From: Glaucostegus cemiculus
Taxonomy: Eukaryota
Assembly: GCA_976551045.1 (NCBI GenBank)
Contig: CDPCPM010000022.1
Span: 1,798,001 to 1,862,000, forward strand
DNA length: 64,000 bases
Direction of reading: 5' to 3'
A program made the translations under genes and the position numbers. The number at the start of each line of letters is the position of its first letter. Positions within the stretch are counted from its first letter, which is position 1. Below, one piece after another: positions 1 through 64,000 of the stretch. Under the pieces are notes generated by a model that saw only the letters and a list, made by a program, of their open reading frames with translations, was not told where the DNA came from and searched no databases.

Positions 1-1929
1 GCAAGTGGGTTGGAGTGCACAGCTGCACTTACCATGCTCGTGTTCAAAATAAAGGCCTTGACAGTGGTAATTTCTTCATCTGCTATTTGTCTATTTGGCA
101 GTATGGGGGGGGGGGGGAACAAAGGTTTGCATTTTTACAGGTTTAGCATTGTAATGTCTAAAATTAGGTTAGTGTGCTCTCAAGAATTGAAAATGTGGCC
201 TTTGAAAGACTTTCCAAATGAATCTTAGTCAGAGATTGTAAGAAATATACGGCCACAAAGCCAGTGCACCTCAGTTAACTGCAGTGTTAATAGAAATGTT
301 TGTTTAATAGGAACATTTGCTCAGCTGCGGATTAATTCCTCATGACTTCTAATGGAAAGACTGCTGGCTTGTAGGAACGGTATAGATCGGAATTGCTGCT
401 TTATAGGGAACACGTTTGGCCCAGCTTTGCAGCTGATCCATTATTGAATTATCTGATGTAAGTATTAGTCATATCACTGTATGAATTTAAATGTTATGTT
501 TTTGTATTTACTTAAGTGTGGTACATGTATATTTCATTAAAAATTGGACTCCAAAGTATGGGTAAACCCAATATTATTGCCTACAGTATAATCTTTCTTG
601 CAGGCAGGTGTACTTAGAGTTTCTTGGTCAGTATTCATGTGGTGAATCTTATTTGCTAATAATTGATGCAGCCTGGGTGAAATGATTGTATGTGGGCATA
701 ATTCTTGAACCCGACCAATCAGATGAAAAAGTGAAATTTGTATGAATGATTTATCATCTTGGGCAGCAATTAATGGAGTATCAGTATAGTTATCACCTGG
801 AGATGTTTTGGTTTTTTGCCTCTGAAAATAATTCTTTTCCACAAACTCCTCTTTGCTGCCCATAGTGTAATTTGTTTGTTTCACCCATTCAACTCATTTT
901 TATGTTCCTCCTGAGATCTGTCGCGCTCAATGTTATCCTATTGTAGCCTCCCCTTCTAATTAAGGATCATTCCAAGTCACTAGAACAGATTTTAAACATT
1001 TGTCTGCATGGCTGCAAACCAGCCGCATTCGGTAGAAAAGTCCCTGTTTTACTTCAAGAAGTCAACAAGTTAGTTGTTACCTTTTGTAGCTTGGCCAGTG
1101 GTGGTAACAAATTAAAAAAAATTGTTGTCAGTGTTGGAGATGGAATGAAAAAATGATGGACGTACAGAGCAGTTTAGGCAGCATCTGGAGAGAGGGAACC
1201 AGTTTCACCAGGCTGCTTACTGCACAGGATTTGCAGTAACATTTGAACTCCACCCAACTTGAGACCTTTTTAATTGTAAATTTGGATCTTGTTCTGGGAG
1301 AAGATGTTTCGGTGTGCTTCCTGCAAAATTTGGGGAACAGCATTTTGATTTGAGGATTGTCGCTTTGTCAATGTATACCTGGAGCGTAATCCCTTTTATA
1401 AATTGGGATGATTGTAGGTGGTGCCTGGAGTGATGATCTTAAGCCAGTGTTATTTAATTTAATGTCCCCATTGTTTTTCTTGTTATTTCTAGTTGTTTTG
1501 AAACTTCTGGCCTGTGATCACTTCTGGTTGCTGAACTTTTTTTTTAAATGCTTGGGGAAATCCTCTTAGAATTAGTGAATGGAAAAACACATTTTCCAGT
1601 GTGCTTCAGCTGAAAATAGGTGATTTATTGTTAATTTCTTGTTGCCGTTCAAATTGCTTAAGAACCTAAAATATGGAAGCAATCTCTTGAGGTATTTGGC
1701 CATTTGATCACACTACTTTTAAAGTCATGAGTTGAGATGATTGAGGAAATCTGTTGCAAGTATAGAGAAACTGTAAAAGTACATCTTGACATATTTTGGC
1801 ATGTTGTATTATTGGAGAGATTTGGAAAACCTGTGGAAAACTTTCTTGATTTCACACTTTTTAGTTCTTTTATCCCCTTGTACATTTTGAGTTTAAGTTC
1901 TAGATTAGAGAATGACGCATTATACTGTA

Positions 1930-2400
1930 GAAGGAAACGTGAGATTTTGCAGATGCTGGAATCTGGAGCAACACACAAAATGCTAGAGGAACTCAGCAGG
2001 TCAGGCAGCATTTGTGGAGGGAAATAAACATGCGACATTTTGGGTCGAGACCCTTCATCAGGACTGGCAAGGAAGAGGGCAGAAGCCGGAATAAGGTGGT
2101 CAGGGGAGGGGGAAGAGTATGTGCAGGTAGGTGATAGGTGAGTTCAGGTGATAAGAGAGTCCAGGTGATAGGGGAAGGTAGGAGGGTTGGGGAGAAGTTA
2201 AAAAGCTGAGAGGTGATGGGTGGAAGAGGCAAAGGGCTGAAGAAGAAGGAATCTGGTAGCAAGGGGCAGTGGAAAATGGAATGAAGGGAAGGAGGTGGGG
2301 AATAGGCAGGTCATGAGGGCAGGGGAAGGGGGTGTCTACCCTCATTTGTGTGGTCCCTTTCTCTTTCCCCTTCCCCTGCTCTCATGATCTGCCTATCCCT
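1930..2400 (-). mobile_element. Penelope-like element terminal fragment with a short inverted end
   Basis: The minus strand reads ctgatgaagggtctcgaccc...atgctgcctgacctgctgagttcctctagcattttgtgtgttgctccagattccagcatctgca, a terminus I recognise from shark and ray repeats. Inverted arms at 2299-2331 and 2367-2399. Confidence 0.7.
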
Positions 2401-2409
2401 TCAGGAGTG

Positions 2410-2660
2410 TAGCTCTGTTGAAGAGACATTAAATTGAGGCCCTGAAATAAATCTGTAACTGTCCTGCATAATTTGAAGGTAATTGGGGAGTTGTGGCTAA
2501 CCTTAACCAACATAACTGAAAACAATCCTGTTAATCATTCATTCATTTATGGGACCTTGTACTGTAAATTGGCTGGGATCTTTGGGCAAAATATCAAAGG
2601 CATTGCAGAAAAGCAGACTATTTCTTATGCATGAAGCTTTTGCTGCGTATAAAATTCAAT
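2410..2660 (+). mobile_element. old Deu-domain-like (SacSINE/AmnSINE-type) SINE remnant
   Basis: Degenerate gaagagacattaaattgaggccc...gggaccttgtactgtaaattggctg. Related antisense relics lie near 5700-5960, 55860-56160 and 61860-62040. The family call is tentative. Confidence 0.4.
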
Positions 2661-4349
2661 TTCCTCCACCGAGAACATATCCATTTGTGTACCTTAATGA
2701 TTTGTATCAGAAGGGCTAATAGCTTTTTTCTAGACTAGAGGAGGCTGTTTTGATGTCTCATTTGCTAAAGTCCTTTAGGATGGTGTAAAATCAAAAGCAA
2801 ACTTAATAATTACTACTGATCTCAGTTCAATTGGATATTCATACTGATGTTTTTGTTGAAGTTTGCTCTCTGGGCTTGGGAAGATGATGGAGTTAAATCT
2901 AACCTGGGCATTGTTTCAGCCATTTCCCAAGTAATGTGCAGGTAAAAGTGAAGCATCTTGAGAATTTATTCCAGCTCCTGTGCTGTAGTAGTCATTTTAA
3001 AATCTGGAACAAAATCTGTATATAAGTGTCTACACTGAATAAAATTGAGTCATTGGTATGACATATCACTTAAAGCCTTCCTGCCAAAGTCAGAGGAAGA
3101 TCAGTCAGGCACTTTGTTGATCTCAAGATGTTGTGACTGAAGTTTGGTCAGCAGCAATATTGAATGAAACCAATTAAAGGAATATAAGAGAGTTTTTTAA
3201 GTCATGAATCACTTTGAACACTTGCCAACTGTACCATTTAAATTCCATGTTTATTTTTTATATTAAGTGATGCCATTATGGGGTGGAACTTAATGTTGGC
3301 AGTTTCAAATTGTGCAGAAGGTCAAAGTGTGCAAGATTGTCAGATTGCTGTTTTTAATTTAATCTATTAATCTCAACAAGTTAGTCTCCTTTTGCAGTAG
3401 ATTTGAGAGAGATTCTTACTGCAGTATGTTCCAGGCTATAGTTTCTGTCAACTTGGGCAAGAAGGGGGGAAAAGACTAAACTTGTAGTTTGAAATACGTT
3501 TTGATACAGCAATCCAAATTCCAGAAACCAATGCCCAGACCTTCTAGGTGAACTAATCACCCCTTGTTACCTTGCCTAAGTGGCTATTTCGGTGGTACTT
3601 TGAAACAGGCTGAACCCTAAAACTATAAGATGTAGGTATGTTTAGTAAAATTTGGTTGTGGCTAGTGCAGAAATGGTTCTTTCTTCAATTTCTTTAAAGA
3701 TTTAAACATAAACCAGTACCAATATTTGAAGGAGGGTAAACATTTATTTTTACTTGGTATTCTTGCTTAAATACAAAACTAGCTGTCCACTTTGCTGAAT
3801 AATGTAAGCTATACTAAAAATCCCATTTAAAAAAAATTCATGCATAGAAGGTGTGTGTCACACAAGGGCACATTTATGGACTATCTGATTGCCCCTGAGA
3901 AGTTTGTGACCCACTGCAATATACACAGCAGAGGTTTTTTCCCATTGTGCTTAATTGCTTTTGATTAAAACAAGTTGCTTGCCAAGCCGTTATTTTGGAA
4001 TATGGTTGAAAGCAAATCTAGAGTTGCATTTAGCTCTGTTTGGATTGATCAAAAACATCTGGAGTTCAATGATGGCCATTGGTTCTAGTTGTTAAAATCA
4101 TGTGAATTCAATTTCTCCAGCTACTGTGGAATTTGAATTCCTCTTCTGAATATTCCCATATGACTACCGCAATAATTCCCAAGCCTCTGAAACACAATTG
4201 TCCTTGTTTGAATTTTGAGACAGAATCAAACCAGGTGATATTAAAATGTATTATTGATCCCTTTTGGATCCGTGTTAGTTCCAACTGAGTAATCTCATCA
4301 TTCCCATTCCCCTTACCTTTTCCCTTAGCCCTGAACTTGTTCTCTTTCC

Positions 4350-4520
4350 CCCATGCTATTTGGTGCTTTTGCCAATGGACTACATATCAGATAATTTACA
4401 GGAGCCAATTAACCTACCAGCAAATCTTTGATGTGGAAGGGAACTGGTGCATCTGGCAAAAGCCCATGCAATCACTGCTGAGAATGTATACATCCAAAAT
4501 GGATACCACATAAGGTCAAG
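4350..4520 (-). mobile_element. degraded V-SINE fragment
   Basis: aatttacaggagccaattaacctaccagc...tgtggaagggaactggtgcatctggcaaaagcccatgca is the reverse complement of the V-domain core. Confidence 0.55.
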
Positions 4521-6215
4521 ATTGTTATAGATAACACTCTTGGTCCTGGACTCAACAGTCATACTTTTTTTAAGAAAAGACACCTGCTTGCTGCTGCACT
4601 GGGAACCTAGCACTCCTGCAGCAATGAAATTGTGATCTCTTCACAGATTTTATTGTGGACTGAACCATTGAGGCAATATGCTGCCATTGAGGGCTGATGC
4701 CGGATGGGTTAGGTTGTGGGGTGCATTTGTGGGGTTTGGGTGCAACCTGGATGGCGCAATTATCATGGGCCGTGGCTGGAGATTAACTGTGGCTGCTTCA
4801 TGTTGACAGGAATCTGGTCTTGTGTCGCCTCTAGTTAGATGTGATGTCTCCCCATGCTGGAGTTTCTCTGTGGTAGCAAGCTCGTTGTTGCTGACCATTG
4901 AGTTCCTTCCATTGAGAAAAGTCTCCGATCTTGGGAGAGCCATGCAGCTAAGAAAAGTGATTGTTTGACAACAGCTTTCATCACTTATGACAAAGTGGTG
5001 AGGAAGACCTTGAGATCCAGATGGTCTGTTAATCCATGGAGAAGCTGCTACTTGCCCTTGGTAAAGTGCCAGGCAGGATACAGCCCTGATTTTTTTTTTC
5101 TCTCAACCCCAAGTATTTACTAATACTTTAATCCTGTGGGCCAGTGGTTATAATAGCTGCAAACCTGATCAAAATTGGGTCACTCCTTTGCTGATACTGG
5201 TTTATTGATGTTTTAAGTAATGTTTTATGTAACATTTAAAGTAATGAGAGCACTTAAGAAATTACCAAACCAATTTTTTAAGGGAATTTTGTGAAGCTGT
5301 TTACAGTAACAAAATATGCTATGAGTTTAAGGGTGCAAATAGTAATGGAAAATACTGCCCATGCGAATAGTAACCCCACTTGGGGGGGGGGGGTGGTGTG
5401 GGGAAATGAGTTTCTGGTTTGCATTATGCAACTGTTAGCATTTGCCGAATGGAGGCTACATCAGGGAAAAATAAATTTATGCTCAGTATTGAATTAGACA
5501 ACTGGACCCTGTTAATTAAATGGAATCTGGCATAGACCTGGATAGAATAAAGGACAGCACTGGCTCAGTGAATGCATTTGCTGTGCTTGGAAGCAATTAT
5601 GTGCAGGTGGAAGGATTGTTAGAACATTAGTTAGCCTTGTGCACACCTAAAATTTCATTTTGTTTTTGAATTCATCAATTAAGATGTTTCACTTATGCAG
5701 AGCCTAGCACAAATGAAGTGCTTGTGAAGTGCATTTACTATTGTAAGAAACCACAAACAATCAGGATTTTTGATAGTTGAGGAATAAATATTGTCTATAT
5801 GCTCGCATCATAGCGAGAGGTGTGTTGGGTCCTCAGTTTACCCCTTTATAAAGATTGTACCTTCACTCTACCAAAGAGCTGCCCCAGATTGAGCTCCAGT
5901 CTGACTGGTACTTGGAACCACAACTTGTGACTCCTAAGATGGAAGTGCTACATTTAAGTCATGTATGTAATGTACTTAGATTGTTGATGTCCTTGTGTAA
6001 TAATACAGGGAATTCGGGCACTATTGCAGCTAAAGGGTGTATAATTGAAAGATTGTTACTTCTCTATAAAAGAACAAATACTTGAAAGGGATGTTAGCCT
6101 TTTCAGTATTGGCAATTTTAGTATTCACAATCTATATGTTGATAATTCATTGCTATATATGGTGTATTTGATGTATTTATCTTGAAATGTAAGATTTTTT
6201 CCTTTGGCTTGACAG

Positions 6216-6269
6216 AATTGACAGAAGACCAGCATCAAGTACAGTACAGCCTCTGGACCTTTCAGCACA
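6216..6269 (+). other. eif4g1: candidate 5'-leader exon of eif4g1
   Basis: Pyrimidine tract plus ttgacag acceptor at 6215 (alternative at 6224) and donor ca|gtatgt at 6270; 54 nt. No transcript evidence available. Confidence 0.5.
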
Positions 6270-8842
6270 GTATGTACAGTTTTATGCTTTTATGAGGTAT
6301 TCTGAATAGTTTTGTATCTTCACCTTTTTGATTCTTGCAGATTAAATTTGTTATGTAAAGCAAAATATTTGGATCTAGTTATAAACATGGCAATATATCA
6401 GTGGAGTTGTTATAATCTGATCCTTTTATTCTTGATCTTGGTAACAATATTGCTTTAGGTATCCAGTCAGGAGGTGGTGGCTTCTTTCTTGGAGAGGAAA
6501 GCTGAGTCATCCAGAAAACCAGTTGTGTTGGTTTTACTGGAGGTCTGACAAGCCATCCATGGCACATGTGAATGTTTTAGTTAACAGTTGGAAGAAATAA
6601 TGCAACAATATATGCATCTTAGAGGCAAAAGCAAGATGTTAGAAATAAAGTTTTAATGATAAGCTAGTAATCCTTTATAGAATCTTTTGATTTTCCCCAG
6701 AATTGCATTAGTCTTTCCAAATTTACAGTTGAGATACTTTTTAGGAATTATTGTATTTAATTCTACCATAGTTGGCCCTTTTTATTTTAGGGATGAATGA
6801 ATTCCATAATTGGGTGAAAGCTAATTGTCAAAAAAACTGCAGTTCTGGTGTAACAAAAACAACTGCTCAATGTATAACTTGTCCTCGTTGGAAAGCAGTG
6901 CCCTGTTACAGGAGCACAAGAAGATGGCAGGCCACTAGGCTTCTCAACTCTGCCTCACAATTCAATATGATCAAGGCTGGATCTGCCCTCAACTTCTCTT
7001 CTGCCAGTTCACCATAGCCCTCCAATGTCATTTGTCATGTGCAGTAAAACTGAATCTTGTATGCAAAGGAGTGCTGATGCATTGTCTTTAAGCATTATCC
7101 TTTTGAAGACAGTAAACATTAAATTTAGAGTGTCCATTATTTTCAACAAGAAAATGTATTTGCTTAATGTAAAAATCCATATTCTGTTTTATGTGGCAGT
7201 ATTATTTTTGATACATTTTAAGTAGTCTTGATTATAGACCACTGTAGGGTTAGTTAAATTTAATAATGATAAATCTTGATTGTCCTAGTTTGACTTTGTG
7301 TGGAAGAAGAATCACTAAGAGTTTATGATAGAGAAAGGACCCGGAGCTAGGAGAGAAAAGATTTATAGAAATACTAAAGCTGAGGTTGCCATGGAGGTTT
7401 ATATGTTTGTACACCACTTGTATTGCAGAAAGTCAAATAATCTTCCACAGATATAGGTTGTCCTCCATGGTGGCATTTTTCACAAATGAGCTTTTATAGT
7501 GTTTTCAGGTTATTCCAGGACATCACAATTGAGATCTATTCTTTCCTAGCTTTTAAGGTCCACGTGCATCTTCTAGGGATTTGGAGAGGAATAGTAAGAG
7601 TAAGTTGACTATATGATAACTGGTTGAAACACTGAGTTTGTCCTTGGCATGTATTTTCTAGCAGTGGTCACTGGACAGTAATCGAGAACAGGAGTTTTAG
7701 CTGATTTCTTTTTTTTTTTCTCTCAACTTCCCTAGTCCAGGAGTCCTGAGGCCATTTGTAGCATTTCATCTGCCACCTCAGTTGACGTCAGCTAACTTGA
7801 GTACAGATCAGGGATGGGAACTTTTGGTCTGTGTGGGTAAGTTCCACACTGAACAGTATATTCGCTTCCATTTTGAATGGATTAAGGTTAAGGTTCTGGG
7901 TATTGATATGAAGTGCTTTCAGTTCCTGTAGTGTTCCATTTTGAATAGTGATGATTTTGGGGGGGGGGGGGGGGGCGCTGTGGGTGGTGGAGAAAGGTTA
8001 AATTGTGACTTTTAGCCTCTGAATCAGATTTGGGTTGAATGAAGACATTTGTGTGCTTAGTTGTCATGTAGCAGTATATGCTGGTTATTAGTTTTCTCTT
8101 AATTGGTTCCCACCCCACCCCTGACCTGCCCCCCCCTGCCAGTTTCCCTTTTTTCCACCACTTCCCCACGTGACTCTTTTAATATAATTCTAAGTTAAAT
8201 TTCTTTTTTTTATTTATATATATATATATCCCCTGAGTTAATGCGGAATGGTTGTCACTTTTTGAATAACTTGGATGAAAATGCAGTTAATTGGTTTAAT
8301 AGATAGTATCTACATCAAGCAAAACTGGGTTTAAAAGTATGAATAGCAAGCAATGAGTAAGATTCAAACCCTTCTGAGGTTGAACCTCTTTGTTTTTTTA
8401 AGATTGTCATCAAATGAATGTGCTCTATTAGCCTGAAAAATGCCTTTTATTCTCTCTAGTATAGCTTTGCCTATTAAGTTATTAACTTCATTAATAGGAA
8501 GTTTAAAATAGGGTCACTTGTGGGGAATTCTTTAGAGCAAGATCACTATTGCATATTGATTTCCTGACTGTCTTTGAGTTTTTGATGTCTTCAAATTGAG
8601 TTATACAAGTCAAAATTAAAGTTCCATAAAAATGAACTTGAAACTCAACCTTGAATACGGTTTAAGGTTTGTATTTTCAATGCTGGTTTTATCAGCAAGA
8701 TTTTGAACCTTTGTAATTTGAACCAGTTGTTAGAATTAATCAAATTCTTCTGTTTTAAACTGTAACACCAACTAAATGTTAATCTATATTACTGTTCTGA
8801 CTTGTCATTGACTGTAGATTTCACAACAAGTAGGGGGTCCAC

Positions 8843-8863
8843 ATGCTGTGCCACATGAAATGA
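8843..8863 (+). promoter_or_regulatory. short uORF (MLCHMK*) whose stop overlaps the main ATG
   Basis: ATG CTG TGC CAC ATG AAA TGA. The TGA at 8861-8863 overlaps the ATG at 8860-8862, and the uORF lies downstream of both candidate acceptors. Confidence 0.65.
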
Positions 8864-8931
8864 ACAAAGGACCCCAACCTATTGGAGGACCTCCATCTGC
8901 CCCACATCCCCCCCCTTCTGGAATAACCCAG
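8860..8931 (+). CDS. eif4g1: coding exon 1 ([24 protein letters not shown])
   Basis: ATG at 8860 and donor CAG|gtaatt. The exon probably starts at 8818 (actgtag|), or alternatively 8834. Confidence 0.9.
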
Positions 8932-11900
8932 GTAATTTAACACTATTGATTGGGTTTTACTTTCCAAATGTATGATTTTTTTTAAGCTATCAATCACTAA
9001 AGAAAAATTTCATTGTTTTTTAGACTGCCTATCCCTCTGGCCAGACAACTGCTACAGTAGTTTTTGCACCACAGCAATCTCCACAAATGAACACTCAACC
9101 ACAACCACGGCAGGTAAGGAATTTCTGAATGGAAAGTTAGAATTATTTATGAGCAATTGTACAACCTTTTGAAGTTGATCGCTCTTTTGTATTAATTACC
9201 ATATTTCTGTAGTTGACAGTGTTTAACCATCTTACTGTACAAGTATATGGTGCCATTAACAACATAGTAGCAAGCTGGTGCCATTGTTAGGGCTGGAGCT
9301 CTGAATCCTGTCTTTCTAAATTTGGTTGTCCAATAAAGAACTTGCCAAGGGCCTTGTGTATTATTGGGAGATGTGTAGCATTTGAAACATTGCATTAGAT
9401 TGCTTGTCATCTTGCCAGTTTGTTTTTTTTTTAAGTTTCTTGTCGATTAAAAGAGCAATATGACTGTCTTATAGTTTGACGTTACAAGCCTCTCTTCCTC
9501 AATGGCAAAACTGCACCATTTCCTTGAAGCACCTGGTACTATAACTGGATGTTACGAATATTCAAGGCAGCCACCCAAGCGCTTTTGAAGTTGAAATTTA
9601 CTACCAATTTTCTCTTTTCCTACCTATTTTGAAGGTGTTGACCAATAATGTTTGGATTCAAGCGCTTCACCCAAATGACCTAGAATCTCAAATTTGCAGA
9701 ATAACAGGTTACTGAGGTGTCTTATAATTGTTTAAGTTGATGTTCTTGTATAGATATAAAAATTCTGATATGCGTACATTGTTTCATGTTTCTTGATCCT
9801 TCTCTCATCACTTTGTTTCTGAGGAGCTACTGGTAAGCACCTCGGTATGAACAATGCTTGAGCTGTTCATTTTGTCTGCCTTCATAGGCTTCAGTACTTT
9901 TTTGACAGTAAACCAATTTTAAGGCTTGTGCTCTTAAAATTGCATGGAAAGGTGGATCAAATAATAAATGTACTGCTGCATGGCAACTCTCAAGAGCCCT
10001 GCCTCCCAGTGACTTTTTTCATCTGCCTGGTTGGACTGTCTGCAGATTTTAAAAGCAGCAGTTGATGCTTTGACTGAACCATTGGAGGGAGGATTCAACA
10101 GCACTAGACCAGCTAAGTGAAGTAATATAAGTGAAGAATGGCACCACCTTTCCAAAATTATCCTAGTTGTTGCTTACTTAGAAGACTTAAACTACTGCAT
10201 TACTGATTTAGACGAGTGGTGATTAATGTTTGGAGAATGCTATTTAAATAAGAACTGTAAAAGTATATTCCTATTGGCTGACACTTCTGTACAGCCTAGG
10301 ACAGAAGCAGCAACTTTTGGATAGATTTAACTGCTAGAAATAAAGGCATGAATGAAATTTTATTCCTTAATTATGTGGATTGTCATTCCTTCTGAATATT
10401 TGCAAACCTACTGCTTTTAAAAATTTTCTTTGGTATTACTAAATTCTACCTAATCTGACATGTATCAATCTTTATTTCACTTTTTGTAAAGTGCTGAAGT
10501 TTTCTAAAATGAATGTTACAGACTTGATACTGTCTTAAAATTCTACTGTTAAATATGCTATGATATTAATGTTGCTGGCCTCAACTGGTCAGTTAAAAAT
10601 GCTGCCTGATTGCAGTTACGGAAATAATCTACATCGTAGAGCCTGCTTAAATTTTGTAGGTGTGTTTATTCATGAGTAGCAGTAAAAGTTTCCCTTTTCA
10701 GTGGTGGTTGGGAATTCCTGGCAATAAATACAGCAGTGGGAGCTAGGGCTTAAGCTGGCAGAAGGAGGTGGTGGTATTAGAGTTAGGAAGGTAACTGAAA
10801 ATACCAATGGTGATGTGGCTCTTAGCAAGCGCATATCTCTGTGTGTTCTTATTCAAAGAAGCTGAAACTGGCTTGTCTTTGGGAATTTGTTTAAGTTTTT
10901 AACCCTGGTATCATTAATTATTTTATCAAGTCATTGTAAGAGCACATTAATACAAACTATTATATTTTGAAGTATGTTGAGAAGTATTTTTTCTGCACAG
11001 TACTGCATGGCAAGCTCATTTAAGAATTGAAAGTGTATAAAATAATTCTGTAAAAGAGTAAATAAAATGTATGCTTTAAGCATAGTAAGTATTGCCCGCT
11101 GATTATAGTGTGACAGTGAATATGACATTTCCTCGAGTGATTTTTGAGGATTATTTGGTGCTATTTTTGAACAGAAGCAAATGCTTAAGAGACCACTGAG
11201 AGTTCCTGAAAAGTCTTGCTTGTATTTTCATAGTAATATATCTTAAATTACAAAAAATGAAATATGAAATAGCACTAAACAAATGTAGACATGCAAATGT
11301 TCTAGAAGGTTTGAACATTCTGAGTTATACTTGTAGTTCTGAATCTTGGTATACTTTTGGTGCACAGATCTGATGCTAGGTAATAGTCACAAAAATATTT
11401 TCTAATGTTCAGCAACCATGGAAAAACGTTTGCTGATAAAGTCCAATATTGTGCATTATGGTATGTTGCAGCAAAATTATACTGTAAGCTTCCTGTTTTG
11501 ATGAATTGGAGCATGCTATAAGATTGTAATACCTTGGACTGTGCTCATGAATTCTAAAAGCAGTTTTCAGCATTTACAGTGAAATTTGTGATATAACTCC
11601 GTAGAAATAAAGACAGGCTATGTGATCCCAGAACTGCTACAGAATTTAATTCAATAATGACTATCCCATAACTAACTCCAGTTTCTTGTCTGATTCCCAC
11701 TTTCTTCAGTTTTTTGAATGCAAACTGAATTATCAGCCTAAATTTTGAATGTACAGCAACTGGGCACTTGTACTCCTGCATGGTAGATAATTCTGATGAT
11801 TCCACAAGAGTGAGGGAACTCGTCCTCATCTCAAATCTAAACAGTATCCTTGGCTTGTTCTAATCTTTCCATTTAGGAAAAGTAAGAGTAAAAATTTGAT

Positions 11901-14900
11901 CTACTATTTGATTATTTAGAAATCTCTAATTCAGCATCTTGCAAAGTTCACTGGAAAATTCATTCTACTGTTCTATTTTTAAAAAAGTTGAACTGCATGT
12001 TAAACCATTAATAGAATGACATCTGATTGAGAAAATTTGCTAGTCTGCCACAATTCCTGAGCGTGCCAGAGGAATTATTATCCTGTCAACTAACCTTAAT
12101 CTTAAATGAGATCCTTTTTTTCTGAACTCGAGTATTGACCAATCATAATCCTTCTCCACTGGAAAATCCTCTCGCTGGGCATTTATTGAGCCTACTTTGC
12201 ATTGCATATCCTTGGAGGAAAGGACTCCTGTTTCACTTCAATTTCCCTAAATCTTGTATTCCACTCTTCTTGGAACAAAGGCTGTTATTGTTTTCTTTTC
12301 AAACACCCTGACACCAGAGGACACCATTTATTTACTGCTGTATAACCTTGCACTTTCCCCATTATAAGCACTATCTGGTGCCACCTTGCTCTCTCACTTG
12401 CCCCTTTGCAAAACCTGCAACATTGCCATAGCTCCCCTATGTATGTATTATTACAGATGGCCTTTCATCTTGGTCATGATCATAAAGTAGCAGAGGTAAG
12501 AGGTTGCTAACCTGAGACCCTCTGATTTATTCCTCTGGCATTTTATCCTTTTCACTAATGCATTCCTCGTCCCTCATCTGCCTCTGCTTCTGTTACTACT
12601 GAAAGACATTGCACCTTTTCCTGGTTGCCTTTTGGTAATCAAAGCAGAGCTTCATTGCAAAATAAAATGGTAAAATGCAGTTTTTGAAAAAGTGAAGCTC
12701 TGTAACTTCTACATTTGATTAATGGCTTTCTTACTCATTTTCTTGTGGATTTCCATTTTCCATGTCATTTTCTTAGCTTCCAGCAGTTTTCCAGAAGCAT
12801 GCTTTTCTGTACTTCCTATCCTTTCTGAAATAATGTTACATTTGATACTTTCCAACCCATTGGAGTCGTTCCAGACTCTAGGAAACAGCAGAATCTTTTT
12901 ACCAATGTGCCCTGCTATCTCTTTTTCCATCTTTTTATTAGTAACAAATCGATACAGATTAGTATATAATATCAATATTTGCACGTAATATAAAGAGATC
13001 AGGGTAACAATCCTAACATAGGCAATCCTAAAATGCAATAAAGTATAATATATATTAACCTAGAGATCGTTGGTACTATTTTTTATAAGTATAGTGTAAA
13101 AGATAAGAGCTGCCCTGCTATCTCTTGAGCAACCTCTCAGAATGCAACCCACCAGGCTCAGGTGATTTGTCAACCTTGCATTTCATCAGTACTTTTTTTT
13201 GCAAATGTTTAATTATTTCTAAGTTCTCATCCCTTATTGGTCCTTTTGGTTTTCCACTTAACACAAATTTAGACAAATTATCCTGTGAAGACAGATTGAA
13301 ATAACTAACATCCAAACTCATATTTTCCATGATGTATATTGTCAGAGCCCCTGGACTCTCAAATACTTGTTATTCTCTTGTGTGCTTGCAAAAGTTCTTG
13401 TTCTTTTACATTTCTTAAACCAATATCTTTCATTTTCTCAATGCCCCTTTGTTATTTTGGTTCCTCTCATGCAATTGAACTTGCATTCTTTTTTTAAAAA
13501 ATTGGGTTTGAGTCCTATTTTGAATAATGTTGAATTCATTTTATGATTACCCTTCTGCATGTGTTAGCCTAATCAAGGTTACCAAGGAATCCTGTCTATG
13601 CAAAAGATGAGCCAAAATAACCTGATTTTTTTTTTCCAGTTGTTTCTATAATGTATTGCTTCGGGAAGCTGGTTGCAGTGCTTTCTATGAACTTGTTCTC
13701 AAGCTACTTTTGCCAGTTTGATCAGATGGTCTGTGTAAAGATTGATTTGATCAGACACTGATTAATGCTTTCTAATGTTATTGCAACTGTTAGGTGTCTG
13801 CAATGCCACTACAGCTAGTGGTTAATTTCTCTTGTCTACTCATGTTGATTCTACTTGCTGTCAAGATCTTTCCTCACTATCTGTTAACTTTAATTATTGA
13901 GACTACTTCACCATTTTTCTATCATTTTGAAGTATCAAGTATTCAGAATATTTAATTCCCATCCTTTACTGTATCTAGCCAGGTCTCTGAAATGCGTTAG
14001 GGTTGGCTTTTAAGATTAAACTGATTTATTTTGAATTTATTCACCCACCCCACTTGCAACAATTGTTTGATGTATTCAAATAAAGTACCATTTAATTTTA
14101 ACTCTTTTTTTTCTTGATTTCAATTTGCTTGTTGAGCATTAACTGTTAAATGTACTCTTTTCCTTCCGATTACACTCTAATATATGTGAAGTCATGTTAT
14201 TCCTGAGTGCATAATGGTACCCTATCCATTTGTTCCCTTTAAGTTAGGCCAGAATTTCTGCTAAGATGTACCTCCTATTTCAGAGAAGTTCATCTAACAT
14301 CAGGGAAACGGTGCAGAAAAAGAGTCAGTATTAATGACACTTTTTATATGCAGATTTGAGCATCTGCTCTCTTGAACTGATTCAAGAAGAATCTGAGTAA
14401 TAGGTCTACCCAGCAAATAAGTTGCATTCACAGGTCAAATTTATATTTTTTGTGATAAACATTTAAATGTACCAAAAGCTTTTAAAATTCAATTTGCCTA
14501 CAAATTCTATAGTTTTTAATCATGTACACGTATATATAACATTTGGGATTGTTGCATAATATAGGCTGGGCATTCATTAAAAGAATCTCTCTTAATGTAA
14601 TTAAATTCATTTTAAGAAACTTTAAGTTTCCACACTTAAAGCATGTTACAATATTTTAATGCAAACTTTAAAAGAATAAAATACAGTCCAATTTCTGGTA
14701 GATCTTTATGTAGCAATGTGCTGGTGCAGAAGCTTGAGCAACAAAAAAGTTCAAATTTAGTAGAGTTTTTGTTGTACTGAAAAGCAGAAATTCTAGGCCC
14801 ATTATATTTTGTGGAAAAAGTTGGCATAAAGTCTGGAGCTTTTGTATATAATTTATGTTCAGAATAAGACCTGCATTATAAGCGATATAAATCAGTGGTA

Positions 14901-17900
14901 TAAAATGTGTTTTACCTCATAGATTTACAGAACAAATGCCTATGCACCTGAATGGAACTTAAACAATTATACTGTTCTAATATGCATGCTGCTTGCTAAT
15001 ACTGTGGTTTATTTTCTGTAGCAATACTACGCAAACAGAGGCCAGCAACAGAATAGTGCTTCCAGGGTTCAGAGTAGTGCAGCGACTCGACCTGTGGCCT
15101 CTGCTACCCATGTCTACCAACCTGGCTCACAGACTATTATGATGATGACAACACAACAGATACCTGCATATCAGTCACAAGGACCTTATTATGTTCCAAG
15201 CCAGGCAAGAACCTTCTCAAAATGGGCATATTTTAATCTTTTGGGATACAGTTAGTTTTCAGAAACTTTACTTTGACTGTCGTCTAATTAATAGCTGTAG
15301 CAAAAATATGCTTATAATCATAGTTGAAACCCTGTCCTGTTAAGAAAACAAAATTTCATTGTAAATTTCCATTAAGAATGCATTTATCCGTCAATCTTTT
15401 GTTCAATTTTGAGGTAAATGTAAAAATGAAAGACATTTGGGTAAGCTGCTAGATTTCCTCAGATGAGTCCTTGCTAATCCCATTAATGAGTAGCCTGAAC
15501 TGCATGAAATTGTCACAATTGCTTATTTACAATTTTTAATTTTTGTTAAGCTCCCAAATTCTGAAGTAATGCAATAAAGCAGTTTCCTCGTGGATCCTTG
15601 TATGCCTAATTCTGCCTAACTTTGCCCTTGGACGTTTCTGCATTTTATTTCCTTTTCATGATTCGACAGTGTTTATTTTCATTGTTTATTCTTAAACTAA
15701 TCCATAATTACAAATGTAACTTACATAAATCCCTAAACCATATGTTCCATTGAAACAAACTATAATGGCCTTTGTCAACTCATTGAATCTACATTATTTT
15801 TTTTCCACAGTTCTGACATTTTTTAAGAGGGAGCCTAATATATTGTTAATGCTATAGAAATGGCCCAAAGTGAGTCGCACCAAATCAGCATAGTTGTCTT
15901 GCTTTTTCCTCAAGGTCTGTAATTCAATTTTCCATTCATGTAGCATTTTCCACCAGCAATCCTTTCTCAGAGGCTCACAGTTATCTTCAACACCTTTTAA
16001 CAATACTAACGTGCATGGATTCACTTGATATTTTTCTCAAACGGCATACTTTGTATTTCTTGAGTATCTACTTGTTCCCAACTCTAATTTCTCATAGTTG
16101 GCAGTTTTTTTACCCTTGTCTGGATAGGTTGAGTAATTCAAGAATTTTAAAGTCCTAATTGGATCTTCAGGACATCAGATTATGTTTTTGTTTAAAAAGC
16201 AAAGCATTCTACAACTTTCTTCCAAGTGAATGCAAGCAGCTATTCTTTTAACCTATATTGCATGTGTACAAAGGACTGAACTTCTACGAGGTTGATTTAG
16301 CTTGAGCTTCTCAAAACAAAAGTTGCTTCATTAAATTGTTACTTTTTTTTAAGTGGTCATTGAGACAGTAAGTGATAATTGTTTTTACTTCCAGTTTCTC
16401 GTTCAGACTGAAAGTCTGTTGAGATTTGCTTGGTATAATGCATTTTTTTTTTAAAGTCATTCAACAGTGTAATCAAATATATCAACAATTTGCATCAATC
16501 AATAATGTTGGAGCATTAGAAGTAAATTTTTGCAAGTCAATTTATAGCCAGAAGTTAATGTTAAATTTGATTTTTTACAGTTTCGTTCCTCATTTGTACA
16601 GCCAACTCAGCAGTATCCTGTTCCACCTGGAACTGGATTTTATTCAAATCCAAATCCTGGGGAGTACCCTTATGGTAAGATATTTGTAACTGTTTAGTGG
16701 TCTTGCTTGTAGGCTGTTCAAGACATTGTTTAAATTGAGAAAAGAATTCGAATTTTGTACCACCATTAACAAATTGCTATTAGTTAATGTTCCTGTAAGA
16801 GAGCTTGCTGATATTAGCATTAAAGCATGTGCCATTTCATTGTAATCTGAATTCAAATTGAGCCCAAACTAACATAGTTGAAATTTCCTGTGTATATGTG
16901 CTTGTCCATCAACTGTTTCTAATTGTCTTGAATCCATAAAATTTGCAATGATTTGACTAGATCCTCCTCTGTATCCCTCTATTGCAAGTGTGTCCTTTAA
17001 TATGAAGGCCATAATCTAGATGCAAAATAACCAGGGAACAATATACTTGGAGCAACATACGTCTACACTTGTATCCATCCTCTTGTAACAAAGGCCAATA
17101 TATGTCTTCACTTGTTTGTATATCTGCATGTTAAGTATGTGGTTTGTTTATCCTGAATGCTCTCAACTTTCAGTTGCTCACCATTTGAAATATTCACTGC
17201 CTTTCAAAGTGGATGACCTCTCATTTTTCCACCTGTGCCCCCCATGAACCCTCCTGATAGTCCACATTGCCACTTGTGTTTATGTAATTGGCAAACTATC
17301 TTCTACTTTATTCCTTCAATCCGAATCAATTAAGCAGCTAATGTTAAGCAGCCATTTTGACTCTGCCTAATCCTTCCATTGCTTTCTAAGTTCCCTGTTA
17401 TCATTTCCTTGTTATATATTCAGGTATTTTCTAACTGGTGTAGCGTGCAGGCTCCTCGTGGACAGTGGCCGCAGTTGGGCCAGGTTTGCTGGCGCTGTGG
17501 TGGCGTTGTGCTAGCCGCTGCGCTACAGTGCCTGCCCCTAGCACTTTGTGCATAATACACTCTTTCTTGCCGACATCCCATTTCCATCTGCCGTACCAGC
17601 ATTCTTGATTTTTGTGCGTCATCGAGAAGATTTCTGCATACAAAGGTTTTGGGCAGATTTTTCTTCAACAAAATTATCCCATTTGAATGCTGCAAGTGAG
17701 TGCCGCATCTCAGTGCATTTCAGACCCTCACTTCTGCCATATCAAAATGGTTTCCTTACACCATTTCTAGTTCTTCGTCTTCCAATGAAAATGGTTTCTT
17801 TTCCTTTGTGACTGATGTGTGTGCAAACTGAAAAATGCACCGCGAAGCATTTTTTTCTACCCTTTGTGATTTTTAAAAGCCTCTGTCAGATCTCCTCATA

Positions 17901-20900
17901 ACTGCTGAGAAGAATAGCCCAACTTGTTGGCACACAGGTAACTCCTGAAATAATTTTAGGAAATGGCTCCTCTCAATTTGAAGGCAGAATACAAGGTTAA
18001 CTGCAGGACTCTTAGCAGTGTGGAGGAACAGAGGGATCTTGGGATCCAAGTCCATAGATCCCTCAAGGTTGCCGCTCAGGTTGATAGACACATGAATGAT
18101 AGAGGAATGGAGGGCAATGTGGAAGGGAAGGGTTAGATAGAACTTGGAGCAGGATAAAATGTCAGCACAACATGGTGGGCTGAAGGGCCTGTACTGTGCT
18201 GTAATGTTTTGTGTTCTAAGAAGGCATATGGTGTATTGGCCTTCATTAGTCGGGGTATTGAGTTCAAGAGCCATGAGATGATGTTGCAGCTCTATAGAAC
18301 TCTGGTTAGACCATATTTGGAGTATTGTGTTCAGTTCTGGTCGCCTCATTATAGGAAGGATGTGGAAGCTTTAGACAGAGTACAGAGGAGATTTACCACA
18401 ATGCTGCCTGGATTGGTGAGCATGTCTTATGAGGATAGGTTGAGCAAGCCAAGGCTTTTCTCTTTGGAGAGAAGGAGGATGAGAGGTGACTTGATAAAGG
18501 TGTACAGGAGGCATAGATTGAGTGGGTAGTCAAGAGACTTTTTTTCTCAGGGTGACAATGGCTAACACGAGGAGGCATAATTTTAAGGTGATTGGAGGAA
18601 GGTATAAGGGGGATGTGGGGTAAGTTTTTTACACAGATATTGGGGGTGTGTTGAATGCACTGCCAGTAGAGATTGTGGACGCAGACTCATTAGGAACATT
18701 TAGAGACTCTTAGACACATGATTGGTAGAAGAATGGAGGGTGATGTGGGAGGGAAAGGTTAGATAGATCTTAGAGCAGAATAAAATGTCAGTACAACATT
18801 GTGGGCTGAAGGGACTGTACTGTGCTGTTATGATCTATATGGTGTCTTGTTTTGTTTGATCCTTGCTATTTGCCCATCTCCAGGAACCATCCTAAAATTT
18901 AGGAAGATGACATCCAATGCAGCTATCATTTTCAAACCCTTAAAATGTAGATAATCAGACCATGGGGATTTTTTGTCCCACAGGTCCATATTTAAATTTC
19001 AATATCACCTTGCCTTTTCTGTTGAACTTCCTAAATATTCCCTCAACAGAAACCTTCAACCAACTCTCCCATTAGTTTCAAACCTTATATAGTCCTACTC
19101 ATTCAATTAGTCATGTCATAGAAGCAGCATAAAAACAGGCTTTTCAGCTGTGTGTGTGCCAACCATTGACCACCCATTTGCATTAATCCCATGTTTTATT
19201 CTCCCCACATTCTCATCAACTCTTTTCCCCTCCCCCTCTCCCCCCCTCAGTTTCTAGCACTAGGGGAAATTTACAGTCGCCAATTAACTTATCAACCAGC
19301 ATGGTATATGGGAGGAATTCAGAGCACCCAGAGAAAACACGCAAATTCTACATGCGGCAACCAAAATTGGGATTGAACCTGTGAGTCAGTGGCTCTACTA
19401 ATTTCACCACAGTGCTGTGATATGCTCTGATGCTGATCTCAGTCTGATTTTTAGTAAAGCCCATCCCAACAGAACAACAGTAGTGGCGTTTGTGCCCCAT
19501 GAATTGATACCCATTTCCACCACACCAGATGCACTTAAATTTTCTGATTTTGTTTACCAGTGCCAATTTGAACATGGCTTGGATGGGAACTCAGAAATTA
19601 TTTTTGTGGTTCATAATTTTTGGGCTATAGTTGCTGATAATCCTTCTGCACAACTGCTCCTTTTTTTTTACTCCTATCATTAGTAGGAATATAGCTAACT
19701 TGTTCTGTTTTTCATTTTTGAAACTGCACTGCTGGTTCTGAATTGTGCATTTCATAAACCACAATGCTATTTTATGTAATATTGAGCCCAAATTTTCTGC
19801 AATGAACACCAAATATTGATGTTTGAACCCCATCTACATAAGGCTCCATTGTTATTTTATGGGTCCATCCGTACCATTCTACTGGATTTTTCTAGTTTAT
19901 CTAGCAGCTTTTTTTGAAGTGTATACTAACCTAGAATCAAGATTGAAATGTCAGGGAGAGGGTAGTTGAGGTTTGTTTTCAAATCTTATTGCAGCATTAC
20001 ATCAATGAATTCTGCTAGAGCCCAGCAAATGACATATTTATACTTGATCAGATTTCATTGGGGAGAATGTAATACTGATGTAAAAACTTAGTTCTGCTTT
20101 TTGCTTCCAGTAAAAGCAGAAATGCTGTTTTCAGATACCAGTCCTAATGCATGGTTTAGTGCCAGATAACATTTAGTGTCATGTGGTTTGTCATAATGGT
20201 GCAACTGTTTTGCAAAGGTAGATATATTAAGATATGAAGATTAGGATTGCTGTTTGGGCTAATGTCTACCATTGTACATGATAGAAAATTTGTTTTTAAA
20301 AGTACACTGTTGGTGGGTTAAGGAAAATAGTGGTGTTTCAGTCTCCTGCACTATGGAATGGAAGAGCACAGATCTGTGTTCAATTTCATGACATGGTAAG
20401 TTCCTCCTAGTTTTTGTCAAGGTTGTAGATGTGCTATCACTGAAGGTTTTTATATGCATCAGACCAATCTGATGTATTTTCATAGACTGCACTAATACAG
20501 TCAGTCCTGCTTTCCCCATAATTTATGAATTACAAATTTTCATTTTATTTTCATGCATCAATATGGATTTTAATAGAAAATTTGTTATTGGAGATAGAGT
20601 AATACATTTTTATTCTAAAAACTTGTTTAAAATCAATTGGTATTGCAGTAGTTTGAAACCAGTGAGTTTTTGTAATTTGCAGCAAATTCAGTGCTTTGGG
20701 CATTTTTCTAATGTTTACAGAAATCCTGAATAAAGTTGATTTAGATTTTGGGTTTATTGATTATTAGTAACAATTGGCTTTGATCCAGTTTGTATTAGCA
20801 TCAAGAGGAATGAAATGTTTTTCTGACTTTTTAAAAATTCTCTTGGTAATTGCCTCTGGTTCATGCTTCCAAAACAGGTAGTTGTTGTCTAAATGTTTAT

Positions 20901-23900
20901 CTTATTAAAAATGAGTAGATAGAGTCAAGTTCTCCAGTGCCATGTATATTAAGAAGTTGGCATACCCTAATGCTGTTAGCAACAGGAGCTTTTACTCATT
21001 GGATATTTTAATTTAAAGTTATTTGAAAAATATTGAATGAGATCATTAGTTGGCTATAGTTTGAATTATGTTTAAGAAGTCTGGTCTGATGACTGAATAT
21101 CTCAATTACAATGGCTGTAGCATTTGTATCACTTGTATAAGGGAAAAGCTAACTTGTTTCTGGTTGCTATCTAGCAATACTTGAAGAGTAGTGTTTGAGG
21201 CAGTGTACTGGGTTGAGTTGTGACCTGTACAAACTCAAATAGCTCTCTGCTCATGCAGCAAGTATATCCATTTAAGAGAATGCTAACTTGAACAGTTATG
21301 CTTGTAGTACTATGGCCCAATATGAGGGTACCTCTTCAGAGTGAAAGTAAATGAAAGGTTTGATATGTTTGAATATTCATGGACCAGCCAGTTTTTTTAT
21401 TCTTCTGCTTTTGAGGTGAAGATTCAACTTGAATTGCTTTGTTATTCTGAGGGGAAACTACAAAACCTAAGATGCCTTATTTTCCGATCCATTGTTTCTA
21501 AACGCTTTTGCAAATGATACTGGTATTATTTAACTGAGATTTTTTTTGTAAAAAGGCAATTAACATCATAAAGCAGCATCCTAAAAGCTTATGACCAGAA
21601 GTGGTTGTCAAAATGATTGAAAACGTAATAGCCAGAGCCAGCCATAAGGTCCCTTGAGTCTGCTCTGCCATTCAGTAAGGTCAAGGCTGATTCTGTCTCA
21701 AGTTCATTTTTGCTGTGTGAATTATCTTCTGTTTTTCTTGATATTCCAAAACAAAAACTTCCATCCTGCGTCTTCAGTGTAGTCCTACAACGGAGAATTC
21801 CAAAGATTTCACACCCTCTGCACAAAGAAATTACTGTATATTTCATTCCTAAAGGGTAATCCCTAAAATGGCAACAGTCCCATGAAAGCCTCTTTCAAAA
21901 GAAGTAGTCCTTAATTCTTCCAACTATATTGAGTTTAGATAAGTCCTTGCTTCATCTCTCAAGGACATTCCTTTCTTCCCAGGAAATGCTCTCACTGCCT
22001 TGATTACTGTCAAACCAGTTCAGTGCTGCAGATAAGGTTTTGCCAAAGCTCTGTACAGTTTTAGCAAGACTCTATGTACTCCACACCTGCTGCAGTAAAG
22101 GCCAATAATACCACTTACCTTCCTAATTGTTTGCTTTATACATGCTTATTTACTTTCAGTACACATGACTCAGCACTCTTGGCATTGTATCATTGTTGAA
22201 TTTAAAGTCCATGCAATGTATTTTTTTCAGGACAGAATTGTGAATAGCTGGAAGTGCAATGTTGATCTGAATGATGCTGTTTCAACCTCCATTTGTTCCT
22301 ATTATTTTATGTCCTCTAACCAATATTTTATAAATGCTTTAAAGTTTCCTTCTTCCCATTCTTCTCTTTAAACCCCCCCCCCCCCCCCTTCCCACCACCA
22401 AAATAAACTAAGTTACTTTTTGTGTGGTATCTTAAAAGTTTTGAAGATGAGTGGTTTTTCATCTTGGTTAGAAAGAAACAATTAGTAAACATGTTTTAAA
22501 AAAAAAAGTTATTTGAGCAGCCTTTTACAATGCAGTGGGAGGTTTCATCAATTACTTCATGAAATGTGACCATATATGGACAATTTGTCAATTTGCTGTG
22601 CATTTGTCAGTGAAATGGGATTGCATACTATTGCTTTTAAAGTTGGATTGAGCAGAATAGTTTGCATTGTTTACAATGCTGACCAGATTTTTTCCACTGT
22701 TAGTACACTTCTGCACGTATTGTGCTTTGCTAGAATCAGCAGTTAATCTTTAACAAGGACCATTGAAGTGATTTAGACTTTATACTCTATGCTTCCACAT
22801 TTGAAATTGGAAAACTAAGTGCAATTGCCTCAGCTAATTTTTTGGGTGTAAATATTTTTAACAAGTGTTAATGCTAAATTAGGTAGTCCGGAGTTGGATC
22901 TTGTTTTTTATTTTGTGGCTGTTTTTGTTTTTGGAATCTAAATATAGTCTGTGCTCCTTTTAAAGTCAATAATGCAGTTATCTGAGTGCAAGATCTTTAT
23001 TTCATGTTTCAATGACCACTGCAGTTTTAAAAACAAAAAGTTAAATGGGAAATTAATTCATTTGCACATTTCCCATATGACAGTATACGGTCAAGTGCTT
23101 TCCATGTACTCAAATGGACATGTAGAAATTTCAACATGAAATATTAAAAGAAGGAACAGCCTATTTCATTTTTCAAATGCTTGCTTTCACCGTTTGTGTT
23201 GAGGTAGTTTGCAAGTGCCAGTAAGTTCCTTTTGCATTTATTTTTAAAGGTAGTTGATGGTCCTGATGGATTTCCTAGCTGAAAATTTGCTGGACCAGTG
23301 TAAGTCATTGGTGGACTGTTTTTGGTGACTGGATTTGCTGTAGAATTTGAGATTTTTTGCTTAAGTTATTCATAATGGTTAAAATGTACATGGGAATTAG
23401 AAGCATACAAAGTTGAAACCAAAATTAGTTTTCCGTTTTGATATCAATATTTTTAGAAGATGCATGCCAAATACAATTCACTGATTTGCCACAGTAGTTA
23501 TTTGACTTCCTAACTATTGTGGTAAATCAGTGAATGATGTGAAGGCCTTCAAATCTGACTTTAACTCTATTTTCTTTGAACTTCCTTCTGAGATGGGGTA
23601 CTTCTAGATTGAGATATCACTTATATCTGACTGTGTATCATTTGTGTATCCAGAAGTTGGGGATAATTTGTTTTCAACTGCAATTTTCTTTTTAGCTTTT
23701 GCAGTTTTCAGTTTTTGAAATCCTTGGGCTTGTGTGAGAACATGGATAAGATGTGCTTTTGTGCAGTTTATGCCCAGTTTTACTATGCTACACCATTAGT
23801 GTCTTTGTCTTCAATGATTTGAGATGCTAAACTCTGGAATTCTAAGTCTTCACTTGTTTTAAAATTACATAAAGATCTTTTTGGTTACCTGCTCCAATAT

Positions 23901-26900
23901 CTTGTTTGGAGTAGCCTTTGAAAAATGGATGTAGTAGAACACATGCACGTTGAAAAATGGAAGCTTGTACACGCCAATATGTTTGTTAAAGACTTTGTGT
24001 ATTAAAGCCAGTTCATCAGATATTAAAAGTAAAATCAAAGTTGAGGAGGATAGTGCAAGATGGGTTATATTAATAGATTATCTGTGGCTTATAGGTCAGT
24101 AAGGTCCAAGTTCCTACTCTGGTGTATGCTGAGAATTTTTGTAATATAAATTGTCAAGGACTTTCAATACTGAAAATTTTTGTAATACACTTGTAATATA
24201 GAATGATGTTCTGTTGATGGTGTTTATCAGATCTTCAGAGTTTTTGTATGTGAATTATGATTTTTAGATGAAGGGTCGTAGTCCTACAGCATAAATGGCC
24301 CTTTGGTCCACCATGTTCATGCTGACCAAACAACACATTTACCAGTATTTGGTCTGTAGCCTTCAGTGGGTTGGAAATTCATGTGGTCGATCAGGTGCTC
24401 TTCAAATGTTCTGAGTACCTGCCTCCACCACCACCCTGCTGAGCACATTCCAGAATGGGTGAAAACATTTTCCCCTGATCCCTTCTAACCCTCTTCCCCA
24501 CAGCAGAGGCATCTAAAATCAGGAGTAAGAGGTTCTCACTATCCACCTATCTATACTTCCCATAATTTTGTATACCTCCTCTCAGGTTCTCCTTGGCCTC
24601 CTCTGTTTCAAGGAGAAACTTAGCTTATCTAGTCTCTTGTTTCAAGGAGAAACTTAGTTTATCTAGTCTCTCCATATAATTGAAACATTTCATTCCAGGC
24701 AGTGTTCTGCTAAATCTCTACACCCTCACCAGTGCAAGCGTGACTTGCTTATAATGGTTAAGCTACTGGGGATTGTTGCGTATTACAGGAAGCAGTAAAC
24801 TAGTAAGAAATCAAAGATGCCACAGTGAAGTGAGAAAATTGGAAAAGGAAGTACTCCAGTTTTTGTGCTCACATTAGTGTGCCTCATGTTGCAGCCAGAA
24901 TTTATCATTCAACTATGAAAACTAAAAGTGGGTTAATGAAGCAATGGAAAATTGGTCCAAAACTTAAAGGAATTAATGTAAAATTCAAAGGGAAGACTTG
25001 TCCATCCATCCAAGATTTGGCTCCTGTGTTTGAAAAATAATTGTTTGTATTATAACTTTTAAAGTATTTCTTCAGATTACTGCTATGAATGCCTTCCAGC
25101 CGGTAAGCATTCGAAGGAAGGTGTTTGTAATCTGGATGTTAGATTGTTGAGAAGAGGGAAGTTGAGACTGCATTTTTCTTTTAAGGTTCGGGGTATAACA
25201 GCAATGTGTATTCTAATGTATATACCTGAGTTTTGGATTCTCAGTAGTTGGTGACTAATGTTTTTTTTCATTTTGGCCTTTCTGTAATTTCTTAGGTGAG
25301 AGGAGCCAATAACTTTTATCTATTTAAGTTTTTAGCATTAATTTGGTTTCCTACAAACTTTACGTTATTAATGATAATCTTAAAGTATCACTAAAGGGCG
25401 GCACGATAGTGTTTAGGGTGGCACAATAGCGTAGTGGTTAGCGCGACGCTGTTACAGCGCCAGTGATCGAGGTTCGATTCCCGTCGCTGACTGTAAGGAA
25501 TTTGTACATTCTCCCGTGTCTTTGTGGGTTTCCTCCGGGTGCTCCGGTTTCCTCCCACATTCTAAAAAGACGTACGGGTAGGTTAATCTGGGGGGAGGGG
25601 GGGGTTAAAATGGGCGGCGTGGACTCGTTGGGCTGAAGTGGCCTGTTACCACGCTGTAAATAAAATTTAAATTAAAGTAGATTTTTTCTAAAAAGGAAAC
25701 ATCAGAGGTTGACCGTTAAAGGATGGGCTATTCTTTATGTTGTTGAAACTTTGTCTCTTCAGGAACCTATTATCCAGCAACACAGGGAGTGCAACCATAT
25801 TCTGCGCCAGTGGCACCTGCCACTGTTATGATAAATCCAACACAGCCACAAATGCCTCCAAAAAGAGAACGTAAACAGGTAGGCCTGTGCTTAACTGCCA
25901 TTCTCTTGGGTTGGCTATTTCAATTTTTGCCAATGTTGAATTCTTCTCATTATTCTCAAGAAACTTAAAATTACAGGTAAATTGGGTAAATATTCAGTGA
26001 GATGTTTCTATTGAAAATTAACTGCCGTTCATGCTTCTAAATTAGCTGCTGTTGTATTCTAGTGGAGTTGATGCTGTGATTGATGTGAAAGTTCATGCTT
26101 TAATGCTCTCTATTTCCTGACAAAAGAATATAATTTACAATACCAATTTTAGTTTGACAGCAGAACTTTGGAGCCCTTCAGACCTGGAAAAGCATTTCAA
26201 AGAAACATTGTTTACTAGCAATAGTGCTTTAAGAGTACTCATTGTTTTTAGCATACTTAATTAAAAATGCAAATTACTTAATGTGTTTATTTAAAATGAA
26301 ATGGGTACTTTCTGTCCATGTGGGTTTTGAAAGAAGCAGTGCAGTCCTTGCATTTGTGATCTGCAGTCTGGCACAGGCAACGAGTTTGGATGGAGCCAGT
26401 CAGTTTGCCAGTGTATGTTGCTTTAGGATTTTACTGCATTAGGATGAAAGACTTGTTGATGCCCCAATTTCAAATTTCTGGTTTACACAGAGCCGAAATG
26501 TCAATTCTTTACCTTCAGGGTGAAAGCAGTCTGCCAGCAACATCTCATTTACTTGTTGACCTGGTTGCCCCATTCCTCCCCATGTTACACCTGAAGTGAA
26601 GCTGTACCTAGAATTGCAACAGTGATAACAGTTTGTAAATGAAAACCACAATATGGTAATTGCTCTCTTGCTGGAGATGATTGTCCAGCAGTAGGGACTG
26701 CAGTTAACAGATGCGTACTGGGACCTAGAGGTGTTTGTCTTGCTGTCACTGGGGATTTTACAGGCTCTGCCTGATCTGTACACTGGTTTCTTCCATAGTG
26801 TCATCCCTCCCCTCCCCCATTCACTAGAGCTTTAAAATTACACTATTGATTCTGGATCTTTTTAAATTCTGATAAATCAATGTACATAAAATTATCACTT

Positions 26901-29900
26901 TGTATTATGCAAAATTCTGCTGCTTATCCTTCTCTCAGTATCGGCTTTCACAAGTGTTAGGTGCCTTGATGTAACGTATTCTAAAATAGCTCCTCTAAGT
27001 TTGAGGGGAATAACCAAGCCATTTGATAATCAACCCATTGTTGCTGATAGATTCTTGTTGCTCTAAAATCCATCCTCCCAATGTCTTTCATCCCTTCTAA
27101 GGTTTGTAGGATGGGAAGAGCTTACAAGGAATATGGAGACACAGACCTATGGAGCGTTGTGAAATTTAAAGTCCATTTTGAAAAATGTTGCCATTACTTG
27201 CAATGAATTTAATCATTTGATTAGTCTTTATTTTGCTTAGCTTGGTGTAATGCTGTGAATTGCTTTAAGATTGAGAAGAGTTTCCTGCTGAACTTCTAGC
27301 AGTCATCTGGCCTCAAAAGGTAGTAGATAGCTGGAATTTGTGTAGCATCTTTCATGACCTTGAAACTTCCCAAAGAACTTGAGCACATGGTTCTGAAGGG
27401 CTACCACTTGTATAGGCAGAAAAAGCTGTAATTATATGCATATGATACCACAATAATTCTTCTGTTAGTAGCCCAGAATATAATGGTGTATTGGGTTAGA
27501 CTTGTAACCTTTTCGTTCAAATTGCTTGGAATGGATTTGCTGGAAATGCGAGTCATTTGTGGACGTGGTGATGTATTAGGAACCAGTAGTTTATTTCTAT
27601 AACCAATTAACTTCTACGACTAGAAAATGGATGCATGTTTAATTACATAAGATGCAGGATGAGTAAAAGGCAAGATTGGATTGCTGAGAGTGAGAAAGAA
27701 AAGTAAATAATTTGAAATGTGTAATTTTGTAAAAAAAAAACAATTTACTGCTGCAGATTAAGAGGGGTTCACTTTCTTCGAGGTGGGAAGATTGAGAAAC
27801 ATTGCAAAAGTATAAATCCAGTCATTTGAAAGGATTCTTGCATTAGTAAATGTAGTCTACCTTACCCTTTCTGCAGTAAGTTCGACTTTTTAGTAGAGGA
27901 GAAAAACCTAGCAAATTTCATGATTTGGTTGATTGTGAGCTCTGGCCTTTTGAGTCATACGGTAGACTATGCACACAATCACAATATTGGCGCTTTGCAA
28001 CTCATGGCATTTATTTTCATTGGTATGAATTGCTTAGTTTTTAAAAGCACCACAAGCATTTAACTTCAGCAAATACTCAATGTATTTCCTGTTTGAAAAA
28101 CTGGCAGAGAACATAGCTGCAGTTCCTTGTACTACCATGCAATCCTGTACACCTGCTTGAACAGATAGGGACTCTGATTAATGGCTGGGCTAAAAGACTG
28201 TACTTCCTCAGTTGCTGGCCTGAAGCACTGCTCAGTGTTGCACTTTGGATTTCCCTGTAATGAGTTTTGATCCAATGATTTTGATTCGAGTTACCAATAA
28301 GCCATTCTCTCAATGTTCTTGAAGTTGTGATGGCAAATGAAGTGGAATTGAATTCTGCATAGTATTGCTAGGCTTCCTGTTTGGGCTGATGTGAACCCTA
28401 TACTGATCCCTCGTTCTTTCCTAGATACATTCATATTCTTTGCTTTTATTTTCTTTCCCCTATGGAGCCTGCCACACTGCTATTTGTGTGTAGGGAAATG
28501 AGTGTTGGCCTTTGTAACCAAAGTGCTTAACGTCATATTGCTGATCTGATCACAATTAAACTAGAGAGCACCTAGTTGGTGTTTGGTCTTGCTCTCTTGG
28601 TTTATTGTTCGTTGGATGTCTAGAGTTTCATCTAGCAATCTGCCATTATTTCCACGTTTTGTACTTGTGGGTTTCCACTGGAAATTGTGGATAAGAACAC
28701 TAAAAAAAAGGGAGTAGGCCATTTTACCTCCTGCCTCTTCCCTGCACTAGCACATATCCCCTGATTTTTTTTTCTCAATATGTAAAAAATCTATCCACCT
28801 ATTTGTCTTGATTTTACTGAGCAAATGAGCTTCCAGAGCTGCCTTGGGTAGACAATTCCAAAGATTCACTGCCCTCTGAGTGAAGAAGTTAAATTTTAAA
28901 TCTTTGAAAGTGTGTGTAGAGGTATACCTATCTTAATTGGAGTAGTTTTGAGTTGGAAATACAGTGACACTTATGACATTAAATTTTGCCTTGTGTATGC
29001 ATTCTCCAGTGTAAGGTGGCTTTTCAACTTGGGCATCTTACACTTAAAGCTAGCTACATAAAGTAGTGTCCATTGAGTTCTTAATACATGAGAGTACTTA
29101 CCACAAAGTTGGTGTTTGTTTTTTAAATTGACCGTGTTAGTTTCTTGTACAATATCTGTTTTATGATGTCTTACTGGCCTTTTTTGTTGTTGGGTAGAAA
29201 AGAATGAGGATTATGTCATGGCTTACATGCTTTGAAAATTCACTGTACATTTAGAATCCCCTCAATTTCATTTCAAATTGTGTTGCGGAGATGTTAAATT
29301 TTTCTTTTCTCCTATCAGTTCCTGCCATGAGTTGGTCTTTGTTAACATGAAGTCTACTTCTGTAGAGGAAAGATCAATTAAAGAGAAGTCTCAAATTAAT
29401 AGATTCTTCTCTCATTTACAACTTTTATAAGCAGGAAGATTCCTTGATGTATCTATTTTCTGGATATTTTATTTCATAGATCCGGATTAGGGATCCAAAC
29501 CAGGGTGGAAAAGACATCACAGAAGAGATTATGTCTGGAGGAAGATCAGGTTCTACACCAACACCACCACAGGCAAGTAATATATACTGGGTGCTGGCTC
29601 CTACTGTCCTGCTTGTAGAGTCTGGGTATGGCTTATGCTTTTCACTTTCCTGATACAGCTTTACCCTTTTAGTTTTATAAATGAAACATTTAAGAACATA
29701 GACATAATCAGCAATATTTATGTACTGCTTAGTACACCGTGTTAGGTTGTGTAGGAATTATGCAAGCCATTAATCAAATGTGTCATCTCATTTTTGAAAA
29801 ATCTTTACCTTTTCTGTTGCAGATTAATTTTGTTCACTACTGTTGAACAAAATTAGGGGCTTTGCTTTCTAAAATTTCACTTGATTTTGCTACATTTGCA

Positions 29901-32900
29901 GTGTTACAGCTGCTTTTTGTAGATCTTGTCAATTTGGATTTTAGCAGTATTTTTCATCTGCCACTGATTAAACCACAGATACCAATATGCAGAACTTCTA
30001 ATATTGGGCAGGCACAGTGGTGTAGCGGTTAGCGTAACACTTTATAGCGCCAGAGACCCGCGTTCAATTCTGGCCACTGTCTGTAAGGAGTTTGTAAGTT
30101 CTCCCCGTGGCTACGTGCGTTTCCTCCGGGTGCTCTGGTTTCCTCCCACATTCCAAAGAGACACAGGCTAGGAAGCTGCGGGCATGCTGTGTTGGCGCCG
30201 GAAGAGTGGTGAAACTTGCGAGCTGCCCCCAGAACAGTCTACGCAAAAGATGTATTTCACCGTGTGTTTCGATGTACATGTGACTAATACAGATCTTATT
30301 GAACTCGGATGCTCTGAGAACTGTGCTCTGATACACTCCAAATTAGATACAGAAATTGATGGAAATGGTGTTTTCTGTCAGCACCTGAAGAAAAATGGTT
30401 AACAAATTTAGATCGGTGACCTAATTAGAACTGGGAAAGTTAGGACTGAAACTTGTGCTAAGTTGCAGAGAAGGCTGGGGAAGGTTGGGGGGGGGGGCTG
30501 CGGGGTGGTATTCGTAATGGAGGCAGAAAGAACAAAACAGATGGTCTGTGACAGTTGACTAATGTCAACTGTGAGTGACTAATACAAGTGATATGGTTGA
30601 GGGGTGATGGTAAAGCTTAGTGATTAACGGAAGAAGACTTGAAGTTACCATTAGGAGGAGATAAACACATCTGAAATTTTCAGACAGGAGGGGGAAAAGA
30701 AGTTGCTACCTATTTACCTGAAATTGTTAAATCTGTTGCAATCTGAAGGTTGAAAGTGCCCAAGCAAAAGATGATATGCTGTTCCTTGAGTTTGCAATGA
30801 GTTTTGTTGAATCATTGTTGGAGGCTAAAACCTAAAGTCTGAGTGAGAGAGTTGGCAGTTCAAGTGACATACAACTGGAAGCTCTGTCACCATTGCATGC
30901 TCAATGGAGGTGTTCTGCAAAGCATTATCCACTTAGTAATGGATTTCCTTTGTGTAAAGAGGACCACATTGTGACTATCTAATACAGTATTTGTAATTGG
31001 AAATATCCAATGGTTTGAATTAAATTTTAAAATGCAAATAGCCTAAAACACATTCCCCCTGCTCAATTATGAAATTTTTGTAACATTTTAGTTATTTAAA
31101 ACCTAAATTACCATATTTTTCCTGGAATCAATATAATCACCATTCAAATGATTGAGCAGGATGTAATGTGCCACAGTATGCAATCCAGATTCATGGAGGC
31201 CAAAGTCACTTAGACCTGAGAAGATTGTAGCTAGGAATTTATCGCATGCTGATGCTTTCAAATGTTTGGGAGCTTGGAAGTACTTGAAGGCAAAACAGGC
31301 CATTATTTACTGTCCCATCTGATGCAAAAAGCAACTTCACTGCAGATCATCACATTTTTCCCCCCACTTCCAGTATAATTCTATGCTGCCATCTTCTGCA
31401 GCAAGGTTGTTACATAGCACTTTATCTTTGCTTTCTGTTCTTTTTGACATTGAAGGTTTGGACTTGTGTAGTGCCTTTTACCCCATATGTTTCTTAGTTC
31501 CATCAATACTGGATGTCATCCTGGCATTGTATTCACTATGTTGCAGTCCCGAGTTGGTGTTCCTCAAATCTACTTGAATGATTCTATTGTCACAAGCACT
31601 TTGATATCTTAGTTCATTTTGCAGCTAAAGAATCATGGCTTTGATCTGAAAGAAGTAAATTCTGAAATTTTTCTGACCATAGACTTAATTAACGTTGCTA
31701 ATCTCTTGTCTTGGAATTACTCGATTCTGCTGTTCAGAAGAATTTTATAATTTTAGACCATAAGACATAGGAACAGAATTAGGCAGTTTGGCGCATTGAG
31801 TCTGCTCCATCATGGCTGATTTATTTTTTCCCTCTCAACTCCATTCTCCTGCCTTCTCCCCATAACTTTTGATGCCCTTACTAATTGAGAACCTATCAGC
31901 CTCTGCTTTAAATATACCCAATGACTTGGCCTTCACAGCTGTCTGTGGCAATGAATTTCACAGATTCACCACCCCCGGCTAAATAAATTCCTCTTCATCT
32001 CTGTTCTAAAGAGACATCCTTTTCTGAGGCTGTGCCCTCTGGTCCTAGACTCTCCAACTGTTGGAAACCATCCTCTCCACTCTATCCAGGCCTTTCAATA
32101 TTCGGTAGGTTTCAATGGGATCCCCCCTCGTCCTTCTAAACTCCAGCAAGTACAGGCCCAGAACAACCAAACCCTCCTCGCATGTTAATCCCTTCATTCC
32201 CAGGATCATCCTTGTAAACCTCCTGGACCCCATCCCATTCCAGTAAAGCATTTGGATCTCAGTATTAAATTCTTGTTTTATATTCTAGTCCTCTTGAAAT
32301 GAATGCTAACATTGCTTTTGCCTTCCTTACTACTGACTCAACCTGCAACCATTTTGTTCGGGTGTTGTCAGAAAACCAGTTAGCAATTTATGAAGGTTTG
32401 ATTAGCTTGGTTAAATTTTTTGGGAATGATAGATGAGGTATTTGATACTCACATAGATTCTAGCTGGACCTTCAACAAGAACAAGCCCTACCTGCAGTGG
32501 AAGAAAAGGACAGCTTAGCAACTAGCTTTCAAAACTGTCAAAAACTTAATTGTTTCATTAGTTTTATTTAGATTTGAATTAAATGAATGAAACACTTAAA
32601 GGCTTAAATCACTGAAATACTTAAGTGTTTAAACAATAAATTCAGAACATGAGTAATTGATATACTGGTATGTTTTTAACAGTGCAATTAAAACTTTTTT
32701 AATTGCTCAACAGCCATAGCTATTTTCTTTGGAAAATAGGAGGCTGATGAGACATAATCAGTGTATAAAATTGAAAGGTCTAGAATGGATAGGAAGGACT
32801 GATTTCCTTTAGCAGAATTCGCCATAACTGTGGGACTGGTAGGAAAAATTGTAGGTGGTAATGCTAAAGTGACATTAATGTTTTTTCGTTACTTGACAAT

Positions 32901-35900
32901 GTTAGGTCAGTAACCATATGCCTAGCACTAGTTTAACATTATTTAAATGCTGTCCTGTCAAGCTCCATAATCAGGGTGTTTGGGAATATGGCTACATTAT
33001 TATTCAGATGTTGAATTTAACTGAAAAACTAAAAAAAATATATAAAATATTGCTAAGCAATTTCCCTTTGTTCATATTAACTCATTAGCTAATTAAGATT
33101 CCAGCTCTATCCAGTTTCATTTACAGGCAGCCGCCAGGTTACAATAGGGTTCCATTCCTGAGAACTGTTTGTAACCTGAACTGCTTAAGTTAGAAATGAA
33201 TAAAAACTGTGGGAGAGGATCATGTAAATATCTGCAATGGGAGAGCATGCAGATGTGGGAAGAGTGACTGACAGTGCCTCTGTGCTCCCAGCTCTGCTCA
33301 TCTGGGGTATGAAGGAGGAGAAGGCATGTGGAAATTATCCCTTCCCACCTAGCAGAAGATGACTGCAGCCGACAAATCCATCCTGCAGTCTCCCAAAGCT
33401 TGTCTGTGTGTACGGGGTGTCCGCAAGTTGGGCATTCATATCCAGGAGAGGGAACTGTAAGATGGGATTGTAATAGGGGATGCACAAGGATGCTACTGAA
33501 ATGGAAAATTATTTAGCTGTAAAGAAATGTTATGAATAGACTGAGGTGGCTGTTTTGGAACAGGGGTAAGAGGTGTTTGCATAAGTTATAAGATATGTAT
33601 GGAGTGAATAGGAAGAAACTATTTCTGTGATCAGATGGATTGAATGTCAGTGGTTTAAAATAACAGGTAGAAGGATTAGAGGGGAATGGGGAATTCTTTT
33701 TAACCCAGAGGGTGAGAAAGGGTCTGGTACTGTAACCTGAATATGTGATGGAGGTGGAAACCGTCACATTTAAAAGTACTTGAAGAGATATGATCTGCAG
33801 GGTTAAGGACCAAATGCTAGAAGATAGGTTTAGGCTGGCTGGCTTTTTGTTCAATGTGGATCCAATTAGCTGAATAGTCTCCATTTGTGTTGCAAGTTTT
33901 CGGTGATTCTATGGAAAGCAGGGAATGAATTTTTTTTTTCAACCATTGAGAACTTCAGTGAATGCTGAATAATATTAACTGCTAAATAAATGTGTGCATA
34001 TGAAGTGTGCAAGTATATAGAGTCAAAGATACTATATGAGAACTGGCTCTGGCCCACTGAGGTGCTGACCGTCAACCACTCATTTGCACCTAATACTACA
34101 TTATCCCCACTCCCCTGCTGCTACCTGTGCTGCCAGAAATGATTCTGCTACCGAAATTGAAATGGTGTTACCGATGCTCCATCTCTGGCTATTTAGCAAT
34201 TTCTGTGGTGTTGACGTTGGTTTTTACTAGTGTACTTTTTGCAGCTGAAATCTGCTTCAAATCTCTTAAGGAAAGCTACAATCTTTGAAATTTTAAATGG
34301 GCATCAAATTATTTGGAGGGAATGTAAACTGGATATTAATTACACATTTATCAGTCTTCTGTATTTTCTTGTATAACAGTCTGCAGGAAGTTTAGAAGGA
34401 GGTGGTGCTGTACAGGCAAATGGAGAAAGTCCTCATCCAGTACCAGTTGTCATCCGGCCAGGTAAGTTGAAAAGTTCAGCTGCTCAGTCCAGTATTAGAA
34501 TGAGGCAACAATTTAATTCTGCACAACAAAAGTTGATGGTATATTTTCAGTATGGATGGTCGTTAACCAAACTGCATAATTTTATTGAAATTTGTTTCTA
34601 AGTATATTTTTGTAACTAGTGATTTTTTTTTATATATTCAAGTTTTGGGAGAATTCTTCCAAGAAAATGTATCCAAATCAGTTACAAACTTGTACCCTAA
34701 ACTCTGAAGTTAGCATTGCTTAGACCTTGATTAATTTATCAGTACCAAATGTATTTACCATTTTGATGCTTGTGCTAGTTTCTTCAGTTATGTAGAGCAC
34801 TAGCTTACTGCAAACAACTGCAATTGGGTTAGCTACTACAGGACTGATACCATTTTCCTATACTCTTTTAATGGAGTTGTAAGTTATTTTCTTGCACTGA
34901 CTAGACATGTCTTTTGAACTGCAAAGTCTGTTTGAAATTTGGTAAATGTTTATTTCCTGGAACCCAAACTTAAAACATTTATATTAGATATTCTTCAGAG
35001 GCACAAGGTGGCTGCTGAAGTTTTAAACAATGTATTGGAGAAATCCTCAAGTTGTCATATACTCATGATATCATACGGTTGGATGTAAACTGCCTCAGTA
35101 CTGCCTTGACCTATGGTTTGGGGCTTATCTAGACAACTCATTGTCAGTTTTGAGTTGTATGTGATGTTCCTGGTGTTAAGTAATCTTTTTTGATTTTTTC
35201 CATAGATAAGCCCAAGTCTCCTGCAGTAATATCTAAACCAGTAGAAGAGCTGAACCAACTTGAGAAATCTATTTCACCTGAAATTGTAGAAAGCAAATCT
35301 GAAAATAACACTAAAGAAACAGACTCTGAAGAAGTCCAGGAAACTCCGATCACAGAGCCAGAGGACACTACAAACATTGCAATCCCTTGTGATGTGCCCG
35401 TGACAGATTCTGTGCCACCTGATGGTGATGATGATGACATGAGCCCTTTGGCAGAACCTATTTCTTTGCCACAGGAAGCTAAAAAAATGCAGAAAAGTGA
35501 AACAGAGGTACAAGAGCCAGAGAAAGAAGAGGCGATTCCAGATGAATCTAGCTCAAAAGACTTGACAGTGGAAAGTAATGGTTTTATGCCAACACAGGAA
35601 GTTGAGCCTAGTCAAGTACCTGAGCCTCCACTTGAACCCCCACTTGAACCTGTAATGGATTCGCCCATTGCACAACCTGAAGAACCGAAGTTGACTAATG
35701 GACTGGAGCTTTCAATAGAGCAGGATTCGGAAGTTTCAGAAGCTCGGCAGGAATGTCACATCAGTCCCATTTCTGAGCCTGAAGCACCGAAATTTGAAGA
35801 GAATGAAGTNNNNNNNNNNNNNNNNNNNNNNNNNNNNNNNNNNNNNNNNNNNNNNNNNNNNNNNNNNNNNNNNNNNNNNNNNNNNNNNNNNNNNNNNNNN

Positions 35901-38900
35901 NNNNNNNNNNNNNNNNNNNNNNNNNNNNNNNNNNNNNNNNNNNNNNNNNNNNNNNNNNNNNNNNNNNNNNNNNNNNNNNNNNNNNNNNNNNNNNNNNNNN
36001 NNNNNNNNNNNNNNNNNNNNNNNNNNNNNNNNNNNNNNNNNNNNNNNNNNNNNNNNNNNNNNNNNNNNNNNNNNNNNNNNNNNNNNNNNNNNNNNNNNNN
36101 NNNNNNNNNNNNNNNNNNNNNNNNNNNNNNNNNNNNNNNNNNNNNNCAGGATGCCTCGCCATCAGCAGCTACTTTATCACAGACTAATGACAATTCTATG
36201 CAAGGTATTGGTAATAGATGTTGAGAGTATTGTACAGCATTGCAGAGAAAGTCTTATGTTAAGTATACGTGTTGATGTCAACTTAATCTCACTTGCATTT
36301 TGTAGGGATGTAGGTGGAAACAGCTGAGTTGAAGTTAAGTGCTATTATTTTAAATTCCTTAACTTCTCTCTGTGTCATGGAATGGAAGATTGAACAGGTT
36401 AGGACTTTATTCCTTGGAGTGTAGAAGAATGAGGGGAGATTTGATACAGGTTTTCAAAATTGAGGGACATAGACAGTTAAAGTAAGTAGGCTCTTTCCAC
36501 CTAGATCAGGAGAGATAAGTACGAGAGGACATGGCTTTAGGGTGAAAGGGGAAAGGTTTAGGGGGAACTACTTCACTCAGAGTGGTGGGAGTGTGGAACG
36601 GGCTGCCATCTGATGTAGTAAGTGTCGGCTCACTCTTGAGTTTTAAGAATAAATTGGATTGATACATGGACAGGAGAGGTCTGGAGGTTTATGGACTTGG
36701 GTGCAGGTAAATGGGACCAGCAGAATAACATTTCGGCACAGACTAGAAGGTCTGAAAGGCCTGTTTACTGTGCTGTAGTGTTCTATGGTTCTAACGAGTT
36801 TTGTGGTTTTGCAGGTGGTTTGACAAATAATGTTGCCTGCTTGTTGTCTTTCATACCTGGACATAAGCATTAGTATATTTTCCCAAGATCATTCTAGGTT
36901 TAAAAGGATTGTTTCAGCAAGATTTTCAGTTATTAATATTGGGTTCCCTTGTTTGAAACAAGTGTAAATGTATCCCTCAATTTGTGCTTCCTTTGCATTT
37001 CTAGATTTTGGTACAGTAAATCTTCTTTAATATATATTTAAACTATATGGAATATTGCCATGATTTCATTCAATGCTTAGTTGCACTAAGAATCTAGGTG
37101 AAGACCCTCGAGCTGCTGTTGTGGTAGAATGGCTGATGATTTACAATCATTAATGGAAGAGCAGTAAATGCCACATTTGAATTGTACTCCATTATGACAG
37201 ATATTTAAGGTACTATTTCATAAAGCTCAGTAAATATTTATCACAATCAGAAAGAGAAACCATCCAGGGTTGATAAGATCAAGGAAGACATTAAATCAAA
37301 AGCTAAAGCATGCAAAGTGGCAACGTCTAACGGTAGATTAGGTGACTGAATTTTTTAGGAACCAGCAGTAGAAGACCTAAGTAGCTAATAAAGCAGTAAA
37401 AAAATTAACTCAAGCTAAACTGGCATAAAATATCAAAACAAGCAGCAAGAACTTAATGGGTATATAAAAAGGAAGTTGTTGGGCAGGGTAAATATAGGAC
37501 ACCTGTGGAGTGAGACTGGGAAATTAATAATGGGAAGTAAAGAATTAATTTAAACTAATACTTGGCATCAGTCTTCACAGTTGAAAACTGCAAGCATTTC
37601 AAAGATAGTAGATATGTAAGCTTCAAATATTAGGGAAGAACTTGTAACGGTCCCAATCAGAAGGGCCAAAGTATTTGGGGGAGGGGGGAACTAATGGGCT
37701 TGAAGGCAGGAAGTCACCGACAAATGGTGTGCATTCCAGGGTTTTTTAAAAAGTGGGTGCAGAGATAGTATACCCATTGGTTGAAGTTTTTCAAAACTCA
37801 GGACTGGGAAACCTCAGATGTGACTTCCTTGTTCAAGAAGGGAGAGGCACAAAGCAAAAAAAAAGCCAGTTGATTTCTGTTGGAAAGATGCTAGAGTCTA
37901 TAATCAAGGAAAAAAAGTCATTCAGAAATGCTTAATGGTTTGGATACTTCACACTCTGCCCCCTCTAAGTTTGCTGCTGATGCAAATAGGTGGGAGGGCA
38001 TTAGTACAATAAGGATGTTTGGATTCTACATCAGGATATAGATGGGTTGAATGAGTGGGCAAAAACTTGGCAAATAAAGTTTAATGTAAGAAATAGTAAA
38101 TTTGTACAATTTGGTGGGAGGAATCAAAAGGCAGGGTATTTTCTAAATAGAGACAGACAAGTGATTGGAGCACACAAATCCAGGAGATGTCCTTCATAAA
38201 ACAGTTACGTTTAAGTCCAGCAGGTAGTTAGAAGGCAGATGGTACATTGGGCTTCATTGTTAGGGGTTGGAGTTGAAAAATAGAGAAGTAAAGGCAGCCT
38301 CTGGGTTCTAGGGGGGTTGCATTCCTAGAGAACAGTCCAGCTCATGACTTCTATAACATGAATCTCTGTCATCTATACATGCATCAAGAAATGAGAGTTG
38401 TAAGTTTTTCTTTTTTCACATAAATTCTATACGAGCAAATTGTATTCCATGTCATGAATCATTACCCAAAATTTTGAGAATTCCTTAAGGCCAAATTGTC
38501 GTTACCTGAACACATCCTGTGGGGATCACTAGTATTGTTACACTTTTATGGGATAACTGGTGAGGCCATGCCTAGAGTACTGTGCACAGCTTTAGTTCCC
38601 ATAAGAAAAGATCTTTTAGTATTGGGAGTCAGTCCAGAATGCCAATTCTTGTGATGACAGGATTGTCCTCTTGTGAGTAAATAAAGTTAGACTAGTTTGC
38701 AGTTTAAAATGAAGGGTGATCTTACTGAAACCTACAAAATCCTCAGGAGGTGTAACAGGGTAAATGTTGACAAATGGGATAGTCAAATGAGGAAACAGTA
38801 AGGTAAGGGGGCAGTCATTTAAAATATAGGAATTTTTTCTTTTAGAGCATGGCCTCTGGAATTCTCTACCCAGGAGAGTTGTGGAGACTAGATCACTGGA

Positions 38901-41900
38901 TTTACTTAAAGAGGAGATGGATACATTCTTGAACAGTGAGAGGATTGACAGCCATGTGAACTGGCACAGAAGAGGAGTTGAGGAGGGGGTAGATTGTCAT
39001 TGAATGGTGCAAAAGACTCAAGTGGTCTACTTTTTTTTGTATTGTGTTCTTGTTTATGGGTTTCTAAACTAATTGTTATGAACCAAAGTTTAATTGTTCT
39101 AATATGGAGTTAATTCTCAGTTTACAGTAACATTTAAGATGATAGTCATGCTGATCCTTAATGGGCTTTACCTGTACTAATTTATAGAATGGTCCTATTT
39201 TCTTGACTCAGTTTCTGCATGTTGTCAGTTCACTGAAGACATTTTTCTTTTAGCTGCAGCTGTATCTGTGCCAAAGAAGAAGAGGAAAATGAAGGACTTA
39301 AACAAAAAAGAAGCAGTTGGAGATCTACTTGATGCTTTCAAAGAGGTATTTGTACTTAAACATAAAGCAAAACAAGTTAGAAATACTAATTACTGTAGAT
39401 TGCAAAACATGTCTATTGGCAGGGTCATTTGGTGTTAACTTGTGCATTTTTAAAAAAATTCTGCACTGAATTTATTTGGTGCAGGATCCAGATTGTCAGT
39501 GTCTATATAGCACATCTGCTAAGGTATGGAGTAATTAACTCAGCACTGTTTGTGGAATCTCCTAGCTTTTGCACCCAGTACTGAGAGTGTATTCTAATGT
39601 TGATGTTGCTCAGATCCTTTTGTATTTGTGACATCTGGTAAGCTTGTTCTTGTTACCTGATGTGAATGCTGACACTTGCTTTGAGGGAGAGTTGAAAGGG
39701 AATGGGACTGAGGGAAAGAGCAGTTATGAAAGGGGGTCTCAGGGAGGGCTAATTGGGGAACGGGGAAGATCTGGAGGGGTGAGGGGGAACAGGAGTGAGA
39801 GGGTGTGAGCAAGAGAATGTGATTGGTATCCATTTCTCTGGTCAGTGAGTAGGTGTGCACAAGTCCATACAATATTGTCTGGTCTCCAGCTACCTTGGAC
39901 CTCCTTGCCATTGGGCCAAGATGTCATTCTGAACCCTCATGGTAGCCGGAGTGCAATGGCCATAATGTGTTTAAAAGATTAAGCGCACATCTTTGATTCC
40001 TCACAGTATATGTGTGTGCAGTCTTTTGTGTTAATGGTAACTGATGCTGAGAAGTTTGACCTTGCTTTCTGCATCAAGATTTAAATCAAATGCTGATCTG
40101 AATGATAACACCTACTAATTGTGGTCTCGGCCACCTGGACAAGGACCATTAACCTGTGGCCACCTGGACTTGATGGCTGTAAGTGTCTCTATCTCATTTC
40201 AGAGTCTACAGTTGGATGAAATACTGATCCATCTGAGGTTTACTCTGCACATGAAGATTGCTGTGAGGCAGATGGTGTTATTTTGGCTTTGATTCAATAA
40301 GTAAAGTTAAAAGTAGTGCTATTTAATAGAACTCTTAAATCATTTAGTATTTTTCATGTGCAGATTTTGTAACAAAATTATTAAAATCTTGAGTGAGAAT
40401 GAGTTGCTGTATGAAGCCCCTTTGTGGGACACAGATTTTTACATTAAAATAAAAGGGAAACTACCAACCTGTCAGCCTGATGTCATTAGTAGAGAAAATA
40501 CTGAAATTTGGAGTTTTAAGGATGAATCTTGTTGAGTTGATAAGTAGGAACCAGTGGATTTTGTGTATTTGGATTTATTGAAGGCTTTCCTCATGGTTTG
40601 ATGAGCAAGATTATAATAGTAAAGACCTGGTAAAGAGGAATGAAGGGGTCTGTCTCAGATTGGCAGGGATCAGTGCTAGGGCCCTAGTCACAGGTTTGAC
40701 TGAATTGTCAAAAATTTCCAAGTTTTCTGATGGCACATAACTAAGTGGAATTGCAAGTGGTGGACGGTGGAATTGCTGGTCAGAGTCCAAAGAGGCTTTG
40801 TGGGGTTGTAGATGAGCTGAGAGGGTGGGCAAAAGCATGGCAATTTTGTTTTCTAAATTGGTAGAAAAGTAGTTGCTGGTACTTAAGTAATGAGAGGTTG
40901 GGGGAATAGTTGATATTGAAAGGTATCGGGGTGTTATTGTACATGTTACTGAATGCTAATATCCAGCAGACAGAAAGGCAAATTGCATGTTGGCTTTTAT
41001 TGCAGTAGGATTTGAGTACAAGAGCAACAATGTCTTGCTATAGTTGTATATGGCCTTGCTGAGGCCACACCTGGATTTTGTGGATATATTTAAAAACAGC
41101 TTAATCTCTTTTTATACCTACATAAAAGGGTCTACTTGCTATAGAACATAGATTTGCCTCCATCTTTCCTGGAATAGTAGGTCTTGTGTAAGGAGAGTTT
41201 GGCAGTGTCTAATGGGCAGGCTGCAGGGAGGATATCTCCCCTGGTTAAGGGATATAGAACCAGGGGTGCACTCAGTAAAAGGGATAGTCCCTTTAGGACT
41301 GAAAGATTTGTTTAGTGTGATGCATCTTTGGAATTCTTTACCCCATAGGGTTGTGGAGGTTGAGCATTTTCTGGATATTAAAGGAATTGGGGAGATGACA
41401 ATAAGGCAGGAAAACAGTGCTATGAAATCCAATCTAGTGTTTGGGATATACCTCAAATTATCTCAGCAGTCAGTTACTGAAACACAACTTTCATGCTCAA
41501 ATTATTTTTCTGCAGTCTCAAGTGAAAGAGCCTGCAGCTGAGTCTGCTGCCCAGCCTGCAGCCGTCTCTGAAATGACGGAAACAGTTGCTCCAGCTCGTG
41601 ATGAACCAGAGGAAACCTGGGAGGAGAAGGAAGATAAACAAGATGTAGAAAATGTCAAGCCAGATGGAATTAAGTTGTTGGATCAAAAATATCAATATAA
41701 AGAAGGTGAGTTCAGTTTTATTTTTGAACAATCAGAACCAAAACATGAATCTTGTTTATGAGATTGTACCTTTTATCTTGCTGAATGGGAAGTGTTAATC
41801 TTAAAATTGATTACAAAATAGGTAGTTTTTTTTTCCCTTAGTCACTGCTTAATGAAACAGAGCATTATCAAAAGCAAAATAGAAATGGGGGCACAAAGTA

Positions 41901-44900
41901 TCTGGCTATTGTAATTGTATTATTTAGTTAACCACCCTTTTTACTACTTGCTAATTTATTATGTCTCCACAGTACTGTCTCATTAGTACTATTGTATTTT
42001 TGAACATGAGTGCAAATTGCCAGACTCTGCTATCTATGATAGTCTTGTGCTCATCCAGTAACTTGCCTTTTATCCCTTTTGGTTTGGTTGTTTGCCACAA
42101 GGTGGAGATAAACTGACATAAATCTAGATGTTTTAGTTGAATACCGGGTGAAAATATTGCAAGTACTTAAGGTGCTATAGTGTATGCATGTTTCTTCCAC
42201 CCCCCCCCCCCCCCCCCCCCCCTTGAAGATCATTGTACTGAACATTGAGGCAAAACAAAATGTATGGCCATTTAATTTATTTCCAATTACAAATAAGGAA
42301 TCCATTATTTTCATTTAGGTTGGGGAGGTGTGCATAAAATGGAGGAAGAGTGATTCTCCTGTGAAAGTAGCCATGATGTTAATGCCATAAGATTGTTAGC
42401 TGTTTGGAATCAATGACTTGCCCTATTCTATATTATTATGAAAACATTATTGTTGATGCTGGAAATATGAAATAAAGGCTCAAGAAGCAATATGAAATAA
42501 GATATCTTTATTAGTCACATGTACATCGAAACACAGTGAAATGCATCAAGCCAGGCAGCACCTGTGGAGTGCAAAAGAATTAATGTTACAACTTGATTGC
42601 CTTTATCAGAGTAGAAGAGGTTTGAAAGTTTTAAGGTGCCGAGAAAATGGGTGAGAAAAGTGCAAAACAGGTGGACTGTGGTTAGTGGAAGACAAAAGAT
42701 TGATGAAAGGATCATGCAATTATAAGGATAGCTACAGGACAAAAATGTTGATTCTAAAACTGGTGTAAATGGAATAGAAGGATCATTCTCTGTACATCAA
42801 CATAGTGTTATTTGTGGCCCTTTCAAGTTATCTTACAGCCAGTGAGAAATTTTGAAATGTTGCTGTTGTGTCTTAGGAAATATGCATGTAGCAGGCTCCC
42901 ACAAATGACATCATATTATGTCCAGATCATTTATAAATACCATCAAAAATATCAAGATAAATTGTGTGACTACTTTGAAGTAGTGCCTTGGTTATTTATG
43001 CCTATTGAAAAGTAGTGGTTTTGGGTATCGGATATCATCTGTCATTGTTAGGAATAGATAACACTTGAATGTTGCTGATCTGTCTTGATATTTGATACTA
43101 CGGACAAGTAATTTTTTTTGTCACTGATGCTGCTTGATCTGCTGTGCTTTCTCTACAACTCTGACTTGCAAGTTAAAGCCTTTACAATCAGACATTTGGA
43201 TTCATTATCAGAATCTCTTAAGCAACCCTATTTTTCACTTATCAGATATTCCCTTTGAATTAGCTATTCCTCCCTACAGTGTTCTACTTAAAACTAAATT
43301 GTTTTGCTCTTTCCCACTTTTGAAGGGTTTTTGACCTAAAATGTCAATCCCCATTTCTCTTTCCATGGATGTTGCGTGACCTGCTGAGTGTTTCCAAAAC
43401 TTTCTGATATTGTTTCAGATTTCCATAATTCAGTTTTTTGATTTTTTCATAAATTTCGTTTTCAATACTAGCTTTGATTTTGATTCCAAATTGAGGTATA
43501 GTGGGAATTACTTATGGTCTGGTGGTCAGTCAGTGGTCCTACTGCTGGGATTTTCAGTTCTGTTAATGAGCTTTACTCTCTCCAGTGTAATTCTCCAGAG
43601 TAATGAATTTATATGGTTAATATGTACATCACTTGTCTAATTTTGTACCAGATTTCCTTTGGTGCTCATTGTAATGGGTTTATTGTCTCAAGTCTAGAGA
43701 ATTCAAGTACAATTTTTTAATATGTTAAAATATTAACGCCGCTGAAGATGCATCATTTTAATTTCTCAGTTTTTGACATCCAAATGTAATGTCTAATGAT
43801 ACATTGATTTACCATAAGTAACTTGGCAACAAGACACTAAATTAAAAGTCCCAGAAGCCTATGTAATAATGGAGTATACCACCAACTAAGGTATTATAAA
43901 ACAATTGCAAGATCCTACCCAAGACAACAACAAATAAGGGATGGAGTTATCTAATTGGGTTACTGCTGTTGCCGGTTAGGTAAATTTTTGTACTGTGCCT
44001 TGTACTTAATTGAAGATGCATTATTTAATTATTACAGCTCTGATATGTTGGAAATTTGGCTTTTGCAACAGAGGCTTTTCTAGGCTTCCTGGGTTCTTCA
44101 ATCCGGCAAAACTCGCAAATGTTTTTGGTGCTTTTATGCTTTGTCTTGTGGAGGTAGAACTGAGGGCTGTGGACTAGGCAGGCTCCTTTCGAAAAGAGCC
44201 AGAGAGCAGGCTATTGTATGACTTTTGGGAATAAGGAGGGAGTGATGGAAGATGGCTGCAATGTTATATAAAGCTGAAATATTACTATTTTCAATTTTAA
44301 CTATTCTAATTCACCTCATTAGAAAATTGGAAGCCACTTAATCCTGAGGATAAAAAGAAATATGATCGTGAATTTCTCTTGGGGTTCCAGTTCATCTTTG
44401 CTAGTATGCAGAAACCTGAAGGTCTACCAGCAATTAGCGATGTTGTGTTGGATAAGGTATGTTAATTGTTTCAGTGTTAAGCATTTTGAAATGGCAAACT
44501 GAATGTAATGTTTATGTAAATAATCTGTTGACTTTGTAAATTTAAATATCCCCATGCCATTTGCTTTGGCCTTGTAGCACCTTAAGATTACAAGATTTGG
44601 GTGAACGGATGAATGGGAGCGCACCACAAAATTTGATTTTGAAATTTTATTTTCCATTTCCATGTGGTGGGTGATGAGTAAACAAGATGTGGTTCTTTTT
44701 CTGGTTAGGTGTGTAACCATTTCAGTTTAACACCCTTTTAAAGCTGCCACCTTCATGTCATTGTTGCTTTCTGCTCCATCTTCAAGGAGATTTTGTATAT
44801 GTGGCAGTTTGAGGAGTTTTCTGTTGTCTGGGGTGTAATCAGAGGCAGAATTTCCCCATGTTAATGGTATTCTGAACTAAAGTGGAACATATTTTAAAGC

Positions 44901-47900
44901 TGCATCACAAATGCTAATACAGTCACCTGATAACATTTATAGAAACATCAGATGATTTCCTCATTCAGTCAAAAAATCTCTGAACTATCTCCAGACTTGT
45001 GAAGATATTTATGGTTTCTTTAAGAAACATCTCTTCAAACCAGAGAAGTGGAAAAATGAGCGAGGATTGCACCAATGAACAGCTCTGAAAGGAGCACTGC
45101 AACTTTATATTAGGACAGATGCAGTGATCTGGAGTTGCAATCCTCTTCGACATGATTCTCAAAATCAATCTGGAGCCAACCACTGCTCTTGCTTTGTAAA
45201 ATAAAGCTTGTTTTCCAGAGTTCTGTTATATCTTAAAAGGAGTTTTTGATGCAGTGGAAGTTACTTTAATCATCATGTCATTGCCATATGATCTAACTAA
45301 ATCTGTGGAATAGTTGCCCTTAAACTTTACATACATTGTGAGAGTTTCCCATGATCTATTCGGTTGCTTTTAATTCCTCATCTCTGAACACAGATGAACA
45401 ATAAATCTCCTAGTTGCTGATGGGTTGGCTACTCCAATCAGCTGAAACAATTGGATTCTGCTTTCTTGAAATAATGAGTGTTTTGGCAGAAAGATCTTGT
45501 GGTGTTGCTGTGCCCTGTCATTCTGGATTTTTATCATCGGAGTTCCTTTGAATCCAGGTCTCTGACTACTCATTTTGGATTTCTGCACATCAATTTCTAG
45601 TATTTCAGTTCTACAGGAAAGGAACTCAGTTGATTAAAGAAACTTTGAAGGCATGCTTTGACTGAGGCTGAATTTGTATTTCTTTTGGGTGACTCAAATC
45701 AGACTGTTGATACCAGAGCTAAGACTAAAAAAAGTTGAGGCTAAGACTTTCTCCCTCTCCTGTAGAGAGAATACAGAAAGTGACAATAGATGTCATCAAG
45801 CTTCGAGTTTAGTATGTTTCCAGAAACCATAGAGTTAAGAGTGGTACAATGGATAGTTGGGCAGTGGTGAGTTTCTGATTGTTTCATTATTGGATCTTGC
45901 TATACAGCCTGCTCTTTGAGCTGTTCTTTTTGCACCCACCTCCAAACTTTCCTAATAATCCATTAAATTACTTTTCTACGAATGCACTTAGTGGTGTATC
46001 ATAAGTTCCCACGGAATCTGAATGGTCATTGTTCCAGTGTAGGCTAATGAACAGCATTACCTCTTCCGATGGAGTAAGTGTAATAAATGGGTGATTTGTG
46101 TAGATTCAGTGGGCCAAAGAGCCTATTTCTTTGCTGTGTGACTAGCCCAGCACATCACAGCCTTCTGCACTTGATCTTGATTTGAATGACTTAAGATAAT
46201 CAGCCTTTACAGCCTTGTATTTAGCTTTCATTATTCATCATTTTTCCATTTGTGATAATTTCAGATTTCATTCCTCATACCCGCTAGACCTCTGTCAGAT
46301 ATTCCATTTGTTCTTCACTAGTCTTTACCACCTCTTCAAACTGGCACTATCATTTTGTCTTTCAATCTCTCTAGCCCTTCCCCTTTTTAACAGACTTTTA
46401 TTGTCTGCCTTTTTTTCCAACAATAACTCTTGTCAGAACCAGAAAATATTAGAGAAAAATGTTGCCTGAAACACTAACTTTCTCTATCCACAGATGCTGC
46501 CTGATCAGCACTTACTTTTGAACCTGAAGCTACAGTTCATTCAAGTAGATCATAATGTCCACTGTATGAACTGATCTCTTCACTTTCATTATTTTAAAGC
46601 TCATTATTAGTCCATCTGCCAAATTCCCCTCATCCCCCATTTTCGATACCTCCTTGGCTTTTTAGTCAATGATTCAGATTTCTCCCATATCTCAACATTA
46701 ATAATCCCTACTATTTTCCTAAGAGGTTACTCTTAGCATGTCATGACCCAATTTTCAAAGGATCCTGATGGACTGTTGTGCACCATAATACTTCTTTCTT
46801 GCTCTGCCATTTTAAGAGTTTGTGAATATGCATCCTGCGTTCCTTCTGGTCTTGTTTCATCTCTGATGCATTTGTATAATTTAACTAACCATCTAAGTTA
46901 TACTACATTTCTGTATTGGTTTTGCCCAATTACTTTTGCATTTGAAATGTTTCTTATTTCACTATTGTCTGTCCTCAGCGTCTGCTGTTGTCCTCCCTGT
47001 GAACTTTAGCGTAGTATTAAATAGTAATTTCTTATTCATCCACCCTGTTTCCAAAGCCATAGAACATTGAGGTACTGTTCTGCCAGTTCCTCTTTTTTGC
47101 CTAATGATCCTGTCTAAGTACCACTGCATACTGTTTTCCTTTCAGGAAATCGCCATTCCAAAGTTATTCAAATTTTTGTATATATGGCATCCTGCCTTAA
47201 CAAAGTAGATCTTTTAATAAGCCTTGGCTGGCCTTGATTGACCATGTTTTTTCAAGTAAAGATTAATTCTGTTCTAAGTGCTAATTGTTTTCCTCCAATA
47301 ATAATGGCCTGCAGTTACCAGGTTTACCCCTTCTGCCTTTATGAATAGAGATGCAGCATTTGCATTTATCCTGTCATGGCATCATTTGAGTTTCCTTGGA
47401 GGTTTGAAGGTCAGTTTTTGAGGTCCCTACCCCTGCATCCATTAACAGCCTGTTTCAAACTGGAGCCTGTAGTATGGAAATTGGGTCCACATTGTGCTCT
47501 GCTTTCAAATTTCCATTCCATTCAAAGTAACTGGAGTCAGATGTAGTGTACATTTAGTTGCTGTGGTACATGTGTGTTTGGCTCAGGCTGCAGATTGTAA
47601 TGCTGATACCAGCTATCAACTTTTTTAATCCAATATCTCGTTATTCCATGCCTCTCTTCAACTTTTGCAGTTTTCTTGAAGAAAGTCCCTAACAATTGAC
47701 CAGTACCTTAGTCCTGCAGTGTGCTTTCCAAGATAATTTCATTTTTTTTAAAACCCTAATTTGTCCCACTGTTTAATTATCTATTTTCAATATTAAAAAG
47801 ATAAACTGTTGGAGTATTCTAATTGATCTGCTAGGTCTTCAGTCCAGGAACACATTTTCTCAAATCTGGTTTTTATGTGGAACAAATCTTTGTTGATCTT

Positions 47901-50900
47901 TGATATAAATTACATTTTTCTTGGGTTACATTTTATTTTTGAAAGTTAATGAATTGAGATGTGATAATATTGTAGCAAGAAAGGTATTATCAAGCAAAGT
48001 TAAAACAGCACAATAATATGGTTCTAAACCACTCCAGGTCAGAAGGAGAATGAGCAGTAGACAGGAAAGGATCTTTGTATGTGGAGGTTGAGCTTCTCTC
48101 AAAGAATGAGGAATACTCTGCCTGTGGTGAGTAATGGTTCATTCCTCCATTTTTTTTTTCAACCTCCACATCCAAATAAGCTGAGGATCTTTTGCCTATG
48201 TCTCGGTTAATTTGAAATTGAGTATCAAGTTTATCGTGCTTTATTTATAAAATAAAAAAAGCATGATAATACTTTAAAGTGTAACTGCTCCATTCTCCAA
48301 TTATTGATTATTCCCTGTTTTAAGACAGTTAAAAGGTGGCTAATACAGAGGTATCCATCTTATGTTTGGGCACTAGAGACGCAGGGCATATGGTTAGATA
48401 AGTAGGATTGATAAAGGCGTGAAGCAGGGCATGTGATCAGGGCTATGGGACAGAGGGGCTGGGGTGGGTATAATTTTCAAGGAGCAAAAGGGGCAGATAA
48501 TCAATGAAGGTTGAAAGTTAGTGGAGGAAGATGGTTGCCAGACACCCCAGCAGCAGCCCTCATGCATGTTAGAATTTTGTTCATGTGAAGTCAAACCATT
48601 GTGTGCCATTTTATGTGGCAAGAACACTAACACATGCCATGGTCAATGTGTATAGAAATGCTGGCAGCAAGTTTGGCCTACAGCCTTCTTCCTTGACATG
48701 AAAATAGTCCTCTAACCAAGTTTGGGCACCTCTGGGTAGTATCTGTAAACTTGTCTTTGGTAAAGCCAGAATGTTTGAATTTTATTTGACTTTGATTTCT
48801 TGCAGTTGATGTTTTAAGTAGCAACATTTGTGATGTAAAGCACAGGGTTACCTTGGGTAACTGATCTTGCTTTGTAAGTGATTTTAAATTATGTTCTGTT
48901 TGATACACCCAATTGATGGGTATTTGATGTTTTATTATACAGGCAAACAAGACTCCACTTCGTCCTCTTGATCCAAGCAGACTGACTAGTATGAACTGTG
49001 GACCGGACTTCACTCCGCCCTTCGCACAAATAGGACGACAACAGATTGGAAGAGGGCCAGTAAGTTTAAACCTTTTGAAACTATGATCAAGCAATATTAA
49101 CATCAAATATTTGAAGGTGGTAACATCTTGCAAAAGTTACTAATATTTCAGAATTTGATTTCTTGAACACTGGTGACAAATTCAAAAAGCTGCTGTTTGA
49201 TATAACTAATCAGAATTCTGCATGCAATTGAATTCTTGGTATTCCTAAGCATTTTAATGAACCAAACAGCTTAAATGTACTTTGGTTAACCTTTTGAAGC
49301 AATATAGTGTTCCTGTTAATGTCAGAGCTTCCCTATAAGAAGTTGTACACTTTGAAGCTGATAAACCTTGGTAGAAATGCTAATGTTGCTACTTTTGAGT
49401 TAAAAATAATAGAAAACTATTAGTGTAGAAGTATATGTATTGTAGTATATGTAGAAGACTGTGTGCATAGAAAATGGACATGGGAGTAAGCTGCATAATT
49501 CCTCTCCTCTGTTATCCTGTATTTTCAGTTTCCTGGCTGATTCCCATATCCCATTTTGATCTTTAATCTTGAATATACTCAGCAACTACCTTGAGCATAG
49601 AAAAGTATATTCCCTATCTCCTATAGAAGTCTTAAATCACTGAACTCTTGTCCTAATATTTTTTGCACTCCTTAGGCAGAGGAAATAAACTTTTAATTTT
49701 GCTCCAATGAAGTCATCTAAACTTTAGAGTGCATAGATATAGAGACTTAAATTGTATAGTACACCTAATACGGTCTTGCCAAAGTCCGATACAATTTCAA
49801 CAAGACAATGTTACAAGTAGGCCTTTACTGCAAGGGGGTCCCAATTTGTTGGATTTTAGTCCCCTTAGATCACTTGAATAATTAGTGAATTTTTTTTTTG
49901 ATTGCCAAGTGTGTGTGCTTTTTGTATCTTTTAATGTATAAGTGTGCAAGATAGTACAATTCTTCCATAAAGTACATAAGACTATTATGTGATTCCATGG
50001 ATGATGGCTCCAGATCTGTATCTCCAGATTCTGCATTCGTGCATATTTAGGAACTTGGTAGATGTATGCAAATTCTGGTTTAGCTTTTCATGTGGTTAAT
50101 GCATGGATAGAATGCTTATCAGTATCTTGACTATCCTCCATTATTGGAGTTGAAAACTGAAGCAAGGAGAAATTTCACTTAACCCAACCTTATAACCTCC
50201 TAATTTATAACCTCTCCTAGCCTACATGCTAGTATGCCCTGACAAGTTTTGATCTATCGTCCTCACAACTGTGTAATATGTAAAAAAAAAATTAATTACA
50301 AGCTGGGATTCCTAAATAGTGCTCATCTTTCTGTGAGCTTTGGGTGCTTTCTCCCCACTCTGTTTGGCTCTTTCTTGCCTCTCATTTTCCTGAACCAAGT
50401 AGCTGACAGTCACTTGATGCAAGTTATTTCCAAAACTAAATAGCAATATGATATGTTATTGCTTATCTGTGCCTGGTCCCCATTTGGGCTGAATGCTGAA
50501 TTAGCACTGGCAAGCAACCGTGATAAAGTTAATCGTATTCCTAACCTTTTGAGAAGCCAAATATATTGGAACACCTGCTACTTCATGCTGAGCATCATCA
50601 CTTGTTTTAAATTGCTGGCCTCAGATGATGCCTAACAATTTTATTTGATAATTTATTCTTTGATTTTGTGTTGTTCAGAATTGCCTCTTATTATGTACCT
50701 GATTTGAATTAATAGTTTAGTCCCAGCACAATAGAAGCATTTTTCCTCAAAGACCAATTATATGCGTTCTCAATTTTTTTAGCCTTCAGTTGTGGGCCCG
50801 CGAAGATCTCAGCCAGGTCAGAGAAAAGAACCTCGTAAAATTATTGCAACTGTATCGCTAAATGATGACATACAACTTAAGAAGGCAGACAATGCTTGGA

Positions 50901-53900
50901 AACCTTCGGTGAAGAAGCACCCTGATGAGGATGACCCAGAGTTGATAAAAACACAGGTAGCCATATGACAAAATTGTTGACATCCTTTATACACAGAAGT
51001 TTAGAAGAGATTACTTTTACGTTGTACTTCAGAATTTCTAGATTAGATGTATTAGGTGTGATATTCCTTCAGATCCTCAATTCGTTACCTGGTGAACACT
51101 AATCATTGTAAAATCTTTTTAAAGCAGCTGAAGGGCAGGCTTTGACTTTGTTAGAAGGCGACTGCAGGAGATCAGTTAGGAATTGATGTATTAGCTTGCT
51201 AATCTGACTCCCTGATCTTGGGGAGCATGATGGTATTGATTTGTTACGCAGTGGGTGAATTTTACTAGTTTTGATAGTTGGATCTGGTCATAACTGCCAG
51301 CAGATATATCAGTGACATTGATATATTCTCTCATTTTGCCAAGCTGTTCTTGTACAAATGAGTTCCCATTGTTTCATTGAATATTGGGTAATGTGACACC
51401 TTTGCAACACTTTGGTAGCTGTTAGAGTTGCAGGCAGCTTACTGTCTAAGAGAGTGGGCTGGGTGCTGGAAATATTGATGTTGATTCGTAACATAGAAAA
51501 TTAAAATCTTGCAAATGGACTAGAGGTTAATTGGCATGTTGACTTCCAAGTGACTGTCATTTAAATCTTGTACAAATGTTGGTGAAATTTGTCTACATAG
51601 CCTTGAGTGAATCACATTATTTTGTAAGCATGAGTTGGCATAGAAGTAGAATGTTTTGCATCTGTGGTTTGACTAGTACTGCAGACCTGGAATTGACAGT
51701 TAAATGATCTTCATAGTAGAAAGTGTTTTTTAAGCTTATAGGTCAAAATAATTTTGAAAACCTATTTTGTATATGGTTGCAGATATAAAGTTTGAACTGT
51801 TTGCTTTTTTACCATAATTGAAACTCTCCCTTGAGCTTGCCTTAATGAGAATAGATTTTTTCTGGCAAGCCTTTTTCATTTGTGGGTTGCTTTGTCACTC
51901 GCTCTGGTCACTGTTTTCTGAAGGGATATTTAAGTGTAGCTAGTGATTAATTACCTGCTTCCCACCCCTTTTTCCCTCAGTGGAGAAATGTCTGTTTTGC
52001 TGAGGTCTGCAACTTCAGGTAAAAACTGAGTCTGAATCCCATTCTGAAGTTTTCCTTGGGCCACAAGTTGCTAGCTGAATTGCACCTCACCACCTTCACC
52101 AAGTTCTTGAACAGATGGTGTGAATATGTGGGTAATAGATTATTACATGTAGGTTGAACAGTGAGTGCATGCATACAAAAAAACGTGGGGCATTATTATT
52201 CCTGTGATTGTTATGCATATGTAAACATTGCTAGGTGAATCTAAAATTTTTTTTTGTTGTTTAGGAACTATTCCGCAAGGTCCGTAGTATTTTGAACAAA
52301 CTGACACCACAGATGTTCCAGCAGTTGATGAAACAAGTTGCAGAATTGACTATTGATAATGAAGAGAGGCTAAAAGGTGTTATTGACCTAGTGTTTGAAA
52401 AAGCAATTTCAGAACCAAACTTCTCTGTTGCCTATGCCAACATGTGCCGCTGTCTTACAACTGTAAGTAACCTATTAATATCTTGGAATAAAATTGTAGC
52501 TTTAGGAAGTTTGAAAGCAGTAAATTAACATTCCTGGTAGCTGAAACCTTTGTGATTAATAAATATTGTTGTTCTTTAGTTGTGAAATATTTATCCTGAG
52601 TTATTTGTACCTTTTTGGAGACATCTTTAATAGATTCAGGGATTTCTTTTAAAAATTGAATTTCAAGCAGCTTGTGTGAATTGCTCTTAAAAATGCAGAG
52701 TGAAGCTGCTTTTAGATTAGGAACCCAAATTTTGGTCTGCAAGTCATTGTAGAACTGTAATACATTTGTTTATTGTTGCAATTTAACAGCTATTGGAGTG
52801 CAAAAACAAATTGTGTAATAACAGATTAATATTTCAGTTTACTACCTGTGTTGTACTTTGTGGAGGGAGTGATTTTTGTCATTTGTGGAAGGCTAGCTGT
52901 ATTGAATGTGGAGTTGCAAAGTAATGAGAACACGATAGTATATAGTTTAGAATGTTAATTTCTTAGTTTAAAAGCTAACTTGTACTTTTAACAGCTGAAA
53001 GTTCCAATACCTGACAAGCCTGGAACAACTGTAAATTTCCGGAAGTTGCTATTAAACAGATGTCAGAAGGAGTTTGAAAAAGATAAAGATGATGATGCTG
53101 TAATAGACAAAAAGCAGAAGGAAATTGATGCTGCAGCTATGGTAATGAACTTTTTTTAAAAAAGATCAGTGAAGATTTTTGGTTTGGGGATTGCATGTTT
53201 GGGGATTGCAGCCTATGTTTCTGTAAAAGTAATTCTGTTCCTTGCGTGTGCAGTACTTGGGATGCATATTATGGTTTGGATATATTAACACAATATCGTT
53301 ATTACACATTTGTGGAACAAAGTTAACTGACATAGCTTTGATATTGTACATTTTATGATTAATCTCTTCAAAAGGTAAAGTGTCAATGTTTGCGATAGTA
53401 AGTGATTAATTTGGTCTTAATGCTAGTCTGGTTCCTTAGTTGCCAATTTCATTTTCATCAATTGAAATTCTCAGTTTTCCTTGTATGTGTTTACATTGTC
53501 CTACAAATAGCAGGAGATGAGCTTTCCAATGATTCATCAGCTGTTGTTCAAAGTTTTTGCTACCTTGGATTACAAGTATGCAATCAAGCCTTGGGCACAA
53601 GTAAAATCTTTGTAGAACCATTTGTGCATTGTAATATGTAGCTCATAAACAGCTATCCAGTTAGTCCAACTCCCTACTACTTTCCCACAGCTTTATATAT
53701 TCTATCCCCTTTATATTCAACTCCCTTTGAAGTTATTCATTCTGCTTCCACTGTCCTTCTGTTGGGCCAGTTTTTAACAGCTTGCTGGCTTTAAACAACC
53801 AAAGGTTACTCAAACTTTTGTTTTACAAATTACCTGACATCTTTGGCTTTGATTACAGATATTTCTGCCAGTGTCTTCTGTCAAATCATTGAAACATTGT

Positions 53901-56900
53901 CTTTCCTGTTCCTGCAATTAAACACATAATGTCATATCAACAGAGTTTCCCCTTATTTACACTCAAAAGCACTACATAATTTTGAGTGTTTATTAAATGG
54001 CCCTGAAGGATGCCTCCTCATAGCTTGGATTGTTTCTTTCCTAATGTGCCCAGAATTGGAAGTCTACTCCCAGCTAACTCCTAATCAGTGCTTTAAAGAC
54101 TAAGAATTTTAAAGACATGGTTTTCTCGCTTTTATTTCCTCCTCCTGTGCTGCCTACCAAGTGTAATTTTAAAACATAATATCTTAATTGCTTTTCTCCC
54201 TCAGTCTCTTACAGCAACATCACATTCTTATTTCATCCTCAATACATAACACTCTTCATTCATTACCCTCTTTCCTTGCAAATCCCATCACTCACCTATC
54301 AACACACTTTTTCACCCCCTCTCCCTGGCTGTGCCATCTCATGTGTAATTTTCTTGTATTGCTCCAATCACTCGATTCCTTTTCCTTTTGACCCCAATTG
54401 TTCTCTTCTACTTATGTCCCTAGAAATAACTGTTTCCCCAATTTAAGTACATTTTTTGCAAAATCAGTCTAACCAGTGGTTTTCCTACCAATACATTTCT
54501 CTAGCTGTCAGTCTGCTTGACTATATACTTCTGTGTGTAAGCCCATTTAATAATTACATTCTTTCACTTAAGCCATTTGTGCTGATAGTGTGGTCCAAAT
54601 GATGGAAACTTGAATGGACGTGGAATACAATTGATAAGGCTACTTCATTTGAAACTATTTCTTTTCATTTACTCTCACGCTTTCACAATTTTTAAACTCT
54701 GTGTCATATTTTGTTGCATTTTCTGAACCAAGGAGAATAACCAAAATTTCTGCAGTTTATCCAGACTGGTGCAAACTCGGTGAATACTATTGGGATAAGA
54801 TAAGCATTAGTCTGCTGTCAAGTTCAAAGTAAACAGGATCATTCTGATGACTTGGCTTTGCACTAGTGAAACAGGATAGTGTAACCCATATTAAGGACCT
54901 GATTCATTTCACCCAAGCTGCCTGATGTGACTAATGATCAGATGACAAATCAGGATCTGTGACACCAGCAGGATTTTTGCATTAAAGACATCTGCATTTC
55001 ATATAATGTGGTATCATGATTCTGGACTAATATGTATCGCAGCTGAGAGTCACTTCACTTATTGGGGTTGCATTTCAGACAAGGATCCCATCTCATCAGT
55101 CATCAAAATCTTTGGTGTATTTTGATAGTAATCTTCAACATCCAAGGGCAAAATTTATAGGAAATCTGTTTATTGTTTTCTTTAATGGATCGTATAAATT
55201 AGAGGAATAGCTTGTTAATATTGTTTACTCTGGCAATCTGGTTTAAGGTGTCACAACTTGCAGTAAAATGAACTTCTATCATTTCCAGCAGTTATTTGTT
55301 TCCTGCAGTTTTGACAGCTTCTAATCCCTTTTCTTAAAATCTAATTGTTTTACGTGAGCTTTGAGGGAACTGGAAGTAGTATCTGTGTGTGATCCTTTCC
55401 TTGGCATTCACTCAGAGCTACTTGTGAGACAATTTCATAGGCAGTGGAGGGCTTTCTTTCATTGTCTGTTATCTGACCTGTAAGTACTGTTGCATTCTCA
55501 CTATTGCCTTTTTTAAAGTTAGCTGTCTTCTGGCTGTCTTGGAGCATCTCAACTGCAAAGATGGACTTTATGGTTAAGATGCAGGCTTGCTGCCTGAGTT
55601 ATTAGGATAGCTTTACATGCATCTTCCTGTTTTGGAGTTTTTTCTCTGCACTGTTTTAGATGTAACTGAAGTCCATTGTATGTCTCATTTTCTTTTGTTG
55701 ATGCAGGAAGGTAAAATGTTACTTTATTCTTGACAGACACTTCATCAAAAGCATTTAGCATTCTGTGCTCTGCTGATAACTGATTTTTAACTGAACAGCT
55801 AATGTGTTTTGTATTAACATTGTTCACTACTGAGTGAGTTCAAAATAAAACATTTGCATGCTGCTGTTTGTGACCTCCAGGTTTCCCAAAATAACTTGCA
55901 GTGTGAATTAAGTACTTTAGGTGTTAGACAAAACAGTGCCAGCAATGAGGTGGTAGCCTAGTTTAAGGATAAAGACCAGAAGGCAAAGAAAGCTGTACTT
56001 TAAAATAATGCCACATGAAGGCAGTCAAGGTCTCTGTTGTAGAGGCTTTGTCACCTTTTCAATGGATTCTGCCACTCTTTTGAAGTATCAACCAAGATTA
56101 CTTGTCTGTCAGATGGTTGCCTTGAACCTACCACTTACTGACTGTGAGAGTGCTACCATATGAGTTCCAGCAAATCTACTTGAAAGTATTTCACAATTGG
56201 GCTTCATGCTAAAATCACACTGGAGTGTGTCCTTAATGCTGCTTCTGAATGGTATTTGACAGAAAATGATGGCTCATCAGCAAAGGGAGGTTGGTAATTG
56301 ACTGGAAGTTTCCTTGTCCCATGTTGACCTGATGCCTGATTCTGAGTCAATGTTAAGAACTATTCCCTCACAACATGTGTAGTCACCTCTGGTGGGAAGG
56401 AATATGGCCAGAGATAACAATTGTGGATTCTGAGATGATGGCTGAAAGATAATCTGGTAAATATCACTATCAGAATTGGATAGTGCATAAGCAGCTCTCC
56501 AAACTTCGGTCAGTTCCATCATCCTAAAGATTTTATAGAAATGATTTTGGCTAGGTGTGCCAGTGTTGGACGTATTTGCTGTCCAATTCAGTTGCTTTAT
56601 CCATCTAGTTAAATTATTGTGCTTTAATGTTAATCTGTTATGGCTGACCAGTTTGACTTTAGGGGGGCAGTCTACTGTGAATTTGGAGTTCAATGTAGTT
56701 CTGAGTGAGAATGGTAGATGTTGATCCTACAGGATGCCATTAAACCAGATAGGAGTATGAACAATCCAGTTGCTTAGTCATGACTAATTATTTTATTGCT
56801 TTAATATCACTGTTTTTATAATTTATTGAATTTAAGTTTGTCCTAAATTATTATTGAACCAAGTCCCTGAACTAACAATCTAGCAACTAATCCCTGTGAT

Positions 56901-59900
56901 ACTGCAATTATATGCCTCTTTTGGCTCCTTCCCACACTGATATTTTCATGGGCACTGACAGTTAGCCTGTATTTTTTCTGTTAGTTTCCATGCCGAGTTA
57001 CAATTATCCTCTAAACCTGTAATGCTTTAATTCTCCATTTCAGTCTGAAGAGAAAACTCGTCTTCAAGAAGAGTTAAAGGATGCCAGAGATAAAGCCAGG
57101 CGAAGATCACTAGGCAATATCAAGTTTATTGGCGAACTCTTCAAGCTGAAAATGTTGACAGAACCTATTATGCATGACTGTATAGTGAAGCTGCTAAAGA
57201 ATCACGATGAAGAATCACTAGAGTGCCTATGTAGGTTGTTAACTACAATAGGCAAAGATTTGGATTTTGAAAAAGCCAAAGTAAGCTGAAGAAATTTTGC
57301 TTAAATGCTTGGTAGAATGGGCATAATTTGGTCTCAGATGTATTTGGTGGTTTTCTGCAGAAAATATTACCTTTTTGTATTTTATAGCCTAGGATGGATC
57401 AATATTTTAACCAAATGGAAAAAATAATCAAAGAAAGGAAAACCTCATCTAGGATTCGCTTTATGGTACAAGATGTAATTGATCTGCGACAAGTGAGTTC
57501 ATTTTTTTTTGAAGATGGTAAATGATCTGTATCTGTATTAATGTTGAATTTTGTTAACAAAAACCTCTGATCTGAATTTGTCTGCAGTATTTTTGGAAAT
57601 GTTAATTTTATTGATGTAGACAATATGGTCAGAACTAGCAACATTTTGCAAAGTTTTAACATTTAAATTATTGATCATTGCCGGGGGGTGGGGGGGAGCT
57701 GCAGTTTGTCCAGCAAATAGTTCTTTATTAAAGCCACATTGTTGTCGTGAAAATCTTTTTGTCCTCATTAGTGTCAGCCTCTCAACGTTCTTGATTATTA
57801 GCTTTTGGATGAAGTAGCCAACAGAAAGCTGTTAAGCAACCTATAACATTTCTGTACAGCAGCAGTATTTTCAAAGCATGGGTACTTGAATCGACATGTG
57901 TGTTTCCACTATAGTGTTTAGACTGAAGTGATAGATTAGATGTTCTGGGTAATTGGGTGGGAAAAAAATGTTATTTATGGAATAAAATGTACAGTTTAAT
58001 TGTTTGTTTCCAGAATAATTGGGTGCCTCGAAGAGGTGATCAAGGACCCAAGACGTTAGAACAGATACACAGAGAAGCTCAGATAGAAGAGCATCAACAG
58101 CATTTAAGAGTACAACAACAATTGCTATCTAAGCAGGATAAAAGGAGAGGTGGTGGAGGTAGTAGTAGTAGTAGTACAGGTAAGTTTAATAGTGATGTTG
58201 ATATGTAATCTATCTTCAGTCCAATCTGTGGGCATTATTCTGGAACTTCAATGGGAATACATATGACAGACAACCTACCCTGGTCAACCAACATCTCCTT
58301 CCTCGCCAAGAAGGTACAGCAGCGTCTCCACCTTTTACAGCAGCGGAAGAGAGCAAACCTGCCCCCCTCACCCCCTCCCCACCCTCCCACCACACCTACC
58401 CTCACCACATTCTATAAGGGTACCATTGAGTGTGTCCTGCCCTGGTACGGTAACTAACATGTCTGACCGTAAGTCTTTACGGAGAATTGAGAGTACAATG
58501 GGAAAGATCATTGGAGTACCCCTTACCTCCATCCTGGATATTTACAACACATGATGCACATGCAAGGTCTGCAGAATCATAGATGACCCTCTTCATCCTT
58601 CCCATGACCTATTTGTCCCACTGCTGTCTGGTAAGCGGTACTGGAGCATCCAGACCAGAACTATTAGACTGTACAACAGTTCCTTCCCCCCCCCCCCCCC
58701 CCCCCACCCCCCCAAGGCTGTCAGGCTCCTGAATACCCTGGAGGCAGTTTCAGACAAATGCCACGTCAAAAGCCCCAGTTTGCACAATGGCGTACAAGAA
58801 CTTTGGCTGCTGCTGAATATGTTTATACAGTTAGTACAACACAATGAGTTCTGTTTTGCACTAACTCTGCACTAAATTTGTATTCTGTACATCCTTTTTT
58901 TGCACTATTTACACTTGCACAATTTTTCTATTTTGTCTTCTGCTTTATGTATGTCCTTTGTTGTGAGAGTCTGGAGGGAAACTACATTTAATTCCTCCAT
59001 GTGTTTTTGTAGTATATGGGTGAATGACAGTAAAGTAACTTGAACCAATTTCAAACAGTAAATCTTGGCTTTTTGAGGATCACCGGCTAAATCCCAAAGC
59101 ATGTTACTGGAATTTGTTGGATATTTTGCTGTAGCCATTTCCCTTTTCACTATCTTTGCTTATGGTTGGACTTTGGTTCAAATATCTGTACGTCTTTAGC
59201 TGATATCTTCCCAGTAATCAAATGATTGAGAGAGAATTCATGTTATAGTCCAATGTTTGCAAAGCTGCATTGTCCTTCATACGTATTGACTGCTGAAAAA
59301 TCTTCCAACTCTTGCACAAATCTGCTGAACTTGTATGTGTTGGTCTAGGATGAAAGGACTTGTCAGTTTTAAATGGCTTTGTTGGAGCAGCATTCTTGAT
59401 CTCTTTAAATTGTGCACACGCCCCTAAGGCAGTATTGCTTATGCTAATAAGCTGTAAACCAGTCTTGTGTGTGATTTGACTTGGGTTTCTGGCTATTATG
59501 AATTATTTCTAATTACAAAATATTGCTATCTGTAGGTGGTAGAGGAAGTCAAGGAACAGATGAAGCAGGTTGGAATACTGTACCAATTGCCAAAAGTAGC
59601 AGGCCTATTGATACTAGTAGGCTAAGTAAGATTACTAAGGTAAGACATTTGTTTCAGAAAATGTAACTTGCATTTAAAAAAAAAATTAAATGTAAATGGT
59701 ATTTAAGAACTTAATTCTTTACCGTGTCACTGTCCACACATATTTTTCTTAAATAGGCTGGGGCCATGGATTACAATAATCAAGTGCTGGCACCAGCGGG
59801 TCGACTTGGTGGCTGGGTTAAAGGGAGCAGTGGTGGATCTGGAAGCAAACCTAGTGATACAGGTAACTTCAAGATTAAATATTGTAATAAAGCCACTATG

Positions 59901-62900
59901 GCCAACATAGAAATGGTGTTAACTTTTTCCCTTCTCGATGCTCGAGTTACTGGAAAATTCAGGGAACATTGGTTGTTTGAATGTCTTTCTATTTGTGTAA
60001 TTAAATGCTGTTTCAGTAATTAAACATCTGATTCAAGAGTAGGCACGTCACCAACATTCACCTAAACATTCAATGTCTGAAAGGCAAATTTACTGATGTA
60101 AGAAGAAAACATTTCTTACCTGTCAATTTTTATGTTCTGGTTTTGTATTTTAAATTATTCCAACTGCTGTAATTCATATGTTCCAGAGACATTTTATTGA
60201 TTTGGCACAAGCAAACTAGTATTGCCTTTACTTTAGTCTATGGTCTGTGCCAGTCCAGTATCATTGTAAAGGAAAATGCTTCATTTGGGCAAAGCTGTGG
60301 CAGCTGATGTCTCACTGCTTCAAGGACCTGAGTTCGAGTTTGACGGCTGCTGTCAATGTACACTTTGCACAATTTCCCTGTGTCTGCATGGGGTTCCACT
60401 GGGAGCTCTGGTTTACTCCCACTTCCCAAGGACATACTAGTAGGTTAATTGGTTATCATAAATTACTCCCTAGAATGGCTGGGTGGCAATAGAATTGAAG
60501 GAGAGTTGACAGGCCTATGAAAGAGTAAGTTGCAGGCCTGTAAGGGGAAAGGGACTGTTAGGATTGCTCTGCTGGGGCTGGATGACATTTTTCATAAAGG
60601 TGAGCAAATTCAGCCACTTGTCAGATTTAACTTGCTATTTGGTTTCTCATGGAAAAAAAATTTGTACTTTTAAACCAAAAGCCAAACTGGTAGTTTTACA
60701 TCTACATAGTTGACATTAGTCTGGTGAGCAATAATGACTATGGCTGCTTAATTAGATTGTAGCATAAAATTTTGGAAAGGGCAATACATAAATTGAACCA
60801 AGAAAGAGTTATAAACTGCTTTTGGTCAGATCACTGGGGATGACTGTCTGAATTTATTTCCCTTGAATTCATATCCCAGAGAATATAAATCTAAACAGAT
60901 GTCTTGAATTTGTATTCCTTATAAAGAGAGGATATTCTGTTTTGCCAGACTTGTGTATGTGGGGAAGGGCCTGCTTTATTTTCAAGCTATTTTAAAATTT
61001 GTGCCCTCTTCTCCGGAGGAGGAGAATCTTCTCATTCTGTATTGTTTATAGTAATTCTATATCATTCATAGTAAACATCTCAATTAGATTATTTCTCAGT
61101 CAATCACACTCCAGGTGATGCAAGGTAAGCTTGTGTATCCTCCCTTCACAATTTGACCTCTCAATCTGTGGTATTCCCCATTATAGATCAATATCTTCTC
61201 TGATAAAATTCAGCCCAGAAATGATTAGCAACAATTGGTTTATAATAGTGTTGACTGCATACCTGTATAGCTATTTCCTATTTGTGCCTTTAGGTGTGGA
61301 TTCGGGAAGGCCAGCCACAGCCACATTGAATAGATTTTCAGCTCTCCAGCAGTCTTCATCCACAGATAATTTTGATGCACGAAGAGTTGTACCCAGGCAA
61401 GTTGATGGAATTGATTACTGGAAGCTTAACCTTTTAAATCTATATTGCTGGACTTCCACTGTGCTGTGCACAGAAATAGAAATACATAGTGAATTTTAAC
61501 TGCTGATTTTGAAATAGCTTAATTTGGAATTCATTTGGGGAAAATAAAGCATTTCAGGTGGCCCCTACGTTATGGAAGGTAGCGTTAACATGTGCCATAT
61601 TGTGATTTTCCATAACGTTTGGTCACGACATTTGCACATGCATTAAAAAATGTTTTTTCTCACAAATTTGTGAGTGAATTTTATTCCACATCTACCAGTT
61701 TGTGATTTATGAATTCTGTAAGGGCGAAGTTTCATAACCCGAACAGTATTAACACAGGGATCACTTGTACATTGTTTCAGTTTTTGCTGAAAATGTGCCC
61801 TTAATGTGAAACTAAAGCACTTTGTAAAGATTTCCATTTCACTGTTCATGACTTTGGCTTGTCCCATAGTGGTGCACAAACAACAAAATAACATCTTTTG
61901 AAACACAATCATTGTTGCAGTGAAGGGAATGTGCGGTCAAATTGTGCGCAACAAGTTCCTTCAAGATGATGTGATAATGAAGAGATCTACTTTTGTAGAT
62001 TGAAAGATCACACAGGGCAATGGGAATAACTTAAGTGCTCAGGTATGATAGAACATAGATACCTACAGCACAATTCAGGCCCTTCGGCCCACAAAGCTGT
62101 GCCGAACATGCCCCCACACTATTAGGCTTACCCATAACCTTCTATCTTATTTACCTCCATGTACCTATCCAACTGTTTCTTGAAAGACCCCAACGTATCC
62201 GCCTCCACCACCATCTCCGGCAGCCCATTCCACACACTCACCACTCTCTGAGTAAAAAACTTACCCCTAACATCTCCCCTATATCTTCCCCCCCAGCACC
62301 TTAAACCTATGTCCTCTTGTGGCCACCATTTCAGCCCTAGGGAAAAGCCTCCGACTATCTACCCTATCCATACCTCTCATCATCTTATATACCTCAATCA
62401 GGTCCCCCCTCATCCTCCTCCTCTCCAAGGAGAAAAGGCAGAGTTCCCGCAGCCTGCTCTCATAAGGCATGCTCCTTATTCCAGGCAGCATCCTCGTAAA
62501 CCTCCTCTGTACCCTCTCTATAGCTTCCACATCCTTCCTGTAGTGAGGCGACCAGAACTCAACACAATACTCCAGGTGGGGTCTGACCAGGGACCTATAC
62601 AACTGAAGCATTACTTCCCTACTCCTAAGTTCAATCCCTCGACCGTTGAAGGACAATACACCATACGCCTTCCTAACCACAGAGTCAACCTGCGCAGCCA
62701 CCTTGAGCGTCCTATGGACTTGGACCCCAAGATCCTTCTGATCTTCCACACTGCCAAGAGATATTTTGGGATATTTTGTATTAACCTGAAAGATGATGGC
62801 TTATTTGATATCTTGTGTGTATATATATATTATATATTAAAAAATCTACTTTGTTCGGTACTGCATTGTAGTGTAAGCTTTTGATTTTCTTTTTATTTCC

Positions 62901-63609
62901 TCTCTACAATTCTGTGGTGTGCGACTTGAATCAACAACCATCTGACTCAGAGGCAAGGCATTGTGTGGTGTACTAACTCATTCCAGTTGCTAAACAGTAC
63001 TTGGGAATTGAAGTAAACATGTTGAAATGCTTTTGAATTCTGTCATCCAGAAATATCACCCATTGTGTTATCTGGAGCAACCTCTAAAAGCTGATCATGC
63101 TTTGAGCAGTGTAAATTGCACCATGGTATTGAATAAAAAGCTTTTGCTATATCCAAGTAATTTTCACTATAAGAGTACTCAATTTTACAAATCAAAAAAA
63201 TCATGTATATGCTGAGGTATGGCGTTTGAGCTGTAGTTCTTCTAAATCTTTTTTTTTTTGGTGTTCAATAGGAGTAGTTCAAGTCGTGAAAGAAGTGAAA
63301 AAGGTGAGCGTGAGCGAGGAGACCGGTTTGAAAGAAGTGAACGTTACGAGAGAAGTGAGAAGAGTGATCGGTTTGAAAGAATTGAACGCAGTGAAAAAGG
63401 TGACAAGAGTGACAAAAGCGATCGTGTTGAGAAATCTGAGAAGAGTGACCGCAACAGACCTCCACTTACTAAGAGAAGCTATAGCAAAGAAGTAGATGAC
63501 CGAAGCAGGGAAAGGGAACGGCGAAACTCTCAAGAGCCAGTAAGACGTGTAGCCAGCATGACTGAAGAAAGAGATAGAGGACATGCAAGAGATCGAAGTA
63601 AAGAGCCTG
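8860..63609 (+). CDS. eif4g1: eIF4G1, multi-exon CDS span (22 coding exons seen, 3' end beyond the window)
   Basis: The spliced translation [12 protein letters not shown]...MNTQPQPRQ...[26 protein letters not shown]...YDREFLL...[18 protein letters not shown]...NRFSALQQ is collinear with vertebrate EIF4G1. The MNK start and the SASRVQS and [17 protein letters not shown] segments favour eif4g1 over eif4g3. All exon phases join. Confidence 0.95.
9024..9113 (+). CDS. eif4g1: coding exon 2 ([30 protein letters not shown])
   Basis: ttttttag| acceptor and CAG|gtaagg donor; 90 nt, phase 0/0. Confidence 0.93.
11800..14200 (-). mobile_element. highly degraded CR1 LINE remnants (approximate bounds)
   Basis: Residual RT-region phrases, including the minus-strand ORF ...[16 protein letters not shown] at 13118-13330. 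Confidence 0.5.
15022..15204 (+). CDS. eif4g1: coding exon 3 ([17 protein letters not shown]...GPYYVPSQ)
   Basis: ttctgtag| acceptor. Homology ends at CAG|gcaaga, a GC donor; 183 nt. Confidence 0.9.
16581..16674 (+). CDS. eif4g1: coding exon 4 ([31 protein letters not shown])
   Basis: ttttacag| acceptor and G|gtaaga donor; 94 nt, phase 0/1. Confidence 0.92.
17441..17538 (-). mobile_element. antisense tRNA-SINE head, 3'-truncated, with clustered A>G changes on the + strand
   Basis: The minus strand GGGGCAGGCACTGTAGCGCAGCGGCTAGCACAACGCCACCACAGCGCCAGC...GGCCACTGTCCACGAGGAGCCTGCACGCT aligns with the SINE heads at 25416 and 30006. Confidence 0.85.
17974..18840 (+). mobile_element. CR1 LINE 3' fragment with a nested same-family tail
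   Basis: ORF ...[36 protein letters not shown] (CR1 RT C-terminus) and a 3' tail ending gtactgtgctgttatgatctat. Confidence 0.92.
19115..19418 (-). mobile_element. degraded V-SINE with CR1-like tail
   Basis: ggggaaatttacagtcgccaattaact...gggaggaattcagagcacccagagaaaacac is the antisense V-domain. Confidence 0.6.
21590..22200 (-). mobile_element. degraded CR1 LINE 3' fragment
   Basis: cccttgagtctgctctgccattcagtaaggtcaaggctgat...gaattccaaagatttcacaccctctg...aaggccaataatacca are antisense CR1 phrases. Confidence 0.65.
24270..24755 (-). mobile_element. degraded CR1 LINE 3' fragment containing a 34-bp tandem duplication
   Basis: ggccctttggtccaccatg...cctgcctccaccaccacc...ccaggcagtgttctgctaaatctctacaccctc. 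Confidence 0.65.
25396..25676 (+). mobile_element. V-domain tRNA-derived SINE, near full length, with duplicated head
   Basis: A/B-box-like tagcgtagtggtta and ggttcgattcc, V core gtgggtttcctccgggtgctccggtttcctcccacatt, AT-rich tail. Confidence 0.9.
25763..25878 (+). CDS. eif4g1: coding exon 5 ([11 protein letters not shown]...PPKRERKQ), start of the PABP-binding site
   Basis: ctcttcag| acceptor and CAG|gtaggc donor; phase 1/0. Confidence 0.93.
28700..28890 (-). mobile_element. short CR1 3' fragment
   Basis: ggagtaggccatt...gggtagacaattccaaagattcactgccctctgagtgaagaa. Confidence 0.6.
29480..29572 (+). CDS. eif4g1: coding exon 6 ([31 protein letters not shown]), PABP-binding site
   Basis: tttcatag| acceptor and CAG|gcaagt GC donor; 93 nt. 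Confidence 0.95.
30006..30298 (+). mobile_element. V-domain tRNA-derived SINE, full length
   Basis: Head gggcaggcacagtggtgtagcggttagc, V core, tail atttcaccgtgtgtttcgatgtacatgtgactaata. An antisense copy of this tail lies at about 42500-42548. Confidence 0.9.
30310..31000 (-). mobile_element. degraded Penelope-like element fragment
   Basis: ttacctgaaattgttaaatc...gaaggttgaaagtgcccaagcaaaagatgatatgctgttccttgagtttgc resembles the antisense end of a PLE ORF. Tentative. Confidence 0.45.
31757..32349 (-). mobile_element. CR1 LINE 3' fragment
   Basis: gaccataagacatagg tail; minus-strand [51 protein letters not shown]. Confidence 0.9.
33380..33915 (+). mobile_element. degraded CR1 3' fragment
   Basis: acaaggatgcta...gaatagactgaggtggctg...ttttaacccagagggtg...gctgaatagtctccatttgtgttg. 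Confidence 0.6.
34380..34461 (+). CDS. eif4g1: coding exon 7 ([27 protein letters not shown])
   Basis: ataacag| acceptor and G|gtaagt donor; QANGE motif as in EIF4G1. Confidence 0.9.
35206..36204 (+). CDS. eif4g1: coding exon 8, large acidic and Pro-rich exon containing an assembly gap
   Basis: ttccatag| acceptor, [14 protein letters not shown]...TNDNSMQ, donor G|gtattg. The frame is preserved across the N run, but continuity through the gap is not proven. Confidence 0.8.
35810..36146. other. assembly gap (337 N)
   Basis: Run of N characters. Confidence 1.
36378..36793 (+). mobile_element. CR1 LINE 3' end
   Basis: ggactttattccttggagtgtagaagaatgaggggagatttgata...gtgctgtagtgttctatggttcta tail. 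Confidence 0.88.
37230..39055 (+). mobile_element. long degraded CR1 LINE interrupted by a MITE
   Basis: RT-region phrases gttggaaagatgctagagtctataatcaagga, aagtttgctgctgatgcaaa and gtgaggccatgcctagagtactgtgcacag. Confidence 0.75.
38291..38532. mobile_element. Tc1/mariner-superfamily (Tigger/pogo-like) MITE, copy 1
   Basis: Interrupts the CR1 at gaagTA|...|TAttgtta (TA duplication) and shares its 3' part with 61555-61767. Confidence 0.65.
39254..39345 (+). CDS. eif4g1: coding exon 9 ([31 protein letters not shown])
   Basis: cttttag| acceptor with an in-frame alternative cag at 39259; GAG|gtattt donor. Confidence 0.93.
40450..41450 (+). mobile_element. degraded CR1 LINE
   Basis: gtggattttgtgtatttggatttattgaaggcttt and ggccttgctgaggccacacctgga. 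Confidence 0.65.
41516..41705 (+). CDS. eif4g1: coding exon 10 ([10 protein letters not shown]...[10 protein letters not shown]...KYQYKE)
   Basis: ttctgcag| acceptor and G|gtgagt donor; conserved ETWEEKEDK motif. Confidence 0.93.
43120..43430 (+). mobile_element. degraded Penelope-like terminal fragment
   Basis: tgaagggtttttgacctaaaatgtc...gatgttgcgtgacctgctgagtgtttcca is related to the element at 1930-2065. Confidence 0.55.
44323..44456 (+). CDS. eif4g1: coding exon 11 with the eIF4E-binding motif YDREFLL (44361-44381)
   Basis: Translates [45 protein letters not shown]; AAG|gtatgt donor. Confidence 0.97.
48943..49059 (+). CDS. eif4g1: coding exon 12 ([39 protein letters not shown])
   Basis: tatacag| acceptor and CCA|gtaagt donor; 117 nt. 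Confidence 0.94.
50783..50956 (+). CDS. eif4g1: coding exon 13 ([21 protein letters not shown]...AWKPS...KTQ)
   Basis: tttttag| acceptor and CAG|gtagcc donor; 174 nt. Confidence 0.94.
52265..52462 (+). CDS. eif4g1: coding exon 14, MIF4G start ([18 protein letters not shown]...MCRCLTT)
   Basis: Canonical MIF4G N-terminal sequence; ACT|gtaagt donor; 198 nt. Confidence 0.97.
52995..53141 (+). CDS. eif4g1: coding exon 15, MIF4G ([28 protein letters not shown]...)
   Basis: ttaacag| acceptor and ATG|gtaatg donor; 147 nt. Confidence 0.96.
57044..57280 (+). CDS. eif4g1: coding exon 16, MIF4G ([19 protein letters not shown]...[12 protein letters not shown])
   Basis: atttcag| acceptor and AAA|gtaagc donor; 237 nt. 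Confidence 0.97.
57388..57492 (+). CDS. eif4g1: coding exon 17, MIF4G end ([35 protein letters not shown])
   Basis: tttatag| acceptor and CAA|gtgagt donor; 105 nt. Confidence 0.97.
58014..58179 (+). CDS. eif4g1: coding exon 18 ([22 protein letters not shown]...[10 protein letters not shown])
   Basis: tttccag| acceptor and G|gtaagt donor. Confidence 0.95.
58245..59047 (+). mobile_element. Rex1/Babar-like (L2-group) LINE 3' fragment
   Basis: [31 protein letters not shown]...[18 protein letters not shown] is typical of the Rex1/Babar RT C-terminus; tail taaagtaacttgaac. Confidence 0.8.
59536..59639 (+). CDS. eif4g1: coding exon 19 ([35 protein letters not shown])
   Basis: tctgtag| acceptor and AAG|gtaaga donor; GWNTVP motif. 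Confidence 0.95.
59757..59862 (+). CDS. eif4g1: coding exon 20 ([35 protein letters not shown])
   Basis: taaatag| acceptor and G|gtaact donor. Confidence 0.95.
60287..60585 (+). mobile_element. older V-SINE
   Basis: gacctgagttcgagt B-box-like segment, then ctgcatggggttccactgggagctctggtttactcccacttcccaaggac V core. Confidence 0.7.
61294..61396 (+). CDS. eif4g1: coding exon 21 ([35 protein letters not shown])
   Basis: cctttag| acceptor; NRFSALQQ motif; AG|gcaagt GC donor, phase 2, matching the next exon. Confidence 0.93.
61555..61767. mobile_element. Tigger/pogo-like MITE, copy 2
   Basis: Imperfect terminal inverted repeats CAGGTGGCCCC / GGGATCACTTG followed by TA; internal similarity to 38291-38532. 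Confidence 0.65.
62048..62760 (-). mobile_element. young 5'-truncated CR1 LINE
   Basis: Uninterrupted 156-aa minus-strand ORF ([11 protein letters not shown]...[20 protein letters not shown]...), retained CpGs, and an atagaacatag tail. Confidence 0.95.
63272..63609 (+). CDS. eif4g1: coding exon 22, Arg/Glu/Ser/Asp-rich linker ([10 protein letters not shown]...KRSYSKE...[12 protein letters not shown])
   Basis: tcaatag| acceptor and G|gtaagt donor; 338 nt, phase 2/1. Confidence 0.94.
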
Positions 63610-64000
63610 GTAAGTAATCAGACTTTGATACTTTTAACAGGAACGTTGCCAGTGTTGCCTTTGTGGGTAAATTTTTTAAGCTATGTACTATATCATGTAT
63701 TTATTTGGTGCTTACTGAGAGTACTATATGAAACAGTTTCAGTTTCTTGTATTCTAGAAGTTAATACAGGACAACTTGCTCCTTTCCAGAATTGCATATT
63801 TTTAGGCTGTGCCCACATTGAGGATGTTATTAACAATGAGGTTAACAGCTGCTTTGGTGCCAAAGCTACTGTCCACTGCTGGGCCTTCATTTCTTGAGTT
63901 CAACTTGTGAAATTCTTACTAACTTTGCACAGTGATTACCCACTTCTGCTCGTATCCAACTTTTTAAAAATCACCTTTTTCATAGGTTTAAGTATGTGAG

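What the first reader, a model, noticed from the sequence alone, without database searches (positions are those of the whole stretch)
17441..17538. Antisense SINE with an ADAR-like A>G hypermutation signature in genomic DNA
Seen in the sequence: this ~98-nt segment is a SINE head on the minus strand. At 14 positions where both other in-window copies (25416 and 30006) have T, it has C. Examples are GCGTAG>GCGCAG, GGTTAG>GGCTAG, GTTCAATT>GCCCAACT and GAGTTTGTA>GAGCCTGCA. By my manual count only about 8 T remain, and only one clear A>G occurs on that strand. On the + (eif4g1 pre-mRNA) strand these are clustered A>G changes, mostly 3' of T or A, and the A in GAC is spared. Established: ADAR hyper-editing of inverted SINE duplexes gives clustered A>G and disfavours a 5' G, and ADARs can deaminate the DNA strand of RNA:DNA hybrids in vitro. 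Inference: the edits were written into the germline. One route is deamination of first-strand cDNA during retrotransposition, which predicts exactly T>C on the SINE sense strand. Another is retro-insertion or RNA-templated repair from edited pre-mRNA; a sense partner SINE lies in the same intron at 25396. Either would be an adenosine-based counterpart of APOBEC-type retroelement restriction. Other antisense SINEs here (4350, 19115) show no obvious such bias.
Basis: partly seen in the sequence, partly recalled or inferred. Interest (0 to 1): 0.85.

Follow-up and report, generated by a model that had tools for sequence, protein, structure and literature searches.

The report
ADAR-edited SINE fossilised in ray DNA
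A short piece of a jumping element in an intron of a ray or shark gene had about two thirds of its adenines changed to guanine on one strand, long ago and heritably, most likely because an RNA already edited by the enzyme ADAR was copied back into the genome by a LINE retrotransposon.

Summary
In the minus-strand SINE head at 17441-17538, 14 of 20 T sites shared by the two reference copies read C, against 7 of 51 changes at other sites (p 9e-6). Three other SINE copies (9 of 74) and the adjacent CR1 (6 of 54) show no such bias. It is not an assembly error: orthologous contigs from two related organisms, about 9% diverged, run through the element and show no G>A row where they are laid alone. 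So the changes are old and fixed in the germline. The anatomy favours RNA editing over cDNA deamination. The SINE lacks its 3' tail. It sits at the 5' end of a 1.4-kb + strand block that ends in a CR1 tail, seems to interrupt an older CR1, and is bounded by a 6-nt repeat. Best reading: CR1-primed retro-insertion of an ADAR-hyperedited host RNA, with the SINE as passenger. The same outcome was seen in L1-induced human cells (PMC11702581). The 5'-G avoidance is not significant, the block boundaries are only moderately supported, and nothing supports 'restriction'.

The parts
17444..17538 (-). 5' head of a tRNA-derived SINE, cut off after about 95 nt, with dense T>C on the SINE strand (A>G on +). 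The B-box-like stretch near 17474-17480 carries three of the changes (B-box motif recalled). 17441-17443 is junction sequence of uncertain origin.
   Evidence: orthologues and family letters
17436..17441 (+). Left copy of a candidate 6-nt target-site duplication or microhomology (TGGTGT); reads A at 17440 in the orthologues
17539..17960 (-). Flank upstream of the SINE head: decayed antisense CR1 3' piece (17907-17711 = ORF2 aa 839-904). Not A-depleted (25% A). Present as 2-3 loci in relatives; one paralogous contig in organism C covers 17503-17689, that is SINE head plus this flank.
   Evidence: score 50 vs shuffle max 37 of 12 shuffles; table 8
17975..18839 (+). Sense CR1 3' fragment (ORF2 aa 714-918) with 3' tail; an extra tail piece (about 18085-18217) lies inside it. 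No A>G excess (6 of 54 A sites).
18840..18845 (+). Right copy of the candidate 6-nt repeat, directly after the CR1 tail
17011..17443 (-). Older antisense CR1 that forms the left flank and probable target (aa 759-789 at 17101-17011; aa about 505-543 at 17443-17351)
   Evidence: multi-copy depth
18858..18974 (-). Probable continuation of the older CR1 after the block (aa 445-491)
   Evidence: score 33.7, 0 of 300 shuffles reach it, but 5 of 768 window tiles do; not found by the unrestricted searches
25414..25680 (+).
30006..30290 (+). Second sense copy (comparator), next intron but one
16578..16685 (+). eIF4G1-like exon upstream of the intron
25762..25881 (+). eIF4G1-like exon downstream of the intron

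Best explanation
The element is a fossil of ADAR hyper-editing on RNA. A + strand transcript carried an antisense SINE, a decayed antisense CR1 piece and a sense CR1 3' end; it was either a read-through RNA from another locus or a template-switch chimera. The antisense SINE paired with a sense SINE copy and ADAR turned about two thirds of its A's into inosine. CR1 reverse transcriptase primed at the CR1 tail, copied the RNA (inosine read as G) into an older CR1 inside the eif4g1 intron of a germline cell, and stopped about 95 nt into the edited SINE, which is why only the head survives. CpG decay later eroded some sites. SHOWN: one-type, one-strand cluster; confinement to the SINE; presence in orthologues; missing SINE 3' part; a CR1 tail on + downstream. 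INFERRED: ADAR as the enzyme, RNA as the substrate, a single insertion event, the source locus and the pairing partner. Odds: about 0.75 for 'ADAR-edited RNA reverse-transcribed into the germline', about 0.5 for the exact single-block anatomy.
For: Spectrum and strand: 14 of 20 T>C vs 1 of 14 A>G (binomial p 0.004). Confinement: right flank 25% A, adjacent CR1 A>G 6 of 54 (p 1.8e-6), other SINE copies 9 of 74. Germline fixation: one contig in each of X3, X5 and X8 runs unbroken through the element. In X3 it has 44 differing letters, 32 listed; none of the listed ones is G>A at an edited site, and the 12 unlisted match the 12.2 expected from the hidden flank alone. Family copies in the same runs show T at these sites in loose-end consensuses (table 7). 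At 17448-17449 the window and the orthologues differ as two opposite CpG decays of one extra edited site would predict (inference). Anatomy: the SINE's 3' part is absent and the orthologue has no large insertion there (487 letters over 501 positions); CR1 protein coordinates run aa 505-543 left of the block and aa 445-491 right of it; a 6-nt repeat sits at both ends; a paralogous contig joins SINE head and flank (X8 piece 30). Precedent: 3 of 235 L1-driven pseudogene insertions had clustered T>C limited to inverted Alus, ascribed to ADAR (PMC11702581, section 7). Hyper-edited RNA reads are abundant in elephant shark brain (PMC5625713, table passage).
Against: 5'-G depletion, the main ADAR context marker (PMC4365171), is not significant (1 of 3 vs 13 of 17, p 0.20). 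About 68-70% conversion exceeds the 'nearly 50%' quoted for avian retroviral hyper-editing (PMC12925331). The CR1 continuation after the block appears only in a targeted test and 5 of 768 tiles score as high; searches missed it. The 6-nt repeat is short, occurs 2 times in 17540-19200, overlaps tail-like sequence, and is imperfect in the orthologues. The paralogue's SINE letters were not visible, and in organism B no paralogue was laid upstream of 17574. 58 rows's difference table were not shown. No run of the window's own species was found (best share 0.29). This is a single locus.
Confidence: 0.6

Rival explanations
1. In-place rewriting: the SINE was already in this intron, was ADAR-edited in eif4g1 pre-mRNA by pairing with a sense copy (25414 or 30006), and the edited RNA templated repair of the locus.
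For: A>G lies on the host gene's sense strand and a sense copy is 7.9 kb away in the same intron. The present element pairs well in silico with both sense heads (-125 and -137 kcal/mol).
Against: The polarity match has a 1 in 2 chance. The loss of the SINE's 3' part and the duplicated flank need extra events. G-U pairs inflate those duplex energies. The age of the partner copies was not tested.
Confidence: 0.12
2. Adenine deamination on DNA: the + strand of 17444-17960 is first-strand cDNA (for example a twin-primed inverted piece of an RNA that carried the SINE in sense, or the SINE's own cDNA) and ADAR or another deaminase acted on it in an RNA:DNA hybrid.
For: It predicts T>C on the SINE strand exactly. 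ADARs edit DNA in hybrids in model substrates (PMC12925331, passage). The SINE head and its flank are both inverted relative to the CR1 tail.
Against: It does not explain why the changes stop at the SINE's 5' edge while the flank keeps its A's. The SINE has no 3' tail of its own. The same review says it is unknown whether ADARs do this on retroviral hybrids. 5' inversions are typical of L1, not CR1 (recalled).
Confidence: 0.1
3. A non-deaminase burst: biased misincorporation by a reverse transcriptase or an error-prone repair polymerase over a short patch at the 5' junction of the insertion.
For: The cluster abuts the junction, context bias is weak, and the conversion rate is very high. Monotone hypermutation under skewed dNTP pools is known for retroviral RT (recalled, not checked).
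Against: The patch coincides with the repeat able to form dsRNA, and C and T content are unchanged. 5' T/A sites tend to be preferred (11 of 12 vs 2 of 6).
Confidence: 0.1
4. Ordinary causes: a C-rich SINE subfamily, GC-biased gene conversion, transcription-coupled A>G bias, or an assembly error.
For: No genome-wide consensus could be built (no genome held). In X8 one further contig (depth 11.9) is laid on part of 17448-17463 and its letters were not shown.
Against: Only the orthologous contig is laid at 17440-17463 in X3 and X5 at 80% likeness. Changes are one-stranded. Neighbouring repeats in the same gene are unbiased. Orthologues from 3 studies share the G's.
Confidence: 0.05

Closest known systems
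L1-driven processed-pseudogene insertions with ADAR-type clustered T>C in inverted Alus (PMC11702581; section 7 read, Fig. S8 not seen)
   Same: A LINE copies an edited host RNA into DNA; changes are of one type and limited to the SINE part.
   Different: Those are new insertions in cultured human cells (3 of 235), by L1 on mRNA 3' UTRs. This one is fixed in the germline, shared by relatives about 9% diverged, in a cartilaginous fish, and apparently primed at a CR1 tail.
ADAR A>G hypermutation recorded in retroviral DNA: RAV and ALV, HTLV-2, STLV-3 (PMC12925331, passages) and BLV 3' LTR clusters of about 70 bp (PMC8025556, passages)
   Same: A short, dense, one-strand A>G cluster carried from RNA into DNA by reverse transcription.
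   Different: Exogenous viruses in somatic cells, editing their own RNA; here a non-LTR passenger in a heritable intron.
APOBEC 'DNA editing' footprints in LTR retroelements of vertebrate genomes (PMC4866542, passages)
   Same: A deaminase footprint fixed in genomic copies of a retroelement.
   Different: G>A from C-to-U on cDNA, in LTR elements; that screen selected for G>A and left out non-LTR elements. Here A>G/T>C, probably made on RNA, with no sign of restriction.
HE1 V-SINE of sharks and rays with its partner LINE HER1 (named in PMC3747384 table and PMC4824008 passages)
   Same: tRNA-type head, multi-copy in an elasmobranch, beside CR1-type LINEs.
   Different: No published HE1 sequence was compared; the name is a lead from recall and the host clade.

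Membership tests
ADAR hyper-editing signature | Dense cluster of one mismatch type, A>G on one strand | tested here: met
   14 of 20 vs 1 of 14; strict 12 of 18
ADAR hyper-editing signature | G depleted 5' of edited sites | tested here: inconclusive
   1 of 3 vs 13 of 17, p 0.20; T/A vs C/G p 0.02-0.08
ADAR hyper-editing signature | G enriched 3' of edited sites | tested here: inconclusive
   2 of 3 sites with a 3' G are edited
ADAR hyper-editing signature | Limited to sequence that can form long dsRNA | tested here: met
   Confined to the SINE head; flank 25% A, CR1 6 of 54. The head has no special self-fold (z -0.55), so an outside partner is needed and was not identified.
ADAR hyper-editing signature | Edited RNA beside unedited DNA at the source | not testable with these tools
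   Source locus letters not visible; no genome held
LINE-primed (TPRT) retro-insertion | LINE 3' tail at the 3' end | tested here: met
   Sense CR1 aa 714-918 with tail ending about 18838
LINE-primed (TPRT) retro-insertion | Target-site duplication | tested here: inconclusive
   6-nt repeat at 17436 and 18840; also occurs at 18229; left copy differs in orthologues
LINE-primed (TPRT) retro-insertion | Target sequence continues on both sides | tested here: inconclusive
   aa 505-543 left, aa 445-491 right; 0 of 300 shuffles but 5 of 768 tiles
LINE-primed (TPRT) retro-insertion | A source locus and an empty site in an outgroup | tested here: inconclusive
   One paralogous contig covers 17503-17689 in X8; no empty site seen; X1 gave no orthologous cover
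Self-primed SINE insertion with cDNA deamination | SINE 3' tail present | tested here: not met
   Homology ends about 95 nt in; no large insertion in orthologues
APOBEC-type DNA editing | Strand-biased G>A clusters | tested here: not met
   G>A 3 of 22 shared G sites, T>C 14 of 20
TpA-specific duplex hypermutation (from earlier scan note e1-9889545) | TA steps changed on both strands | tested here: not met
   Only 4 of 14 edited sites have a 5' T, 7 have a 5' A; 1 A>G on the other strand
HE1 / V-SINE | tRNA-derived head, multi-copy in sharks and rays | tested here: inconclusive
   Multi-copy in relatives (depth 30-60 times single copy at 17492-17547); host gene closest to ray and shark eIF4G1; no tRNA or Rfam hit; A/B boxes judged from recall
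HE1 / V-SINE | 80-bp V domain and HER1-like 3' tail | not tested
   No published consensus sequence was available in the passages read; the edited copy ends before the central domain

The most novel reading that the evidence does not exclude
The + strand of the SINE head was the DNA strand of an RNA:DNA hybrid during CR1 reverse transcription (a twin-primed inverted piece), and ADAR deaminated its adenines directly. That would be heritable, in vivo A-to-I editing of retrotransposon cDNA in a vertebrate germline, an adenosine counterpart of APOBEC footprints, so far shown only on model substrates.
Probability: 0.1. Interest if true: 0.88.

Novelty: new variant of a known kind. Interest (0 to 1): 0.55.

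Why it matters
A 2016 review states that a role for ADAR editing in Alu subfamily evolution 'has not yet been determined' (PMC4982230, passage), and the large genomic screen for deaminase footprints selected only G>A in LTR elements (PMC4866542). This locus is a clean, datable case of A-to-I editing becoming heritable DNA sequence through a non-LTR route outside mammals. It suggests a simple screen: one-strand T>C/A>G clusters bounded by SINE edges at the 5' ends of retro-insertions. Such a screen would show how often germline RNA editing feeds back into genomes, whether edited duplexes stall LINE reverse transcriptase, and whether CR1 mobilises host RNAs through embedded tails. The mechanism itself has precedent in cells and retroviruses, and no function is implied for this copy.

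Tried and rejected
No whole genome is held, so no genome-wide consensus or screen was possible. Pattern scans for more SINE copies found 0 in viral contigs, 0 in metagenomes, and 1 chance bacterial match then 0 in genome contigs. Plasmids gave no match. CR1-guided locus fetches gave none in genome or viral contigs and 61 metagenome loci with no SINE or flank match. No RNA holder was listed, which is no evidence either way. Run X1 gave no orthologous cover of 17100-17930, which proves nothing. No tRNA gene or Rfam family in the window. Pfam found nothing in six frames of the right flank. The head does not fold better than shuffles (z -0.55); its 7-nt terminal inverted repeat is probably chance. 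A mixed bird and fish CR1 profile missed the old CR1 pieces at 6 bits and gave only weak hits. Rejected: assembly artefact, C-rich subfamily, GC-biased conversion, transcription-coupled bias, TpA-specific hypermutation, APOBEC editing. An endogenous MMTV with A>G excess was judged by its authors not to have ADAR context (PMC12548423, passage). Ten literature searches listed no report of a germline-fixed ADAR-edited SINE in a fish; the library lacks most subscription papers, so absence from print is not shown. Supplements were not read; Fig. S8 of PMC11702581 may bear on which strand was edited there.

Full report
Setting. The window holds an eIF4G1-like gene on the + strand. Its closest relatives are ray and shark proteins (80% to Mobula birostris over the 181-aa query, 8 hits in all). 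Exons map to 16578-16685 and 25762-25881 with none between, so the element at 17441 and the SINE copy at 25414 share one intron. No genome is held.

The observation. Aligned to copies 25416 and 30006, the minus strand of 17441-17538 has C at 14 of 20 shared T sites, G at 1 of 14 shared A sites, and changes at 7 of 51 non-T sites (p 8.7e-6). The two comparators have no T>C among their own unique changes (13 and 8 changes). On +, A falls to 8.4% and G rises to 37.9%, against 26.5% and 21-22% in the unedited heads, while C and T are unchanged. That implies about 17-18 of 26 A's converted (inference). Dropping two ambiguous sites (17443 at the junction, 17460 in a possible old CpG) leaves 12 of 18 (p 5e-5). 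Three other SINE copies show T>C at 9 of 74 sites (p 9e-7 against this copy). The adjacent CR1 shows A>G at 6 of 54 and G>A at 15 of 83. 5' T/A against C/G gives 11 of 12 vs 2 of 6 (p 0.02, or 0.06-0.08 in stricter versions; two ambiguous sites dropped; grouping chosen afterwards).

Is it real and old? No run of the same species was found; 10 of 11 listed runs hold part of 16300-17930, with shares 0.07-0.29. I laid 4 of the 11 on 17100-17930 at 80% likeness. X1 gave no orthologous cover. X3 and X5 (organism B, two studies) and X8 (organism C) each have one contig running unbroken through the element. In X3 it spans 17103-17603 with 44 other letters and 16 gaps. At 17440-17463 it is the only contig laid in X3 and X5. 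The listed differences there are at 17440, 17444, 17448, 17449 and 17463, and none is G>A at 17443, 17447, 17450, 17451, 17458 or 17460. The table hid 58 rows, but only 12 of the 44 differences are unlisted, fewer than the 14 sites, and the hidden high-depth flank alone should hold 12.2. So the orthologues share most or all of the G's. Loose ends of family copies in the same runs show T at the edited positions (table 7). At 17448-17449 the orthologues carry one more T>C and a neighbouring change, as expected if an edited CpG decayed on opposite strands in the two lineages (inference). This rules out a polishing error and makes a C-rich subfamily unlikely; one extra contig in X8 (depth 11.9) over part of this stretch was not resolved. 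About 9% divergence suggests an age of tens of millions of years in slow-evolving elasmobranchs (recalled rate, not computed).

Anatomy. The SINE stops after about 95 nt; its 3' part is missing here and in the orthologues (487 letters over 501 positions). A SINE inserting by its own tail loses 5' sequence, not 3' (established knowledge of TPRT; 3'-tail recognition in PMC3747384, passages). Read on +, the order is: edited antisense SINE head; a decayed antisense CR1 3' piece (17907-17711 = aa 839-904, score 50 vs a maximum of 37 in 12 shuffles); a sense CR1 3' end (aa 714-918) whose tail ends near 18838. The left flank is an older antisense CR1 (aa 759-789, score 62; aa 517-543, score 38 vs shuffle maximum 34). 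The 60 residues that should follow it align to 18974-18858 (aa 445-491, score 33.7; 0 of 300 shuffles, but 5 of 768 window tiles, reach it); unrestricted searches missed this. A 6-nt repeat lies at 17436 and 18840, and once more at 18229. In relatives the flank 17574-17902 is covered by 2-3 contigs each of about single-locus depth, and one X8 contig covers 17503-17689, joining SINE head and flank at another locus. In organism B no such contig was laid upstream of 17574. Together these point, with moderate strength, to one 1.4-kb insertion primed at the CR1 tail and truncated inside the edited SINE.

Mechanism. If the template was the + strand RNA, the changes are A>G on the RNA, which is what ADAR makes, and their limit to the SINE follows from pairing with a sense copy. 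The head has no special fold of its own (z -0.55), so the partner was external and is unidentified. I put 0.75 on 'ADAR-edited RNA reverse-transcribed into the germline' and 0.6 on the whole account. Rivals are in-place repair from eif4g1 pre-mRNA (0.12), deamination of a cDNA strand in a hybrid (0.10), a polymerase error burst (0.10) and ordinary causes (0.05). Against my reading: weak context, a conversion rate above the 'nearly 50%' quoted for avian retroviruses (PMC12925331, passages), unseen source letters, and one locus only.

Comparison with what is known. PMC11702581 (section 7 read; Fig. S8 not seen) found 3 of 235 L1-driven pseudogene insertions with clustered T>C limited to inverted Alus and ascribed them to ADAR. 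ADAR-type clusters are recorded in retroviral DNA (PMC12925331; PMC8025556; passages). Genomic screens for deaminase footprints selected G>A in LTR elements (PMC4866542) or treated A>G/T>C in DNA traces as background (PMC2873906; passages). Hyper-edited RNA is common in elephant shark brain (PMC5625713; passages). ADAR's context is from PMC4365171 (passages). PMC4982230 (passages) calls ADAR's role in Alu evolution undetermined. Passages of PMC4335370, PMC9148063, PMC5974252 and PMC13034634 added no germline case; PMC12548423 reports an A>G-rich endogenous MMTV without ADAR context. The name HE1 rests on PMC3747384 and PMC4824008 (passages) and recall; no sequence was compared. Ten searches listed no germline-fixed case in a SINE of a fish, within an open-access library. 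Earlier notes of this scan describe similar A>G fossils in L1 copies, a LINE-borne hairpin and a provirus in other genomes; they are unchecked leads, not support, and suggest the class recurs.

Verdict. Real, old and heritable; best read as an ADAR fossil carried in by CR1. It works like the L1/Alu cases seen in cells. It is not an APOBEC footprint and gives no evidence of restriction. New variant of a known kind; interest 0.55.

Noticed in passing
window 18085-18217: A second CR1 3'-tail piece, 88.5% like the tail at 18711-18832, sits inside the CR1 ORF between aa 752 and 753; a nested insertion or a template jump.
   Followed up: partly
window 17457-17458: A TA step on the SINE strand reads CG, the one place where both an A>G and a T>C fall together; also seen unchanged in the orthologues.
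   Followed up: partly
window 17100-17930 against runs X3, X5, X8: The window has T where relatives have C at 23-24 places but C where they have T at only 9-11, suggesting more C>T change in the window's lineage (some rows come from repeat copies).
   Followed up: no
window 17448-17463, run X8: A second contig (depth 11.9) is laid at 80% likeness on the most edited half of the head; its letters were not shown. It could be a second edited copy.
   Followed up: no
window about 35808-36144: A run of 337 N lies inside the large eIF4G1-like exon region.
   Followed up: no
P0051, P0096: Proteins 72-76% identical to the window's CR1 reverse transcriptase are filed under Klebsiella pneumoniae and Carnobacterium maltaromaticum, probably fish DNA in bacterial assemblies.
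   Followed up: no
window 25414-25440: The 5' end of this SINE copy looks locally duplicated (two similar head starts near 25397 and 25417).
   Followed up: no
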